Origin: Negativicutes bacterium
GTDB lineage: Bacteria > Bacillota > Negativicutes > UBA1444
Length of the DNA stretch: 64,000 bases
Direction of reading: 5' to 3'
Assembly: GCA_963665275.2 (NCBI GenBank)
Contig: CAXXIN010000009.1
Span: forward strand, 64,001 to 128,000
This document shows, piece by piece, positions 1 to 64,000 of this stretch. The notes beneath the pieces are model-generated. The model saw only the letters and a program-made list of their open reading frames with translations, was not told the DNA's origin and did no database searches. Each line of letters begins with the position of its first letter. Position 1 is the stretch's first letter. Position numbers and translations under genes: made by a program.

Positions 1-840
1 GTCAGGATTTTCACTCCAGCGAACAACATCGATTTTTTCGCCCCGCAATTCATTGACAATCATCTGGACCCGCAGGCCTTTGTGACCTACGCAAGCTCCA
101 ACCGGATCAACATTCTCATCGGCTGAATGAACCGCAATTTTAGAACGCAAGCCTGGTTCACGGGCTACCGATTTAATTTCTACAATCCCATCATGAATTT
201 CCGGGACCTCGAGTTCAAACAGCCGCCGCAAGAGGCCGGGATGGGTTCGTGAGAGCATAATCTGGGGGCCCTTCGGCAGTTTTTTCACTTCAACGATATA
301 GGTTTTAATCCGATCTCCATATCGATAGGGTTCGCCATTGATTTGCTCTGTGGGCAACAAAACAGCCTCTGCTTTGCCAAGGTCGACGAAAACCTGTCGC
401 TGTTCAATCCGCTGAACAACACCTGTCACGATATCGTTTTCACGGTTGGAGTATTCGTCATATACCAAGCTTCTTTCCGCTTCACGAATACGCTGCACGA
501 CCACTTGTTTGGCAGTTTGCGCCGCAATTCGGCCGAAATCTTTCGGAGTGACTTCCTGTTCGACGATATCACCGACCTGATACGTTACATCGACAGCCTT
601 GGCATCCGCCAATGATATCTCCTGCTTGGAATCCGTGACATCCTCGACTACGTCTTTTCTGGAATAGACATGAATCGACCCCGTTTCACGGTCCATAGCC
701 ACGCGGACATTCTGAACCGTGCCGAAATTACGTTTGTAAGCCGAAATAAGCGCTGCTTCTACAGCTTCAAACAGGACTTCGGTTGCAATCCCCCGCTCCC
801 GTGCCAATTGTTCAAATGCTGCTAAAAGTTCTGTACTCAC
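1..840 (-). CDS. nusA: Transcription termination/antitermination factor NusA (5' part; runs off window)
   Basis: Translated by hand from GTG at 840 (GGAGG RBS): MSTELLAAFEQLARERGI...FGRIAAQTAKQVVVQRIREAER...LSRTHPGLLRRLFELEVPEI...AREPGLRSKIAV...DPVGACVG; frame open to base 1; follows rimP. Confidence 0.97.
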   Translation of the reverse strand, partial: MSTELLAAFEQLARERGIATEVLFEAVEAALISAYKRNFGTVQNVRVAMDRETGSIHVYSRKDVVEDVTDSKQEISLADAKAVDVTYQVGDIVEQEVTPKDFGRIAAQTAKQVVVQRIREAERSLVYDEYSNRENDIVTGVVQRIEQRQVFVDLGKAEAVLLPTEQINGEPYRYGDRIKTYIVEVKKLPKGPQIMLSRTHPGLLRRLFELEVPEIHDGIVEIKSVAREPGLRSKIAVHSADENVDPVGACVGHKGLRVQMIVNELRGEKIDVVRWSENPD

Positions 841-857
841 CAAGACGCCTCCTAAGT

Positions 858-1331
858 CTATTTTTTTGTTTGTCCCATCGAAACATGCAATCTTACTTGT
901 GCAATTTCTTCCATAGGATAAAACTGATCCTGTTCATTAACATTTAAGCAGACCATTCCATCCTTGCGCCCCTTCAGGGTTGCCGTTAATTGTTTGACAC
1001 CGGCTTTAGGCTGGAAAAACTTCACATCTACCAAATGACCCGCATAACGCACGTAATCCTTGTCTCGCCGCAGAACACGATCCAGCCCAGGCGAAGAGAC
1101 TTCCAGATAATAAGCCTGTTTTAGGAAATCCAGTTCATCAAAAACAGGCTCCAATTTTCGGCTTAATTGCTCGCAGTCCTCAATCCCTATCCCGCCAAGC
1201 TTATCAATGAATATTCGCAGATACCATTCTCGTTCCTGCACATATTCAACATCCACAAGTTCAAGCTCGGATTCTTGCACCAAGGGCTCCACAATTTCAG
1301 CGATCTTATCTTCAATTTCTGCTCGTGTCAT
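858..1331 (-). CDS. rimP: Ribosome maturation factor RimP
   Basis: ELVDVEY...LRIFIDK.GGIGIEDC...YYLEVSSPGLDR motifs; start moved to ATG 1331 behind GGAGG. Confidence 0.96.
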   Translation of the reverse strand: MTRAEIEDKIAEIVEPLVQESELELVDVEYVQEREWYLRIFIDKLGGIGIEDCEQLSRKLEPVFDELDFLKQAYYLEVSSPGLDRVLRRDKDYVRYAGHLVDVKFFQPKAGVKQLTATLKGRKDGMVCLNVNEQDQFYPMEEIAQVRLHVSMGQTKK

Positions 1332-1355
1332 CGGACACTCCCTCCAAATTACGCG

Positions 1356-1382
1356 GAAAGAGTGGGCAGTACCCACTCTTTC
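1356..1382 (-). ncRNA. rimP/nusA leader hairpin
   Basis: Perfect 11-bp inverted repeat GAAAGAGTGGG / CCCACTCTTTC between the promoter and rimP RBS; resembles the known rimP leader. Confidence 0.75.
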
Positions 1383-1408
1383 ACCAGCTTCCACAATTCT
1401 TCAAATTG

Positions 1409-1437
1409 ATTATATCATCCCAAAAACGATTTTACAA
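1409..1437 (-). promoter_or_regulatory. SigA promoter of rimP-nusA operon
   Basis: TTGTAA-N17-TATAAT with extended -10 TG. Confidence 0.75.
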
Positions 1438-1561
1438 CAGCTTATGGTTTGGGATAGCCGGTTTGTCCCGAAAATTATTAACATGTAAGGTTATTCAGAT
1501 GACCCTGTTCTGGGTAGGTTCATTTTCTGACAAAGTTTATCTTCATCTAGTTGTGTTTATG

Positions 1562-4500
1562 CTACCCGAACAGCTGAAGTTGATCCGATTCGGGGAGCCC
1601 CGACAGACAGCCATGCTGAGCGAGTATTTCCAATACGCTTTTGGAAGCATGACCTCGGATGCGGATATCCTCCTGCGAAGAAAAAGGACGCTCCTTCCGA
1701 GCAGCCACAATGTTTTCCGCAACGGCGGCGCCCAGACCGGGTAATGCAGCAAGCGGCGGCAACAGCGACGATCCGCTGATGAGAAATTCATCCACGGCGG
1801 AGTGATACAAATCGACCGGCAAAAAGGTGAAGCCCCGCATCACCATTTCCCTTGCAGTTTCAATCACAGCAATCTTGGCTTTTTCCTTGGCTGTTGCGTC
1901 TTTTCCCTTCGAGTCCAATTCCTTGATAACCGTCATTAGGCCGGCTTCACCGAGTACGGCCGCCGCCGCGTCGAAGTCCTCCGCCCTGATTGTAAAGTAA
2001 GCTGCATAGAAAGCCAACGGTTGGTAGACCTTGAACCAGGCGATGCGAAACGCCATCATAACATAAGCTACGGCATGAGCTTTGGGAAACATGTATTTTA
2101 TTTTCTGGCAGGATTGGATGAACCAGTCCTGCACTCCCTGGTCCTTCATGGCCTGGACTTGCTGCGGCTTCACGCCTTTGCCTTTGCGGACGCTTTCCAT
2201 GATATCGAAAGAAGTTTTGGGTGCAACGCCCTTATGGATCAGGGTCAACATGATGTCGTCGCGGGCAGAAATTGCTTCCGATAAGGTGGCTTCCTTTTCC
2301 CGAATCAGATCCTGCGCATTATTGACCCAAACATCCGTCCCATGCGAGAATCCGCTAATCCGGACCAGTTCACTGAATCTGGCAGGTCGGGTTTCTTCGA
2401 GCATTTGGCGCACGAAGCGGGTGCCGAATTCAGGAATCCCGAGCGTCCCCACCGAACTTTTCAGCTGCGCAGCCGTCAAGCCCAAAGCTTCCGTAGAAAA
2501 AAACAGACTCATCGTCTTCTGATCGTCAAAAGGAACTTTTTTCGCATCCAGTCCGGTTAACCGCTCCAGCATCCGGATAACGGTCGGATCGTCATGGCCG
2601 AGAATATCCAGCTTTACCAGGCGGCTGCTGATCGAATGATAATCAAAATGGGTCGTGACTGTGCCGGAGGTTCGATCATCAGCCGGGTGCTGGATCGGAG
2701 TGAAATGATGCACATCCATATGTCGGGGCACTACCATGATGCCGCCCGGATGCTGTCCGGTAGTTTTCTTGACTCCGGCGCATCCACGTACCAGACGGTT
2801 GATGTTGGCATTGGTTCCCGGCAATTTTCGTTCATCCAGATAGTTCTTCACGTAACCAAAAGCGGTACGCTCAGCGATCGTACTGATCGTGCCGGCTCGA
2901 AACACGTTATCTCTGCCAAACAATTCTTCCGTATACTTGTGTGCGACAGACTGATAATCGCCGGAAAAATTCAGGTCGATATCAGGAACCTTATCTCCCT
3001 CAAAACCCATAAATACAGCAAAGGGAATATTATGTCCATCTTTCGCCAGTTCTACTCCGCACTGAGGACAGTTCCTGTCAGGCAGATCGAATCCACCGCC
3101 GTAGGTTCCGGCGTCAGCGAATTCATTGTATTTACAATCCGGGCAACGCCAATGCGGCGGCAACGGATTCACTTCGGTAATTCCAGTCATGGTTGCCACG
3201 AAGGAGGACCCGACTGATCCCCGAGAGCCTACAAGGTAACCATCGTCTGTAGATTTCTTCACCAGTTTGTGCGCGATCAGGTACAAGACACCAAAGCCGT
3301 TGTTGATGATGGAGTCCAGTTCCAGTTTTAAACGATCCGCCACTATTTCCGGCAGCGGCTCGCCGTACAGTTCTCTGGCCCGCTCAAACGACATATTGCG
3401 GATATCCGCATCCGCTCCCGGGATATCCGGCGAATACAGCCCATCCGGGATCGGTTGCAGCTTTTCAATTGAATCGGCGATCTGTTGGGGAGCATTGACC
3501 ACCACTTCTTCGGCCAGTTCTTGGCCCAGATAGGAAAACTCAGCCAACATTTCCTCCGTGGTTCTGAAATATAATGGCGCCTGCAGGTCCGCATCATCGT
3601 ATTTTTGTCCACTCATAAGAATTCTACGGTAAATTTCGTCCTCAGGACGCAGGAAATGAACATCACAGGTCGCAGCTACCGGCTTCCCAAGATTTTTGCC
3701 GATTTCACATATTTTACGATTATAATTTTGCAGTTCTGCTTCGTCCGAAACCTGCCCTTTACGGATCAAAAACTGGTTATTGCCGCAGGGTTGGATCTCC
3801 AGGTAGTCATAAAACGAGGCGATTCTCCCCAATTCATCCATTGAAGCACCGTTCAGCATCGCCCGGTACAACTCGCCGGCCTCACAGGCCGAGCCCAGGA
3901 CCAGACCCTCACGAAACTCCATCAGCGCCGAACGCGGAATGCGGGGCGTCCGGTGAAAATATTTGATATGCGCCAGGGAAACCAGGCGGTACAGATTGCG
4001 AAGCCCCATGGTATTGCGGGCCAGAATGATGATGTGATTGCTTTGACTGATATCTTCGTCGAAAAGGTATCCTTCCATGCCGTAAATGACTTTGATCTTG
4101 CTTTTGTGCGCCAAGTCCTGCGCAGCTGGAAAAGCCTGAACGACTCCATGATCGGTGATGGCCACGGCCGAGTGTCCGTACCTTTCCGCCGTCCGAATAA
4201 GTTTTTCAACCGATACGACAGAATCCATCGTGCTCATCTGCGTATGGGCATGCAACTCCACTCGCTTACGCGGGCGGTCATCCGTCTTGAGCTCGGTAGT
4301 GGTCTTGGTTACATTGTCAGCCTGTACTACGAGTTCCCGAACGTACTTGTCGAACATCGCCGAGCCTTTGACTTTAACCGTAGTCCCATTTTTCAGTGCT
4401 TCTGTTTTTTGTCTGGCATCAGCAATATTTTCAAAATAGGCTTTGCAGCTAATGGCACTCGTTTCGTCTTCAATATTAAATGACATCAAACAACGTCCAC

Positions 4501-5224
4501 TTTTCAGTTCCTTCAGTTCGAAGTCATTGACTATTCCCTGTACTGCCACTCCGCGCTGTTCTTCAAAAATTTCGCGAATCTCCATTAACTTTCCTTTGAC
4601 GAGCGAACCAATAACGGCCTTCTCAGCACTGCCGCCTGCAGACCCTTCACTTGACGAAGCACTGCCAGTTTCCTGCGGCAAGGACTGCAGCTGGCAATCC
4701 AGTTCGTCATAGCAGACGGAATCCTCCTCTACCAGCACCCGTAGTTGAATGTTCACGCCAAATTTTTCATGGATATAAGCGGAAAATTTCACCTCAAAGT
4801 CTTCGCGTTCAAGCAAATCAAGTTCCAACGAGCGCCGGAGAGTTATAGAAAGAGTTGAGCCGCTCCATTGCCAGGACGAGGCAATCAGCGCCCTGCTCGC
4901 CAACGGCGTAGCATGGGGAAATTCGCAGACAAGCTGCTCTTTTTGATCACAGATCGAGGCCGCTTCAGGCAGGATCTGTTGCGCGATCTCCAGGGTTGCA
5001 AGGCATGTAGCTTCCCGCAAAAATCCGGTTACCTGATTAAGGTCGTCATCCCGCAACGCTTCCGGGACGACGAGAACCAGCCGGCACCTTCCTGTCCGGG
5101 TATCCATTGAAATAGTATCCACACGGCTACGTTTCAAAACTAACCCAGCAGCTGCCGATAACGGCAGCTGCTGGGTTAGTTTGCTCAAAATCAGTTTATC
5201 ATCAGGCGCAATACAATAGCTCAA
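1562..5224 (-). CDS. polC: DNA polymerase III alpha subunit PolC, lacking the inserted 3'-5' exonuclease domain
   Basis: OB fold, PHP (ELHAHTQMSTMD, AITDHG, TCDVH), GSRGSVGSS, Cys4 zinc finger, KVPDIDLNFSG, KLDILGHDDPT, YMFPKAHA, C-terminal QLQLF clamp motif; 1220 aa. Confidence 0.97.
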   Translation of the reverse strand: MSYCIAPDDKLILSKLTQQLPLSAAAGLVLKRSRVDTISMDTRTGRCRLVLVVPEALRDDDLNQVTGFLREATCLATLEIAQQILPEAASICDQKEQLVCEFPHATPLASRALIASSWQWSGSTLSITLRRSLELDLLEREDFEVKFSAYIHEKFGVNIQLRVLVEEDSVCYDELDCQLQSLPQETGSASSSEGSAGGSAEKAVIGSLVKGKLMEIREIFEEQRGVAVQGIVNDFELKELKSGRCLMSFNIEDETSAISCKAYFENIADARQKTEALKNGTTVKVKGSAMFDKYVRELVVQADNVTKTTTELKTDDRPRKRVELHAHTQMSTMDSVVSVEKLIRTAERYGHSAVAITDHGVVQAFPAAQDLAHKSKIKVIYGMEGYLFDEDISQSNHIIILARNTMGLRNLYRLVSLAHIKYFHRTPRIPRSALMEFREGLVLGSACEAGELYRAMLNGASMDELGRIASFYDYLEIQPCGNNQFLIRKGQVSDEAELQNYNRKICEIGKNLGKPVAATCDVHFLRPEDEIYRRILMSGQKYDDADLQAPLYFRTTEEMLAEFSYLGQELAEEVVVNAPQQIADSIEKLQPIPDGLYSPDIPGADADIRNMSFERARELYGEPLPEIVADRLKLELDSIINNGFGVLYLIAHKLVKKSTDDGYLVGSRGSVGSSFVATMTGITEVNPLPPHWRCPDCKYNEFADAGTYGGGFDLPDRNCPQCGVELAKDGHNIPFAVFMGFEGDKVPDIDLNFSGDYQSVAHKYTEELFGRDNVFRAGTISTIAERTAFGYVKNYLDERKLPGTNANINRLVRGCAGVKKTTGQHPGGIMVVPRHMDVHHFTPIQHPADDRTSGTVTTHFDYHSISSRLVKLDILGHDDPTVIRMLERLTGLDAKKVPFDDQKTMSLFFSTEALGLTAAQLKSSVGTLGIPEFGTRFVRQMLEETRPARFSELVRISGFSHGTDVWVNNAQDLIREKEATLSEAISARDDIMLTLIHKGVAPKTSFDIMESVRKGKGVKPQQVQAMKDQGVQDWFIQSCQKIKYMFPKAHAVAYVMMAFRIAWFKVYQPLAFYAAYFTIRAEDFDAAAAVLGEAGLMTVIKELDSKGKDATAKEKAKIAVIETAREMVMRGFTFLPVDLYHSAVDEFLISGSSLLPPLAALPGLGAAVAENIVAARKERPFSSQEDIRIRGHASKSVLEILAQHGCLSGLPESDQLQLFG

Positions 5225-5267
5225 AATTCAAATTCTCCAAAACCCGAAGACACCGCAAATGCCAAAA

Positions 5268-6971
5268 TCACAAAGTTTCAAGCAATTTGCAAATGCTTTC
5301 GATATGCTTTCCCAAGGGATAGAGGCAGGTTTCTTTCGTTCGGCGCACTTTGACTTCAACTGCATTTTCCTTCAAAGCCTTGGGGCCAACAGTAATCCTT
5401 AGCGGGTAACCGATCAGGTCAGCATCCTTGAACTTGACACCGGATCGCTCGTCCCGATCATCGAACACCACTTCAATGCCGGCTGCCATCAACTCTTCAT
5501 ACAACTGGTTACAAAGCGACATCTGCGCTTCATCCTTGGTGTTTATGGGTACGATCACGACCGCATAGGGTGCGATCGAAGCGGGCCAAATGATTCCATC
5601 GTCATCGTGATGCTGTTCGATCGCTGCCGCCATTGTCCGGCTGACGCCTACACCATAGCACCCCATCACCATCAGATTTTCCTGGCCATTTTCATCCAAA
5701 TAAGAGGCATCCAGTGCTTGAGAATATTTGGTATGAAGCTTGAACACCTGGCCCACTTCGATTCCCCTGGCTGTCTTCACAGGCGCACCGCATCGGGGGC
5801 AAGGATCGGATTCTTTGATCAGCCGCAGGTCGGCAACTTTATCCACCTTGAAATCCCGGGACGGCGAAACATTGACATGGTGTTGGTCAACAGAATTGGC
5901 GCCGCATGCAGCATTCACCAGGTTCATGACACTGGCGTCAGCAACCACCAAAACATCCGACAAACCCACGGGACCGAGATAACCCGGCATACTGCGGAAC
6001 GAATCTCGAATATCAGTTTCATTGGCAAGGTCCAGCTGAAGTACGTTAAGAAGATTGGACAGTTTGATCTCATTGACTTCGTGATCACCCCGCACCAACG
6101 CCAACACCGGACCTTTTTCCGTCATATAGGCGAGTGACTTGATCAGACGGTCCGAAGCCATGGATAAGAATTGAGCCACTTCCAGAATTGTCCGCTGTCC
6201 CGGCGTCGACCGAGTTTCCATGGGCAATGCAGCTTCACCGGATGATGGAAGCGGCAAGAGTTCTGCTTTTTCCACATTCGCTGCATAATCACAACTCTCA
6301 CAGTAGGCAATAGCCGCTTCGCCAGAATCAGCCAACACCATGAACTCATGGGTTCCGCTGCCACCAATAGCACCCGGATCCGCCTCAACCGGACGGAAAG
6401 TCAGCCCACAACGAGTAAAAATCCGCGTGTAGGCATCATACATTTTTTTATAACTGATATCCAGTCCGGCTGCATCACGGTCAAAGGAATAAAGATCTTT
6501 CATGATAAATTCGCGTCCACGCATCAGGCCAAAACGCGGACGAATCTCGTCACGATATTTATTTTGAATTTGGTACACTAGCAAGGGCAATTGCCGATAG
6601 GAGCGAACATCCGATTTCACTAATGTCGTCACCATTTCTTCATGTGTCGGCCCGAGGCAAAAATCACGCTGGTGACGGTCCTTCAAACGGAACATCTCAT
6701 CGCCGTAAACATCCCAGCGGCCGGTCTGCTGCCATATTTCAGCCGGTTGAACAATCGGCATGGCGATTTCTTGTCCGCCCTTGGCATCCATTTCTTCCCG
6801 CACGATCTGTTCGATCTTGCGCAAAGTCCGCCACGCCAGAGGCAAATACGAATAAACGCCGCCTGTAGCCTTACGGATCATGCCTGCCCGCAGCATCAAC
6901 TGATGACTTACCACCTCAGCTTCAGCAGGAACCTCCCGCAATGTCGGCGCGTATAAATGTGACATTTTCAT
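5268..6971 (-). CDS. proS: Prolyl-tRNA synthetase (bacterial type with editing domain)
   Basis: [44 protein letters not shown]. Confidence 0.97.
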
Positions 6972-8054
6972 TCCAATACATCCCCCTTGTCAAGTCGGTC
7001 CATTTCTGCGAAGAGCGCTTCCGCCAGCTGATCTTCCGGCACTTTGGCAATAATCTGTCCTTTTCGAAACAAAATTCCTTCCCCTTTGCCCCCGGCTATG
7101 CCGATATCGGCTTCCCGAGCCTCTCCTGGTCCATTAACAACACAGCCCATCACCGCAACCGTCATTGGACGGGACAGAGAACCCAGACGTTCCTCCACTT
7201 TCGTAGCCAGCGAAATTAGATCAATGTTGCAGCGTCCGCAGGTCGGGCACGATACCAATGTTGGCGTAAAACGCCGCAATCCGAGCGATTGAAGAATATC
7301 CCGCGCGACCCGGACTTCTTCGACCGGATCCGCCGTGAGAGAAACCCTGATCGTATCGCCAATGCCTTCTGCAAGCAGCGCGCCAATCCCAACCGATGAC
7401 TTGATGATGCCGACTCTTGGCGTACCAGCCTCAGTGACCCCCAAATGCAGGGGATAGCTGACCCGCTCAGACATCAGACGATAGGACTGAATTGTCAGGG
7501 GGAACATCATTAGCTTTCAATGAAATCTTTATGTCATAAAAATCTAACTGTTCGAGAATGGCCACATGCCGCAGCGCACTCTCGACCAACCCCTCGGCCG
7601 TTGCGTGGCCGCCATGTCTGGCAAGTATCTCATTATCCAGTGACCCGGCATTCACGCCGATACGAATGGGAATCGCTTTTTCTTTGGCGGCTCGGACAAC
7701 TGCCCGGACTTGTTCTTGATCGGTGATGTTGCCTGGATTGAGACGCAGGGCGTCTATTCCCCTAGTGATAGTTTCCAAAGCCAAGCGATAGTCAAAATGA
7801 ATATCCGCAACGACTGGAATTCCCACCGATTCTTTAATGGTTGAAACAGCCTGAGCTGCAGCCATATCGGGGATTGCAACACGGACAATTTCACAGCCCA
7901 CTGCTTCCAGCTGCCGAATCTGGTTAATGGTGGCAACATAGTCGGAAGTCTTGGTGGTCGTCATGGACTGCACAGAAACCGGATTATCGCCGCCTACGGC
8001 AATTTTTCCGACGTGCAGAACCCGTTTCAGTTTGCGTTCAGAAGAAAAATCCAT
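6968..8054 (-). CDS. ispG: HMBPP synthase IspG (one frameshift near 7500, probable sequencing error)
   Basis: [20 protein letters not shown] in one frame; [27 protein letters not shown] in another; extra C in a homopolymer at KANDVP|LTIQ. Confidence 0.93.
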
Positions 8055-8069
8055 CAATTCAACACCCCG

Positions 8070-9102
8070 TCAAAATACATTCAATCGAAGCAAATCCTTG
8101 AACGTCGCATACAACATCAACAAGCCCAACAAAGCCATCCCCACCATCTGGATATAACGAACCTGGCCCGAAGTCAACGGCTTGCGTCGGACCGCTTCAA
8201 CCAGCAGCGTTGCGATATGTCCACCATCGAGCAACGGTACCGGCAGCAGATTGATCAGCCCCAAATTGATACTGAGAAAGGCCGCAAACTGAAGCAGCGG
8301 TATGAACCCAAGCTGAGCCATCTCACCGGTCATTCTCATAACGCCAATGGGGCCGGCGATATCGGCTTCCGCCTTGCCCGTGAACATCTGCCCTATGCCC
8401 GAAAGCATTTTCCCGGCTATGATATAGGTATGCTTGACAGAAAGTGAAACGGATTCAAAAAAGCCGGAATCTGGCGGTCAATGACCGGAACGATACCGAT
8501 CAATGCCCTACCTGATTTGGGTTCTGTTTCCGGAATCATGGTCACAGTGCGCGTCTTGCCATCTTTCGTGCGCATTTCGAGCGTCAGGGAGTCTTTTGAC
8601 ACACGAATGGTGTCCACCACTTGCATCCATGTTCCCACTGGCGCCCCATTGACCTTTAGTACCGTATCTCCGACGGAAATGCCGGACTGAATGGCCGGTT
8701 TCCCAGGAATCAAGGCTCCGATCACCGGTTTGTCGGAAACGGTTTCGATGCCGTTGGCAAGAAACACAATGGTAAACAGCACAACAGGCAACACAAAATT
8801 CATCAGCGAACCAGCTGCAATAACAAGGGCCCTCGCCCATACCGGCTTGCTCGAAAAAGAGCGTTCGTCCTGTTCTTCGTCTGGATCCATACCATCAATT
8901 TTATTTAAACCCACCGAGGGGAATCATGCGCACGGAGTATTCCGTTTCACCGCGCTTTTTCCATAGCAGCTTAGGTCCAAAACCGATCGCGAACTCGCTC
9001 ACTCGCATCCCTGTGAGCTTGGCGGTGACAAAGTGTCCCAGTTCATGCCACCAGGACAAGCATTCCAAAAACAAAAATCGTGGCTAGTATCGTGATGATC
9101 AT
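8070..9102 (-). CDS. rseP: RIP metalloprotease RseP/RasP (several frameshifts)
   Basis: ATG 9102 [13 protein letters not shown]...HELGH, FAIGFGP, PDZ domain, [11 protein letters not shown] spread across frames. Confidence 0.9.
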
Positions 9103-9105
9103 TAC

Positions 9106-10272
9106 TTAACCGCCTTGTTGACAAATTTGTCCGCTGTACGCCGTGCCCATGCATCGGCCATCAAGTAGTCTTCCAGGACTGGATTCTCGCTCCCGGTATG
9201 CATTGCCAACACGTCTTCCACTTACACGGATCATGTCCGTGAAGTGAATTTTCCCATCGATAAAAGCCTGGACCCCTACCTCATTGGCTGCGTTCATCAC
9301 GCAGGGAAACGTGCTGCCCTGCCGTCCGGCCTCGTACGCCCAACGGCAACGCGCGAAAAGTTTCCAGGTCAGGTGGCTCAAAATTAAGAGCCATGGACTG
9401 CGTAAAATCCATGCGGGTAAACGCATTATCCAAACGGGCCCCCCTGATTCAGGGCATACTGGATGGGCAGTTTCATATCCGGCACTCCAAGTTGGGCTTT
9501 GACTGAACCGTCAACAAACTCAACCATGGAATGGACGATACTCTGGGGATGGACCACCCACGTCAATCCGATCATAGTCGATGTCGAACAGCCAGCGCGC
9601 CCTCAATTACTTCCAATCCCTTATTCATCAAGGTAGCAGAGTCAATCGTTATTTTGCGTCCCATGGTCCAATTGGGATGCTTCAGACACTCCTGTAAGGT
9701 AACCGTCTGCAATTCCTGAAGCTTTTTCCCGCGGAATGGTCCCGCCGGAAGCGGTCAGCAACAAACGCCCGCACTCCAGGTGCAGCTTCGCCAGACAGGC
9801 ATTGAGCAATTGCACAGTGTTCGCTGTCCACAGGGACCACTGTAACCTTTTTTTCCGCAGCAAGCCGCATCACCAGTTCTCCGGCGGCAACCAACGTTTC
9901 CTTGTTGGCTATCGCCAGTGTTTTTGCCTGCCTTGATGCAGGCGATGGAAGGCGCCAGACCGGCAAATCCGACCAACGAATTGAGGACTACATTTGCCTC
10001 TGGATAAGCCCGCCGCCTCCAAAAGGGCCGCAGACCCTATTCGGAAATCCAGTCCGGCCGGGATTCCTTCTGACCACAAATTGCTTCCCGGACGCATCAT
10101 CAACCAACACGGCCAAATCAGGGTGAAACTGCTGTATCTGTTGCCGCAGCAACCGATGATTGGAATGAGCCGCAACGGCACACAACCGAAACAGTCCAGG
10201 GTTGGCAGCGATGACATCAAGCGTTTGTGTCCCAATCGAACCGGTACTGCCAAGAATCGCGACGTTGATCAT
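9106..10272 (-). CDS. dxr: 1-deoxy-D-xylulose 5-phosphate reductoisomerase (several frameshifts)
   Basis: [42 protein letters not shown] motifs in successive frames. Confidence 0.92.
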
Positions 10273-10292
10273 GCAATAGCCCCTTCCCCTAA

Positions 10293-11084
10293 TTAACGAA
10301 CTGCTACAAAAAGCAAATAATAATAAACGGCTGGAACCGAAAATAAGAGACTGTCCACTCTGTCCAAAACACCCCCGTGCCCTGGAAAAAACCGACCCGA
10401 ATCTTTTACGCCCATGTGCCGTTTGAATGCCGACTCCACTAAATCACCGAGTTGACAGGAGATTCCGACCACGCTGCCGCACAAAACGCTATCAGTCCAC
10501 CCGAGCTGCATATAATGTCCAGCGACCAACGCCGCAACAATACAACCCAAAAAGCCAAAGGCCGCGCCTTCCACACTCTTGGCCGGGCTGATGCTCGGAC
10601 ATAACTTGTGGCGACCCCAACGGGTTCCGCCGAAATAGGCTACAGTATCGCAAGCCCAGGTTCCCAACATGGCCACCGCAAAATATTTCATGCCCAAGCT
10701 GCCGGGAAAAAGCCGCAAAGCGATAAAATGCGCGAAGGGAACACCAATATAAAATATGCCCAGTATACTATATGAAGCATCTGACAAGGCAAACCGATCA
10801 TTCTGCAATACCGTCATTGAAAGGATGAAAAAAAGTGCGGCAAAAGAGAGAGGCGCCAACTGTGCCAAGCCATACTGCCAGGAAATGCCGACGAGGGCAG
10901 CTACACAAGTTCCCCCAATCAAAGCTGCTGGCCGCAGCGACTTCGTTTTCATCATTTGCACATATTCATACCAAGCCGCAAGAGCCAAAAACATCATTCC
11001 AAGCGCGAAAACGAAGCCCCCCTGCCAAAATAAATATAAGGCAACAGGTGTAGCAACTAACGCAGTCAAGATTCTAGTTCCCAG
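10293..11084 (-). CDS. cdsA: Phosphatidate cytidylyltransferase
   Basis: ISPAKSVEG, GDLVESAFKR..GVKDSG..FPGHGGVLDRVDS; start proposed at CTG 11084. Confidence 0.94.
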   Translation of the reverse strand: MGTRILTALVATPVALYLFWQGGFVFALGMMFLALAAWYEYVQMMKTKSLRPAALIGGTCVAALVGISWQYGLAQLAPLSFAALFFILSMTVLQNDRFALSDASYSILGIFYIGVPFAHFIALRLFPGSLGMKYFAVAMLGTWACDTVAYFGGTRWGRHKLCPSISPAKSVEGAAFGFLGCIVAALVAGHYMQLGWTDSVLCGSVVGISCQLGDLVESAFKRHMGVKDSGRFFPGHGGVLDRVDSLLFSVPAVYYYLLFVAVR

Positions 11085-11095
11085 TACAATTCCTC

Positions 11096-11872
11096 CTATT
11101 TTTGGGGCTTCAAGCCGCCAAAACGACGATCTCTGTTCTGAAAATCATGAATTGCCTGATGAAAATGATGAGGAGTAAAATCGGGCCACAACACCTCGGT
11201 GATCCACAACTCTGCATAGGCAAGCTGCCACAACAAAAAATTACTGATCCGCATGTCACCGCCCGGACGAATCAAAAGATCGGGATCCGGTTGATCATGG
11301 GTAAAAAGGGCTCTGGCGAAAGTTTTTTCGTCTATATCTCTAACGGAAAGATGCCCATCCAATACTTCTTGCGCCAATTTTTGCGCAGCCTGGACGATTT
11401 CTGCCCGACCGCCGTAATCAACGGCCAGATTCAATGTGATTCCGGTCCCTTGCGCCGTCCTAGCTTCTGCCTCTTCGATCCGTCGGCGTAGCTCTGGACT
11501 CAATCGAACGGTACTCCCGATGAAACGAAGTTGCACTTGATTTTCAATCAAGTACTTTACTTCATTATCCAGATAATTCGAAAATAAATCCATCAGAAAA
11601 TCTACCTCATCGAGAGGACGGCGCCAGTTTTCGGTGGAAAATGCGTAGGCGGTCAAATACCTGATTCCCAAACCCGACGCATCAGTCAAAATTGACCGAA
11701 GGACTTCCGCGCCCGCCTTGTGGCCAAATGTTCGCGGCAACCCTCTTTTTTGAGCCCAACGGCCATTTCCATCCATTATAATCGCCACATGCTGCGGAAT
11801 TTTTCCCGAATCCAGGGTAAGCGAATCGTTACCAGGAACCGGTTTTCGACGTTGCCAAAACTTTGGACTCAA
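11096..11872 (-). CDS. uppS: Undecaprenyl diphosphate synthase
   Basis: HVAIIMDGNGRWA, YAFSTENWRRP, RISNFLLWQLAY; TTG start at 11872 behind AAAGGAG. Confidence 0.96.
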   Translation of the reverse strand: MSPKFWQRRKPVPGNDSLTLDSGKIPQHVAIIMDGNGRWAQKRGLPRTFGHKAGAEVLRSILTDASGLGIRYLTAYAFSTENWRRPLDEVDFLMDLFSNYLDNEVKYLIENQVQLRFIGSTVRLSPELRRRIEEAEARTAQGTGITLNLAVDYGGRAEIVQAAQKLAQEVLDGHLSVRDIDEKTFARALFTHDQPDPDLLIRPGGDMRISNFLLWQLAYAELWITEVLWPDFTPHHFHQAIHDFQNRDRRFGGLKPQK

Positions 11873-11903
11873 ACGAATCTCTCCTTTATATTCCCAATAA
11901 GGG

Positions 11904-11929
11904 GAAACCCCCTCCGAGGAGGGGGTTTC
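11904..11929 (-). terminator. Terminator-like hairpin after ferredoxin gene
   Basis: GAAACCCCCTCC / GGAGGGGGTTTC inverted repeat immediately after the stop codon; weak U-tract. Confidence 0.55.
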
Positions 11930-11931
11930 GA

Positions 11932-12099
11932 TCAAGGAGCTTCGATTGCGGATACCGGACAAACCGCCGCACATGCTCCACACTCAACGCATACGTCTTC
12001 CTCGATAACGTAGGGAGTGCCTTCCTTGATCGCGCCAACCGGACAGGTTGAAGCACAAGTGCCGCACGAGACACAGGTGTCGTTAATTTTATAGGCCAA
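11932..12099 (-). CDS. Clostridial-type 2[4Fe-4S] ferredoxin
   Basis: MAYKINDTCVSCGTCASTCPV...CVECGACAAVCPV: two CxxCxxCxxxCP motifs; AAAGGAGG RBS; alternative GTG start at 12105. Confidence 0.95.
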   Translation of the reverse strand: MAYKINDTCVSCGTCASTCPVGAIKEGTPYVIEEDVCVECGACAAVCPVSAIEAP

Positions 12100-12101
12100 T
12101 T

Positions 12102-12314
12102 TCACTGCACCTCCTTTCCCATCTTTGCCGCAACCACCAAATAGCATATACCGTCAACATATCGTTGCCGCAACACATATTGGCAATCACCCATTAGTTG
12201 GAATTTATTAGAACATGGGCTGGTTTTGACAATTTGAACCTCAACGCCCGCCTTGTTCAAAACCTTACCCGCTGCGGCAATTGGCATCATCAGAACATCA
12301 GGTGTGGAAATCAT
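12102..12314 (-). CDS. Small protein of unknown function, PASTA-like pattern
   Basis: 70-aa ORF overlapping the frr stop (ATGA); PDV..MP...A...L.KAGV.V....V.RQ pattern. Confidence 0.7.
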   Translation of the reverse strand: MISTPDVLMMPIAAAGKVLNKAGVEVQIVKTSPCSNKFQLMGDCQYVLRQRYVDGICYLVVAAKMGKEVQ

Positions 12315-12871
12315 ACTTCCATGATTTCTTTTTCTTTAGTGAGCATCACCTGATCAATTTCTTTGATGTATTTGTCAGTCAATTTTTGAATATCTTCTTG
12401 CGCCTTTTTCACTTCATCTTCGGATGCAGTTTTGTCTTTTTCGATTTTTTTCAGATCTTCATTGGCATCACGTCGAAGGTTGCGGATTGCGACACGGCTA
12501 TCTTCCGCAGTTTTATGTACGACTTTTGTCAGTTCCTGGCGTCGCTGTTGCGTCAGTTGCGGCAGTATGAGGCGGATAACCATGCCGTCATTATTGGGGG
12601 TCAATCCAAGATCTGATTTCAGAACAGCCTTTTCAATAATTGGCAAGGATTTTTTGTCCCACGGCTGAATCACAATCGTTCGAGGCTCAGGAATCGAGAT
12701 GTTCGCCACTTGATTTATGGGCGACTGTGTTCCATAATAATCAATGGTGATTTTGTCCAGGAGTCCAGTCGTCGCACGTCCGGCCCGCAAAGTTGCATAC
12801 TCGCGTCGAAGCACTTCAATGGCTTTTTTCATGCGGCCTTCATGTGATGAAAAAACTTCTTTAATTGGCAC
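12311..12871 (-). CDS. frr: Ribosome recycling factor
   Basis: LRAGRA, DYYG, LGLTPNNDG, RVAIRNLRRDAN, KEKEIMEV. Confidence 0.98.
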   Translation of the reverse strand: MPIKEVFSSHEGRMKKAIEVLRREYATLRAGRATTGLLDKITIDYYGTQSPINQVANISIPEPRTIVIQPWDKKSLPIIEKAVLKSDLGLTPNNDGMVIRLILPQLTQQRRQELTKVVHKTAEDSRVAIRNLRRDANEDLKKIEKDKTASEDEVKKAQEDIQKLTDKYIKEIDQVMLTKEKEIMEV

Positions 12872-12873
12872 GT

Positions 12874-13598
<725 letters not shown>

Positions 13599-13622
13599 TA
13601 TTTAACCCCCGTTCGTTACTAT

Positions 13623-13649
13623 ATTCTACGAGGAGATTTGAATTCCTTC
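13623..13649 (-). promoter_or_regulatory. Putative SigH promoter upstream of pyrH
   Basis: GAAGGAATT-N11-GTAGAAT fits the RNAGGAWWW-N11/12-RNNGAAT consensus. Confidence 0.6.
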
Positions 13650-13651
13650 CG

Positions 13652-13683
13652 AAAAAGAGAGAACACGGAAGTGTTCTCTCTTT
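13652..13683 (-). terminator. Intrinsic terminator after tsf
   Basis: AAAGAGAGAACAC-TTCC-GTGTTCTCTCTTTTT on the minus strand. Confidence 0.85.
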
Positions 13684-13699
13684 GCGTTTGTCGTGTCGG

Positions 13700-14347
13700 T
13701 TATTTTTTTACAGCGCTTGCAACTTCCGCGGCAAAATCCGAAACTTTCTTTTCGAGCCCTTCGCCCATCTGATAACGTACAAAGCGTCGAACTATGATAT
13801 TTTCACCAATCTTCGAAATTTGTCCGTTAACAATATCGGTTACCGATTTGTCAGGATCCTTAATGAAAGCCTGTTCCAGCAGACAATTCTCTGCATAGAA
13901 CTTATTGACACGGCCTTCCACCATTTTATCGATAATTTTCTCTGGTTTCCCTTCATTGAGGGCCTGTGCTCGTAGCACCTCACGTTCATGATCCAGAATA
14001 CTCAGCGGAACTTCATCCCGTGAAAGATATGCGGGATTGGCTGCAGCAATCTGCATGGCCAGATCGCGCACGAAGGAGTGAAATTCCGTTGTTTTGGCTA
14101 CAAAGTCAGTTTCGCAGTTTACTTCGATCATAACACCAATCTTGCCGCCAGCGTGAATATAAGATTCAACGATACCTTCCGCGGCAATACGGCCAGATTT
14201 TTTTGCAGCGGCAGCCAGCCCTTTTTCCCGGAGATAATCAATCGCTTTTTCCATATCACCGTTCGTTTCAACCAACGCTTTTTTACAATCCATCATGCCA
14301 GCGCAGGTAGTCTCGCGAAGTTCTTTAACCTGTTGTGCAGTTATCAT
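13700..14347 (-). CDS. tsf: Elongation factor Ts (short 215-aa form)
   Basis: [27 protein letters not shown]. Confidence 0.98.
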
Positions 14348-14377
14348 TCTATATTCCTCCTATGCCAGCGCAGAACG

Positions 14378-15104
14378 CTATTCTTGTATGGCTGCAGCAA
14401 CGTCTTCCATTTCCAGCTGCTCACCCTGACGACCTTCAAGAATGGCATCGGCCATGCGGGCGGTGAGCAATTTGACGGCGCGAATTGCATCGTCGTTGGC
14501 AGGAATGACGTAATCGATCAAATCAGGATCACAGTTGGTATCCACGATGCCGACAACAGGGATTCCCAGTTTCCTGGCTTCCTGAACAGCGATTTCTTCT
14601 TTGCGCGGATCGATGACAAACAAGGCGCCTGGCAGTTTATTCATGGTCTTAATGCCGCCGAGGAATTTTTGCAGCCGCTCCATTTCATGACGCAGTTGCA
14701 GAACTTCTTTCTTGTGCAGACCAGCAAAACCATCGTTGGCATCCATCTCTTCCAGTTGGCGCAAACGAGATACCCGACGTTGGATCGTTTGGAAAATTGG
14801 TCAACATACCTCCGAGCCAACGCTCATTTACGAAAAACATGTTGCAGCGCAACGCTTCATCTCTGACAGCTTCCTGCGCTTGTTTTTTGGTCCCGACGAA
14901 CAGTACTGTCTTTCCTTCCTGAGAAATGCTGCGGACAAAATTATAAGCATCTTCCACTTTCCTGACAGTTTTCTGCAGGTCAATGATGTAGATGCCGTTT
15001 CGCTCCGTAAAAATGTACGGAGCCATTTTGGGATTCCATCTCCTGGTCTGGTGACCAAAATGAACCCCTGCCTCTAGAAGTTGTTTCATGGATATAACGG
15101 ACAT
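14378..15104 (-). CDS. rpsB: 30S ribosomal protein S2 (one +1 indel near 14793)
   Basis: [39 protein letters not shown]; removing one T restores [13 protein letters not shown]. Confidence 0.96.
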
Positions 15105-15109
15105 AAGGC

Positions 15110-15205
15110 ACCTCCTGTTTTTCCTCCGTGGTGTCCGTTCTCCGCTCGCACCGCAAAATATGCGGCACAGGATCAACGGCGGACTACCACGTGTGTCATT
15201 AACAC
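15110..15205 (-). promoter_or_regulatory. rpsB 5' leader (probable S2 autoregulatory structure)
   Basis: ~100-nt GC-rich leader with complementary segments (CGTGGT/ACCACG, CCGCA/TGCGG) between promoter and RBS. Confidence 0.55.
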
Positions 15206-15215
15206 GTCGGACTAT

Positions 15216-15244
15216 ATTCTACCATACCGCCGCCGCAACGGCAA
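15216..15244 (-). promoter_or_regulatory. SigA promoter of rpsB-tsf
   Basis: TTGCCG-N17-TAGAAT with extended -10 TG. Confidence 0.65.
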
Positions 15245-15257
15245 GCATCAGAATCTT

Positions 15258-15926
15258 TCAAAGGGCAGCCTTCTTTCTCAGCTTCAACAGCAACATGACT
15301 TCCCCTTTACCGATGCCCATTTTTTGAGCAATATCTATTACCGAGAACCCCTGTTCCGCCATGTCGAGGATAGTTGCACGTTTATCCTGGACTGGCGGAT
15401 TGTTGGCTACTTTGGCTACTGCTGGAGCCTTCGATATTTTGGCCACTTTGGGTTTTGGCGGCTCAGGCTGCTCTAACATCTCTCGGGGGCTTTCTACCGG
15501 CTGTACGAATGCCTGCGGAGCGATCTCAACAGGCATCACGTTGGCGACAGGTTGGCTTCTTTCCAAGGCTTGCTGACGGAGTGAAAAATCTTTTTCAAGC
15601 TGTTGACGTTGCATTTGAAACCAGACAGCTTGCTGCTGTTGCTGCTGCTCACTCTGTAGCTGCTGCATCTGAAGCTGTTTGATTTGTTGAGCCAAAATGT
15701 TGCTGCGCCGATCAATTTCTGACAGCAAAATCTCCATCTGCGCTATTTTTCCATCAAGTCGGTCCACCGCAGAATCCGCCGTCATTAAAATTTGCTCCTG
15801 CATCTGTTCAACAGGACCGGAGAAACTGCCGGATACCCGCTGGACTGCTTTGCTCCTGCGAACAGCAAACCATACGATGACACAGGCGACACATAGTGCC
15901 AATAACGCAAGCGTAACAGTGAGCAT
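15258..15926 (-). CDS. SwrB/YlxL-like membrane-anchored coiled-coil protein with C-terminal HTH-like domain
   Basis: N-terminal TM helix, Q-rich coiled coil, GFSVIDIAQKMGIGKGEVMLLL end; last gene of the fla/che operon, the position of B. subtilis swrB. Confidence 0.7.
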   Translation of the reverse strand: MLTVTLALLALCVACVIVWFAVRRSKAVQRVSGSFSGPVEQMQEQILMTADSAVDRLDGKIAQMEILLSEIDRRSNILAQQIKQLQMQQLQSEQQQQQQAVWFQMQRQQLEKDFSLRQQALERSQPVANVMPVEIAPQAFVQPVESPREMLEQPEPPKPKVAKISKAPAVAKVANNPPVQDKRATILDMAEQGFSVIDIAQKMGIGKGEVMLLLKLRKKAAL

Positions 15927-15937
15927 GTTTCCTCCAG

Positions 15938-16291
15938 TCATGTCTTGATATCAATGGTGTGCCCGCGCAGAGGATCCGTCGGCAGCGCGAAAATTTTCAG
16001 GTTGCCATTGTCCAAATCGGCATCGTCCGAGAGCTCATCTTCTTTCTTGCCCTCATACTGCCGCCGTTCTTTTTGCTTTTCACGTTCCAAGTCCTCTGTG
16101 GTCACCTTCCCATCCTGTTGGGTAGATAATTTTGTCTGAACTTGGTGCTGCTGCGCATCTACCGTCTGTTTCAACCGAACTGACAATTGCTGCTGTTGAG
16201 TGACAGCCTGCTGTTCATGGATTGTCGCAGTTTTCGCCGCATCCAGCGTGCGAGGCATCATGACTTGTAAATCCATGGGTCGAATGTACAA
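15938..16291 (-). CDS. Hypothetical flagellar-operon protein
   Basis: 117 aa, IRPMDLQVMMPR start and GHTIDIKT end; TTG start behind GGAGG; stop lies next to the RBS of the following gene. Confidence 0.75.
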   Translation of the reverse strand: MYIRPMDLQVMMPRTLDAAKTATIHEQQAVTQQQQLSVRLKQTVDAQQHQVQTKLSTQQDGKVTTEDLEREKQKERRQYEGKKEDELSDDADLDNGNLKIFALPTDPLRGHTIDIKT

Positions 16292-16333
16292 ATTTCACCC
16301 CTCCACACATACTGCGCCGTAATCAGATAAAAA

Positions 16334-17947
16334 TCACTTAAAGGGTCTAAATTTAATTTCTCCTGCTTCGGCGTAATAAGTTACAAAACGCACTTCTTGC
16401 TGGATCGGCTTAACTAGAGAACCAATCGTGATTTTCACACCTGGAAATACATAATCGGAAATCTTGATTTGCCCGCTCCGGAGCTCCTCGTAAGCAGTTT
16501 CCAGCTCCCCTAATCTTTTTCGCATCGATTCAACCTGACCCATGGTTGTGAACTGGGCACGGGTAATTTTCAGCAACAGTTCTTTCTTCTCCGGCGGCAT
16601 TTGGCCCTGATCCATTGACCTCAACGTGAAAAGCCCTTTTTGAAGCTGATCCAGACTGACTTCGGCATTTTTCAGGTCTTTACGCAGAGCAAAATATTCT
16701 TCGCGAAGCTTGGGGTTCACGCCAGCCTGCAAATCCGTGGGGGTAGCGGAAGTAGATCCTGCCGATTTCAAAATAATTTCATCACCCGCGGCGGCAATGC
16801 CGCCAACGATCTGCCCCCGTCGGCCCTCCACTCGAATTTTCTTGCCGGCGCTCAGTTGGCTTTGCAGCACTACGTCAGTAACCAAGATATCATGATCTGC
16901 AACGACTTTGGCGTTTTCCACAAACTTAGCTGCAACAGATCCTGAAGCTTTCAAGAGTGTTTTATTTAAGCCGATGACCCCCATACGAACTGTTATGTTG
17001 GCGCCCTCGACGCACCCGCCGCTAACCATGCCTGCCACATCGACATTTCCACCTGCAATGACCGAAAATCCTTCCTGCACCGAACCCTGAATGACAACAT
17101 CACCAGCAAAATTAATGTTTCCGGTGGATAAGTCTACATCACCCTTGATTTGAAGGATCGGGGATATTGACATTTTCCCACCAATCATGATCAAATTCCC
17201 GCCTACAGCAGCGACCAGCTTTACATCATCAACAACCTGAACATTGGCCCCTGGATGCAGTACAAGATCTTTTCCTGCTCGCGCCGCCACCGAGTTTCCG
17301 CAAACATCCGCTCCGGAAACTCCCGGAGTTGGAGGAACTTTTTCAGCCAGTATCTGGCCTTTTTCCACACTAATATATAAGCCCAGGTTTTTAAAATCCA
17401 CGCCGCCATCTTCTGTCTCCGCAGGTTTTCCCCGATTCTCAAGATCAACATGAACTATAAGGGACGCATCCGTTCCGTTTTCGGGCTGAGTCCCGGTTGC
17501 ACAAAGAACACGTAGACCGGGTTGTCGCAGTGCAGCCACAAGGGAATCCGTAATAACACCAGATACGATTCCTGCTTTTTCAATGCGAGCCATTATCAGC
17601 TCCATATCCGGTTTGCTAGCGCCCTCCGGAACATCAATCTGCAAAAAAGCTTCCATCCTGTCGCGGGAAACAACTACACTAATCTCAGCAACCGGTTTTT
17701 CTTTTTGTGGTTCCGCGATTCTGACCGCTTCAGAATTTTGCAGACGAACGGCTTCCTCGACAGCCAAGCGATTAAAGACAAGGATGTGTTGTTCGGTCAG
17801 TACATCCAGAACCTGTCCTATTTCAACCGGCCCGTCGCCCTCGGAAATGGGGGATACACTGAGATAAACGCCATCATCTCGCACTTGAACGGAAAAACCC
17901 GCATTGATCGATTCCACAGCAGCATCTCCTTCAACCGACACTCTCAA
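16334..17947 (-). CDS. fapA: Flagellar assembly protein A (FapA/DUF342)
   Basis: DRMEAFL, GGVDFKNLG, IKGDVDLSTGNINFAGDVVIQGSV beta-helix repeats, VFPGVKITIG. Confidence 0.88.
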   Translation of the reverse strand: MRVSVEGDAAVESINAGFSVQVRDDGVYLSVSPISEGDGPVEIGQVLDVLTEQHILVFNRLAVEEAVRLQNSEAVRIAEPQKEKPVAEISVVVSRDRMEAFLQIDVPEGASKPDMELIMARIEKAGIVSGVITDSLVAALRQPGLRVLCATGTQPENGTDASLIVHVDLENRGKPAETEDGGVDFKNLGLYISVEKGQILAEKVPPTPGVSGADVCGNSVAARAGKDLVLHPGANVQVVDDVKLVAAVGGNLIMIGGKMSISPILQIKGDVDLSTGNINFAGDVVIQGSVQEGFSVIAGGNVDVAGMVSGGCVEGANITVRMGVIGLNKTLLKASGSVAAKFVENAKVVADHDILVTDVVLQSQLSAGKKIRVEGRRGQIVGGIAAAGDEIILKSAGSTSATPTDLQAGVNPKLREEYFALRKDLKNAEVSLDQLQKGLFTLRSMDQGQMPPEKKELLLKITRAQFTTMGQVESMRKRLGELETAYEELRSGQIKISDYVFPGVKITIGSLVKPIQQEVRFVTYYAEAGEIKFRPFK

Positions 17948-18693
17948 ATTAAGCTTGATTTAATGCGCGCCAAAGCGCCTCTAAGTCGAAACACGGCTTT
18001 CGTGTGAAGTTGGGAAATCCGGGCCTCGGACAACTTCAAAATCAGGCTTATTTCTTTGAGTGTCAATCCCTCATAATAATAAAGGGATACAACGATTTTT
18101 TCCTTTTCCGGCAGCTTATTGATCGCATTTACCAGAGAGGCTTTAACTTCGCCGATTTCGGCATGTTCGCTGGGGCTTGCGGCTACATCGGCCAAAGTAT
18201 CACTGTGCGTATAGTCTTCAAGCGGCATAATGGTTGTCGCCTGCAACTGTCCAATGAATTGATTGAATTCCTGAGAATCCATATGCATGGCTTCGGCAAT
18301 TTCACCATCGCTGGCCGAGCGACCGAGTTGTTGCTCCAATTCCGCCATTGTCTTGGTATAGGTGCGGGCTTTTTGACGTACAGAAACAGGAATCCAATCC
18401 TGTGCCCGGATCGCATCCAGAATCGCGCCGCGAATTCGCACCACCGCATAGGTTTCGAATTTAAAGCCTCTTTGGGGATCGAAACGTTCCAGCGCCTCAA
18501 GCAATCCAAAATAACCATTGCTGATCAGCTCTTCCCGCTCGACATACTGCGGCATGCCCATAGCAATTCGTCCAGCGACAACCTTAACCAAAGGCAGGTA
18601 CTGGTTTACCAGCTTTTCCCTAAGTTCAGGACTATGATCAATTTGATAAGACAACCATAAGCCTTCTATCTCTTTACCCTGGATTTTTCCCAC
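17944..18693 (-). CDS. sigD: Flagellar sigma factor SigD/FliA
   Basis: RFDPQRGFKFETYA..RIRGAILDAIR..DW.P, SLYYYEGLTLKEI...L.LSEARISQLH. Confidence 0.95.
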   Translation of the reverse strand: MGKIQGKEIEGLWLSYQIDHSPELREKLVNQYLPLVKVVAGRIAMGMPQYVEREELISNGYFGLLEALERFDPQRGFKFETYAVVRIRGAILDAIRAQDWIPVSVRQKARTYTKTMAELEQQLGRSASDGEIAEAMHMDSQEFNQFIGQLQATTIMPLEDYTHSDTLADVAASPSEHAEIGEVKASLVNAINKLPEKEKIVVSLYYYEGLTLKEISLILKLSEARISQLHTKAVFRLRGALARIKSSLI

Positions 18694-18719
18694 CTCCGGC
18701 GCGAAAATGATAGTAACGA

Positions 18720-19205
18720 CTACAAACGGTTGTCGCCTTTATTCACCGTCTTGATAACGAACACACCAGTATCTAGCAATAACTCCACCGTTCTTCCGTA
18801 ATTTCCGCCGACATCCTCCGCCACGAGACGAATGGAAAGCGATTTCAGAACCTCACGCACGGCTTCCGCATTTCGATCGCCAATCCGCATTACGTCTGTT
18901 GCCTGAGCAAAGTTGAACATCTGTGATCCTCCGGCAATCTTGGCTGTCATTCTGCTCTTTACCCCACCCAGTCGCAATACCTGCTCCAATAATACAGGGA
19001 GCGCCGTATCGGCAAACTTGGCATGGTTATCGGTAGCTCTCGCCTGCGTGCTGTCCGGAAGCATAATATGAGCCAACCCGCCCACCTTGGTAATCGAATC
19101 ATATAAAGCAATCCCCACGCAAGATCCCAGTCCATATGAAATTAAACTGTCGGGATTTCTCCCTACTTTCAGGTCGGCCATGCCCACCTTGATAAGTTCC
19201 GGCAT
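18720..19205 (-). CDS. cheD: Chemoreceptor glutamine deamidase CheD
   Basis: GLGSCVGI, GLAHIMLP, KIAGGSQMF, IGDRN, EDVGGNYGR; ATG at 19205. Confidence 0.95.
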   Translation of the reverse strand: MPELIKVGMADLKVGRNPDSLISYGLGSCVGIALYDSITKVGGLAHIMLPDSTQARATDNHAKFADTALPVLLEQVLRLGGVKSRMTAKIAGGSQMFNFAQATDVMRIGDRNAEAVREVLKSLSIRLVAEDVGGNYGRTVELLLDTGVFVIKTVNKGDNRL

Positions 19206-19840
19206 TATTCGCTCACCCCTAAAAGTGCTGAGAATGACATTGAGCGAACCCGGATCGGGAATGAGGAAAAAATGGCCCGCGCACATCATTAGCTTCCGTT
19301 GCGAATTCCGTCTCGATGACCAGAGCATAATCGCCCACTTGACCCAGTTGGATAAGGATCACACTAAGAATAGCGCCTGCCATATCCATCGCCAAAGCCG
19401 GTAATGAAGGCAGGAGTGTCATCTTGGTGAAGTAAGACAGAGCATTGAGGAAAGATCCTGCCAAAATATTACCGATCTCCATAAGGGCCGATTCATCCAT
19501 CGCATTTAAAACCTCAGTGGTTCCGTGTTCACGGCCCATCGCCATGTCAACCAGGGCAAAGGCGCTATCACGCGGCAGCAAAAACAAAATGCTGCTGGGA
19601 GCCGGGCCAAATACTCTTAAATATACCCCGGCGACCATAGTGTCCGGGGCCACCCACAACGTCGGGAACCTCACTTAGCGGCAAAATGTTCAGTCGGGGA
19701 ACCGACATGTCGATTTTGCGGTTGATTATCTGCGACAGGGCTGTAGCAGCATTCCCGGCGCCAATGTTGCCAATTTCCCGCAAAGCATCCAACTGCATCG
19801 GGGAAAGTGACAGAACTTCGTCCTTCTCCAAACCAATCAC
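19205..19840 (-). CDS. cheC: CheY-P phosphatase CheC (about three indels)
   Basis: DALREIGNIGAGNAATALS and SALMEIGNIL motifs, FFLIPDPGSL in a third frame. Confidence 0.9.
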
Positions 19841-19841
19841 C

Positions 19842-20296
19842 TCACGCCTGAGAATTACTTACGATAGCATCGGGGTTCAGCATAATAAACAAACGATTAT
19901 CAGCTTTGGCAATGCCGCTGATATATTTCCGTAGAAAGGCCGCTGGACAAGGCATTGGCAGTTTCAACATTACCGGTGTTGATGGTTGTTACTTCAACCA
20001 CTTCATCTACGATGAATCCCACAATGCTCTCATTCACTAATACGACAATAATCCGGGCGGCTTCAGTCAGGTCTCCTTCTGCCAACCCTAGACGGGAACG
20101 CAGATCAAACACTGGCAATACACTGCCGCGCAAATTGATAACTCCCTTGATAAAGGAAGGCGTTGCAGGCACTCGTGTTATCCCCATCATGCGCTTTATT
20201 TCCTGTATCCGGAGAATGTCCCATACCATATTCTTCGCGCCCCAGTTTGAAAATAATTAATTTCAATTCATCAGTCATTGTATCAATGTCCGCCAT
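19842..20296 (-). CDS. cheW: Chemotaxis coupling protein CheW (frameshifted)
   Basis: IIFKLGREEYG, ITRVP.TPSFIKGVINLRGSVLPVFDLR, GFIVDEV. Confidence 0.9.
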
Positions 20297-20311
20297 CGCG
20301 CAACCTCCTCA

Positions 20312-22379
20312 TCATCCGAGCGCATTCACATCAAGAATCAATACGACCTGCCCATCACCCAGGATTGTTGCGCCAGCAATCTGCCGTATTCCCGTCAACA
20401 GTTTACCCAGTGATTTGATGACAATTTCCTGTTGTCCAACCAGCGAATCGACAAGCAGACCGATCTTGTTATCCCCTGCCTGCACAATCACCACATACAA
20501 CTCTTGGCTGTCTTCAAAATCTGCCGCTTCCATAATGCCTAATTTTTTGCCGAGCCGAACCAACGGAATAATCTGACCCACGCAGTAAAATAACCTCCTG
20601 CTGCTGTATCGTCCCGGATATCCGCAGGAGTGATATTGATGGTACTGTCAATCGACCCCAGCGGAATCGCATAGGTTTCTTCATGAACCTGAATCAACAG
20701 AGCCTGAATGATAGCCAGTGTAAGTGGCAACCGAATCCGCACCCGGGTTCCTTGCCCCGGGGTGGAGTCCAGTTCGAGAGCTCCGCCCAGAGCTTCGATT
20801 TTGGTACGAACCGCGTCCATGCCTACACCGCGTCCTGAAACGTCGGTAACCGCTTCGGCCGTTGAAAATCCGGGCAAAAAAACCCAATTTCATCACATCA
20901 TTGGTATCCATAACATCCAGATCAGCCTTGGTCACCAGCCCTTTTTCCAGCGCTTTCTGCTTGATGACCCTCAGCCTTGAGACCCTTGCCATCATCAGTG
21001 ACCATCAGCAATACATTATTTCCTTCGTGTCGGGCAATCAGTCGGACTTCGCCGATTGGATTCTTGCCGGCTGCCACCCGGTCCGCCGTTTTTTCAATAC
21101 CATGGTCGATGGAGTTGCGCAGCAGGTGCACCCAGCGGATCGCCGATCTCATCGATAACCGTTCGGTCCAGTTCAGTCTCTTCCCCCTGGATAATGAGAT
21201 TGATCTCCTTGCCAAGGCTGATGCGATAAATCACGAACCATACGGGGGAAAACGGTTGAATACCTGACCTACGGGAACCATCCGCAGCTTCATCACGACT
21301 CCCTGTAGATCTGTAGTTACCCTGTCCATCTGTTCAATGGCTTCGCTCAGCTCCTGCAGCTGATTGGACAATCCGATCTGCTGACAACCGGGTTTTGTTA
21401 ATCACCAGTTCACCGACTAAATTCAACAAGGAGTCCAATTTTTCAGCATCGACCCGCCAGCAAGGCACGCCCTTTACTTTTGGCGGCGCCGGCAGCCGTG
21501 TCTGGTTTAAGAGCTTTAGCGGCTTCCTCGCCAGGGTGCGTAGCAGCAACAACGGCAGGGCCCGCGACCGGGGAGACAGGTATGCCTGCGTCAGCCGTCT
21601 GCCTCTCGACCTCTGCCGAATTACGCAAGAAGTTGCCGTGACAGTTTCAATTTCTGCGATGGATAAAACCGTTTCTCGAATTTTGTCCGCTGTATTATCC
21701 GTTACGATGAGAACGGTGGAACTCATGCCCGAAGTTATCCTTTTCCAATTCGTCCACTACCGGCTCGGTTTTAATGACATCACCCAATTCATCAAGTGCT
21801 TTCATGGCCATATACGCGCGAACGGATTTTCAACAAAGTACCCTGCCGCAAGCCAATCGTAAGCTCAAACACTTGCAATCCCTGTGAAGTAGCTGACCGG
21901 ACCAATTCAGACTCTGTGTCGTTGAGAGACATTTGTGTTGAACCTGCAGCAGTACAAACCGTCTCGGGCTTTTTAACGGCATTGACAACCTGAGGTGTTT
22001 CACCTTTTGCCAATGACGCCAGTTTGGCAGACAACGCTGAAACATCTACTCCGCCAGGTTGCCCATTGGCGACTTCTTCAACCAATTGCTCCAAACGATC
22101 AACACACTGGAATAAAGTATCAATAATATCGGCATGAGCTTTCAACGTTCCCTTGCGCAAAAGATCCAAAACGTTTTCCATTTCATGCGTCAATTCGGCA
22201 ATGGCCGTATACCCCATCGTTGCCGACATCCCCTTTGATTGTATGGGCACTGCGGAATATCTCATCCAGGATATGCAAATCGCCGGGTTCATGCTCCAAA
22301 TCCAGGACGCATCGATTCAGCGTCTGCAAGTGTTCCTTGATTCCTCCAAAAATATGCCCAGATACTGGTTGACATCCAT
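20312..22379 (-). CDS. cheA: Chemotaxis histidine kinase CheA (many frameshifts)
   Basis: MDVNQYLGIFLEES, IFRSAHTIKG, LDSLLNLVGELVI, HLLRNSIDHGIE, PGFSTA..VTDVSGRGVGMD, LPLTLAI, GATILGDG. Confidence 0.92.
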
Positions 22380-23498
22380 TTACTTGCCCCCCCTCTTCAA
22401 ACACTGCACAATTCCTTCCGCAACGCGGGGCAATGGCAGCACGATATCTACAACACCTGCTTCAATCGCTGCCTTGGGCATGCCAAAAACCACAGCTGTT
22501 GACTGATCCTCGGCAATTGTCAGCCTTTCATCCGTTTGATCGCCTGCATGCCTTTGGCTCCATCATGCCCCATTCCCGTTAGAATGACTCCAACCGTTTT
22601 GGCGCCAAAAAATTTCAGAAACGGATACCATCATCGGATCAACCGCCGGACGCAATCCGCCAATAGCAGGCTCCTTGTTCAGCTTAATGAAAGTTCCGCC
22701 GGCATCCCGCCGAAGAGTCAGGTGATAGTCGCCAGGTGCCACGAAAAACCGTCCTGCTACTAACCGGTCATTATCTTCCGCTTCCTTGACCGTCAGCTCA
22801 CACAGTGAATTCAACCGATCCGCCAGTGATTTGGTGAAGCCAGGAGGCATATGCTGAACTACGATGGATGGGCAGGCAAACTCCCTGGCAACTGAGTCAG
22901 TACTTCCTGCAAAGCCCGCGGCCCCCCGGTGGATGTCCCGATCGCCACGATCCAGTCGCTCATTCCCGGAATGTCCATCGTTTTAGCTGACACAGCCGGC
23001 TGAGGCTTAGCCACGGATATGACTGGCGCTGCCTGAATCGGAGCTGCAGGTTTGAGTGTGACCGGCCGAAATGTCGGCTTTGCTGCCGACATTAGGCGGG
23101 CCCCGCTGATTCCTTTAATCGCACGGCATTTCTGAAAGAAGTTCGCTGGCAATATCATCGATTCGCGATATCGGGCCAGCACTTTTCGCGACAAAATCCA
23201 CTGCACCCAGACTGAGAGCTTTAATCGTCGCCTCCGCACCCGATTGAGTCAAACTGCTGACCATGATCACAGGCGTCGGTTTAACCGCCATTATTTTTTC
23301 CAACGCGGAAAGACCGTCAAGCACCGGCATCTCAATATCAAGTGTCACAACATCCGGTGAAAGCAGCAAAATCTTCTCAATAGCTTCAGCTCCATTTCTG
23401 GCTACATCCACTACTTCAAAGTCACTCTCACCCTTGAATAGATCTGTTAGTACTTTCCGCATAAAAGCCGAATCGTCAACCACCAACACCCGAATCAA
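22380..23498 (-). CDS. cheB: Chemotaxis methylesterase CheB (frameshifted)
   Basis: Receiver domain VVDDSAFMR/TLDIEMP; IGTSTGGPRAL, HMPPGFT, RPAVD motifs. Confidence 0.92.
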
Positions 23499-23568
23499 AA
23501 ATATCCCCCCATACTTGGTATTCGCCTATGCGCACCTAAAACCATTTAAATGCCCTTAACTATAATTA

Positions 23569-24462
23569 TCAAAACCGCACTATCCCCTGGCGAGCAGTCG
23601 CTGAAAAAGTCCACGAATACCGCGGGGAAACAGGTAAATCCTCCCCAAAAATAAGGGAATGGGCTATTCGTTCGATACATCGCGCCGCAACGCTGTCCGG
23701 ATAGGCAATCATAAAGGGTACCTGACTGGATACGGCCTTTTGAACCATGCGATCTTCAAAGATAAAGCCCAAATGGGAAATCGGCACTCCCAGGAAGCGC
23801 TGCGAAACTTTGGAAAGCTTATTCACCACGCCTTCGCCTTCTGCCACTTCACGAACCCGGTTCACGACCAGACGGATCGGAGAGGTTCCGGCATGGGATG
23901 CATAAGTTTTGATCACCGCGTATGCATCTGTAACCGCCGTGGGCTCAGGCGTCGTTATCACAACTACTTCATCGGCCGCCATGACAAAATTCAATACCAT
24001 TCGGTTCAAACCAGCGCCCGTATCAATCAGTATAATATCGGCCCAGTTGTCAAATTGCCCCACCTGGCCTAAAAAAAACTGCAGCTGGACATCGGACAAG
24101 TTTGCCAGATCATACATGCCAGAACCACCGGAGATAAATTTAATCCCCAGAGGCCCGTCTGCGACGACGTCACTCAGGGAATATCCCTGCTGCATGACCT
24201 GCAAAAGATTGCCTGGCGGCGAGCAACCGAGAATCACATCGACATTGGATAGTCCCAGATCAGCATCAATGACGAGAATCTTCTTCCCCATTCTGGCAAA
24301 TGCAACAGCCAGCGCCACCGTAAAATTGGTTTTTCCTACGCCGCCTTTCCCGCTTGTCACCGTTAAAACACGGGCGCTTGTCTGGATCGGCTTAAGAATG
24401 GCACTGCGAGCAGACCCTGACATTTCATTCAGTTGACGTAATTTATTAGCCTGGTCGTTCAT
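23569..24462 (-). CDS. flhG: MinD/ParA-family ATPase FlhG (YlxH); probable indel near the 3' end
   Basis: TSGKGGVGKTN, IDADLGLSN, IDTGAG, TTPEPTAVTDAYA; an alternative frame gives PRGIRGLFQRLL with stop near 23580. Confidence 0.93.
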   Translation of the reverse strand: MNDQANKLRQLNEMSGSARSAILKPIQTSARVLTVTSGKGGVGKTNFTVALAVAFARMGKKILVIDADLGLSNVDVILGCSPPGNLLQVMQQGYSLSDVVADGPLGIKFISGGSGMYDLANLSDVQLQFFLGQVGQFDNWADIILIDTGAGLNRMVLNFVMAADEVVVITTPEPTAVTDAYAVIKTYASHAGTSPIRLVVNRVREVAEGEGVVNKLSKVSQRFLGVPISHLGFIFEDRMVQKAVSSQVPFMIAYPDSVAARCIERIAHSLIFGEDLPVSPRYSWTFSATARQGIVRF

Positions 24463-25577
24463 TTTACGCCTCTCAACATTAAATTAGTCAACCGTTCGGG
24501 TTCAGCCAACTCAATATCATCGGGAACATTTTGTCCAGTTGTGATATAGGATAAAGGTTTGGGTTCATGATAAAGGAGGCTGAAAACCGTTCCCAAATTA
24601 CAGGCCTCGTCAATCTTGGTAAATAAATATTTTTGCGGATTCGAGTTCTGAAAGCGTTGCACAGCATCCAGACATTCGGTAAATTTCGTCGTTGCACTCA
24701 ATACAAGATGTTTCTCAATATTTGTATCCACGGCCATCAAAGCTTCCAACTCCACCATCTGCGGCTGATTCGCCGGGCTCCTTCCCGCCGTGTCTATGAG
24801 TACCAATTGTTTGTCCTGATGACGATACAGAGCATTGCTCAACTCTTGAGGCGTGTAAACGACTTCGATGGGGATTCCTATCAGGTCGGCATAAGTTTTC
24901 AATTGTTCCACCGCTGCGATTCGATAGGTATCCGCCGTGATCAGGGCAACGCGATATTTTTCCCGCAACGCGAAATTCGCCGCCAGCTTCGCAACAGTTG
25001 TCGTTTTTCCTACCCCGGTCGGCCCCACCAAAGATACCACTTTGCAATATCCCTGCCGAACAACGATTCCCTCAGCCGTTTGAAAAAAAGGTGCGATGCG
25101 TTCGCGCAATCGAGGATAAATAGTATTCACGTTGTTGGACGCCATTCCCTGAAACAAAGCATCTGCCGCTGCTGACTCAATATCATTCTTCCGCGCCCAT
25201 TCCAGTAAAGGATTGGGTTTCTTTTCAGGAACTGGCGCCACCACATTTTGGGCGGAAACGTTTTGTATCGAAGCCATAGCCGTTTCAAGCGTTTTTCTCA
25301 TGCTGGCCAATTCCAGATGGACAGCCAGAATCTTTGCATTTTCCGTTTCTTCTTTTATAATAGCTTTTTCACGAACCGGCGCCAAGGGCTTGGGCTGCGG
25401 GTTCGATGTCGGATCAATCGCGGCTGTGACTTCAACAATCTCCGTCGCCAACATGCCCAAAAAGCCGCCCTGACGTAGCCGACGGGTTTGCACGATCACC
25501 GCATCACGCCCCATATCCGCTTTCACTTCGGCCAAGGCTTCCGCCAACGTAGGCGCCCTATAAGTCTTGACTCTCAA
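24459..25577 (-). CDS. flhF: Flagellar SRP-family GTPase FlhF
   Basis: GPTGVGKTTTVAKLAA, DTYRIAAVEQL, DTAGRS, TKIDE, TGQNVPDDI. Confidence 0.96.
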   Translation of the reverse strand: MRVKTYRAPTLAEALAEVKADMGRDAVIVQTRRLRQGGFLGMLATEIVEVTAAIDPTSNPQPKPLAPVREKAIIKEETENAKILAVHLELASMRKTLETAMASIQNVSAQNVVAPVPEKKPNPLLEWARKNDIESAAADALFQGMASNNVNTIYPRLRERIAPFFQTAEGIVVRQGYCKVVSLVGPTGVGKTTTVAKLAANFALREKYRVALITADTYRIAAVEQLKTYADLIGIPIEVVYTPQELSNALYRHQDKQLVLIDTAGRSPANQPQMVELEALMAVDTNIEKHLVLSATTKFTECLDAVQRFQNSNPQKYLFTKIDEACNLGTVFSLLYHEPKPLSYITTGQNVPDDIELAEPERLTNLMLRGVK

Positions 25578-27641
25578 TTAGATTTTCACCATCCCCAAAG
25601 ATTGAATTTCAATTTGATTCTCCAACTCGGCAAAAGACAGGATAACCAAGTTGGGAGCGATACGCTCGGTGATTTTGCGAACATATAATCGGGAGGCAGG
25701 GCTTGTAAGCAGTATTGGATGATAACCGGCCGAGGTGAGCTTCTGCAGTTCTTTCGACAGACTGGCTATCAATTGCTGCATAGATCCAGGATCCAAGCTA
25801 ACAAAACTTCCCCGATCTGAATGTTGAACGGAAGCCACGATCTGATTTTCAGTCTGAGGATCCAGTGTCAGACAGGTAATTGTATTGTTTTGAATATATT
25901 GGCGCGTAATATTACGGGAAAGCGCCCGTCGAACATATTCAGCCAGAATCTCAGGATCTTTGGTAAAAGTTGCAGAATCAGCCAATGTTTCCATGATCGT
26001 TACCAAGTCTCTGACAGGAACTCGCTCCCGTAGCAAACAGACAAGAACTTTCTGTATTTCACCCAAAGACATCATCGCCGGTACCAGCTCGGAAACTACA
26101 GCAGGATGATCTTGCTTGACTGAATCGACTAGTGTTTGTACATCTTGGCGCCCAAGAAGCTCGTCAGAATGGCCCTTCACTACTTCTGTCAAGTGAGTTG
26201 CCAGTACGGAAATCGGATCAACCACGGTATAACCTGATAGTTCGGCCCGTTCTCGATAAGCTTCATTGATCCAGATGGCAGGCAGGCCAAAGGCAGGTTC
26301 GATAGTTTCTTCGCCTGGAATGGTGTCGGAAACTGTGCCTGGATTCATTGCCAAAAAGTGATCAAGTAATAATTCGCCCTTGGCAACCTCAATTCCCTTT
26401 ATTTTAATCACATATGCGCTCGGTTTTAATTGAATATTATCGCGGATGCGTATTGTTGGCACCACGATTCCCATTTCCAGCGCACACTGCCGGCGGATCA
26501 TGACCACGCGGTCCAATAAATTTCCACCTTGCGCCACATCAACAAGGGGAATCAGACTATATCCGATTTCCAGTTCAATCGGATCAACCTGTAGCAACGA
26601 CACGATACTTTCCGGTTTGCGGACTTCTTCCCGTTCCTTTTCCTCTAGCTTGCTGACTTCCGTTTCAGCTGCAGTTTTGGCCGTTTTTTGCAGAATATAG
26701 CCCACGCCGGCAATTATAATCGCGATGGAAACAAAGGGAATTCCCGGAAGGCCAGGCACAGCAGCCAACAGAGTAAGCACCGCCGCCACCAAAAAAAACA
26801 CACGGGGGTAAGCCAACAGTTGTGCGGCGATATCATGACCTAAATTGTTCTCGGAAGCTGCCCGCGTCACCACCAAGCCGGTTGCCGTCGAAATGAGCAG
26901 GGCAGGAATCTGATTGACGAGACCCTCCCCCACGGTTAATAATGTATAGGTTTGCAGCGCCTGCAACACGGACATATCCCGTTGGACCATACCAATAATA
27001 AACCCACCCAAAATATTGACGACAATAATAACAATGGCCGCGATCGCGTCCCCTTTAACGAACTTGCTCGCGCCGTCCATAGCTCCGTAAAAATCAGCTT
27101 CCCGCTGAATGTTGCGGCGGCGCGTTCGAGCTTCTGTATCGTTGATTAAGCCCGCGTTAAGGTCAGCATCAATCGCCATCTGTTTTCCGGGCATGGCATC
27201 GAGTGTGAACCGGGCCGCGACTTCCGCCACGCGCTCTGCGCCCCGCGTAATGACGATAAACTGAATGAGAATGAGAATGATAAACACGATGAAACCTACT
27301 ACTGCATTACCGCCGACGACGAAAGTTCCGAAAGCCATGATTACCTCTCCTGCATACCCATACAGCAGGATCAGACGAGTTGAAGAAACATTCAGCGCCA
27401 GTCGGAACAAGGTCGTGACCAGTAACAGCGAAGGAAAAACCGAAAATTGCAACGGTTCCACATTATAGATGGAAATCATTACAATCGTCAATGACAAAGT
27501 TATATTGAGCGCCAACAATAAATCCAGCAAAAACGGTGGCAAGGGAATAATCATCATGATGACGATAGTAACCACGCCTAGTGCCAGAATGACATCGCTG
27601 AACTGATTCAATTTACTGATGATCAAGTTTTTTTCAGTCAT
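25578..27641 (-). CDS. flhA: Flagellar export gate protein FlhA
   Basis: RVAEVAARFTLDAMPGKQMAIDADL, FYGAMDGASKFVKGDAIA. Confidence 0.98.
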   Translation of the reverse strand: MTEKNLIISKLNQFSDVILALGVVTIVIMMIIPLPPFLLDLLLALNITLSLTIVMISIYNVEPLQFSVFPSLLLVTTLFRLALNVSSTRLILLYGYAGEVIMAFGTFVVGGNAVVGFIVFIILILIQFIVITRGAERVAEVAARFTLDAMPGKQMAIDADLNAGLINDTEARTRRRNIQREADFYGAMDGASKFVKGDAIAAIVIIVVNILGGFIIGMVQRDMSVLQALQTYTLLTVGEGLVNQIPALLISTATGLVVTRAASENNLGHDIAAQLLAYPRVFFLVAAVLTLLAAVPGLPGIPFVSIAIIIAGVGYILQKTAKTAAETEVSKLEEKEREEVRKPESIVSLLQVDPIELEIGYSLIPLVDVAQGGNLLDRVVMIRRQCALEMGIVVPTIRIRDNIQLKPSAYVIKIKGIEVAKGELLLDHFLAMNPGTVSDTIPGEETIEPAFGLPAIWINEAYRERAELSGYTVVDPISVLATHLTEVVKGHSDELLGRQDVQTLVDSVKQDHPAVVSELVPAMMSLGEIQKVLVCLLRERVPVRDLVTIMETLADSATFTKDPEILAEYVRRALSRNITRQYIQNNTITCLTLDPQTENQIVASVQHSDRGSFVSLDPGSMQQLIASLSKELQKLTSAGYHPILLTSPASRLYVRKITERIAPNLVILSFAELENQIEIQSLGMVKI

Positions 27642-27661
27642 GCATTATCTCCAACCCATAA

Positions 27662-28807
27662 TCAAGAATACTTTCGTTTCAAACGATACACATAAGCCAA
27701 CACTTCCGCAACAGCCTTGTATAGGTCTGGGGGAACGAAGTCACCAACTTCTGCATGCTTGAACAATGCTTGCGCCAACGGTTTATTTTCAACGATAACC
27801 ACATCATTTTCTTTGGCTATTTCTCTGATCCTTAGCGCGATAAAATCAGAACCCTTGGCAATCACGGTGGGTGCATCCATGCCTGATTCATACTTCAAAG
27901 CAACGGCAAAATGGGTTGGATTCGTTACGATTACATCGGCTTTGGGAACTTCGGACATCATACGCCGCATCGCCATCGCGCGCTGCTTTTCACGGATTTT
28001 TCCTTTGATCTGGGGATTCCCCTCTGTCTGTTTCATTTCTTCTTTTACTTCTTGTTTACTCATCTTGAGGTTTTGCATATGTTCCCACCACTGGTACCCG
28101 TAATCAAGAATCGCCAAAACCAGTATGACCATTGCGATTTGAAAGGCCAGGTCGTAGATGATGGCAGAAAGAACGGCAAACGACTCTGCAAGTTCGGACA
28201 TCATCAGTGCAGGAATCCGAACAGTTTCCTGTCGTATGAAACGATATATGAAATAGCCCACTACCGTAATTTTCACAAGCGACTTCACAAGTTCAACCAG
28301 GGAACGCTTCGAAAAAATACGGCCAAAACCGGCAATAGGATTAATCCGGCTGAACTGAGGCATAATCGTATCAGGCGTAAAAGCAAAACCAACTTGCATA
28401 AAGGATACGACGACCGACACTACAAGCACGGACACCATAATCGGCAAAATCGCTTCCAGAAAAACCATGCCAGCATTCATAATCACAACGTGAATCGACT
28501 GGATGGTAAAATCGCCGCGAACGTCCAATCCTCCAAAAATAAACCGCATGTAGCCGGTAAGTTTCTCATAAATATAAGGGCTGGCAGTCTTCAATGCGAC
28601 AAATGCCGCCAAAATAACAAATACCGAACTAAGTTCGGCGCTTTTTGCGACCTGCCCCTTTTTTCGACTTTCATCCTGCTTGCGTTGCGTCGGCTCTTCG
28701 GTTTTCTCCGAGGAATCAAAGCGCTGCAGATCAAAGACAAATTGTTTGACAGCGTTATGGTGCGAGGATTTCCAATATACGGGAAAAATCCCGATAAACG
28801 CCTTCAA
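27662..28807 (-). CDS. flhB: Flagellar export switch protein FlhB
   Basis: EKTEEPT, NPTH autocleavage motif; TTG start at 28807 behind GGAGG inside fliR. Confidence 0.96.
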   Translation of the reverse strand: MKAFIGIFPVYWKSSHHNAVKQFVFDLQRFDSSEKTEEPTQRKQDESRKKGQVAKSAELSSVFVILAAFVALKTASPYIYEKLTGYMRFIFGGLDVRGDFTIQSIHVVIMNAGMVFLEAILPIMVSVLVVSVVVSFMQVGFAFTPDTIMPQFSRINPIAGFGRIFSKRSLVELVKSLVKITVVGYFIYRFIRQETVRIPALMMSELAESFAVLSAIIYDLAFQIAMVILVLAILDYGYQWWEHMQNLKMSKQEVKEEMKQTEGNPQIKGKIREKQRAMAMRRMMSEVPKADVIVTNPTHFAVALKYESGMDAPTVIAKGSDFIALRIREIAKENDVVIVENKPLAQALFKHAEVGDFVPPDLYKAVAEVLAYVYRLKRKYS

Positions 28808-29537
28808 ATCCAACCTCCAAAAATGATACATAAAAGGGCAAGATCAAAAACAACATGAACAATCCGACTAGAAGCTTGCCAGTGATGCCGACGACAAACA
28901 CATTCATTTGCGGCATAATCCGGGCCAGAATACCTAGAGCAACGTCGGTCATCAGAACGGTTCCCATTACAGGCAAAGATATTTTAAGCGCCATAACAAA
29001 CATGTTTGCTACGGCATTTATCATAAACTCGGCGGCATTATCCAACTGGATTAGCACACCCAACGGAACGGCCCGAAAATTTTCGGCCATTGCCGAAATA
29101 ATCATATGATGTCCCTGTAATGCAAGAAAAACGGACATGGCCATCAGAAACTTGAAATTGCCGACTAACGGCACCTGTTGGCCGAACTGCGGATCGAAAA
29201 CATTCACCATCCCGAATCCAATTTGCATATCAATCAGTTGGCCCGCCATCTGTACAGACTGCATAAACAGTGATGCGACAAAACCAGCGGACAGTCCGTA
29301 AATCACTTCAATCATCAACCACCATGCCAATAGGGTCAACGACGTTGGTTGACGGTTTTCCGCCAGGGTCGACATCGGCAGCATGAATAGTGAAAGAAGA
29401 ACGGCCAAGCCCACCCGCGCAAAAACAGGAATCGCCTTACTGCCAAAAACCGGCGCACTAGTCAGAGTGCCGGTAATACGGGCAAATATCAGTAAAAACT
29501 GAATGAATTGATTGGTGAGATCAGCCGGGAATTCCAC
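28755..29537 (-). CDS. fliR: Flagellar export protein FliR
   Basis: Hydrophobic; AGQLIDMQIGF, GILARIMPQMNVF. Confidence 0.96.
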   Translation of the reverse strand: MEFPADLTNQFIQFLLIFARITGTLTSAPVFGSKAIPVFARVGLAVLLSLFMLPMSTLAENRQPTSLTLLAWWLMIEVIYGLSAGFVASLFMQSVQMAGQLIDMQIGFGMVNVFDPQFGQQVPLVGNFKFLMAMSVFLALQGHHMIISAMAENFRAVPLGVLIQLDNAAEFMINAVANMFVMALKISLPVMGTVLMTDVALGILARIMPQMNVFVVGITGKLLVGLFMLFLILPFYVSFLEVGFEGVYRDFSRILEILAP

Positions 29538-29539
29538 AG

Positions 29540-29809
29540 CTAACGAATTACCATGTCAAATGATGTGAAGATTTCGCGCGTATAATCAACCAACGTTGCC
29601 AGAATCCATGGACCAAATAAGAGAATCGCCACAAATGTGGCGATAATTTTGGGCACAAAGACCAGTGTTTGTTCCTGGATTTGCGTCGTTGCCTGAAAAA
29701 TACTGACCACGACCCCAACGATCAGTCCCAGCCCCAGCATGGGCGCTGCTACCAACATCACGACATAAAGAGCTTCCCTTCCGATCTGGACGGCAATATC
29801 CTGCGTCAT
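29540..29809 (-). CDS. fliQ: Flagellar export protein FliQ
   Basis: SIFQATTQIQEQTLVFVPK. Confidence 0.97.
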   Translation of the reverse strand: MTQDIAVQIGREALYVVMLVAAPMLGLGLIVGVVVSIFQATTQIQEQTLVFVPKIIATFVAILLFGPWILATLVDYTREIFTSFDMVIR

Positions 29810-29833
29810 GCTTCTGTTGCGCCTCCTAAAGCT

Positions 29834-30616
29834 TCAGTTAAAAGTCAACAATAAAGATCGAACAATCAGATGCCATCCGTCCACCAAAATGAACAGCAGA
29901 ACCTTAAAAGGCAGGGAAATCATCACCGGCGGCACCATCATCATGCCCATCGACATCAGGGTGCTGGCAACCACCATATCCACAACAATAAAGGGAATAT
30001 AGATAAGAAATCCAATTTGAAACGCAGTTTTCAATTCGCTGATCATGAAAGCTGGAATCAGAACTGTCGTTGGGACATCATTTTGCGTTTCCGGTCGCGG
30101 CCCATCAGTTAGGTTGATAAAAAGAGCGATGTCGTTTTCCCTTACCTGTTTAAACATAAACTCGCGCAATGGTTTCAATGCTTCCGTTGTAGCGTTTTCC
30201 TGCGACAAGCTCCCTGCGAGGAAAGGTTGCCATGCATTTTTATTGATTTGCTCCAAATAAGGCGACATCGTAAAAAATGTCAAAAACAACGCCAAGCCCA
30301 CAATAACTTGGTTGGGAGGCATCTGTTGCGTTGCCAGTGCACTGCGCAAAAACGATAAAACGACAATGATGCGAGTAAACGCCGTCATCATGATGAGTAT
30401 TGACGGCGCCAGGGAAAGAACCGTCAGCATCATGAGTATCTGAAGACTCATGGCCACATCCTGCGGCTTACTGGCCGGTTCAATGCCAATATTCATATTC
30501 GGTATCGGAATAAAGGGTGCTGCCTCCGTAATCGATGAAAAACAAACGAGCCACAAAAAACCAAATAGCAACAATAGGCGTTTGATGGATATATCGCCCT
30601 GCAAAACTGTATGCAT
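29834..30616 (-). CDS. fliP: Flagellar export protein FliP (start uncertain)
   Basis: FTRIIVVLSFLR, PPNQV, PAFMISELKTAFQIGF, MMMVPP..ISLPFK...VDGW. Confidence 0.96.
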   Translation of the reverse strand: MHTVLQGDISIKRLLLLFGFLWLVCFSSITEAAPFIPIPNMNIGIEPASKPQDVAMSLQILMMLTVLSLAPSILIMMTAFTRIIVVLSFLRSALATQQMPPNQVIVGLALFLTFFTMSPYLEQINKNAWQPFLAGSLSQENATTEALKPLREFMFKQVRENDIALFINLTDGPRPETQNDVPTTVLIPAFMISELKTAFQIGFLIYIPFIVVDMVVASTLMSMGMMMVPPVMISLPFKVLLFILVDGWHLIVRSLLLTFN

Positions 30617-30629
30617 CGACAACCGGACC

Positions 30630-31208
30630 CTACCTCTTCTCTTGGTCATCATTCTTTTGTGAGCCAGCCGGCGGAGAAAACATACCCGGGAACCTGTCCC
30701 TGATTTGTTTCAAGGCGGATATCTGGCTTCCCAACGCCTCTTCAAACGAGGGACGAGCGATTTTGGTAGAACTGCGGATTGCAGCGATTTGCTCCGCAGA
30801 GTCAATCTCAAACAATAATTGGATCGAGTGCTCAGTTGCGCCAACAACAAAGAACCGTCCCGCCATCTCCACCAGATGAATATTGCGATTCGGTCCCAAT
30901 GCAAGAGTTGTATGTATCGCCGCTCCGGCGCTCTGGCCCATGGCCCCCATCTTAACTGCTAGGAAGCGCGATGTAAGATAAGCGAGAAAAATAACCCCGA
31001 TGAATAAGACGATAAGGGATAGAACATATGCGACAGTACCCCAGCTGGAAGCTGCTGTTTTTGCCGCCGGATCCTGGTATTGCAGGTATCCAGGCGCTAC
31101 TGGGGCAACGGGTGTTTCTGCCGCAAACAGAATTCCGGGAAGACCACAGACCATGACAAAAACAAGGCCCGCAACGATCCGCAGACGGAGGCTCAACCCC
31201 AGAACCAT
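30630..31208 (-). CDS. fliO: Flagellar protein FliO/FliZ
   Basis: Signal-like N-terminus, TM helix, LGPNRNIHLVEMAGRFFVVGAT; between cheY and fliP. Confidence 0.85.
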   Translation of the reverse strand: MVLGLSLRLRIVAGLVFVMVCGLPGILFAAETPVAPVAPGYLQYQDPAAKTAASSWGTVAYVLSLIVLFIGVIFLAYLTSRFLAVKMGAMGQSAGAAIHTTLALGPNRNIHLVEMAGRFFVVGATEHSIQLLFEIDSAEQIAAIRSSTKIARPSFEEALGSQISALKQIRDRFPGMFSPPAGSQKNDDQEKR

Positions 31209-31571
31209 CTATCCAACGGCCTTGCGTATAGCTTCCAGAACCCGGTCGGGTTGGAATGGCTTGACGATGAAATCACGCGCTCCGGATTGAATTGATTCAA
31301 TGACCATCGCCTGTTGTCCCATTGCGCTGCACATTATGATTTTGGCCTGCGGGTCGAACTTCCTGATTTCTTTTACCGCACTGATGCCATCCATCTCCGG
31401 CATGGTAATGTCCATCGTCGTCAGGTCGGGTTTTAACTCCTTGTACTTTTCTACCGCCTGCAACCCGTTGGCGCCTTCCCCAACGACTTCGAATCCGTTC
31501 TTGGAAAGAATATCTTTGATCATCATTCGCATAAACGCTGCGTCATCGACTACCAGAACTCGCAAACCCAT
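31209..31571 (-). CDS. cheY: Chemotaxis response regulator CheY
   Basis: VDDAAFMRMMIKDIL, MDITMPEMDG, CSAMGQQ, FIVKPF. Confidence 0.97.
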   Translation of the reverse strand: MGLRVLVVDDAAFMRMMIKDILSKNGFEVVGEGANGLQAVEKYKELKPDLTTMDITMPEMDGISAVKEIRKFDPQAKIIMCSAMGQQAMVIESIQSGARDFIVKPFQPDRVLEAIRKAVG

Positions 31572-31614
31572 CAGAAATCCCCTTCCTTATGTCATCCATA
31601 ATTTCTCTACCCTA

Positions 31615-32766
31615 CTACTGCAAAGTACTGGCTCTTTCCTGCATACTTACAATCCCTGTAATGCGAACACCAAAATTTTCGTCGATAACAACGACCTCAC
31701 CCTTGGCGACAATTTTCCCGTTCACTAGGATATCAACCGGTTCTCCGGCTAATTTATCCAACTCCACCACAGATCCGGGCGCCAATTCAAGAATTTCACG
31801 GATCAGTTTGCGGGTCCTACCGAGTTCCACCGTGACCTGAAGTGGTACATCCATAATCATGCCGATATTGGAGTCTGAGACGTTCAGCATTGTCTGCTTC
31901 AGTGGAGCGAACTGGGCCGGTTGAACCAATACATTCTGCTCGACTGCCATAGAAGGCTGCATCCGCTGCTGTGGTTGTTGCTGTTGCTGTTGCGGGGCTA
32001 CGTAAGGCTGTTGCTGAGGAGGCGGAGCGGCCGCCATGGGTGCTTGTGCCGCCGGACGGGATTGCTGCGGCTTGGGAGATGGCGCTGGTGCTGTTGAATG
32101 TAACAGACCATCAACCATATCTCTTGCAACATTAATCGGCAAAATCAGCATAATTTCGCTATCAATGAGTCCCTCCACCACCATGCGGAAGGCAATTTTT
32201 GCCAAAGCTTCACCATCGTGTACACTGTCTGTTATTTTATCACTTCCTGCCAAATCAATCAACCGGACATTCGGCGGCGCCAAATCGACCCGGCTTTTAA
32301 AAATGCTGGACAGAGACGTTGCGGTTGCGCCCATCATCTGATTCATGGCCTCGGCTACTGCGCTCATATAAAGTTCACTCATGTCTGCGGGTGGGTTCGA
32401 TCCATCGTTTCCCATCATCAGATCGGCAATGATGGCAGCATCAGTTTCTTTGATTGCAAGTAGATTCGTGCCATTGATTCCCTCAGTGAAGCGTACTTCA
32501 ACGATGATGTATGGCATGGGATACTGTTTTCGCATGTCATCCAAAATGCCGATCGATACACGCGGCGTAGTTATTTCAACTCGGCGCGACAACAATACTG
32601 ACATGGTCGTTGCCGCACTCCCCATGGAAATATTTCCGATCTCGCCCAGTGCATCTATTTCGACCTCCGAAAGCAACCCTGCGCTTGCCGTTGCAACGGG
32701 AGCTGCTGAGGTTTCATTACGCAGCAAAGCATCTATTTCTTCCTGCGACAAAAAACTATCACTCAT
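31615..32766 (-). CDS. fliY: Flagellar switch phosphatase FliY
   Basis: LSQEEIDALL, two CheC-like ExxN motifs, Q/P-rich linker, FliN-like C-terminus. Confidence 0.95.
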   Translation of the reverse strand: MSDSFLSQEEIDALLRNETSAAPVATASAGLLSEVEIDALGEIGNISMGSAATTMSVLLSRRVEITTPRVSIGILDDMRKQYPMPYIIVEVRFTEGINGTNLLAIKETDAAIIADLMMGNDGSNPPADMSELYMSAVAEAMNQMMGATATSLSSIFKSRVDLAPPNVRLIDLAGSDKITDSVHDGEALAKIAFRMVVEGLIDSEIMLILPINVARDMVDGLLHSTAPAPSPKPQQSRPAAQAPMAAAPPPQQQPYVAPQQQQQQPQQRMQPSMAVEQNVLVQPAQFAPLKQTMLNVSDSNIGMIMDVPLQVTVELGRTRKLIREILELAPGSVVELDKLAGEPVDILVNGKIVAKGEVVVIDENFGVRITGIVSMQERASTLQ

Positions 32767-33757
32767 GTCCATCCTCCTCTTCGGCTACAACCCGGGTAAT
32801 TTGAACTGCAATCCGATTGTTGGAACTACCAGGCTTACACTTGAATTTTTGATGCTGGCCGATAATTACGGCCAATTCGTCATTAACCCTTGAATCGAGA
32901 CGGACAACATCACCGACTGATAACTCCAGCATCTCTTTCACCGTAACCGTAATATTTCCCAATTCCACAGTCATCGGCACCAACGTACGTTCCAATTTCT
33001 TTTGCAAAAGAGCCGAATTGGTCTGCGATCCAGCTCGAGCGATCGACGAAGCAACCCAGAAGGAAGTGGTCAACTTCGGCATGATCGGTTCCAAAACCAA
33101 ATACGGAATGCAAAGATTGATGAAGCCTTCCGTCTGGGCAATCCTCGTCTGCAAAGTAATAATAACGACCATGTCATTGGGCGGTACAATCTGCGTAAAC
33201 TGAGGATTGCTCTCGATCGCTTCGAGACGAGGTTCCACGTTGACAACCTGACGCCAGGCCTCCTGCAATGATTCCAGCGCCTTATTCACCAGCCGGGAAA
33301 CGATGGAATGCTCAATATCGGTCAGTTCCCTGGATTTGGCCGGAGGAGTGCCCACGCCGCCAAACAAACGATCAATAATCGAAAAGACAATTGAAGGATT
33401 AATTTCCATTAGCGCATTCCCTGAAAGGGGGCGCATTTCAAAAATGCTGATGACACTCGGGTTCGGCATCGAACGAATGAACTCCTCATAGGTCAGTTGG
33501 TCTACCGAAGCTACGCTGACCTGAACCATCGTACGCAAGTGCGCTGACAGATATGTGTTCAAATGTCGGGCAAAATTTTCGTGCAGCATATAGAGAGTCC
33601 GAATCTGGTCTTTCGAGAACTTGTCCGGCCGTTTAAAATCATACAGTTTAATTTTTTTTTGTTTCTGTTCCAGCTTAATATTTTCCGCGGTTACGACACC
33701 TGTCGAGATTGCAGACAAAAGTTCATCAATTTCATTTTGCGATAGTACATCAGCCAT
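32759..33757 (-). CDS. fliM: Flagellar switch protein FliM
   Basis: LSQNEIDELL, YDFKRPDKFSKDQ, IDRLFGG, ESNPQF. Confidence 0.97.
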   Translation of the reverse strand: MADVLSQNEIDELLSAISTGVVTAENIKLEQKQKKIKLYDFKRPDKFSKDQIRTLYMLHENFARHLNTYLSAHLRTMVQVSVASVDQLTYEEFIRSMPNPSVISIFEMRPLSGNALMEINPSIVFSIIDRLFGGVGTPPAKSRELTDIEHSIVSRLVNKALESLQEAWRQVVNVEPRLEAIESNPQFTQIVPPNDMVVIITLQTRIAQTEGFINLCIPYLVLEPIMPKLTTSFWVASSIARAGSQTNSALLQKKLERTLVPMTVELGNITVTVKEMLELSVGDVVRLDSRVNDELAVIIGQHQKFKCKPGSSNNRIAVQITRVVAEEEDGHE

Positions 33758-33804
33758 CTGTCATCACCACCTTGCCGCACGGTCGATTCTGATCAAGCAG
33801 TTTC

Positions 33805-34281
33805 CTACTGCAGCAGTATGTTGGTAATATATACTTCATAAACAGCTTCCCGCCCCAGCACTTTATTGACTTCCTGCTTGATAAGCTCCTTCAGGCGGTC
33901 CTGTTTTTGCGGATCAAATTCATCTACCCGTTGGGATCGCAGCACATGCAATACGGTGTCCTGTATTTTAACTTCTTCGGGCGACATCGTTTTCCCTGCC
34001 GCCGCTTTTTTTTCCGGTTTCAGCTCTAAAATGACCCCAATCTTGAGATAGCGACCGCCTGTTGCGGAACCGACATTAACTATAATACCTTCCTTGGGGT
34101 CTCCCATTTTCACCAGTACGCCCGGCTCACGAGCCGCAGGCGCTTTATTTCCCATGTAGTTTGTCACAACATAAAAAGCCGTGCCGCCAGCCAGCGCCAG
34201 AACCAAAACCAATCCCACCGCGACATATATAAAAATCGGTTTTTTGGCAGGCGCCACTTTTTCTTCTACTTCATCCGGCAT
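33805..34281 (-). CDS. fliL: Flagellar basal body protein FliL
   Basis: N-terminal TM helix, IVN...RYLK, C-terminal VYEVYITNILLQ; precedes fliM. Confidence 0.9.
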   Translation of the reverse strand: MPDEVEEKVAPAKKPIFIYVAVGLVLVLALAGGTAFYVVTNYMGNKAPAAREPGVLVKMGDPKEGIIVNVGSATGGRYLKIGVILELKPEKKAAAGKTMSPEEVKIQDTVLHVLRSQRVDEFDPQKQDRLKELIKQEVNKVLGREAVYEVYITNILLQ

Positions 34282-34314
34282 GATACATCCCTCCCTGGCT
34301 TCTCACTAATGAGC

Positions 34315-34512
34315 CTATCGCCCAAAGCGATGTAGCTCGCGCCGGTATTCGATAACTAAGCGAATGATATCATCCATGCTCTCTTCCACCAGCACTTTAT
34401 TCCCGTTCACAAGAGTAATGACAGTATCAGGCGTTTCTTCGACTGTTTCAATCAATTCGGAGTTCAGCACGAACTCATGGTCCTTGGTCTTGAAGCGAGT
34501 CAATTTAATCAT
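34315..34512 (-). CDS. flbD: Flagellar protein FlbD (SwrD family)
   Basis: MIKLTR....EFVLNSELIETVEETPDTVITL.NG. Confidence 0.92.
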   Translation of the reverse strand: MIKLTRFKTKDHEFVLNSELIETVEETPDTVITLVNGNKVLVEESMDDIIRLVIEYRRELHRFGR

Positions 34513-34537
34513 CGCATATCTCCCCTTCTGAATAAAT

Positions 34538-34572
34538 GCCCCTCCGGAGAAGTCATCCCGCCCCGGAGAGGC
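34538..34572 (-). terminator. Stem-loop after flgE (weak terminator or mRNA stabiliser)
   Basis: GCCTCTCCGG-N15-CCGGAGGGGC followed by ATTTATT. Confidence 0.55.
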
Positions 34573-34585
34573 GCGATATCACTGT

Positions 34586-36211
34586 CTAACGTTTCAGATT
34601 GACCAGTTCCTCGAGCATGGTATCGGAGGTGGTAATGATTTTCGAGTTAGCCTGAAAACCACGTTGCGTAATAATCATTTTACTAAATTGATCGGCCAAG
34701 TCAATGTTGGACATTTCCAACGACCCGGGTGTGAGCGTTCCGCGACCGCCAGTTCCGCTGGTACCGACAGCCGGGTTACCGGAGTTGTTGGACGAAGCAA
34801 ACAGCGTGTCACCAATGCGTGATAGTCCGCCCGGGTTGTTGAACGTTGCCAGAGCAACCTGGCCGAGATTTTGAGTGCGTCCGTTGCTGAATTTGCCAAC
34901 CAGAATGCCGCTGGTATCGATGGTTGTGGAGTCCAGACTGCCGGAAGCATATCCGTTCTGAGTCGTAGCCTGAACAGTAGACGATCCACCGTACTGGGTC
35001 AGCGCACTGACATTAAGGGCGATACTGGAAAGTGCCGCTCCGGGAGCCGTGAATGTAACTGGATTAACTGTTGTTGAATAAGTAGGTGCCGGAGTAGGGT
35101 TAGCAGTCGCATTAAAAGAAGATACCGCCGGAGCCGTTACAGCTGCGGGATTAGTAAAAGAAACTGTTGCTTTCGACGCTCCAGATCCAATGTCAAAATT
35201 TTGCGGCAAAGCTGCCGCAGAAAAAGTATAAGTGGCACCCGTCCAGTTGACTTTCCCGGAAAACAAGGTTGAATCGCTGGACTCTCCAGCTTCAGATACT
35301 TTATAATCCCAGTTATCTGTGCTCGTCTGCGTAAAAGTCATCTGCATTACATGAGGATTGTTTTTTGCATCAAATGCAGTGTAATACTGGGTTCTAACCG
35401 ATCCGCTCGCATTATCCAATTGCAAGTTTGGAATCGTTATTGCCGTCGTAGTTGATGCATTCACCGATGACACGGTCGGGTTCTTCCCTGTAGTATCGAA
35501 AACTATTTGTGTCATTGTGCTTCCGCCAAGCGCGAGGCTGCTATCTGCCAAACTCGCCTTGGCGATCCAGGTATTGTTGCCAACTTTCGTAAATGTCTGT
35601 CCAAGATCCTGCGGGTTTCCCAGAGAATCATATACCGTCAACGACGAAACCGCGCTAGCTCCGGGCAGTGCATCGCCGGAAAGGTTGTTGGCGAACTTCA
35701 GTTCAGTTGACGCTAGTGCCGGCATCATCGTCCCTTTGGGTACTTGAATCGAGGTTACTGCGCCTGTCGTATTAATAGCCCCGTTAGCGTCCGCCTGCCA
35801 CCCCATCACTTTCATGCCAGTTCCTGGCACGAGGTAGTTGCCGGCACTATCGAAGTCAAAATTACCGGCGCGGCTATAATATTGGTTCGCGCCGTCAGAG
35901 AGAATGAAAAAACCATCATTCTGAATCGCCAGATCAGTTTGCTTGCCGGTCGATTGATAACTGCCATTGGTAAAGTTCGTGGATATCGCTGCCAGTCCCA
36001 TGCCAAGTCCTACTTGGATCGGATTGGTCCCGCCGCGGTTCCCGGATGCAGCAGCAGCGCCCTGCAGCGTCTGACTGATGACATCGGAAAAAGTGGCGGA
36101 TGACCCTTTGTAACCAACGGTGTTGACGTTGGAAATATTTGCCCCTATCACGTCCATGGAAGTCTGGTGGTTACGCAGACCTGCCACGCCCGAGAATAAT
36201 GAACGCATCAT
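34586..36211 (-). CDS. flgE: Flagellar hook protein FlgE
   Basis: MMRSLFSGVAGL..HQT.MDVIGANISNVNT.GYK; LEMSNIDLADQFSKMIITQRGFQANSK. Confidence 0.95.
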   Translation of the reverse strand: MMRSLFSGVAGLRNHQTSMDVIGANISNVNTVGYKGSSATFSDVISQTLQGAAAASGNRGGTNPIQVGLGMGLAAISTNFTNGSYQSTGKQTDLAIQNDGFFILSDGANQYYSRAGNFDFDSAGNYLVPGTGMKVMGWQADANGAINTTGAVTSIQVPKGTMMPALASTELKFANNLSGDALPGASAVSSLTVYDSLGNPQDLGQTFTKVGNNTWIAKASLADSSLALGGSTMTQIVFDTTGKNPTVSSVNASTTTAITIPNLQLDNASGSVRTQYYTAFDAKNNPHVMQMTFTQTSTDNWDYKVSEAGESSDSTLFSGKVNWTGATYTFSAAALPQNFDIGSGASKATVSFTNPAAVTAPAVSSFNATANPTPAPTYSTTVNPVTFTAPGAALSSIALNVSALTQYGGSSTVQATTQNGYASGSLDSTTIDTSGILVGKFSNGRTQNLGQVALATFNNPGGLSRIGDTLFASSNNSGNPAVGTSGTGGRGTLTPGSLEMSNIDLADQFSKMIITQRGFQANSKIITTSDTMLEELVNLKR

Positions 36212-36261
36212 AATAAATTGACCTCCCTAATATTTTCGATATCCCTGAAGATTGCGTCGTG

Positions 36262-36312
36262 CGGCTGCTTCAATCCTTCGGCAGCCGGGGACTCCCCCGA
36301 GAGGTCCAGTCC
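36262..36312 (-). ncRNA. Candidate cis-regulatory two-hairpin RNA in the flgE leader
   Basis: GGACU-GGA-CCUC-UCG-GGGG-AGUCC, then CGGCUGC-CGAAGGAUUGAA-GCAGCCG; no U-tract; ~40 nt upstream of the flgE RBS. Confidence 0.6.
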
Positions 36313-36704
36313 TATACGATCACGGCGCTGTCAATGTTAGTAAAAACATTATCTTTGATACTGGCTCCATCCATCGCAGTGATCACAGTTCGATTGGTCA
36401 CACTTACAACTAACGCCAAATCCTTGTCCATCAGAATCAGAGATTCCCGCGCGCCCTTTTGCGCCGCCTTGTCCACTGCGTTATTCAGTTGGCTTATCTG
36501 CGTCGGCGTCAGGTTGATGTTACGGGTCTGGAGCCGTTGTGTAGCATGCTGGGAAAACTTCACTCCGCTGATGGCCTGGTTAAGTACCTGTTCGAATCCG
36601 CCGCCCGTGGTTTGCGTTCCTACTGAACGAGTTTTATTGACTGTTGTCGACGTTTGTATCGGTTGGATCGGTTGATTTGCTAGATAAAATCTACTGTCAG
36701 CCAT
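36312..36704 (-). CDS. Flagellar operon protein (TIGR02530-like)
   Basis: KFSQHATQRLQTRNI, KGARESL, NRTVITAMD, NVFTNIDSAVI; located between flgD and flgE. Confidence 0.9.
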   Translation of the reverse strand: MADSRFYLANQPIQPIQTSTTVNKTRSVGTQTTGGGFEQVLNQAISGVKFSQHATQRLQTRNINLTPTQISQLNNAVDKAAQKGARESLILMDKDLALVVSVTNRTVITAMDGASIKDNVFTNIDSAVIV

Positions 36705-36724
36705 ATTCTATCGCCTCCGTGGAC

Positions 36725-37135
36725 TTAGGTTGCACTAGTCGTAGAGGGTTCAGCGACAGAAGTGATTTTGGTCAGGACCAAGGACTGATCCCCGACAATG
36801 ATCTTGGGTTCGCTATTTACCATGCGCACTGATTTGACGATACCCGTCTGCTCCACACCCTGTTCGTTGTCCCAGGTCACTTGTTTGCCAATATAGGCGG
36901 TAGCCTGTGTCATCTGGATGGACGTATTCATGTTTTTCATCTGTTCCAGACTGGTAAACTGGGCCATTTGTGAGATGAATTCTTTGTCATCCATCGGATT
37001 CATAGGATCCTGGGATTGCAGCTGTGTAACCAGCAGTTTCAGAAAATCATCTTTTCCCAGCACCGAATTGCTGTTGGTGGAAGTTGTCGACGTGGTGGTC
37101 GTTCCTGTCGTTCCTGTTATGGGTGAAACACTCAT
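36725..37135 (-). CDS. flgD: Flagellar hook cap FlgD
   Basis: LGKDDFLKLLVTQLQSQDPMNPMD..FISQMAQFTSLEQM. Confidence 0.96.
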   Translation of the reverse strand: MSVSPITGTTGTTTTSTTSTNSNSVLGKDDFLKLLVTQLQSQDPMNPMDDKEFISQMAQFTSLEQMKNMNTSIQMTQATAYIGKQVTWDNEQGVEQTGIVKSVRMVNSEPKIIVGDQSLVLTKITSVAEPSTTSAT

Positions 37136-37155
37136 GATCGCACCTCCTTTTTCCT

Positions 37156-38667
37156 TTAAATTCTGTAATCAACCGCTGCTGCAGTCATCACTTGCAGTCG
37201 GCCGGTATTCGTAAATCCTGTAGAGTCCTCGTACATATCACGTTGTGTGCGGTGAGAAAACTGACGCAGTTGCTGCTCCTGAGCCTGAGACTGCTGTTGT
37301 TGCTGTTGATTAGCCAGGAAGTCCTTCATCCCGCCAAAAACGCCGTCGGAATCGAATTTCCATCCCTGCTGGGACATTTCCTGACGTAACTGAGGCAGCG
37401 AACTTTCCAAAATTGCCCGAACTTCGGAACTGGCAGCATGGAAAGCGGCAGTCACTTTGTCTCCGTCAACATTGATCTTGACGGTTACTTCTCCTAGATG
37501 CTCAGGTTTCAGCGTAATGATCACCTGTGAGCTTTTCAGACGATCAGCGGATGTCGACATGCCATCCAGGACCTGACGCGTTACTTCATGAAGTTCCTGG
37601 CGAAGGGGTTGGGCCAAGGAGGCCGGATTTTGAACCTGATCAACGGACTTGAGAAGATTGTCAAAGGTCAATGGAGCCATTCCAGTGGAATCGGCCTTGT
37701 TGACAGTGGGCATAAACGGATCGGTTTCTGTTTCACCCAGCGCCTTTTTCGGCAATTGTCCTTCAGCGGTCGGGGCTGCAATTTTTTCCTCTGCCTTAGC
37801 CCCCAATCCGAAAACGGGCTCTGGCTCAATCTCCGATGGTACAGCTTCGGCTTCAGGATCTGCTGCCGATATTTCCGGAGTTTTCGTGGTCGGTCCAGTA
37901 AGCACTGACTGTATCGATAAAACAGACTGTTGAAGTTTGGGATCGAGAGTATTTGGCTCCGAGTTCACCGACGTTGGTAAAACGTCTTGAACAGGAACAT
38001 CTGGAAGAGTACTAACCACCGATTGCTCTGTTTTCATGGTCGGTTCTGACATAACCTGTGCCGCTTGGTCTGTGGGCGCAGGCTCAGGTAGCGACGTATC
38101 TGTGATTGCGTCCGTAACCAACGGTTTGGTGGACGCTTCAACCGTTGCCGTTACAGGAGTCGCCTTTGCAACTTCTACCGATGCAGAAAAACCGATAGGC
38201 ATTGTTGGTGTTTGCAGTGAAGGTTTCGCGACTTGTCCCTGCATTACGGACAGTGGAAGAATTTGTTGCCCATTGGTTTCCAGCATTTCTGTCACTTCCG
38301 ATGGGACCGAACCCTGGGCGACAATTCCGGTAACAGCGCCCTGCACAGCAGCGTTGTCTGGTGGAACAGGAATCATATTATTACTATTGAGATTCCAAAC
38401 CAAGCCCACTGGTAATCCCGTAGCAGTTGGTTCGTCTTTCTCGTCCGATTTTTCTGCTGCTTTTGTTTTCGCAGCTGATTTTGACTCATTGGCTTCAGTT
38501 GAGGCCGTCTTGTCCAAGGCCGACGAAAGCTTTTTCGAAAAGCTATCGGAGCGTTGTTCGGATTTTTTGGCTGTAGTTCCAGATATTCCGGAATTCGCGG
38601 CATTCTGAGTCATTACAGTGCCAATCGGCAAACTGGCTGGTAATTCTTTGGTCATGATCATTTCCAT
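37156..38667 (-). CDS. fliK: Flagellar hook-length control protein FliK
   Basis: Long P/T/S-rich low-complexity region plus T3S4 domain (ITLKPEHLGEV...LESSLPQLR). Confidence 0.9.
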   Translation of the reverse strand: MEMIMTKELPASLPIGTVMTQNAANSGISGTTAKKSEQRSDSFSKKLSSALDKTASTEANESKSAAKTKAAEKSDEKDEPTATGLPVGLVWNLNSNNMIPVPPDNAAVQGAVTGIVAQGSVPSEVTEMLETNGQQILPLSVMQGQVAKPSLQTPTMPIGFSASVEVAKATPVTATVEASTKPLVTDAITDTSLPEPAPTDQAAQVMSEPTMKTEQSVVSTLPDVPVQDVLPTSVNSEPNTLDPKLQQSVLSIQSVLTGPTTKTPEISAADPEAEAVPSEIEPEPVFGLGAKAEEKIAAPTAEGQLPKKALGETETDPFMPTVNKADSTGMAPLTFDNLLKSVDQVQNPASLAQPLRQELHEVTRQVLDGMSTSADRLKSSQVIITLKPEHLGEVTVKINVDGDKVTAAFHAASSEVRAILESSLPQLRQEMSQQGWKFDSDGVFGGMKDFLANQQQQQQSQAQEQQLRQFSHRTQRDMYEDSTGFTNTGRLQVMTAAAVDYRI

Positions 38668-38699
38668 TCATTCACCTCCCTTCAGTGCGGTCCATTGCG

Positions 38700-39347
38700 T
38701 CATTTACGCTTTATCATAGCCTGTGTCAGGCGTGCCGCCTTTCTTGCTTCGATGACAGCAAGGATTTTGCCTGCTGCTTCATCATCCATACGTGCCAGAA
38801 TCGATATGACCTGTTCATCTTCCAGATTATTAAACACAGCGACGGCTTCTTCCGGTTTCATTGCACTGTACAATTTGGCGAGTTTCCCGTAGACCTTTAC
38901 CGTATCGGCGCTCTCTTTGATTGCAACGGCTGGTTTGGGCGCTCCTCCGGCAGCCGCTTGCGCGGGAGAAGCAGAGGCGATAGCGGGAGCTCCCAGTAAT
39001 CCGGCAGGAGCGGCTGCTGCCTGAGGCGCAGCAGCTTTTTTGTTTTCCTCCAGTTCAACCAACGGAAAGTTTGTTTGGGGGTTCTTACCGGCGACCTCTT
39101 CGGCAACTTTGTTATCGCCATGAATTTTATCGACATACGATTCCATTTTCACGATATAAGGTTCTATCTTATCCGCCATTTCCGGTTCTAACGGAATCAA
39201 CCGAAAATAAAAACTGGCAAGAGTAGCCGCCCCTACTAAAAATACCGTTAAAAAAAGCCAAAGAAGAATCCGGCGCTTTTTTTTCGCTGGTTTCGATGGC
39301 CTACCTTGCACAGCCGCTTGGCCGGTTTTCGGATTTTTCTTTTCCAT
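38700..39347 (-). CDS. MotE/YlxF-like flagellar protein (MgtE N-terminal-like)
   Basis: TM helix plus KLAKLYSAMKPEEAVAVF...ILARMD...GKIL; between fliJ and fliK. Confidence 0.82.
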   Translation of the reverse strand: MEKKNPKTGQAAVQGRPSKPAKKKRRILLWLFLTVFLVGAATLASFYFRLIPLEPEMADKIEPYIVKMESYVDKIHGDNKVAEEVAGKNPQTNFPLVELEENKKAAAPQAAAAPAGLLGAPAIASASPAQAAAGGAPKPAVAIKESADTVKVYGKLAKLYSAMKPEEAVAVFNNLEDEQVISILARMDDEAAGKILAVIEARKAARLTQAMIKRK

Positions 39348-39391
39348 TTTATGAAAACTGCCTTTCTATCAATAGGATGTGGATATCTGCT

Positions 39392-39835
39392 TTAGGAATC
39401 CCTAATATAACGCTGCCCGGACAACTCATCCAAAAATGCCTGTTCTTCATGCAACACTTCGTCCTGGAATTGCTGCAGTTTCTTTTCACGCAGATTATCT
39501 ACTGCTTTTCGTCGTCGGGAGGCTTCTTCAAAAATGCGGAGGCATCTTTGACGCCGTTCAGCCGCTGCGGCAACTTGGGCCGCCTGAAGCTTTATTCCTT
39601 CTCTAGTTCTATCGATATAATCCTGAAACATCTTAAGCATCAAGAGTGAATTGGGCTTAGCCTGTTCATCCTTCATTCCGTCTAGCGTTTGCGTCAGCGT
39701 AGACTCTAGTTGCCGGAGCAAAGCCTTTTCATGCAAAAAAGCGCGAGCGGCTTTGGCAAATTCTGCTTGCGCCTGTTCCTCGCGTATCTTTCGAAAATCC
39801 AATAAACGTTGCAGTTTGAACTGGAATTTTTGCAT
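39392..39835 (-). CDS. fliJ: Flagellar export chaperone FliJ
   Basis: FQFKLQRLLDFRKIREE...EEQAFLDE coiled coil after fliI. Confidence 0.93.
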   Translation of the reverse strand: MQKFQFKLQRLLDFRKIREEQAQAEFAKAARAFLHEKALLRQLESTLTQTLDGMKDEQAKPNSLLMLKMFQDYIDRTREGIKLQAAQVAAAAERRQRCLRIFEEASRRRKAVDNLREKKLQQFQDEVLHEEQAFLDELSGQRYIRDS

Positions 39836-39856
39836 TGGATGTTATCCTTTGTGGAT

Positions 39857-41170
39857 TTATCCCACGATATTTTTCATTTGGGCTATGGTATCCGCGAAAC
39901 TGACTTTTTCCATGACGCCTTGCCGCAAAAAATTACGGATTGACGGGTTCCGTTCGATTGCACGATCGATCTCTGGATTACTACCGCTCGCATAAGCACC
40001 AATATTGATCAAGTCCTCTGACTCCTGATAAGTTGCCTGCAGACTTCTGATCTGTTGGGCCGCTTTTAAATGGTCTGGATCGACCACTTCATTCATCACC
40101 CGACTCAGACTTGCCAAAATATCAATCGGAGGATAATGGTTCTGAGTTGCCAACCGCCGAGACAAGACCACATGTCCGTCTACGATGCTGCGGACATTGT
40201 CTGCAATGGGTTCGTTCATATCATCACCATCAACAAGAACTGCGTATAAGCCGGTTATTGATCCCTTTTCGCCGGTGCCGGAACGTTCCAAAAGTTTGGG
40301 CATCATGGCAAATACAGACGGAGGATACCCTCGAGTGGCCGGAGGTTCACCAATTGTCAGGCCGACTTCCCGTTGAGCCATGGCAACCCGCGTCAGAGAA
40401 TCCATCATTAACATTACATCAAGCCCTAGATCCCGGAAATATTCCGCCACAGCAGTCGCCGTATTCGCGCCCTTGATCCGTAGCAAAGCAGGTTGATCCG
40501 AGGTTGAAACAACAACCACCGATTTGGCCAGTCCTTCCGTACCCAGATCGCGCTCGATGAAATCCAGCACTTCACGGCCGCGTTCGCCAATGAGTGCTAT
40601 AACGTTAATATCGGCGCTGGTGTTTCGGGCAATCATCCCCATCATCGTACTCTTGCCAACTCCACTGCCAGCCAGAATGGCCATGCGTTGCCCTTTTCCC
40701 AGAGTCATCAACCCATCGACCGCACGAATACCGACCGAAACCGGATCACAGATCCTACGCCGGGAAAGCGCTGCCGGAGGAGCATTCTGGATGGGATATT
40801 CGCTGTCGCAAATTAGGGGTCCTTTCCCATCGATCGGATGTCCCAGTCCATCGAGTACCCTTCCCAGCAATGCTTCCCCAACTTTAACCCGCAACAGGTT
40901 CCGCGAGGAAACCACTTCACTGCCAGGACCGATACCCTGCATTTCACCGAGTGGCATGAGCAAGACCCGATTTTCACGGAATCCCACGACTTCTGCCGGC
41001 AACGGCGGTGCATCGGTACGCGGATAGATATAACAAAGCTCACCCAGATTGATACTCGGTCCATCTGACTCAATCACCAGGCCGATAATCTTGGTTATTT
41101 TCCCCTTCATGAGGACTGCTTCAGTCGAATTCACCGCATTAAGATATTGCGTGGCATTAAATGACCTCAT
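39857..41170 (-). CDS. fliI: Flagellar export ATPase FliI
   Basis: AGSGVGKS, LIGERGREV, MDSLTR.AMAQREV, GEPP..RGYPPS. Confidence 0.97.
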   Translation of the reverse strand: MRSFNATQYLNAVNSTEAVLMKGKITKIIGLVIESDGPSINLGELCYIYPRTDAPPLPAEVVGFRENRVLLMPLGEMQGIGPGSEVVSSRNLLRVKVGEALLGRVLDGLGHPIDGKGPLICDSEYPIQNAPPAALSRRRICDPVSVGIRAVDGLMTLGKGQRMAILAGSGVGKSTMMGMIARNTSADINVIALIGERGREVLDFIERDLGTEGLAKSVVVVSTSDQPALLRIKGANTATAVAEYFRDLGLDVMLMMDSLTRVAMAQREVGLTIGEPPATRGYPPSVFAMMPKLLERSGTGEKGSITGLYAVLVDGDDMNEPIADNVRSIVDGHVVLSRRLATQNHYPPIDILASLSRVMNEVVDPDHLKAAQQIRSLQATYQESEDLINIGAYASGSNPEIDRAIERNPSIRNFLRQGVMEKVSFADTIAQMKNIVG

Positions 41171-41949
41171 GGAAGCATTTCCTGCAATGCCTTACGAATC
41201 GATTCAAACTGGGTATCTATACCCGCTTCTACTGTGCCAAAAGAGGTTTCTATCAAACAGCCACCCTGTCCCAACATGGAATCAGCCGTAATTGCAAGGG
41301 CCCGCTCTGCGCCAACAATCACTTGCAATTCACGTCGCGATTGCAGAATTCGCTCGTAATCATCCAGATTGACATGAATGTTGATTTGGCTCTGGTCACG
41401 GACACGTCCCAGCGCACTCTTAACGATCCCCACAATGAGTTCCGGTCGATCTTCCATCGCATCAGATATGATTTTTCGTGAAATCACCAACACCAGTTCG
41501 ATGATTTGACGGTCCGCCTCCAAGACAACTTGCCGGGCTTCCTGCAAGGCGGCAGACATCATGGAGTTACAACCCTCAGTCGTCTGTTTTAGTTTTTCCT
41601 CTATTTGTCGCCGAGCCTCTTCCAAGCCTTGATTTTTACCCTCTTCAATTGCCTGCAATTTGAGTTCTGTCGCTTCTTCCAAGGCTTGCGCTTTCATGCG
41701 CGCGATTTCCTTTTCTGCTGCTGTCAGCAGATTTTCCGACTCAATCTTGGCCTCCTGGATCAACTGCTCCGCCTTATTATTGATTACTGGCGTGACAACG
41801 GCTCCCTTGGATTGATCCTCGACTTCATCCGCAATATCGTCTGTGAGCAGCTCTGTCGCATTCAGTTCCGAGAATTTATGCATGGCGATAACCACAGGGT
41901 CGCGCGAAATTTTAGCATCTTTAATAATGCGCACATCAGACGAGGACAT
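41167..41949 (-). CDS. fliH: Flagellar export protein FliH
   Basis: GxxxG coiled coil, GGCLIETSFGTVEA. Confidence 0.92.
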   Translation of the reverse strand: MSSSDVRIIKDAKISRDPVVIAMHKFSELNATELLTDDIADEVEDQSKGAVVTPVINNKAEQLIQEAKIESENLLTAAEKEIARMKAQALEEATELKLQAIEEGKNQGLEEARRQIEEKLKQTTEGCNSMMSAALQEARQVVLEADRQIIELVLVISRKIISDAMEDRPELIVGIVKSALGRVRDQSQINIHVNLDDYERILQSRRELQVIVGAERALAITADSMLGQGGCLIETSFGTVEAGIDTQFESIRKALQEMLP

Positions 41950-42946
41950 CTTCGCCCCTTCCTCTGGAAATCACAATCTCACCAGATTCCTCCAGCCGCC
42001 TGATGACGGCCACAATCTTCTGTTGTGCTTCTTCGACGTCCCTTATCCTAACAGGCCCCATAAAGTCAATTTCTTCGCGCAGCATCTCAGCTGCCCGTTT
42101 GGACATGTTCTTAAAGATCTTGTTCCCCACTTCGGAAGAAGCAGCTTTCAGAGCCAGACCCAATTCCTTGCTGTCAACTTCACGCAGCACCATTTGCAGC
42201 GATCGGTCGTCAAGCATGACAATGTTTTCGAACACGAACATGCGTTTCTTGATATCTTCGGCCAGCTCCGGATCCTGAACTTCCAGACTTTCTACGATTG
42301 TCCGTTCCGTCGTCCGATCCACGCGGTTCAAAATTTCCACAACTGAATCGACGCCGCCGGCTGAGGTAAAGTCTTCAGTTACCAGTGATGAAAGCTTTCT
42401 TTCCAGTATTTTCTCGACATCCCGGATTACTTCCGGTGAAGTGCGGTCCATCGTCGCCATGCGTCGTGCAACGTCAATCTGGCGGTCCGGCGGAAGTCCT
42501 GAAAGGATTGCCCCCGCCTGATCCGGTTGCAAATATGCCATAATGAGGGCAATCGTCTGCGGATGCTCATTTTGAATGAAGTTGAGGAGTTGCGAAGGAT
42601 CTGTCTTGCGGGCAAAATCAAAGGGTCGAATTTGCAAACTGGAGGTAAGGCGGGTGATAATAGCACCAGCCTTTTCGATACCAAGGGCTTTTTCCAGAAT
42701 ATCCCTTGCATAATCAAGCCCGCCGGAAGAAAGGTATTCTTTGGCGAGACACATTTCATGAAATTCATGAATCACTTTATCTTTTTGTTCTTGAGTTAGT
42801 TTACGTTGGTTAGCAATTTCGAGCGTGAGTTTTTCAATCTCTTCTTCACCAAGATGCTTCAATATCTGGGCGGAAACATTCGGGCCCAAGGTGATGAGCA
42901 ACACGGCGGCTTTCTGTTTTGCAGTCATTTCTATTGCATGTGCCAT
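41936..42946 (-). CDS. fliG: Flagellar switch protein FliG
   Basis: QKAAVLL, EHPQTIAL, GGVD, MFVF, NMSKRAA, GPVR. Confidence 0.97.
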   Translation of the reverse strand: MAHAIEMTAKQKAAVLLITLGPNVSAQILKHLGEEEIEKLTLEIANQRKLTQEQKDKVIHEFHEMCLAKEYLSSGGLDYARDILEKALGIEKAGAIITRLTSSLQIRPFDFARKTDPSQLLNFIQNEHPQTIALIMAYLQPDQAGAILSGLPPDRQIDVARRMATMDRTSPEVIRDVEKILERKLSSLVTEDFTSAGGVDSVVEILNRVDRTTERTIVESLEVQDPELAEDIKKRMFVFENIVMLDDRSLQMVLREVDSKELGLALKAASSEVGNKIFKNMSKRAAEMLREEIDFMGPVRIRDVEEAQQKIVAVIRRLEESGEIVISRGRGEDVLV

Positions 42947-42964
42947 CCATACACCCCTTGATCA

Positions 42965-44542
42965 TCAGTCTTCTGCAAGCCATGTCTTCAACAGCATGGC
43001 CACCTCTTCGGGCTTGGCCTTGGACAAAGTTTCGATTGCGTCCTGCTCTGCATTTCGCACTTCTTCTTCAGGAGACATTTTCCTTATCGAAGCGAGGGCG
43101 GCCGCGCTGGCTTTGTCTAGCCCTGCTTCAGCTGTAGAAGCGGGCGCGGAGGTATCCGCTTCCATATTCAACACTTCGATCTCTTCTTCCCGTCGGCGTT
43201 TCAAAATCCACATACCAATCCCTGCAATTAGCAGCACCACGCCAACCCCGGTACCGACCTTGGTCCACTGGTTTTTTTGCTGCTCCTGCGCGAAGTCCTG
43301 CTCTTCTTTTTTAATTTTGTCAGCAACTTCAGTGCTAAAGGGTACGGCCTCCACAGTAACAACATCACCGCGGGCAGGATTGATTCCAGCAGCCGACATG
43401 ATCGTTTTTGTAACGCTGTCTTGCTGCGCTTTGCTCATTCCGGCATCCACCAGAACGCCAACCGAAATTCTCTTGATCCCGCCTGGCGCAACAATCGTTT
43501 TCTCTTTCGTCTCATTGATTTCGTAGTTGCGGGTGGCGTCTTTCTTCTCAAAATTCGACTGCGAGTTCGCACTTCCCGTCACATAGCCGGGAATGTTGGA
43601 AGTGGTTCCCGCCGGTCCGCCAGGCTGAGGATTAGTGCCTTTAAAATTTTCTGTGCTTTCTTGCGAACTGCGCAAAATCCCCTTGTCATCAACAATCGGC
43701 TCGAACGTCTGTTTATCAACGGTTTTTTGGTCAAAGCTCAATTCCAGACTGACCCGGACCGCCGCCTTATTCGGTCCGAGGACCTGTTCGAGCAAAGATT
43801 CAAGAGCTTTTTGCATCTCGTCCTGTTTCTTGCGGGTAAGTTCGACCTGTTTAACGCTAAAAACAGAATCAGGCCCGGAAGGATCCATACTTTCATTCAA
43901 AACACGGGCGAAATTATCCACAACAGTTATGTTTTCGGCTTTCAGTCCGCGAATGCTGTGAGCCGCCAAATTGACAATTCCTTTGACCTGTTCCGGTGAC
44001 AACTTGGCGCCGGCCTTGAATTTCAACATAATGGAAGCCGTGGCGGGTTTTTCATTTTTTTTGTATAAACTGTCTTCGGGAAGCACAATATGAACCCGAG
44101 CTTTATCTACTTCGGCCATTCCCTCAATGGTCCGGGTCAGTTCCCCTTGCAACGCCTGAAGATATTTTACTTTATTTTGGAATTCAGTCGTTCCAAACTT
44201 GCTTTCATCAAATATTTCGAAACCCTTGCTGCCCCGTGGCAACCCTTGACGCGCTAACTCCAGCCGTGTTTTGTAGACATCTTTTTCCGCCACCCCGATC
44301 GAAGTGCCATTCCCCATGATTTCATAAGGAATCTTCAATTCCTGAAGGCGCGCGGCCACATCTCCGGCATCCTTTGTTTCCATATCAGTAAACAAAGGAA
44401 CATATTTGGGCTTGCTGCCATACCAATAACTGGAGCCAAGCACTGTTATAAAGAGAAGCAACGCGGAACCCAATATGATCCAGCGTTGTCTCGGTGTAAA
44501 ACGATCCCATAATTTTTGCAGCTGATCCCGCATTTCGGCCAT
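42965..44542 (-). CDS. fliF: Flagellar MS-ring protein FliF
   Basis: GFEIFDESKFGTTEF, ALQGELTRTI, ARVHIVLP, two TM helices. Confidence 0.97.
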   Translation of the reverse strand: MAEMRDQLQKLWDRFTPRQRWIILGSALLLFITVLGSSYWYGSKPKYVPLFTDMETKDAGDVAARLQELKIPYEIMGNGTSIGVAEKDVYKTRLELARQGLPRGSKGFEIFDESKFGTTEFQNKVKYLQALQGELTRTIEGMAEVDKARVHIVLPEDSLYKKNEKPATASIMLKFKAGAKLSPEQVKGIVNLAAHSIRGLKAENITVVDNFARVLNESMDPSGPDSVFSVKQVELTRKKQDEMQKALESLLEQVLGPNKAAVRVSLELSFDQKTVDKQTFEPIVDDKGILRSSQESTENFKGTNPQPGGPAGTTSNIPGYVTGSANSQSNFEKKDATRNYEINETKEKTIVAPGGIKRISVGVLVDAGMSKAQQDSVTKTIMSAAGINPARGDVVTVEAVPFSTEVADKIKKEEQDFAQEQQKNQWTKVGTGVGVVLLIAGIGMWILKRRREEEIEVLNMEADTSAPASTAEAGLDKASAAALASIRKMSPEEEVRNAEQDAIETLSKAKPEEVAMLLKTWLAED

Positions 44543-44562
44543 ACTCCGTTACCTCACAGCCC

Positions 44563-44862
44563 TCAAACTTGCATCCGCATCATTTCCTGGTACGATTCCA
44601 GCATTTTGTTTCGTACTTGAACTGTCAGCTGGAGCGCAACTGCGGCTTTCTCTGCAGCAATAACCACCTGTGAGATATCTTCAATACGCCCGGTTGCCAG
44701 ATCGGTTGACGCCTGATCCGCTTTTTTCTGCAAATCATTCACATTTTCCAGTGCGTCCGATAGTAGCTGACCGAACGATTGTTCCGAAGCACTTTTGGCT
44801 GGATTTAGCCCACTGCTGGGCGTCATGGCCAATTTCGACGCGTTAATTGCCTGAATCGGCAT
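44563..44862 (-). CDS. fliE: Flagellar basal body protein FliE
   Basis: SFGQLL..AL..VN, VQVRNKMLESYQEMMRMQV. Confidence 0.96.
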   Translation of the reverse strand: MPIQAINASKLAMTPSSGLNPAKSASEQSFGQLLSDALENVNDLQKKADQASTDLATGRIEDISQVVIAAEKAAVALQLTVQVRNKMLESYQEMMRMQV

Positions 44863-44904
44863 TTTTCTCCACCCTCCCAAAACACTTTGGACCCTGACGA
44901 ATGC

Positions 44905-45336
44905 TCATTTGCCAATCTCCAACGCTTTCAACATCATGCTCTTGGCTACGTTCACTGAAGTTACATTGGCTTCATAAGCCCGGGAAGCCGTCATCATATC
45001 AACCATTTCCGTGATTATATTAATATTGGGCATTTTTACATACCCATCTGCGTCCGCATCCGGATGACCCGGTTCATAAAGCATACGGGGGGGAGAATCG
45101 TCCTTTTTGATGCCAGTGACTTTGACTCCATTCAACTGCACTTGCCTATTCATAGCTAGTGCAAACGAACCGTCGCCCGGTCGCGGTTCGAAAACTACAA
45201 ACTGACGCTTGTAGGGACCGCCATCCGCAGTACGGGTCGTATTGACATTGGCGATATTATTGGAAATAACGTCAAGTCGCATTCTTTCTGCAGTCATTCC
45301 CGATGCCGCAGCATCAATGGCGCCGAAAAAGCTCAT
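44905..45336 (-). CDS. flgC: Flagellar rod protein FlgC
   Basis: SGMTAERMRLDVISNNIAN, YEPGHPDA..GYV.MPN, ASRAYEAN. Confidence 0.97.
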   Translation of the reverse strand: MSFFGAIDAAASGMTAERMRLDVISNNIANVNTTRTADGGPYKRQFVVFEPRPGDGSFALAMNRQVQLNGVKVTGIKKDDSPPRMLYEPGHPDADADGYVKMPNINIITEMVDMMTASRAYEANVTSVNVAKSMMLKALEIGK

Positions 45337-45341
45337 AACCC

Positions 45342-45758
45342 TCAGCCTCCCTTGATTGCCAATTTAATATTGGTGTAGTAACCGCCGATGCGTTGCGCAA
45401 CCGTATTGTAAAAAATGTTGTTCTTGGTCATCGCCGCCATCTCTGCATCGATATCCACATTATTTCCATCTGTCCGCAAAGAGGTATTATCGACAGTACG
45501 TATACGATTTGGCTGCGAATTGGCAGATCCAGGCAACAAGTGATTCGGATGGGTACGCGCCATCGTCTGACGTCCTTCACTGGCGTCGGCTGCAGCGGCC
45601 AGTTCTTCCTCGAATGAAACATCCATTTTTTTATATCCCGGCGTGTTGATGTTGGCAATATTGTTCGTAATTACCTTGTGGCGAAGCGATGATCCCGCTA
45701 ACGCCTTTTCCAACAGATTTATTGGCGCTGAATCGAAAATGCGACTAAACGTAATCAT
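45342..45758 (-). CDS. flgB: Flagellar rod protein FlgB
   Basis: RHKVITNNIANINTPGYK, RTDGNNVDIDAEM. Confidence 0.96.
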   Translation of the reverse strand: MITFSRIFDSAPINLLEKALAGSSLRHKVITNNIANINTPGYKKMDVSFEEELAAAADASEGRQTMARTHPNHLLPGSANSQPNRIRTVDNTSLRTDGNNVDIDAEMAAMTKNNIFYNTVAQRIGGYYTNIKLAIKGG

Positions 45759-45786
45759 CCCTCCTCACAAATCCATCATACGGAGA

Positions 45787-45831
45787 ATTATATCACATGG
45801 TGTCTCGATTCAACAGGTAACAAAAGGTAAC
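45787..45831 (-). promoter_or_regulatory. Putative fla/che operon promoter with upstream direct repeat
   Basis: Extended -10 TGTGATATAAT, poorly spaced -35, preceded by GTTACCT-TTT-GTTACCT. Confidence 0.55.
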
Positions 45832-45870
45832 TGCAGAAAACCAAGCTATAATGGGGCATTTTGCCCCATG

Positions 45871-46650
45871 CTATTTTTTAAGTTTTTTTAGTTCATCAAT
45901 CAGTTTTTCATTCAAAACTTTAATATAGGTACCCTTCATACCCAACGATTTGGATTCAATAACTCCGGCGCTTTCGAACTTACGCAGAGCATTGACGATA
46001 ACCGATCGCGTGATTCCAACCCTGTCCGCAATCTTACTCGCCACCAGCAATCCTTCGTTCCCATCAAGCTCGCCAAGAATATGCATCACGGCTTCCATCT
46101 CAGAATAAGATAACGTGCCAAGCGCCACTTGAATCGTAGCCATTTTACGCGCGTCGTCTTCAATCCGTTCCGTCCGGTCGCGGAGAAATTCAATTCCGAC
46201 AACCGTAGCGGCATATTCAGCTAAAATCAAATCATCATCCACAAACGGCTCGTTGAACGTGGCTGCAATCAAAGTCCCCAGTCGTTCGCCCGCCCCATAA
46301 ATAGGTACGACGGTCGTAAATTTTTCGTTGGCGATACAAGCTGTATCAGTGCTAAAAGCGCACATCCCATTATTAAGCGTCAAGTTTTCGGAAGTTTCCA
46401 GAACCTTGGATAACCAAGCTACATAACGGTCAGGGAACCTTCCTACTTTCAGCACTTTTTCCAACATCAGTTGGCACTCGAAGTCACCTACGATACTGTA
46501 CCCTAAAATAATTCCTTCGCGGTTGACCAGGTAAACATTGGCCCGCATCACTTCGCTCAAGGTATTGGATAAATCAGCATATGAAATTTTTTCAACCTTT
46601 TCGAGCAGTCGACTGATCTTTCGAGTCTTTTCTAATAATACACTTGCCAC
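45871..46650 (-). CDS. codY: GTP/branched-chain amino acid-sensing regulator CodY
   Basis: LLEKTRKI, TLSYSE, LVASKIADRVGITRSVIVNALRKFESAGVIESKSLGMKGT. Confidence 0.97.
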   Translation of the reverse strand: MASVLLEKTRKISRLLEKVEKISYADLSNTLSEVMRANVYLVNREGIILGYSIVGDFECQLMLEKVLKVGRFPDRYVAWLSKVLETSENLTLNNGMCAFSTDTACIANEKFTTVVPIYGAGERLGTLIAATFNEPFVDDDLILAEYAATVVGIEFLRDRTERIEDDARKMATIQVALGTLSYSEMEAVMHILGELDGNEGLLVASKIADRVGITRSVIVNALRKFESAGVIESKSLGMKGTYIKVLNEKLIDELKKLKK

Positions 46651-46705
46651 TATAAATTCCACCTCTCCTATATTTTTCGATCATATTCACAAAAACATTA
46701 AGGGT

Positions 46706-47614
46706 TTATGCCCGCGGGTGTGCGTTGCGGTATACTGACAAAAGTCGTTCGCTGGACACATGCGTATAAATCTGGGTTGTTTTGAGGCTGACATGGCCAA
46801 GCAAATCTTGAACAGAACGCAAATCTGCGCCATTGTCCAACAGATGGGTAGCAAAACTATGTCGCAATGTGTGAGGCGTTACCCGTTTATGCACGGCCAG
46901 CATATCAACATATTTCTCCAGTACCCTGCGGACACTTCGATCACTCAAAGGGGTTCCGCTATGATTAAGGAATAGCGCATCCGTCACCTCGGCATTTTTT
47001 TTGCCCAGCAACGGCCGACTTTCCCGCAAATAGAACGACAGCGCTTTGATCGCCATTTTACCGATGGGAATAATGCGTTCCTTAGCGCCTTTCCCAAAAA
47101 CGAGAATATATTGTTCTTCCATATCCAAATTCTGCATTGAGAGCCCAGTAAGTTCCGAGACACGAACTCCTGCCCCATACAGCAATTCCATTATTGCCCG
47201 GTCACGCCTTCCAAGCAGGGTATTCGGTGGAAGTTGCAGCAAGGCCTCAATTTCAGGCACATCCAGAAATTGAGGCAATCGCCGTTCCAGTTTCGGTGTG
47301 CGAATTCCAACAAAAGGATTGGTCTCGATCAATTGCTCCCGGCAAAGGTAACGGCAGAATGATCGCAACGAAGCAATGTGGCGGGCTAAGGTTTTGCGAG
47401 AATACTCGCTGGAAATCAACGAAGCTAAATAACGCCGCGCCATATAGGTATCAACGTCGGATAACGTAAAATCGCCGGGTTTTAACCGGCGTAAAAACTC
47501 AATAAACTGTTCGATATCCCGGCGATAATTGTGAACAGTATGCGGGGAAACATTCTTTGCTCCCTGAATAAATTCAATAAAGTTCGTCAACTGCTCCGTC
47601 CAGACGTTGATCAT
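46706..47614 (-). CDS. xerC: Tyrosine recombinase XerC (CodV)
   Basis: SAM-like N-domain; catalytic R (GVRVSEL), K (GKGAKER), HTLRH, LGH, TQIY; housekeeping context topA-xerC-codY. Confidence 0.93.
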   Translation of the reverse strand: MINVWTEQLTNFIEFIQGAKNVSPHTVHNYRRDIEQFIEFLRRLKPGDFTLSDVDTYMARRYLASLISSEYSRKTLARHIASLRSFCRYLCREQLIETNPFVGIRTPKLERRLPQFLDVPEIEALLQLPPNTLLGRRDRAIMELLYGAGVRVSELTGLSMQNLDMEEQYILVFGKGAKERIIPIGKMAIKALSFYLRESRPLLGKKNAEVTDALFLNHSGTPLSDRSVRRVLEKYVDMLAVHKRVTPHTLRHSFATHLLDNGADLRSVQDLLGHVSLKTTQIYTHVSSERLLSVYRNAHPRA

Positions 47615-47647
47615 ACCAATTGCCCCAATATGTTATGTTTGGAATCA

Positions 47648-47676
47648 ATTGTAGCATAAGTAAAAAAGTGTGGCAA
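47648..47676 (-). promoter_or_regulatory. SigA promoter of xerC-codY
   Basis: TTGCCA-N17-TACAAT with extended TG; overlaps the topA terminator. Confidence 0.6.
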
Positions 47677-47694
47677 CTGCGTTGTCACACTTTT
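47662..47694 (-). terminator. Intrinsic terminator after topA
   Basis: AAAAGTGTGACAAC-GCA-GTTGCCACACTTTTTT. Confidence 0.75.
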
Positions 47695-47724
47695 CATAAT
47701 TGTTTTCAAAAACCTTCATTTCCC

Positions 47725-50181
47725 CTACGACTTACGCTTCCCCGTCACAGGCTTGGTCTTGGCCTCCACTGCGGCCGTTGGTGCGGGTTTGGCCGTAGTT
47801 GCTTCACTTTTTCTTTTCGTGGTGACCGCCTTTTTTGTAGTCGTTTTATTTATTTTTGATTTGGCGACGGCCTTTGAATCTTTCACCTTCGGAGCAACAG
47901 CTTTCTTCTGCGATTCTTGTTTTTCCTCGGATCCTTTCGCGGCAATGATGTTTTTAGTGCTCTTGGTCGTGGTCTTTTTCGCAGCTGGTTTTTTGACTGT
48001 AACTTTTTTGCCTGTAGCTTTTTTTGTAACGGCGTTTTCTGCTGTTCCAGGAATCCGCGTACTAGCTTTGGATACTGATTTTATGAGTTGTTCCGGTATC
48101 TCCTCTGCATCACTAGACGCTTTTTTCTCATCGATCCTAGTGGAACATTCAGTATTGCTGCAAAAGACAACCGCCGGTTGGGTTTTGTTCTTCTTTTCCA
48201 CCATGAAAGCCCCACATACAGCGCAAAGCTCACCTGTCGGCTTATTCCAGGATACGAAGGTGCATGTTGGATAGTCGCTGCAACCATAAAAAAATCGGCC
48301 AGTCTTCGTTTTTCTCTCAACGATCGGTTTTTCACATAATGGACAGGCAACACCGATATCTTTGACAATGGGCCGAGTCGTCTTGCATTCAGGGAACTTC
48401 GAGCAACCAAGAAACGCACCGAATCGGCCGTGTTTCACCGCCATCGGGGCCCCGCAGTTCTCACAGGCAATATCGGTAAGTTCTTCCGGTACAGTTACCC
48501 GTGCCGCTTCTTTTTCCACCCGGCCCAAAGTCTCGATAAACGGGCCATAGAAATCTTGTAAAAGCTTCCGCCAATCCACATCTCCCTGGGCAATTTCATC
48601 CAAATCGTTCTCCATGCTGGCAGTAAAGCTGGTATCAACAATTTCAGGGAAATGTTCTTTCAACAAATCTGTCACAATAAAACCTAACGGGGTCGGTTGA
48701 AATTTCTTCTCGGTTTTAATTACATAGTTGCGTAGCTGAATTAGCTCAATCGTGGGCGCATAAGTACTAGGCCTGCCAATACCTTTTTCTTCGAGCAGTT
48801 TGATCAATGCCGCTTCCGTAAAACGCGGCGGCGGCTCGGTAAAATGCTGCACCGGTTTGATTTCCTGCGTTGCCAAAATATCCCCTTGTTCCAACGGCGG
48901 CAGGGATTTATCCGTGTCCTGTTTTGCGCCGTTATCCACTGCTTCTGAATAAACAGCCATGAACCCGGAAAATTTCAGAACTGAGCCTGACGCACGCAGC
49001 CCATAGCGTCCGGCTTTAATTTCTGCCGATACGGTATCGAAGATGGCCGGTTTCATCTGACTGGAGATAAAGCGCTTCCAGATCAGTTCATACACCCGTT
49101 TTTGGTCATGGCTAATGGAGTTCGGCAACAGATCGGCGGACACACTGATCTCAGAAGGACGAATCGCTTCGTGAGCATCTTGGGCGCTTTTCTTGGAATA
49201 TTGCGGCGGTGTTGGCGGCAAATACTCATGACCGAGTTTTTCCGTCACCCATTCTCGGGCCTCCGTCTGAGCAACCGTCGATACGCGGGTGGAATCAGTT
49301 CTCATATAAGTAATATGTCCGGCTTCATACAACTGTTGCGCCAGAACCATGGTTTTTTTTGCGCTGTAACCCAATTTGTGAGAAGCATCCTGTTGCAGGG
49401 TACTGGTAATAAAAGGCGGATAAGGTTTTCGTTGACGATCGCGTCTCTTGATTGCATCCACCATAAAGACTGCCGCGCCAAGCTCCCTCTCGATACTTGC
49501 AGCTGCGTCGCTATTTGGTATTTCGATCTTCTGCCCATCAACGGTAAGCAGTTCGGCTTCAAATGCAACCGGGGAGTTAGTCTTCTGCAACATCGCATGA
49601 ATCGACCAATATTCGGTTACTTGGAACGCCTCAATCTCACGCTCGCGATCACAGATCAGACGAACGCAAACCGATTGAACACGGCCGGCGCTCAATCCCC
49701 GACGCACTTTCTTCCAAAGCAGGGGACTTAACTTGTAGCCCACGAGACGGTCGAGAACTCGACGGGCCTGTTGAGCATTGACCATATGTTCATCAATCAC
49801 GCGTGCGTGCTTTATCGCTTCTCCTACAGCAGTTTTAGTAATTTCATTAAACTCAATCCTGCATGCGTCTTTGGGTGCAATTTTCAAGAGCGTCGCCAGA
49901 TGCCAGGCGATCGCCTCCCCTTCGCGGTCAGGGTCAGTTGCGAGATATACTTTTTTTGACTGAGCGGCCAGTTTATTGAGTTCCTTCACCAATGCCGTTT
50001 TGCCACGGACAATAATGTATTTGGGTTCAAAACCATCTTCAACGTCAATGCCTAACTGACTTTTAGGCAAATCTCTCAGATGTCCCATCGTCGCCTTCAC
50101 CGTATATTCTGATTTTCCCAGATACTTTTCAATCGTACTCGCCTTGGCTGGCGACTCAACGATAACAAGGTTTTTAGCCAT
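47725..50181 (-). CDS. topA: DNA topoisomerase I with zinc ribbons and Lys-rich tail
   Basis: VIVESPAKA, ATDPDREGEAI, SAGRVQS, ITYMRTDS, GIGRPSTYA, three C4 ribbons. Confidence 0.97.
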   Translation of the reverse strand: MAKNLVIVESPAKASTIEKYLGKSEYTVKATMGHLRDLPKSQLGIDVEDGFEPKYIIVRGKTALVKELNKLAAQSKKVYLATDPDREGEAIAWHLATLLKIAPKDACRIEFNEITKTAVGEAIKHARVIDEHMVNAQQARRVLDRLVGYKLSPLLWKKVRRGLSAGRVQSVCVRLICDREREIEAFQVTEYWSIHAMLQKTNSPVAFEAELLTVDGQKIEIPNSDAAASIERELGAAVFMVDAIKRRDRQRKPYPPFITSTLQQDASHKLGYSAKKTMVLAQQLYEAGHITYMRTDSTRVSTVAQTEAREWVTEKLGHEYLPPTPPQYSKKSAQDAHEAIRPSEISVSADLLPNSISHDQKRVYELIWKRFISSQMKPAIFDTVSAEIKAGRYGLRASGSVLKFSGFMAVYSEAVDNGAKQDTDKSLPPLEQGDILATQEIKPVQHFTEPPPRFTEAALIKLLEEKGIGRPSTYAPTIELIQLRNYVIKTEKKFQPTPLGFIVTDLLKEHFPEIVDTSFTASMENDLDEIAQGDVDWRKLLQDFYGPFIETLGRVEKEAARVTVPEELTDIACENCGAPMAVKHGRFGAFLGCSKFPECKTTRPIVKDIGVACPLCEKPIVERKTKTGRFFYGCSDYPTCTFVSWNKPTGELCAVCGAFMVEKKNKTQPAVVFCSNTECSTRIDEKKASSDAEEIPEQLIKSVSKASTRIPGTAENAVTKKATGKKVTVKKPAAKKTTTKSTKNIIAAKGSEEKQESQKKAVAPKVKDSKAVAKSKINKTTTKKAVTTKRKSEATTAKPAPTAAVEAKTKPVTGKRKS

Positions 50182-51267
50182 TTACACACTCTCCTTGGCA
50201 ACTCTACTATAACCCACACAGGAGTTTTTCCAAACATGGCCTGCCATTTCCAACCGCAACAAGATAACAGTGATTTCTGACGCTTCCATTGAAAGCTTCG
50301 CCACCAGTGTATCTACTGCAGTCGGTTCTGCATAGGACAACTCCTGCAGCACGCGTTTTTCTTTCGGTGTCAAATCATCTGTACTCAGCCTTGATTCTGA
50401 AACTGCAAATCCCAGCGCCTCAAGCAATTCCTCGGCGCTGCCGACCAGTCGGGCGCCTTGTTGAATCAAGCGATGTGTTCCCCTACTGAGTTCAGAAAAA
50501 ACGCTGCCTGGCACGGCGTAAACATCCCGATTTTCAGCCAGGGCAAGGTCTGCTGTTATCAACGCACCACTCTTTTCAGCAGCTTCCACTACCAAGACGC
50601 CGACTGACATACCTGCCACAATCCGATTGCGAGCAGGAAATTGTCCGGGCATAGGTGGGGTTCCAGGCGGATACTCGGAGATAACGCACCCGTTTGCCGC
50701 TATATGCGCAAGCAACTGTGCATTCGTTCTGGGATATGCAATATCCACTCCGCAGCCCAAAACGGCAACAGTAGCGACGCCTGCAGCCAAGGCCCCTTCA
50801 TGGGCTGACGTATCAATTCCCGTAGCGGCTCCACTAACGATCGTAACCCCGCATCGGGACAGCTTCTCACTGAAGGAGTGGGCTACGTTACGTCCATAGG
50901 GTGTGGATCGCCTTGATCCAACAACTGCTAAACAAAGCGCTCCGGGTTGAACCTGGCCGCGAAAGAAAAGCAAGGGGGGTGGGTCAAAAATTTGTCGCAA
51001 CAGCGGTGGATATTCGGGATCTTCCATACTGCAGCAACGAATCCCTGCAAGTGTCCACTTTTTTGATATTTCAGCCGCATCAGTTCGTTCGCGCAGTGAC
51101 ATAAGACCTGCGAGTTCTTTTGAATTTAAAATTCTGGACTCAGTCAACTCTTGATGCTTCGATGTCCAAGCTGTTTGGGCATCACCAAAATAGTCAACCA
51201 TTTGCCGTAACTTCACACTGCCAATTCCCGGTACAGTAAGGAGCATCGCCCTATGGATGCGTTCCAT
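50182..51267 (-). CDS. dprA: DNA processing protein DprA
   Basis: YPPLL..I.DPP, AVVGSR, IVSG.A.GID..AH, FPARNRIVAG, EAAEKSGALITA. Confidence 0.96.
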   Translation of the reverse strand: MERIHRAMLLTVPGIGSVKLRQMVDYFGDAQTAWTSKHQELTESRILNSKELAGLMSLRERTDAAEISKKWTLAGIRCCSMEDPEYPPLLRQIFDPPPLLFFRGQVQPGALCLAVVGSRRSTPYGRNVAHSFSEKLSRCGVTIVSGAATGIDTSAHEGALAAGVATVAVLGCGVDIAYPRTNAQLLAHIAANGCVISEYPPGTPPMPGQFPARNRIVAGMSVGVLVVEAAEKSGALITADLALAENRDVYAVPGSVFSELSRGTHRLIQQGARLVGSAEELLEALGFAVSESRLSTDDLTPKEKRVLQELSYAEPTAVDTLVAKLSMEASEITVILLRLEMAGHVWKNSCVGYSRVAKESV

Positions 51268-51307
51268 TCCCATCATCTCCAAATTAAGGACCGACAATAT
51301 GGTCCTT

Positions 51308-51337
51308 ATTATAGTCCCGCATTGAAAGCCGGGTCAA
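51308..51337 (-). promoter_or_regulatory. SigA promoter of dprA-topA
   Basis: TTGACC-N18-TATAAT. Confidence 0.7.
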
Positions 51338-51340
51338 GTC

Positions 51341-51378
51341 AAAAAAACAGAAAGCGGACAAGCTGAGCCTGTCCGCCT
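51341..51378 (-). terminator. Intrinsic terminator after folK
   Basis: GCGGACA-N9-TGTCCGC followed by TTTCTGTTTTTTT. Confidence 0.75.
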
Positions 51379-51382
51379 GGCG

Positions 51383-51901
51383 TTACACAAAACATTTCCT
51401 TGAAGAGTCCCAATTTACATTTTTCCAATGTCGGACTTCCCGCACACTATTTGCAGATAATCCTGACACCAACGCTTCAACGAGCCGGCCATCTTTCAAT
51501 GGAAGCGACGGCGCAACGTCCCGCAAGGGGATCAGTACAAAGGCTCGGTGTAAGATTCCGGGATGCGGCAGCGTCAACGTTTCACTCTCAATTTGAACGT
51601 CATCAAAAATCAGCAAATCAATATCGATAACTCTGGGACCCCAATGCCTGGTACGAATACGCCCCATTACTTGCTCAACCTCCAGGCATTTAGCAAGTAG
51701 CTCTGTCGGCGCAAGGCAGGTTTTAACCCTTATAACCATATTTAAAAAGTCCGCCTGATCCCTCACTCCAAACGGCACGGTTTCATAGATAGAAGATAAC
51801 TTCTCGATCTTTACCTTCCCATCCGCTTCAAGCAACTGGAGTGCTTGCTGTAATTTTTGTTCCCGGTCTCCTATATTGCTTCCCAGACCAAGAAGAATCA
51901 T
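51383..51901 (-). CDS. folK: HPPK (6-hydroxymethyl-dihydropterin pyrophosphokinase)
   Basis: LGLGSNIGD, SSIYET.P, FLN, WGPRVIDIDLL, LPHP...RAFVL.PL. Confidence 0.96.
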   Translation of the reverse strand: MILLGLGSNIGDREQKLQQALQLLEADGKVKIEKLSSIYETVPFGVRDQADFLNMVIRVKTCLAPTELLAKCLEVEQVMGRIRTRHWGPRVIDIDLLIFDDVQIESETLTLPHPGILHRAFVLIPLRDVAPSLPLKDGRLVEALVSGLSANSVREVRHWKNVNWDSSRKCFV

Positions 51902-52260
51902 GGATTTCGTTCCCGCTGAATCTCGATTTGAACCCCGTCCAGCATTCCCGACAGAGGAACTCCAGGCTTGCGTATCCGCAAAACGACCGCCGTCACTCGA
52001 GAGTCTTCCAATACACGATCTGCCAATCGCTGGGCAACCCTTTCCAAAAGATCATATCGTTCTTTTTCCATGACATCTTTGATCTTTTCAAAGATATCAA
52101 CATAATTCACCGCATCGTTTAGACTATCCGTCCGGCACGCAGCAGACAAATCCGCCACAATATCGGCATCAACCTCAAAAATCTGTCCATTACGTTTTTC
52201 GAACTCTTCACACCCATGGTACCCGAAAAATTTCATGTTGGATAATGTAACCTTATCCAT
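51898..52260 (-). CDS. folB: Dihydroneopterin aldolase
   Basis: FFGYHG...E...GQ.F.VD, VNY, LLE..A, KP. Confidence 0.95.
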   Translation of the reverse strand: MDKVTLSNMKFFGYHGCEEFEKRNGQIFEVDADIVADLSAACRTDSLNDAVNYVDIFEKIKDVMEKERYDLLERVAQRLADRVLEDSRVTAVVLRIRKPGVPLSGMLDGVQIEIQRERNP

Positions 52261-53464
52261 TGCCGAATGCCCTCCATCCTTGCAAAGCATCAGTTATCCC
52301 AGCCATCCGCTTCGCCATTTTGACATCATGGACACGGACGATTGAGGCGCCGTTCAGGATGGAGTGCACCATGCTTGCCCCAGTCCCTTCATCCCGCTCT
52401 TCCACCGGCAGTCCCAAAATTTCACCAATGAATCGTTTTCGTGAGGTTCCGACCAGAATCGGATAGCCCATTGATTGCAGCTCGGACAAGCGCCCAAGCA
52501 CTTCCAGATTTTGTGCGGAATTTTTCCCAAAACCGATTCCTGGGTCAAGAATGAACCGCGTTTCGTCGATTCCGGCATTCACACCGATTTCGACGCTGCG
52601 GGCAAAAAACTCTGCTAATTCACCCATGATGTCACGCGTTGATTCCACAGAAGAGCGATTATGCATCAATATCACCGGAACTCCATGCGCGGCAGCAACC
52701 TTCGCCATGTTGGGATCCTGCTGCAGACCCCAGATGTCATTGATAAGGTTCGCTCCCATGGTCAGAGCCCTGTCTGCCACTTCGCTCTTATAGGTATCGA
52801 CCGATACCGGGACATCCACCGTAGCCAAAATTTTCTCCAGTACAGGGAGCAACCGATCCATTTCCTCATCAACGGAAATCCTGACTGCGCCATACGGACG
52901 GGTAGACTCCGCGCCAATATCCAAAATGTCGGCTCCGTCGGCAACCAATGCCGCCGCTCGGGCTACCGCTGCATCCGTTTCATTATGTTTCCCGCCGTCA
53001 GAGAAGGAGTCCGGCGTCAAATTCAGAATACCCATTATTAAAGTCCGCCCCGGCTCTATCTGCCAATGTCTCCCGTTGATATCATAGTGGCGCCGCTGAT
53101 TTTTACCGGTATTCATCAAGGCCTTTTCCACTGCAGCCGCCACACCGGGCAGGCCCCAGGGTTGTTGATGCAATTGCGCCAAAGCCAGTCGATAATGTTT
53201 CATGGTCCCGCAAATCAGCACATCGGTACAATCGACGCTGAGATCGGCAGTTCCGCGGGTGACGGCAACTTCTGCTCCCTTCGCCAAAAAAGTTTGTTTT
53301 AATAAATTGGCAGCTTTCGCTGGAACATTTTCAACACAAACCGTGCGAAATATCGCTTTGGGAGCCATAATGGCAATGCCTGCCGAATCACATCCCATAT
53401 GGGTCATCCACGCCGCAGCCTCGCTGACGTGGCGAAAACAAACTTCTCTTGCCTGGTAGACCAT
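52253..53464 (-). CDS. folP: Dihydropteroate synthase with N-terminal extension
   Basis: MGILNLTPDSFSDGG, DIGAESTRP, DPGIGFGK, GTSRKRF, VRVHDV; ATG 53464 behind AGGAGG. Confidence 0.95.
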   Translation of the reverse strand: MVYQAREVCFRHVSEAAAWMTHMGCDSAGIAIMAPKAIFRTVCVENVPAKAANLLKQTFLAKGAEVAVTRGTADLSVDCTDVLICGTMKHYRLALAQLHQQPWGLPGVAAAVEKALMNTGKNQRRHYDINGRHWQIEPGRTLIMGILNLTPDSFSDGGKHNETDAAVARAAALVADGADILDIGAESTRPYGAVRISVDEEMDRLLPVLEKILATVDVPVSVDTYKSEVADRALTMGANLINDIWGLQQDPNMAKVAAAHGVPVILMHNRSSVESTRDIMGELAEFFARSVEIGVNAGIDETRFILDPGIGFGKNSAQNLEVLGRLSELQSMGYPILVGTSRKRFIGEILGLPVEERDEGTGASMVHSILNGASIVRVHDVKMAKRMAGITDALQGWRAFGNG

Positions 53465-53555
53465 GCTACGCCTCCTGTTGCAGGGTGACTTGTGATATTG
53501 TATCATAGAACAATCAATCAAAGAACAACAAAGCACCTTCAAGGAGGCCCTCTTT

Positions 53556-54608
53556 ATGCAACAGCGACTGCCTGCATCCAGGTTCAATCTGCCGGTGGAT
53601 GAAATTCGCAACGGATTCTATAGCGACAGTTACTTCGTCCGTTCGAAGAACATCCTGGAAAACGATCAATATAACCCCCAGGTCGTTATGCAGATTTTTC
53701 AGCGCCAACAGTCCGTATTATGTGGCATCGACCACGCGATCGCAATCCTGAAAACCTGCGCCATCCGCCCGGAAGACCTGAAAATACGAGCGTTGTTCGA
53801 CGGCGACAGATTGGAACCCTGGGAAACGGTCATGACGATCGAAGGTCGACTGGCCGATTTTGTTCATTTGGAAACCGTATACCTTGGCGTTCTTTCCCGA
53901 CAAACCAAGCTAGCCACTAATGTGGACCGGGTAGTAAGAGCAGCCGCAGGCAAACCTGTATTGTTTTTCCCCTCGCGATTTGATCATTATGCGGTCCAGG
54001 CGGAAGATGGATATGCCGCCAAAATTGGCGGGGTGTTCGGGGTCTCAACTCCTGCCAATGCCGCCTATTGGGGGGGCGACGCGCTCGGCACCATTCCTCA
54101 TGCACTGATCGCGGCATACCAAGGGGATACATTGGCTGCCACCGAAGCCTTTGACCGCCATATTGATCCGACGATTAACCGGGTGGCATTAGTCGATTTT
54201 GACAACGACTGTGTGCGAACAGCATTGGAAGTCGCCCGTAAATTCGGCGACCGGCTGTATGGCGTTCGGCTGGATACCGCTGATACCCTCGTCGATGTTT
54301 CTGTCTTGCCGCAGATGGGTGCATTTAAGCCAACCGGAGTCTGCGCTCCTCTGGTGAGAAATGTCAGAAAAGCACTCAATGAGGAAGGCTTTGGTCACGT
54401 TAAAATCATGGTATCCGGGGGCTTTACCGCTGAAAAAATTCTGGCTTTTGAATCAGAAAAAGTTCCCGTAGATGTCTACGCCGTCGGCAGCAGTCTCTTC
54501 AATGACAACGTCAATTTCACCGCCGATATCGTAACTGTTGACAACAAACCGTGCGCCAAGGTTGGTCGCCATTATCGGGATAATCCCCGCTTGCAGCGGG
54601 TCGAATAA
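53556..54608 (+). CDS. pncB: Nicotinate phosphoribosyltransferase-like (type II PRTase)
   Basis: SDSYF, ET..LG.L, GTIPHAL (phospho-His-type motif), ALVDF, GVRLDT, VSGG, AKVGR; AAGGAGG RBS. Confidence 0.8.
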   Translation: MQQRLPASRFNLPVDEIRNGFYSDSYFVRSKNILENDQYNPQVVMQIFQRQQSVLCGIDHAIAILKTCAIRPEDLKIRALFDGDRLEPWETVMTIEGRLADFVHLETVYLGVLSRQTKLATNVDRVVRAAAGKPVLFFPSRFDHYAVQAEDGYAAKIGGVFGVSTPANAAYWGGDALGTIPHALIAAYQGDTLAATEAFDRHIDPTINRVALVDFDNDCVRTALEVARKFGDRLYGVRLDTADTLVDVSVLPQMGAFKPTGVCAPLVRNVRKALNEEGFGHVKIMVSGGFTAEKILAFESEKVPVDVYAVGSSLFNDNVNFTADIVTVDNKPCAKVGRHYRDNPRLQRVE

Positions 54609-54619
54609 GCTAATGAAAA

Positions 54620-55525
54620 TTATTCCTCATCCATCACAAAGGCGCAATCGCAGGTTTCGCTTTTTTGAATCTGGGTTGCGAGGCGTTGATGCAGTGAAGC
54701 TGCAGTATCGTCAATCCTGTTTATGACTCCTGCTACACTGACCGTGAGGGCGGCCTCATCCGAGCTGGCCGAGTTGGCGGCTCGGTTTGCAATCGCTCTT
54801 AATTTATCTGCCAGCAAAATTAAAATTGTTTTTTTGGTGTTGGGGCTAATCACCAAAAATCGAGTCCCGTCCCATCTGCCAACAATATCTGAGGGTCCCG
54901 CCCCTGCAGCAATATTTCGGGCTACAGACCGCAAAACCTGATCTCCTACCTCCGGACCATACTGATCGTTCAACGTCTTGAACCCCACGATGTTGATGAG
55001 CAGAAGCCCGAAGGGAGACAGGTTTTTTTTATATTCGCCCAGCACCATGCCAATACGACTTTCGATATAACGACGATTGGGAAGCCCTGTTACCAGGTCA
55101 AAATACGCCAAGGTCGCTAAAGCTTTCATTTTTTTCCCATGTTCACTGCTGGGGGTCATATCCGAAAAGATCTCTACAGCACCAACAATTTGATTCGATA
55201 GACTGCGCATGGGGATTATCCGGATAAACACCGGCACCCTGTATCCTGATTTATGTTGGAGAAAAAGAGTTTCCTCCCTGATCACGCCATCCAGCAGAGT
55301 TTTAGCCACTGGACACTTGCCTTGGCATAAATTCGTGCCTTCAGCGTCTGTATGCATCAACAGATTCCAATGACAGGGCTTATGGAGAACTTCATTCTCC
55401 GAATAACCGGTGATGTTCTCTGCACCACTATTCCAAAACGTGATTACCCGATTGACATCAACAAAGTAAACACCTTCATTAAGATGGTTTATCACCGTTC
55501 GGTAAAAATTTGGTGCGTTATTCAA
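54620..55525 (-). CDS. PAS + degenerate GGDEF-domain protein
   Basis: PAS (WNSGAENITGYS..EV); D.VTGLPNRR, F..LNDQYG..VGDQVL, but active-site loop reads RWDGTRF. Confidence 0.88.
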   Translation of the reverse strand: MNNAPNFYRTVINHLNEGVYFVDVNRVITFWNSGAENITGYSENEVLHKPCHWNLLMHTDAEGTNLCQGKCPVAKTLLDGVIREETLFLQHKSGYRVPVFIRIIPMRSLSNQIVGAVEIFSDMTPSSEHGKKMKALATLAYFDLVTGLPNRRYIESRIGMVLGEYKKNLSPFGLLLINIVGFKTLNDQYGPEVGDQVLRSVARNIAAGAGPSDIVGRWDGTRFLVISPNTKKTILILLADKLRAIANRAANSASSDEAALTVSVAGVINRIDDTAASLHQRLATQIQKSETCDCAFVMDEE

Positions 55526-55571
55526 TGAAAACCCCTCCGCTTATCAGCTTCAGTCTGCCAATGGGAATTAC

Positions 55572-55599
55572 ATTCCGCAGCAAGTGGCAATTATCCTGC
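55572..55599 (-). promoter_or_regulatory. Putative SigH promoter upstream of the PAS-GGDEF gene
   Basis: GCAGGATAA-N12-GCGGAAT. Confidence 0.55.
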
Positions 55600-55615
55600 C
55601 AACAAATAGATTAAC

Positions 55616-57157
55616 TTACACCAATTTACCATTTTGGGTTTCCGCCGTCGCGGCCCGTAGCTGGATCGCTTCCCCCATATGATCAGATTGGATTTGGTTG
55701 GATTCAGCGAGGTCGGCAATCGTTCGAGCCACCTTGACAATTCTGTCGTAAGACCTTGCATTTAATTTCATTTTTTCAAACGCCGCGTGTAGGAGACTCT
55801 GCGCATCAGTTCCAACATGACAGAGCTCTCGTAGTTGCCTGTGGTTCATCTGAGCATTGCAAAAGGCGCCGGTTCCACTCAGACGTTCGTATTGCTGCTG
55901 CCGGGCTTTCTTGACACGCGCAGCGATACAACCCGACGCTTCGCTTTGTTTTAATGAAGCCATTTCATTGTACGTTAACCGCGGCACACCAATATGAATA
56001 TCGATCCGATCCAACAAAGGCCCAGAAATTCTCTGCATATATCGCTTTATCTGGAGGTCGGAACAGCTGCATCCATGGTCCGGGTCCCCGAAAAATCCGC
56101 AAGGGCACGGATTCATCGAAGCGATCAGCATAAACCGCGATGGATATGTGTAAGAAGAATTAACGCGAGCCACTGTAACTTGGCCATCTTCAATGGGTTG
56201 CCTCAAGACTTCGAGCACCTGTCTGGGGAATTCCGGTAATTCATCCAGGAAGAGCACTCCATGATGCGCCAGAGTTACTTCGCCGGGCCTCGGAATCCTT
56301 CCCCCGCCAGCCATTGCTGCGGCTGAAACCGTGTGGTGCGGGGAACGAAAAGGTCGGGTTTTCGCCAAACCTCCCGACGGGCCCAACAAGCCGGCAACGC
56401 TGTAAATTTTACTGACCTCCAACGCCTCATCCAGGGTCATCGGCGGTAATATCGAGGGAAGGCGTCGGGCAAGCATGGTTTTACCTGCGCCAGGCGAACC
56501 GGTCATAAGAATATTGTGCCCTCCGGCGGCAGCAATTTCAAGCGCCCTTTTTGCACCGAACTGCCCCTGTACATCTTTGAAGTCATCCATAAAACATGGC
56601 TCTGGTGTCAATATTTTCTGTTTATCAAAATCAGGCACTCCTTGGCTTTCGCCTCTGACAATCGCCACCGCCATCGTCAGACTATCAACGGCAAGAATCT
56701 CAAGTTGGGTTACAACTTTCGCTTCAACAGCGTTAACAGCAGGAACGACAAACTTTTCCAAACCCTGCTCGCGGCACATGATCGCCATGGGCAAAGCCCC
56801 TGCAATGCTTCGCACCTGAGCATCCAAAGACAATTCTCCTGCAAAAGCAATCGTCTCTAACTTGCAGACGCCCAATTGCTCAGTCGCCGCAAGAATTCCT
56901 AAGGCAATCGGCAGATCCAGACCGGAGCCATCCTTTTTCAAGTCAGCTGGTGCAAGATTCACCGTGATCCGCCGATAGGGAAAATCAAAACCGGCATTTT
57001 TGATTGCGGCCCTCACCCGTTCTTTGGATTCACGAACCGCCGCATCAGGCAATCCCACAATATCCATGCCTGGAATCCCGTTGGAGATATCGACTTCTAT
57101 TGTTAGAAGTACTCCATTCAATCCAAAAATTCCTGCACCGAACGTTTTTGCAAACAT
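55616..57157 (-). CDS. comM: ComM/YifB AAA+ helicase
   Basis: IVGLPDAAVRESKERV, NLAPADLKKDGSGLDLPIA, GSPGAGKTM, PFRSPHH, LFLDELPEF, MNPCPCG, SGPLLDRID. Confidence 0.95.
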   Translation of the reverse strand: MFAKTFGAGIFGLNGVLLTIEVDISNGIPGMDIVGLPDAAVRESKERVRAAIKNAGFDFPYRRITVNLAPADLKKDGSGLDLPIALGILAATEQLGVCKLETIAFAGELSLDAQVRSIAGALPMAIMCREQGLEKFVVPAVNAVEAKVVTQLEILAVDSLTMAVAIVRGESQGVPDFDKQKILTPEPCFMDDFKDVQGQFGAKRALEIAAAGGHNILMTGSPGAGKTMLARRLPSILPPMTLDEALEVSKIYSVAGLLGPSGGLAKTRPFRSPHHTVSAAAMAGGGRIPRPGEVTLAHHGVLFLDELPEFPRQVLEVLRQPIEDGQVTVARVNSSYTYPSRFMLIASMNPCPCGFFGDPDHGCSCSDLQIKRYMQRISGPLLDRIDIHIGVPRLTYNEMASLKQSEASGCIAARVKKARQQQYERLSGTGAFCNAQMNHRQLRELCHVGTDAQSLLHAAFEKMKLNARSYDRIVKVARTIADLAESNQIQSDHMGEAIQLRAATAETQNGKLV

Positions 57158-57168
57158 CATTTTCCTCC

Positions 57169-57537
57169 TCAACTGCCGAATGCATTGGGAATGTGGTGGA
57201 TTGACGGCTGGTCCGCCGAACCCATCAATATTTCAATGACGTCAAAGCGGCAGGGATAGTTGGACAGATGAAAGCATTGCATATACAGCAATGCCGTTCT
57301 GATAATCCGCTGCTGTTTGGGGACATTGACCGCCTCCGCCCCGGAACCATGGCAGAGACTACTTCGACTCTTCACTTCACAGAAAACCAATTCTCCAGAT
57401 CTTTGCGCAATGATATCGATTTCACCTGTTTTCATTCGCCAATTTCTTTGAAGAATTTGATATCCCCGATCCAATAAAAAGACCGCCGCGAGGTCCTCCC
57501 CGCGACGGCCTTTTTCTACACAGTTCATAGAAATCAT
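57169..57537 (-). CDS. yraN: YraN-family PD-(D/E)XK nuclease
   Basis: G..GEDLA, NWR...GEIDIIA, F.EVKSR, RFDV. Confidence 0.94.
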   Translation of the reverse strand: MISMNCVEKGRRGEDLAAVFLLDRGYQILQRNWRMKTGEIDIIAQRSGELVFCEVKSRSSLCHGSGAEAVNVPKQQRIIRTALLYMQCFHLSNYPCRFDVIEILMGSADQPSIHHIPNAFGS

Positions 57538-57833
57538 CTTCTCTTTCCTATTCTGTCAGCGGCTCTCCCATCCATGCGATAAACGAATGCAAGAACGTTG
57601 GCGACAGCTTGATACAGTTCAGGAGGAATTTCCCGATCCAATTCAACAGCCATCAATAGTTGAGTAACTGTCTGGTTCTGATATACGGGAACTGCGTTAC
57701 GCTTGGCGATTGCCAATAATTGCTGTGCAACAAAACCTCGGCCCTTTGCCACCACTCGCGGCGCATCTTCGCGATCTCTATCGAAACGAAGAGCCACCGC
57801 CTCCGGGACAAGAACATTTTTGTCCTTATCCAT
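57534..57833 (-). CDS. FlhB C-terminal-domain-only protein (YlqH/FlhX-like)
   Basis: AVALRF.....APRVVAKG.G..A, EIPPELYQAVANVLAFVY: homologous to the post-NPTH fragment of FlhB. Confidence 0.9.
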   Translation of the reverse strand: MDKDKNVLVPEAVALRFDRDREDAPRVVAKGRGFVAQQLLAIAKRNAVPVYQNQTVTQLLMAVELDREIPPELYQAVANVLAFVYRMDGRAADRIGKRR

Positions 57834-59385
57834 CGGCCATTCCCCCTACGGCGCTTCTCTGCGTGACTGAAATGTTTTTCAGTTCAAAGGGTGTTGCAGC
57901 AAGTTCTTCGCGAATTTCAGATATAGAAGACTGAAATTCCGATGCGCTATCCACATCAGCAAACCGGCTGAATATAGTAAGATATTTTTTATCCTGAAGC
58001 CGAAAGCTTAGATCAACCACACCAATATAATCGGTCTCCAACGAAACCCTGACCCATACTTCCTGTTCCGGTGGTTGTGAACTCCCCCGGTCTTTTTTTT
58101 CTTCATATATTTGAATTAGAGCTGGATAGGGTTTTTCCTGCCCGGGTGCATATAAAGCAACCTGCAGCATCAAACCGCGGGATGCAGAATCATCTCCCTG
58201 ATTACGAAACATTCCCGGTTGTTCAAAAGTTGATACCAATTCTTTTAAAGTGGCGGCCGACTGCTGACGTTCCGTTTGTCCCAGTTGCACCCACGGCGTC
58301 AAATCAGCTGCTTTTGCGGCGGTCCAAAACTCAAGCAGTTCAGGTTTTTGCTCGCGCTCAGCCATTGACGTCAGCCATTGAGGAGCTGATCGGGCCAGTT
58401 TGTCAAAAGCGACTGCTGACGCCTTGCCTTCAGATTTAGCAGGCAGTGCTCCTTCAGTTGCCGCCACGATCTCCGGCAACATGGAAAACAACTTACTCAA
58501 CGCTTCCGGGCGCGACGCCAAGTTGGACAATAACAGTTCGAACCGTCCAGTTCGTGATAAAACACTTGATGCTGCAGACAAAAGCGTTTGGTTTTCTGCG
58601 CCTGTCGCATCAGCCGCCAGTTCTTGCAGCACCGACGTTATGGTTTGGGAAGCGCCAGCGGCGGCGCCAGATCCTCCCCAGCCCTGCGCAGCAGCCCACA
58701 CCTTGACCAATTCCGGCTGTCCGATTGATTGAGCCGTTAGGGTTATCTGCGGGTCCATCTGAGAGATCAGCTTTGACAACTGCGCTGATATCGCGGGATC
58801 GTTTGCTGCATTATTCAGAACACCCCCGACAGCATTTACCCATTGAGGAAGTGCTGTCCCAATATCGCCTGTTTGCAGAGCCTTGTCCATTAGTATCGCC
58901 AAAACAGCAACTGGAGTAGGCATGTTTTTTGTCGCAGCCCCCATATTCTGTAAGGCAATCAATCCTCGATCTACAGCGGTCTGCAAGGCTTTTGATCCAG
59001 CAAACTCCGGTATCTGATCAACATAAGCCAACTCGGTTGCAACCTGACGAATCGTATCTGATAGAACGCGGTTCTCCCGAACGATTCCAGACAATCCTTG
59101 CTGGATTTCGGCATGACCTGCGGCAGCGTCGCCTTTTGAGGAAAGCATAGTTTCCTTCAATCGATCCTGTACACTAAGGGGTAAGCTATCGATCAATTCT
59201 AGTCGTTGGGAGACCATACGACCAAAAGCCTGTAGCAAATCGGGCATCGAAAAGTCTGCATCAGAAGCTGCATTAGTTAGTGTTGCACCAACATCCGCCG
59301 TGGCACCGGAACTCGACTGCGTGTTTGTACGAGCGCTGTTTTCCTGATTTATCGTTGCAGCTCGTGTGAAATCATCGATTCTCAT
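57826..59385 (-). CDS. YlqG-like protein with FliK-like C-terminal domain
   Basis: Ala-rich helical body; C-terminal VSLETDYIGVVDL...ISEIREELA resembling a T3S4 domain; ATG 59385 behind GGAGG; upstream of the FlhB-like gene. Confidence 0.65.
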   Translation of the reverse strand: MRIDDFTRAATINQENSARTNTQSSSGATADVGATLTNAASDADFSMPDLLQAFGRMVSQRLELIDSLPLSVQDRLKETMLSSKGDAAAGHAEIQQGLSGIVRENRVLSDTIRQVATELAYVDQIPEFAGSKALQTAVDRGLIALQNMGAATKNMPTPVAVLAILMDKALQTGDIGTALPQWVNAVGGVLNNAANDPAISAQLSKLISQMDPQITLTAQSIGQPELVKVWAAAQGWGGSGAAAGASQTITSVLQELAADATGAENQTLLSAASSVLSRTGRFELLLSNLASRPEALSKLFSMLPEIVAATEGALPAKSEGKASAVAFDKLARSAPQWLTSMAEREQKPELLEFWTAAKAADLTPWVQLGQTERQQSAATLKELVSTFEQPGMFRNQGDDSASRGLMLQVALYAPGQEKPYPALIQIYEEKKDRGSSQPPEQEVWVRVSLETDYIGVVDLSFRLQDKKYLTIFSRFADVDSASEFQSSISEIREELAATPFELKNISVTQRSAVGGMADG

Positions 59386-60064
59386 CAGTCGGTGTCCTCC
59401 ACGATTTGATCGGCGCAAAACTTTGTCGGTGGATGGCACAGGGCCCATAAATTTCAATAGCCTTCAAATGTTCAGGTGTGCCATACCCTTTGTGTCTGCC
59501 AAATCCATATTGAGGAAATTCAGCGTCCAAGTCTTGCATAATACGGTCGCGAATAACCTTAGCGATGATCGAAGCTGCAGCAATGCTGGCACTTAGCGAA
59601 TCTCCATGAATGATAGGCAAACAGGGAACCGATAAATCCGGTAGAGGCATCGCGTCGGAAAGCACCATATCAAAGGGATGAGACAAACCCGCCAGAGATT
59701 GAAGCATCGCAACACGAGCCGCCTGATAGATATTAATTCGATCAATGTCTGACGGTTCAACGCGACTCCAAGAGTAGGCTACTGCCTTTGCCTGTATTTG
59801 TTCGAACAGACGCTCCCGCCGCCGCGGCGAGACCTGCTTCGAGTCATTCAAATAAGGAAACTCGACTCCCAGCGGCAAAACCACCGCAGCAGCCACTACA
59901 GGTCCTGCCAGGGGTCCCCTGCCAGCCTCGTCGGTTCCTACGATAGCCGAATAACCCTGAGAAGCCCAATAACGTTCATACTTATAAAGGCCGTGACACG
60001 GCTGAAGGTCAGTTTCAATAAACGAAAGGGCCTGCCTATTCGTCTTTTTCTCCAGGTATTTCAA
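59372..60064 (-). CDS. rnhB: Ribonuclease HII
   Basis: GTDEAGRGPLAGPV, LNDSK, SIAAASIIAKV.RD, HKGYGT..H. Confidence 0.96.
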   Translation of the reverse strand: MKYLEKKTNRQALSFIETDLQPCHGLYKYERYWASQGYSAIVGTDEAGRGPLAGPVVAAAVVLPLGVEFPYLNDSKQVSPRRRERLFEQIQAKAVAYSWSRVEPSDIDRINIYQAARVAMLQSLAGLSHPFDMVLSDAMPLPDLSVPCLPIIHGDSLSASIAAASIIAKVIRDRIMQDLDAEFPQYGFGRHKGYGTPEHLKAIEIYGPCAIHRQSFAPIKSWRTPTDENR

Positions 60065-60905
60065 ATGAAATCGACCCCAGTCTGCCTTGGCGAAAATCCG
60101 AAAGAATCATTCGCGCCATATTGTCGACCTGTGGAATGCCTTCTTTCCCGAGCAGTCCCTGCGTTCTGGCTGCCTCTTCCAGCAATTCCTCGGCGCAAGC
60201 CCCCTGAACGTCCTTGCCTTTAAGATAACGTTCTTGAAATTTTCCGGGATACTTCACAGACAGTTGATTAATCAACTCCAATGTGGCTTCACCCGTGTCA
60301 TAAATAGTGTCTTTCAATGCGTTGCAAAGCCCCAACAAAAGAGCGCTCTTCTGGTCTGGCAGGCTGGGTGACAAAATGCCGGGAGTATCCAACAGGTCAA
60401 CATCGCCATCGACCCTTATCCACTGGCGGCCACGGGTTACTCCCGGTTTGTCGCCGGTTCTTGCCGATGCCGTTTTAACTACGCGGTTCACCAAAGATGA
60501 TTTTCCCACATTGGGTATCCCGATAATCATGACCCGGACCGAACGCGGCCGAAGTCCTTTCTTCGTAAGCTTTGCCAGCGCCGGAGCCCCGGCCTGCTTG
60601 GCTTTTTGCATCAACTGCCGAACACCTCTGCCATCAACTGCGTTAAGCAACGCTGCCGGGCGCCCCGAGGATTCAAAATACTTTACCCAGGCTTCAGTCA
60701 CTGCAGGATCAGCCAAATCAGCCTTATTTAGGGCGATAACAGTGGGACGACTGCCAATTAGTTCTTTCAACACCGGGTTGGCGCTGCTACGCGGCAATCT
60801 CGCATCCAGCACTTCGACCACAACGTCGACAACCTTGAGGTCTTCAGTAAGAATTCTCTTTGCTTTGGCCATGTGGCCAGGATACCATTGAATCATTTTA
60901 CTCAT
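60036..60905 (-). CDS. rbgA: Ribosome biogenesis GTPase RbgA (YlqF)
   Basis: IQWYPGHMAKA, DARLP.SS.NP, NKADL, GIPNVGKSS, PGVT, LDTPG. Confidence 0.96.
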   Translation of the reverse strand: MSKMIQWYPGHMAKAKRILTEDLKVVDVVVEVLDARLPRSSANPVLKELIGSRPTVIALNKADLADPAVTEAWVKYFESSGRPAALLNAVDGRGVRQLMQKAKQAGAPALAKLTKKGLRPRSVRVMIIGIPNVGKSSLVNRVVKTASARTGDKPGVTRGRQWIRVDGDVDLLDTPGILSPSLPDQKSALLLGLCNALKDTIYDTGEATLELINQLSVKYPGKFQERYLKGKDVQGACAEELLEEAARTQGLLGKEGIPQVDNMARMILSDFRQGRLGSISFEIPGEKDE

Positions 60906-60914
60906 ATCAACACG

Positions 60915-61442
60915 CTACGGCAACGTCTTAAACTGGGATGGCGGCCAAAACACCAAGATAGCTTTGCCCTTAACCATATTAACCGGTACGAAGCCGACCG
61001 CACGGGAGCGGCTGTCTTCCGAATTGTTTCGGTTATCTCCCATAGCGAACAAATGACCCGCTGGAACTTTCGACGCCGGGAAATTCCCACGGGTCATCTC
61101 CAGAATGTAGGGTTCATCCAATAATTCGCCATTACGAAAAACCTGACCTTGCCTGACTTCAATCGTATCTCCGGCGACGCCAATGACCCTCTTGATGAAA
61201 TCACGGCTCGGATCGCGCGGATATCGGAAGACCAGAATTTCCCCCCGTTCCGGGGTTTTAAAATAGTAAATGAATTTATTGACGACCAGGCGTTCACTAT
61301 TCACAAGCGTCGGACGCATCGAAGGCCCCTCGACGAGGTAAAGCTCCACAATGAAATAGCGGATAAATAACGCAAGCGCGACTGCGATTAGGATGGAAAT
61401 GACCCAGTCTTTGATTTCCTCATTCCAGTTTATCGTTGCCAA
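60915..61442 (-). CDS. lepB: Signal peptidase I
   Basis: VEGPSMRPTL, FIKRVIG, GDNRNNSEDSR; TTG start at 61442. Confidence 0.95.
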   Translation of the reverse strand: MATINWNEEIKDWVISILIAVALALFIRYFIVELYLVEGPSMRPTLVNSERLVVNKFIYYFKTPERGEILVFRYPRDPSRDFIKRVIGVAGDTIEVRQGQVFRNGELLDEPYILEMTRGNFPASKVPAGHLFAMGDNRNNSEDSRSRAVGFVPVNMVKGKAILVFWPPSQFKTLP

Positions 61443-61556
61443 ACAAACACAACCTCTCAGCATAGGATAAGAAAAGACTAGGGATTATGCCCCGTCTCTT
61501 GAACGATTTCAAAATCCTGATAAAGTGCTAACTTCAGGTAGTTTCGAAAAAGGAGA

Positions 61557-61583
61557 AAAAGGGACTGCTTGCAGTCCCTTTTC
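61557..61583 (-). terminator. Intrinsic terminator after rplS
   Basis: AAAAGGGACTGC-AA-GCAGTCCCTTTTT on the minus strand. Confidence 0.8.
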
Positions 61584-61595
61584 AGTGATTTCAAA

Positions 61596-61937
61596 CTATC
61601 GTTTTTCTTTAATCCGGGCTGCTTTACCTTTGAGATCCCGCAGGTAGAAGAGTTTCGCCCGGCGGACTACACCGCGACGAATAACTTCAATTTTGTCCAC
61701 TCTCGGAGAATGAACCGGGAACGTTCGCTCCACGCCGATGCCGTAAGAGATACGGCGAACGGTGAAGGTCTCACGCGAACTTCCGCCACTGCGACCGATT
61801 ACAAGACCTTCAAAAGCCTGCAACCTTTCGCGAGTTCCTTCCACAACCTTTACCTGTACCCTGACGGTGTCTCCAGGCCGAAATGCCGGGATGTCAGTTC
61901 GCAGTTGCTCCTGCTCGAGAATTCTGATAATATCCAT
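61596..61937 (-). CDS. rplS: 50S ribosomal protein L19
   Basis: [42 protein letters not shown]. Confidence 0.98.
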
Positions 61938-61951
61938 GAATGCTCCTCCTT

Positions 61952-61995
61952 CTTCGGATGTTCTTGCCGGTCGCAACCGCACAGAGGACCACCCT
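61952..61995 (-). ncRNA. L19 leader-like element
   Basis: GGTGGTCCTCTG...AAGAACATCC between promoter and RBS; resembles the Firmicutes L19 leader. Confidence 0.6.
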
Positions 61996-62009
61996 GTATA
62001 AACATGAGA

Positions 62010-62038
62010 ATTGTATCATAAACTTGATGGAATGACAA
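62010..62038 (-). promoter_or_regulatory. SigA promoter of rplS
   Basis: TTGTCA-N17-TACAAT with extended TG. Confidence 0.75.
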
Positions 62039-62047
62039 GGAACGCAG

Positions 62048-62797
62048 CTATAAGGAGTCGGCTTTTTTCAAAGCCGCCAGGAATTGCAGGTCTGCCGGCG
62101 TTAGCGAAAAGCTTTCCAACAAATCAGGCCGGATTTCCCAAGTCCGGCGCAAAGACTCCTGGCGCCGCCACTTATCAATATCGGCATGGTTCCCCGATAA
62201 TAAAACGGAAGGAACTTCCCATTCCCGATACTGCCTGGGTCGCGTGTATTGAGGGTACTCCAGCAAACCTGATGAATAGGAATCCAATTCGGCTGCATTG
62301 GCAGCCCCCAAAGCACCAGGGATCAGTCGGACAATTGTATCTGTAATAATCATGGCAGGCAACTCACCGCCGGTAAGAACATAATCCCCCACCGAAAGAG
62401 CCTCATCACAAAGATGGTCGCGCACGCGCTCGTCGATGCCTTCGTAATGACCGCACAACAGAATGAGATGTTCATACCGACTGAGCCGTTCCGCATCCGC
62501 CTGACAAAATCGGGGGGCAACCGGACTCATTAGCACAACATGAGGTTTGGACGCCTCCATGTTCGGCTGTGGGAAAAGACTCTCCACACAAGAAAAAATC
62601 GGTTCGGGCTTCATTACCATGCCGGAGCCGCCGCCGAAAGGATAATCGTCTACGATATGATGCTTGTCGGTCGCAAAATCACGCGGATTGACAACAGAAA
62701 TATCGACCAGTCCTGCGTTGCGGGCCCGACCGATGATACTACAACCAAGGGGACCCTCAAACATCTCTGGAAACAAGGATACAATATCAAACCGCAT
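62048..62797 (-). CDS. trmD: tRNA (guanine37-N1)-methyltransferase
   Basis: [49 protein letters not shown]. Confidence 0.97.
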
Positions 62798-62802
62798 TGT
62801 CG

Positions 62803-63300
62803 CTACCAATACTCCGGCAGTGTAACAATCATCCGACGTTCTATCATATCGATTTGTTTCACTACTGTATCGATAGCCGGTAATAGAATTTCTTCGTTTG
62901 AAGGTGTCTTGACCACATACACATCATTACTGCCTGTCTGCAGAACATTGTCCACAATCCCCAGCGCAACGCCTTGCTCATCGAAAACTTCGATACCGAT
63001 GAGCTGATGAATATAGAATTGCCCCGGCGGCAACGGCATCAGTGCGTCTTCCGTTACATATAGTTCCTGGTGGCGAAAGGGGAGCCAGACTTCCGGAGTA
63101 TCCATGCCGCGAAATTTCGCCAGTACGGTATCCCTTTGCAGGCGGGCCGATTCTAAAACCAATCGGGTACCATCCGCAAGCAGCAGGTATTCCGTCTCTT
63201 CGAACCGACGCGGAAAGTCCGTGAGCGGCTGCAATTTGACCTCTCCACGGACTCCGTGCGGTATCGTTATCCTGGCAACAGCGATCAAGTTATCTTTCAC
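62803..63300 (-). CDS. rimM: Ribosome maturation factor RimM
   Basis: [30 protein letters not shown]. Confidence 0.96.
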
Positions 63301-63312
63301 TGCGCCCTCATC

Positions 63313-63720
63313 TCATTCCCGGATGGCCAAAATCTTGCCATCTTCGAGCAAGATCTCACGACCCATCAATTTTTGCAGATCATCGCCTTCTGATACCGTA
63401 ACCATCTGCTCCATCGTGCCCTGAACAATTTCAGCGCCGATTTCAAGCTGGCTGGTTTCTTTCAGTTTTTCCTGCATATGGCTTTTGAGTTCGAGGCGTT
63501 TCTGCTTCTCGCCATCAATCTGCTGCCGAAGCGCAGTCAGACCCTGTACGTCAGAACGAACCTGTTCCGTCATGAGCCGTTTTGCATGAAATTCGATCTG
63601 TTGAAGCTCCATGTCAATTTTGGCCATGGCTTCCTTGATCTCCGCGATCAGCTGTTCCTTGAGGATCTCGGTAACCTTGGACTTCACGGTCACCGGGCAT
63701 TTTAATGTAATTGCGCTCAT
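63313..63720 (-). CDS. ylqD: YlqD-family protein
   Basis: V.VK..VTE, coiled coil, LEIGAEIVQG......V..GD, EILLEDGKI; between khpA and rimM. Confidence 0.85.
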   Translation of the reverse strand: MSAITLKCPVTVKSKVTEILKEQLIAEIKEAMAKIDMELQQIEFHAKRLMTEQVRSDVQGLTALRQQIDGEKQKRLELKSHMQEKLKETSQLEIGAEIVQGTMEQMVTVSEGDDLQKLMGREILLEDGKILAIRE

Positions 63721-63947
63721 CCTACAATCTCCACCATAACTCTACGGTTTTCACGGGTAGCAGCCGCCTTGGCCATCGTACGGATCGCCTTGGCAATGCG
63801 TCCCTGTTTCCCAATGACTTTACCCATATCTTCCTGTGCAACCGTCACCTCGTAAATCCAGGTGTCATTTTCGACTTTTTCGATAACACAGATCTGATCC
63901 GGGTTCTTCACTAACGATCGGACCAAAAGTTCAATAAGTTCTTTCAC
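63717..63947 (-). CDS. khpA: KH-domain RNA-binding protein KhpA (YlqC)
   Basis: DMGKVIGKQGRIAKAIRT. Confidence 0.94.
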   Translation of the reverse strand: MKELIELLVRSLVKNPDQICVIEKVENDTWIYEVTVAQEDMGKVIGKQGRIAKAIRTMAKAAATRENRRVMVEIVG

Positions 63948-63952
63948 TCCGC

Positions 63953-64000
63953 TTAGCCCTCCTTCCGGGCTTGTTGTTTCTGCTCGTCAATTTTCTTCAT
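63953..64000 (-). CDS. rpsP: 3' end of probable 30S ribosomal protein S16
   Basis: ...MKKIDEQKQQARKEG* directly upstream of khpA; assigned by synteny only. Confidence 0.6.
   Translation of the reverse strand: MKKIDEQKQQARKEG

Follow-up and report, generated by a model that had tools for sequence, protein, structure and literature searches.

Checkpoints in flagellar assembly are classic examples of gene control, and it is poorly understood how the very unequal amounts of hook, rod and cap protein encoded in one long early operon are adjusted. The locus described here, which lies in a window of 64,000 nucleotides from a Negativicutes bacterium, raises the question of whether a small protein of the TIGR02530 family sets hook synthesis through a structured RNA directly downstream of its own gene, as the first-pass annotation had proposed. 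The family is listed as "function unknown" in the available text of a 2026 survey of flagellar genes (PMC13277936), and this table entry was the only relevant mention found in the accessible parts of the literature on PF12611, Flagellar_put or flg_new. Each of the comparative and fold checks which we ran came out for the protein-plus-RNA idea, which we regard as partly supported, and the leader RNA probably lets TIGR02530 set the output of hook, rod and sometimes filament protein. The two form a testable pair, made up of an RNA family absent from Rfam and a protein family without an assigned function. This pair occurs in Paenibacillus, Geobacter and Sporomusa/Pelosinus relatives, the first two being genera with genetic tools.

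The locus and its two-hairpin leader

The open reading frame scores 118.2 bits with NCBIfam TIGR02530 (flg_new), for which the cut-off is 83.2 (E = 2e-34), and Pfam PF12611 Flagellar_put covers its C-terminus at 49.1 bits, the cut-off being 21.1 (E = 4.8e-13). It sits between flgD and flgE in the flagellar operon, an order which is kept in 25 of 26 related loci, and all features of the locus are on the minus strand (Table 1). The sequence coordinates bear out the 130-aa reading frame and the 100-nt gap that the first-pass annotation had described between it and flgE.

Table 1 Features of the TIGR02530–flgE locus, in positions of the window.
Feature	Position	Strand	Description	Basis
flgD	36725..37135	minus	hook cap; gene 5' of TIGR02530	Pfam FlgD, E 1.7e-27
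TIGR02530 / Flagellar_put gene	36312..36704	minus	130 aa, stop included; predicted disordered N-terminus, then BECR-like core	
Codons for F37-E-Q-V-L41	36582..36596	minus	FxxxPhi motif in N-terminal extension	conservation, motif count
Codons for FSQHATQRLQTRNI	36516..36557	minus	residues 50-63; helix motif common with DUF4258	conservation, hhalign
Two-hairpin motif	36258..36316	minus	full covariance-model match, 59 nt	R1 and R2 models
Hairpin 1	36289..36312	minus	5-bp outer stem GGACU/AGUCC; begins in stop codon	
GACCUCUC	36299..36306	minus	5' strand of hairpin 1; complementary to flgE Shine-Dalgarno region	sequence, MFE fold
Hairpin 2	36262..36287	minus	7-bp stem CGGCUGC/GCAGCCG; 12-nt loop CGAAGGAUUGAA	
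GGGAGGUC	36220..36227	minus	flgE Shine-Dalgarno region	sequence
flgE	34586..36211	minus	hook protein, 541 aa; gene 3' of leader	Pfam FlgE_D2, Flg_bbr_C, Flg_bb_rod

Both hairpins were found on the sequence exactly as they had been claimed, with the same coordinates, stems, bulge and loop. Inside its outer stem, hairpin 1 has a GGA bulge and a CCUC/GGGG stem, which in family terms correspond to a GGA/G internal loop and CCU/GGG, the family consensus of the internal loop being GGNCC/GGRRG. Its first base is the last base of the UAG stop codon of TIGR02530. The loop of hairpin 2 carries three GA dinucleotides with a period of 4. The element scores 77.1 bits with the R1 model (E = 2.5e-16) and 56.6 bits with the R2 model, and the 3.97-Mb assembly contains no strong match besides the copy before flgE.

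The folding energy of this single leader is no better than chance (z = -1.17, with 28 of 200 shuffles folding as well), and the case for a fold beyond chance is comparative. Neither hairpin is followed by a U run and no terminator-like site was found on the minus strand in 35900-37300, in agreement with the earlier view that the structure is not an intrinsic terminator. Promoter-like hexamers in the leader (36239-36210) were at chance level, with 1 found and 1.3 expected. Among the 23 sequencing runs listed, no RNA run contained the locus.

Conservation, distribution and target genes of the RNA motif

Judged by sequence comparison, the two hairpins are one copy of a widespread RNA motif which is absent from Rfam. 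Covariation, which the first-pass annotation had named as a check, was present in both sets of sequences, as was conservation of the hairpins. In 22 related loci 95.7% of cells pair, compared to 79.5 ± 1.2 in shuffles (0 of 500 reach the observed value), and 13 of 15 pairs have changes on both sides. Slid controls give 30-50%. In 77 sequences from many phyla 93.2% of cells pair, compared to 73.8 ± 0.8 in shuffles, again with compensatory change in 13 of 15 pairs. All 5 outer pairs of hairpin 1 and all 7 stem pairs of hairpin 2 show compensatory change. The similarity to sequences in other Firmicutes which the first-pass annotation had mentioned was true, and it reaches many phyla.

The motif carries about 16 near-invariant nucleotides. 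G12, G13 and C15 of hairpin 1 are invariant in 76 sequences, and the GA..GA..GA of the hairpin 2 loop is invariant in 22 sequences and kept in 75-76 of 76 in the wider set. The GA-rich loop singled out by the first-pass annotation is thus conserved in its GA repeats but not in its GGA, which is specific to this genus; outside the genus the loop reads Y-GA-NY-GA-YN-GA-R. Other parts of the element are variable: the inner stem of hairpin 1 tolerates long insertions, the distance from motif to start codon ranges from about 10 to 166 nt, and the distance from stop codon to motif reaches 72 nt in Geobacter-like loci. The overlap of the stop codon with hairpin 1, to which attention had been drawn, is accordingly not essential. 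An extra pair closing the hairpin 2 loop (columns 70-81) was standard in just 44 of 75 sequences and is not claimed.

The suggested Rfam query returned no family: none of the 4227 models in Rfam 15 matched over the hairpins at E ≤ 10, and 16 loci of many phyla gave no match at E ≤ 1. Termite-flg (RF01729) and flg-Rhizobiales (RF01736) are RNA motifs described by Weinberg 2010 (PMC2864571, in the text available). Like the motif reported here, they are candidate cis-regulatory RNAs upstream of flagellar genes which were found by comparative genomics. However, neither of these two models matches the window (E ≤ 10) or the 16 loci (E ≤ 1). Two unrelated sub-threshold Rfam matches in the 1-kb stretch lie away from the hairpins. 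Among the papers listed, none linked flgE with an RNA motif in its main text. Within the available main text of PMC5737381 and PMC2864571 the flagellar mentions are of raiA, flg-Rhizobiales and Termite-flg only, and no mention of flagellar, flg or hook was found in that of PMC8632094 and PMC8040213.

The motif was found directly 3' of a TIGR02530 gene in 26 of 26 class loci (25 found first; L026, L015, L018 and L025 were confirmed in a later search) and likewise in all 80 loci taken from named genomes across many phyla. The latter were kept from 584 relatives, 77 being detected with the R1 model and the other 3 with the R2 model. In all 25 pairs whose coordinates were compared by eye, motif and protein match are on one strand, and the motif follows at 0-101 nt. 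In a pattern scan of metagenomes, for which 80 loci were fetched, a TIGR02530 HMM match lay upstream of 60 of 65 real motif instances (52 accepted from both flanking genes and 13 by covariance model).

Genome-wide surveys of the Negativicutes-like class and of Bacilli, both motif-first searches, gave similar associations: the motif was present in 87, the protein in 83 and both in 81 of 151 class genomes, and among 113 flagellated genomes of the Bacilli sample 66 had both and 43 had neither, the protein alone occurring in 3 and the motif alone in 1. The Bacilli sample comprised 151 genomes, of which the 113 with FlgE/F/G were counted as flagellated, and the sole motif-only genome has a motif match at E 0.004. 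A motif without a detected protein was seen in 6 of 151 class genomes and 7 of 125 genomes of a Syntrophomonas-class sample, all of which are incomplete assemblies or assemblies without stated completeness. Bacillus subtilis, among the control genomes, is flagellated and has no TIGR02530. The co-occurrence expected by the first-pass annotation was thus found, and in these sequence surveys the motif tracks TIGR02530 and not flagellation as such. It should be noted that this co-occurrence is partly trivial, because gene and motif are adjacent and inherited as one block. Related genomes in these counts are not independent.

Where copies of the motif do not adjoin TIGR02530, they lie before flgG, before a second flgD-flgE pair or before some flagellin genes, so flgE, the target which the first-pass annotation had named, is not the only one. 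The gene 3' of the motif is always an axial subunit, and the 5' gene varies (TIGR02530, flgF, flgD2 or none). No stop codon overlaps the copies before flgG or flagellin genes, and for some of these copies an upstream ORF is missing altogether.

This pattern would also be expected of an mRNA processing or stability element, or of a translation enhancer, which acts independently of the protein and is read by RNase Y/J/III or the ribosome. Such an element would raise abundant axial subunits relative to their operon neighbours, and TIGR02530 would have some other flagellar role. That all the downstream genes encode high-copy axial subunits (FlgE, FlgG and flagellin), that some motif copies have no adjoining TIGR02530 gene and that the spacing to the start codon varies, as that of a 5' stabiliser would, all speak for it. 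We consider it unlikely, since the invariant loop and internal-loop nucleotides would be needless for such a hairpin, and since the 43 flagellated Bacilli which lack the motif also lack TIGR02530, a joint absence which is hard to explain with housekeeping factors as readers.

Predicted pairing with the flgE ribosome-binding site

In this genome GACCUCUC and GGGAGGUC can form a perfect 8-bp duplex which is used by the MFE fold. The two leader conformers are near-isoenergetic (-30.9 vs -30.4 kcal/mol) and the predicted unpaired probability of the flgE Shine-Dalgarno (SD) region is ≤ 0.04 in the ensemble of the 115-nt leader. Over 56 loci, matched anti-SD:SD duplexes had a mean of -8.97 kcal/mol compared to -7.96 ± 0.20 for permuted partners, a mean reached by 0 of 5000 permutations in a test which ignores the relatedness of the loci. 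Pairing of the hairpin 2 loop with the flgE initiation region gave no signal (-7.27 matched vs -6.91 ± 0.19 permuted, with 94 of 3000 permutations reaching the observed mean; shuffled loops -7.01). Protein-free riboregulation through anti-SD pairing is possible in this lineage.

The duplex, the predicted pairing of the SD and the permutation result would fit a switch at the ribosome-binding site, in which the 5' strand of hairpin 1 masks the flgE SD and a ribosome terminating on the TIGR02530 stop codon unmasks it, i.e. long-range translational coupling through a stop codon embedded in hairpin 1. However, the duplex is weaker than -3 kcal/mol in 7 of the 56 loci, and both the stop codon's distance from the motif in Geobacter-like loci and the flgG and flagellin copies without an overlapping stop codon are at odds with it, as is the tolerance of the inner stem to insertions. 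The invariant hairpin 2 loop would also be left unexplained, and we regard a switch of this kind as improbable.

A small riboswitch for a motility-relevant metabolite or second messenger has a slimmer chance still. The compact fold of two hairpins, which is highly conserved in 5' leaders of different phyla and for which SD pairing is a possible expression platform, would suit a riboswitch, but the presence of the motif follows one protein gene and not flagellation, the inner stem of variable length and the 12-nt GA-repeat loop look like a protein-binding site, and the gene context yields no candidate ligand.

FliW-CsrA controls the flagellin (hag) leader in B. subtilis, and the leader described here could be a CsrA target of the same kind, with GGA present in the hairpin 1 bulge, the hairpin 2 loop and the SD in this genome. 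We think this very improbable: the hairpin 2 GGA does not extend beyond the genus, at the last base of the hairpin 1 GGA 67 of 76 sequences have A, 5 have C and 4 have U, and B. subtilis has CsrA/FliW and lacks TIGR02530. The leader was tried as a CsrA-binding candidate, and conserved GGA in the loops together with SD overlap was not found. The two systems nevertheless have an axial subunit, a structured 5' leader and a dedicated small flagellar-regulon protein in common, the last being proposed here, and in both the control can logically be tied to export. They differ in the RNA, which here has no family-wide GGA, in the protein, which is BECR-like, and in the main target, which is the hook gene. 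The CsrA/FliW pairing is named in the available text of PMC13277936.

Predicted fold, putative export motif and proposed role of TIGR02530

The AF2 model of the TIGR02530 protein has a mean pLDDT of 83.3, with low confidence for residues 1-35, and predicts the elements H52-60, H67-82, E87-92, E96-101, E106-112 and E126-129. The top 11-13 structural neighbours of the model are all RelE/ParE/HigB toxins at Z 4.7-6.0, which is under the Z of 8 below which likeness can reflect a common arrangement according to the tool's warning, and the superpositions have an rmsd of 3.2-5.3 A over 65-83 residues. The structure prediction suggested as a check gave neighbours of the expected kind at these low scores, and Foldseek of the model against the PDB found nothing at E ≤ 0.001. 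The best match of the family profile in a PDB sequence search was unrelated (E 0.31), and a search of the ESM Atlas found the TIGR02530 family itself and nothing else.

Across 60 sequences S51 and H53 do not vary, and conservation of F50, A54 and R57 is 90% or higher. These residues lie in a helix at the start of the domain which has the (S/T)xHxxxRxxxR signature of DUF4258 (SxHxxxRxxxR). Comparison with the DUF4258 alignment by hhalign gave a probability of 86.9% and E 4.2e-6 over 18 columns only, and Pfam DUF4258 weakly matched 24 of the 60 members (best E 0.0017), none at the gathering score. DUF4258 is classed as a BECR toxin family (PMC11980606; preprint 10.64898/2026.08.28.747851) and is without demonstrated activity (PMC11980606), according to the available text of these sources. 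From its helix motif and predicted fold, TIGR02530 looks like a DUF4258-like protein of the BECR/RelE-ParE fold, which is the resemblance that the first-pass annotation had proposed. Among the papers listed, none joined BECR with the flagellar hook or flgD.

TIGR02530 has in common with DUF4258 (PF14076)/Ntox49 and the RelE/ParE toxins the predicted alpha/beta core and the (S/T)xHxxxRxxxRxI helix. Unlike them, it is fixed between flgD and flgE, adds a conserved C-terminal NVFTNIDSAVI segment (PF12611) and has a disordered N-terminal extension of roughly 45 aa with FxxxL. Its neighbours are flgD and flgE, with no antitoxin-like or immunity gene adjoining, so that the gene, regardless of its fold, does not form a toxin-antitoxin module. 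A type III-like pair, in which the structured RNA beside the gene would neutralise a BECR toxin that has no protein antitoxin next to it, is highly improbable, as the RNA is single-copy and downstream with no ToxIN-like tandem repeats upstream, also occurs unlinked before axial-subunit genes, and forms with the protein a pair fixed inside flagellar operons in many phyla.

Phage T4 RegB has a RelE-like fold and is a sequence-specific mRNA nuclease, cutting GGAG-type purine-rich sites near the ribosome-binding site. The leader has an invariant GGRRG strand which resembles such sites, but structural similarity to RegB is low (2hx6, Z 3.7).

We lean slightly towards reading the motif as a conserved cis-acting leader of axial-subunit mRNAs which is read by the BECR-like protein TIGR02530 and sets mRNA stability or translation. 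The 59-nt element would be a leader of mRNAs for abundant axial flagellar subunits, lying before flgE in every case where TIGR02530 is present and also, in part of the lineages, before flgG, a second flgE and flagellin genes. Its most likely partner would be the product of the gene directly upstream, which may recognise what is invariant in the RNA, namely the internal loop GGNCC/GGRRG in hairpin 1 and the GA-GA-GA loop in hairpin 2. By cleaving or clamping the leader, TIGR02530 would determine how stable the hook mRNA is or how much it is translated, and the same control would extend to rod and filament mRNAs wherever these carry a copy of the motif. In this genome the 5' strand of hairpin 1 may pair with the flgE ribosome-binding site instead and mask it, and therefore whatever holds or cuts hairpin 1 would decide whether the site opens. 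We infer the protein-RNA interaction, and the sign of control and its coupling to export through FxxxL are speculative. If the link holds, it would give a function to TIGR02530 and a non-toxin role to the BECR fold, and hook and rod synthesis may prove to have an RNA checkpoint coupled to export.

The first-pass annotation had also suggested that the disordered N-terminus is an export-type signal, which agrees with the low pLDDT of residues 1-35 and with a conserved FxxxL: F37 does not vary in 60 sequences, and L41 is kept in at least 90% of them. FxxxPhi lies 11-18 aa before the core in 134 of 147 family representatives, compared to 1 of 147 in a control window, with its F at a median residue of 35, and the same form occurs at residues 31-43 of the neighbouring FliK, FlgD and FlgE. 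In the available text of PMC8983047 the gate recognition motif is FxxxPhi in a disordered N-terminus, about 30-45 residues in, and that of Salmonella FlgD is 36-FLTLL-40; FEQVL of TIGR02530 has the same form and place. The FxxxL therefore resembles the export-gate recognition motif of rod and hook subunits, and export of TIGR02530 is suggested by this sequence likeness and by modelling. A docking prediction of FlhB-C with the N-terminal 62 residues scored 0.37 against 0.02 for the best control and was graded weak; of 80 solved complexes 58 passed this mark, as did 2 of 110 mismatched pairs, and at scores ≤ 0.60 it was passed by only 7 of the 80 and by both of these mismatches. The docking runs had at least 73% of contacts in common and a partner pLDDT of at least 47.

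A more specific version of the protein-read leader, which we hold only tentatively, is that TIGR02530 is a domesticated BECR ribonuclease and at the same time a rod/hook-type export substrate, gating axial-subunit mRNAs via the leader. While the export gate is inactive TIGR02530 would build up and cut or lock the leaders of hook, distal-rod and some flagellin mRNAs, and once the gate works it would be secreted, releasing bulk synthesis of axial subunits. FlgM, acting on sigma-28, is an export checkpoint of flagellar assembly. If exported, TIGR02530 would be like it a cytoplasmic regulator removed by the export apparatus, with synthesis tied to assembly; unlike FlgM, it would have RNA as its target in place of a sigma factor, at the rod/hook stage. 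TIGR02530 is also named in 2 papers, one of them on a megaphage. If true, the FlgM checkpoint would have an equivalent at the RNA level, one stage earlier and built from a toxin fold, which spans Firmicutes to Geobacter and Fibrobacteres-like lineages.

Structure and conservation of the leader RNA

Both hairpins proposed by the first-pass annotation between the TIGR02530 gene and flgE were placed in the window sequence exactly where it had put them (see table). Sequence inspection and a terminator check found no U-tract after either hairpin, in agreement with the earlier view that they are not an intrinsic terminator. Folding of the window leader alone was no better than that of shuffled sequence (z = −1.17).

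Searched at the protein level, 26 of 41 related genomes carried the TIGR02530 gene; flgE followed at 74–177 nt in 25 of these 26 loci, and the intergenic sequences aligned strikingly well. For 22 of these loci RNAalifold predicted both hairpins, and 11 of its 12 pairs varied in a compensatory way. Under a 15-pair structure 95.7% of cells in these 22 loci were paired, compared to 79.5 ± 1.2 in shuffles (0 of 500 shuffles reached the observed value); 13 of the 15 pairs were changed on both sides and slid registers paired 30–50%. A set of 77 sequences, comprising 57 flgE leaders of many phyla and 20 other copies of the motif, had 93.2% of cells paired (shuffles: 73.8 ± 0.8), 13 of 15 pairs compensatory and 245 double-change cells (shuffles: 69 ± 12), so that covariation in both sets bears out the proposed hairpins.

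The consensus hairpin 1 opens with an outer stem, followed by a 5′ G-G-N internal loop that faces one purine and is flanked by invariant CC/GG; its distal stem varies in length and takes up long insertions in Chitinispirillaceae-like sequences. The stem of hairpin 2 is 6–8 bp long and its loop has the form Y-GA-NY-GA-YN-GA-R. Across 76 sequences motif positions G12, G13 and C15 do not vary, and the three GA dinucleotides of the hairpin-2 loop are present in 75–76 of the 76. The Rfam query suggested by the annotation gave no match at the motif in Rfam 15, either in the window (E ≤ 10) or in 16 loci of diverse phyla (E ≤ 1), and no description of it was found in the literature searched. On these comparative sequence grounds the motif is an undescribed, phylum-spanning leader RNA which extends far beyond one locus. 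The long leaders of two relatives (L015, 177 nt; L025, 171 nt) carry extra GC-rich hairpins, between motif and flgE in the former and before the motif in the latter.

Features of the flagellar operon and of related loci (window coordinates unless a locus is named)
Feature	Position	Strand	Remark
fliK	37156–38667	minus	
FxxxPhi codons, FliK F43SKKL	38527–38541	minus	approximate
flgD	36725–37135	minus	
FxxxPhi codons, FlgD F31LKLL	37031–37045	minus	approximate
TIGR02530 ORF, 130 aa	36312–36704	minus	full-length member, 118.2 bits (cut-off 83.2)
FxxxPhi codons, TIGR02530 F37EQVL	36582–36596	minus	approximate
Hairpin 1	36289–36312	minus	first base is last base of TIGR02530 UAG stop
Anti-SD strand GACCUCUC of hairpin 1	36299–36306	minus	perfect complement of GGGAGGUC
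Hairpin 2	36262–36287	minus	loop CGAAGGAUUGAA
flgE SD region GGGAGGUC	36220–36227	minus	
flgE	34586–36211	minus	100-nt gap after TIGR02530 ORF
FxxxPhi codons, FlgE F41SDVI	36077–36091	minus	approximate
flbD, fliL, fliM		minus	in this order after flgE
FlhB, longest ORF, 389 aa	27662–28831	minus	
Second hook-like locus, own genome	L205 1460–1600; G000:C7:669552–669600	minus	FlgD-like ORF (141 aa), degenerate motif, 468-aa FlgE-like ORF
Long leader, L015	L015 1315–1512		
Long leader, L025	L025 1321–1512		
Tandem repeat, Geobacter sp.	L182 ~1900–1947		
Non-coding DNA before flgE leader, metagenome contig	L233 1–440		

Distribution of the motif and linkage to TIGR02530

One genome per GTDB species was scanned with a 60-protein family alignment; 584 stretches encoded a relative, of which the top 80 were retained. 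These best 80 of 584 include Sporomusa and Pelosinus (the nearest named relatives), Anaerovibrio, Pectinatus, Syntrophomonas, Peptococcaceae, Thermincola, Tepidanaerobacter, Paenibacillus, Cohnella and Geobacter/Citrifermentans/Geomonas, as well as genomes labelled Chitinispirillaceae, Fibrobacteres, Ignavibacteriota, Kryptoniota, Omnitrophota and more. In 77 of these 80 loci the narrow covariance model (R1) had a same-strand match directly 3′ of the gene, and the broader model (R2), unfiltered, recovered the remaining three (31.7, 30.3 and 19.0 bits). The similar sequence which the annotation had pointed to in other Firmicutes is present after the gene in all 80 loci, across many phyla.

We also searched whole genomes for the motif first, scoring TIGR02530 separately. 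Motif, protein and both were found in 87, 83 and 81 of 151 genomes of the window's class (motif only 6, protein only 2), in 67, 69 and 66 of 151 Bacilli (1 and 3) and in 95, 90 and 88 of 125 genomes of a Syntrophomonas-class sample listed without completeness values (7 and 2); related genomes are non-independent observations in these counts, and joint gain or loss is partly automatic since gene and motif are adjacent. As every flagellated family of the window's class has both, that sample cannot separate linkage to the protein from linkage to the flagellum. The Bacilli sample (the class of a Paenibacillus genome) is the informative one: FlgE/F/G were found in 113 of 151 genomes, and the co-occurrence expected by the annotation was found among these 113, with both motif and protein in 66 and neither in 43. 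The three protein-only Bacilli have a divergent subfamily under the family cut-off and the motif-only genome has a match of 24.5 bits (E = 0.004). Five of the six motif-only genomes of the window's class were 73–92% complete (four < 91%) with only a flgG-type copy present, and the sixth had a match at a contig edge. TIGR02530 was not found in 14 control genomes, including B. subtilis and E. coli, and in no flagellated lineage sampled was the leader kept after loss of the gene. The motif is thus tightly associated with TIGR02530, an uncharacterised BECR-like (predicted RelE/ParE-type fold) flagellar protein. Six genomes of one family of the class (f13: G082, G097, G107, G126, G130 and G134) have two or three TIGR02530 genes each, and G097 and G130 had zero motif matches under stricter filters.

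A metagenome pattern scan, limited to the common CUGGACC variant, gave at least 118 stretches. Among the 80 examined, 60 had a TIGR02530 HMM match upstream and 15 were rejected as chance pattern matches (R2 ≤ 16 bits); covariance models were scored on 32 of the 80 (28 without both flanking genes plus 4 controls). The five real motifs without the protein comprised two at flgF-flgG, one at flgD-flgE, one cut off upstream and one (L233) in which a Geobacter-like flgE leader follows ~440 nt of AT-rich, T-rich repeat-like non-coding DNA. In a Geobacter sp. (L182), the 72 nt separating the TIGR02530 stop from the motif are occupied by a short tandem repeat with units such as AACCTCGAAC.

Many of the 87 motif-bearing genomes of the class had two matches. 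All 14 second copies examined lie between a ~247-aa FlgF-like gene and a 260–290-aa FlgG gene, with flgA and flgH next in order, a context which marks the class as diderm Firmicutes. Of 40 further matches, 31 were upstream of a FlgG-like ORF and 6 upstream of a ~300-aa FlgE-like ORF preceded by a FlgD-like gene, with TIGR02530 absent between; the other three were a second copy of flgE type, a match at a contig edge and a doubtful match (25 bits). In Syntrophomonas the second copy forms the 5′ UTR of a flgG-like gene that lacks an upstream ORF. Fifteen extra copies from Syntrophomonas-class genomes with 3–5 copies included five before flgG-like genes, one before a flgD2-flgE2 pair, one flgE copy, five of unclear context and three before flagellin genes (L340, L343 and L352, from G314, G316 and G361; 36–44 bits; 149–175 nt before the start in two), so the regulon can include the filament subunit. 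Across these contexts the upstream gene varies and the common denominator is the downstream gene, always that of an axial, exported, abundant subunit.

The window's own 3.97-Mb assembly contains one strong R1 match (77.1 bits); the next (18.6 bits) has a non-flagellar context. A same-genus FlgG query found no FlgG ortholog in this assembly (92.6% complete), its best matches being FlgE and a FlgE-like paralog (38–40% identity). A copy that scores like the flgG type, or was shown to be of it, is present in each of the 11 other genomes sampled from the genus (7 confirmed from context), and the assembly probably lacks the flgF-flgG-flgA-flgH cluster. The second hook-like locus of the genome (L205), on another contig, has no TIGR02530 between flgD2 and flgE2, and its degenerate copy (R2 21.7 bits, E = 0.029) has an intact hairpin 1 and a hairpin-2 loop without GA-GA-GA, a signature retained in the equivalent copy of a same-genus relative (L087).

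Fold of the protein and possible action on the leader

A library of 1.84 billion representatives yielded 1989 clusters of the TIGR02530 family at E ≤ 0.001, almost all of them 100–170 aa long; PF12611 (Flagellar_put) matches the last 24 residues of our ORF. The AlphaFold2 model (60 sequences, mean pLDDT 83.3, residues 1–35 of low confidence) has a short helix (37–45) and a core of helices 52–60 and 67–82, three strands, helix 113–118 and a final strand. For the RNase fold proposed earlier, Foldseek gave no match at E ≤ 0.001; RelE/ParE-superfamily toxins made up 13 of the first 17 rows of an exhaustive structural comparison (VIA), with matches to HigB2 (5mje; Z 6.0, rmsd 5.3 Å over 83 residues), ParE1 (8c24; Z 5.8, 3.2 Å over 69 residues), the Cami1 RelE-like domain (8phb; Z 5.8), RelE (2khe; Z 5.4) and, further down the list, T4 RegB (2hx6; Z 3.7), and the first 11 rows of a second comparison were all RelE/ParE/HigB, with colicin E5 RNase at Z 4.1; all Z-scores are under the tool's safe-match level.

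DUF4258, a BECR toxin family, matched 24 of 60 TIGR02530 members weakly. A DUF4258 profile built from 11 domains in genomes of the window's class aligned xTxHxxxRxxQRGI with FSxHAxxRLxxRxI of TIGR02530 (86.9% probability, E = 4.2e−6, 18 columns), so that the suggested likeness to DUF4258 holds for the HAxxR helix motif, and for the later strand (xVITAM vs IITAY) it is by eye only. In the excerpts seen, DUF4258 is placed among BECR-fold toxins of unknown activity (PMC11980606) and assigned to a colicin-like branch (2026 preprint 10.64898/2026.08.28.747851), and neither excerpt mentions flagella. A toxin-antitoxin module was ruled out because an antitoxin-like neighbour is absent.

Nucleotides this invariant in the loop and internal loop would need a dedicated reader, and the phyletic distribution suggests TIGR02530. 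Action of this protein on its downstream leader, as first proposed, is consistent with all checks run and is the best available hypothesis from sequence and modelling. Of the mechanisms considered, two are left. By cleavage, the putative nuclease would cut just before or within a hairpin, and the downstream mRNA could be stabilised or destabilised. Cleavage by BECR-fold nucleases leaves a 5′-OH end. By conformer choice, the hairpin-1 strand GACCUCUC would pair instead with the flgE SD region. In our genome the predicted energies of the two conformers are 0.5 kcal/mol apart, and the SD is predicted to be paired (unpaired probability ≤ 0.04). Over 56 loci, matched anti-SD/SD duplexes were stronger than permuted ones (−8.97 vs −7.96 ± 0.20; 0 of 5000 permutations reached the observed value) in a test which ignores relatedness of loci, and pairing was almost nil in 7 of the 56; for both reasons we take predicted SD masking to be an output stage of particular lineages, with the core of the device lying elsewhere. 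The motif ends ~10–166 nt before the start codon (58 loci with the start found by script), which makes it unlikely that it acts in general by sterically blocking the ribosome-binding site.

Candidate export signal

The annotation had suggested that the protein may itself be exported. Among 60 proteins, conservation within the N-terminal 45 residues is confined to F37 (invariant) and L41 (≥ 90%), and FxxxPhi was found 11–18 residues before the core motif in 134 of 147 representatives (F at median residue 35), compared to 1 of 147 in a control window. In excerpts of PMC8983047, the gate recognition motif (GRM) of Salmonella FlgD, 36-FLTLL-40, docks early subunits on FlhB-C and acts with small non-polar N-terminal residues ~19–24 or more residues upstream. 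FxxxPhi in TIGR02530 is a possible export signal by this likeness. The four consecutive products FliK, FlgD, TIGR02530 and FlgE each have FxxxPhi at residues 31–47.

A predicted complex of the genome's own FlhB-C with TIGR02530 residues 1–62 scored 0.37 (best control 0.02; graded "weak support" by the tool), reaching a mark that solved complexes attained in 58 of 80 cases and mismatched pairs in 2 of 110; only 7 of the 80, and both of these mismatches, did so with a score of 0.60 or under. Runs had at least 73% of contacts in common and partner pLDDT of at least 47, and the predicted likeness to GRM docking could also have arisen from the model's memory of related work. It should also be noted that the longest FlhB ORF begins ~30 codons before the usual conserved FlhB N-terminus (..FDLQRFDSSEKTEEPT..), and the true start is probably internal to it.
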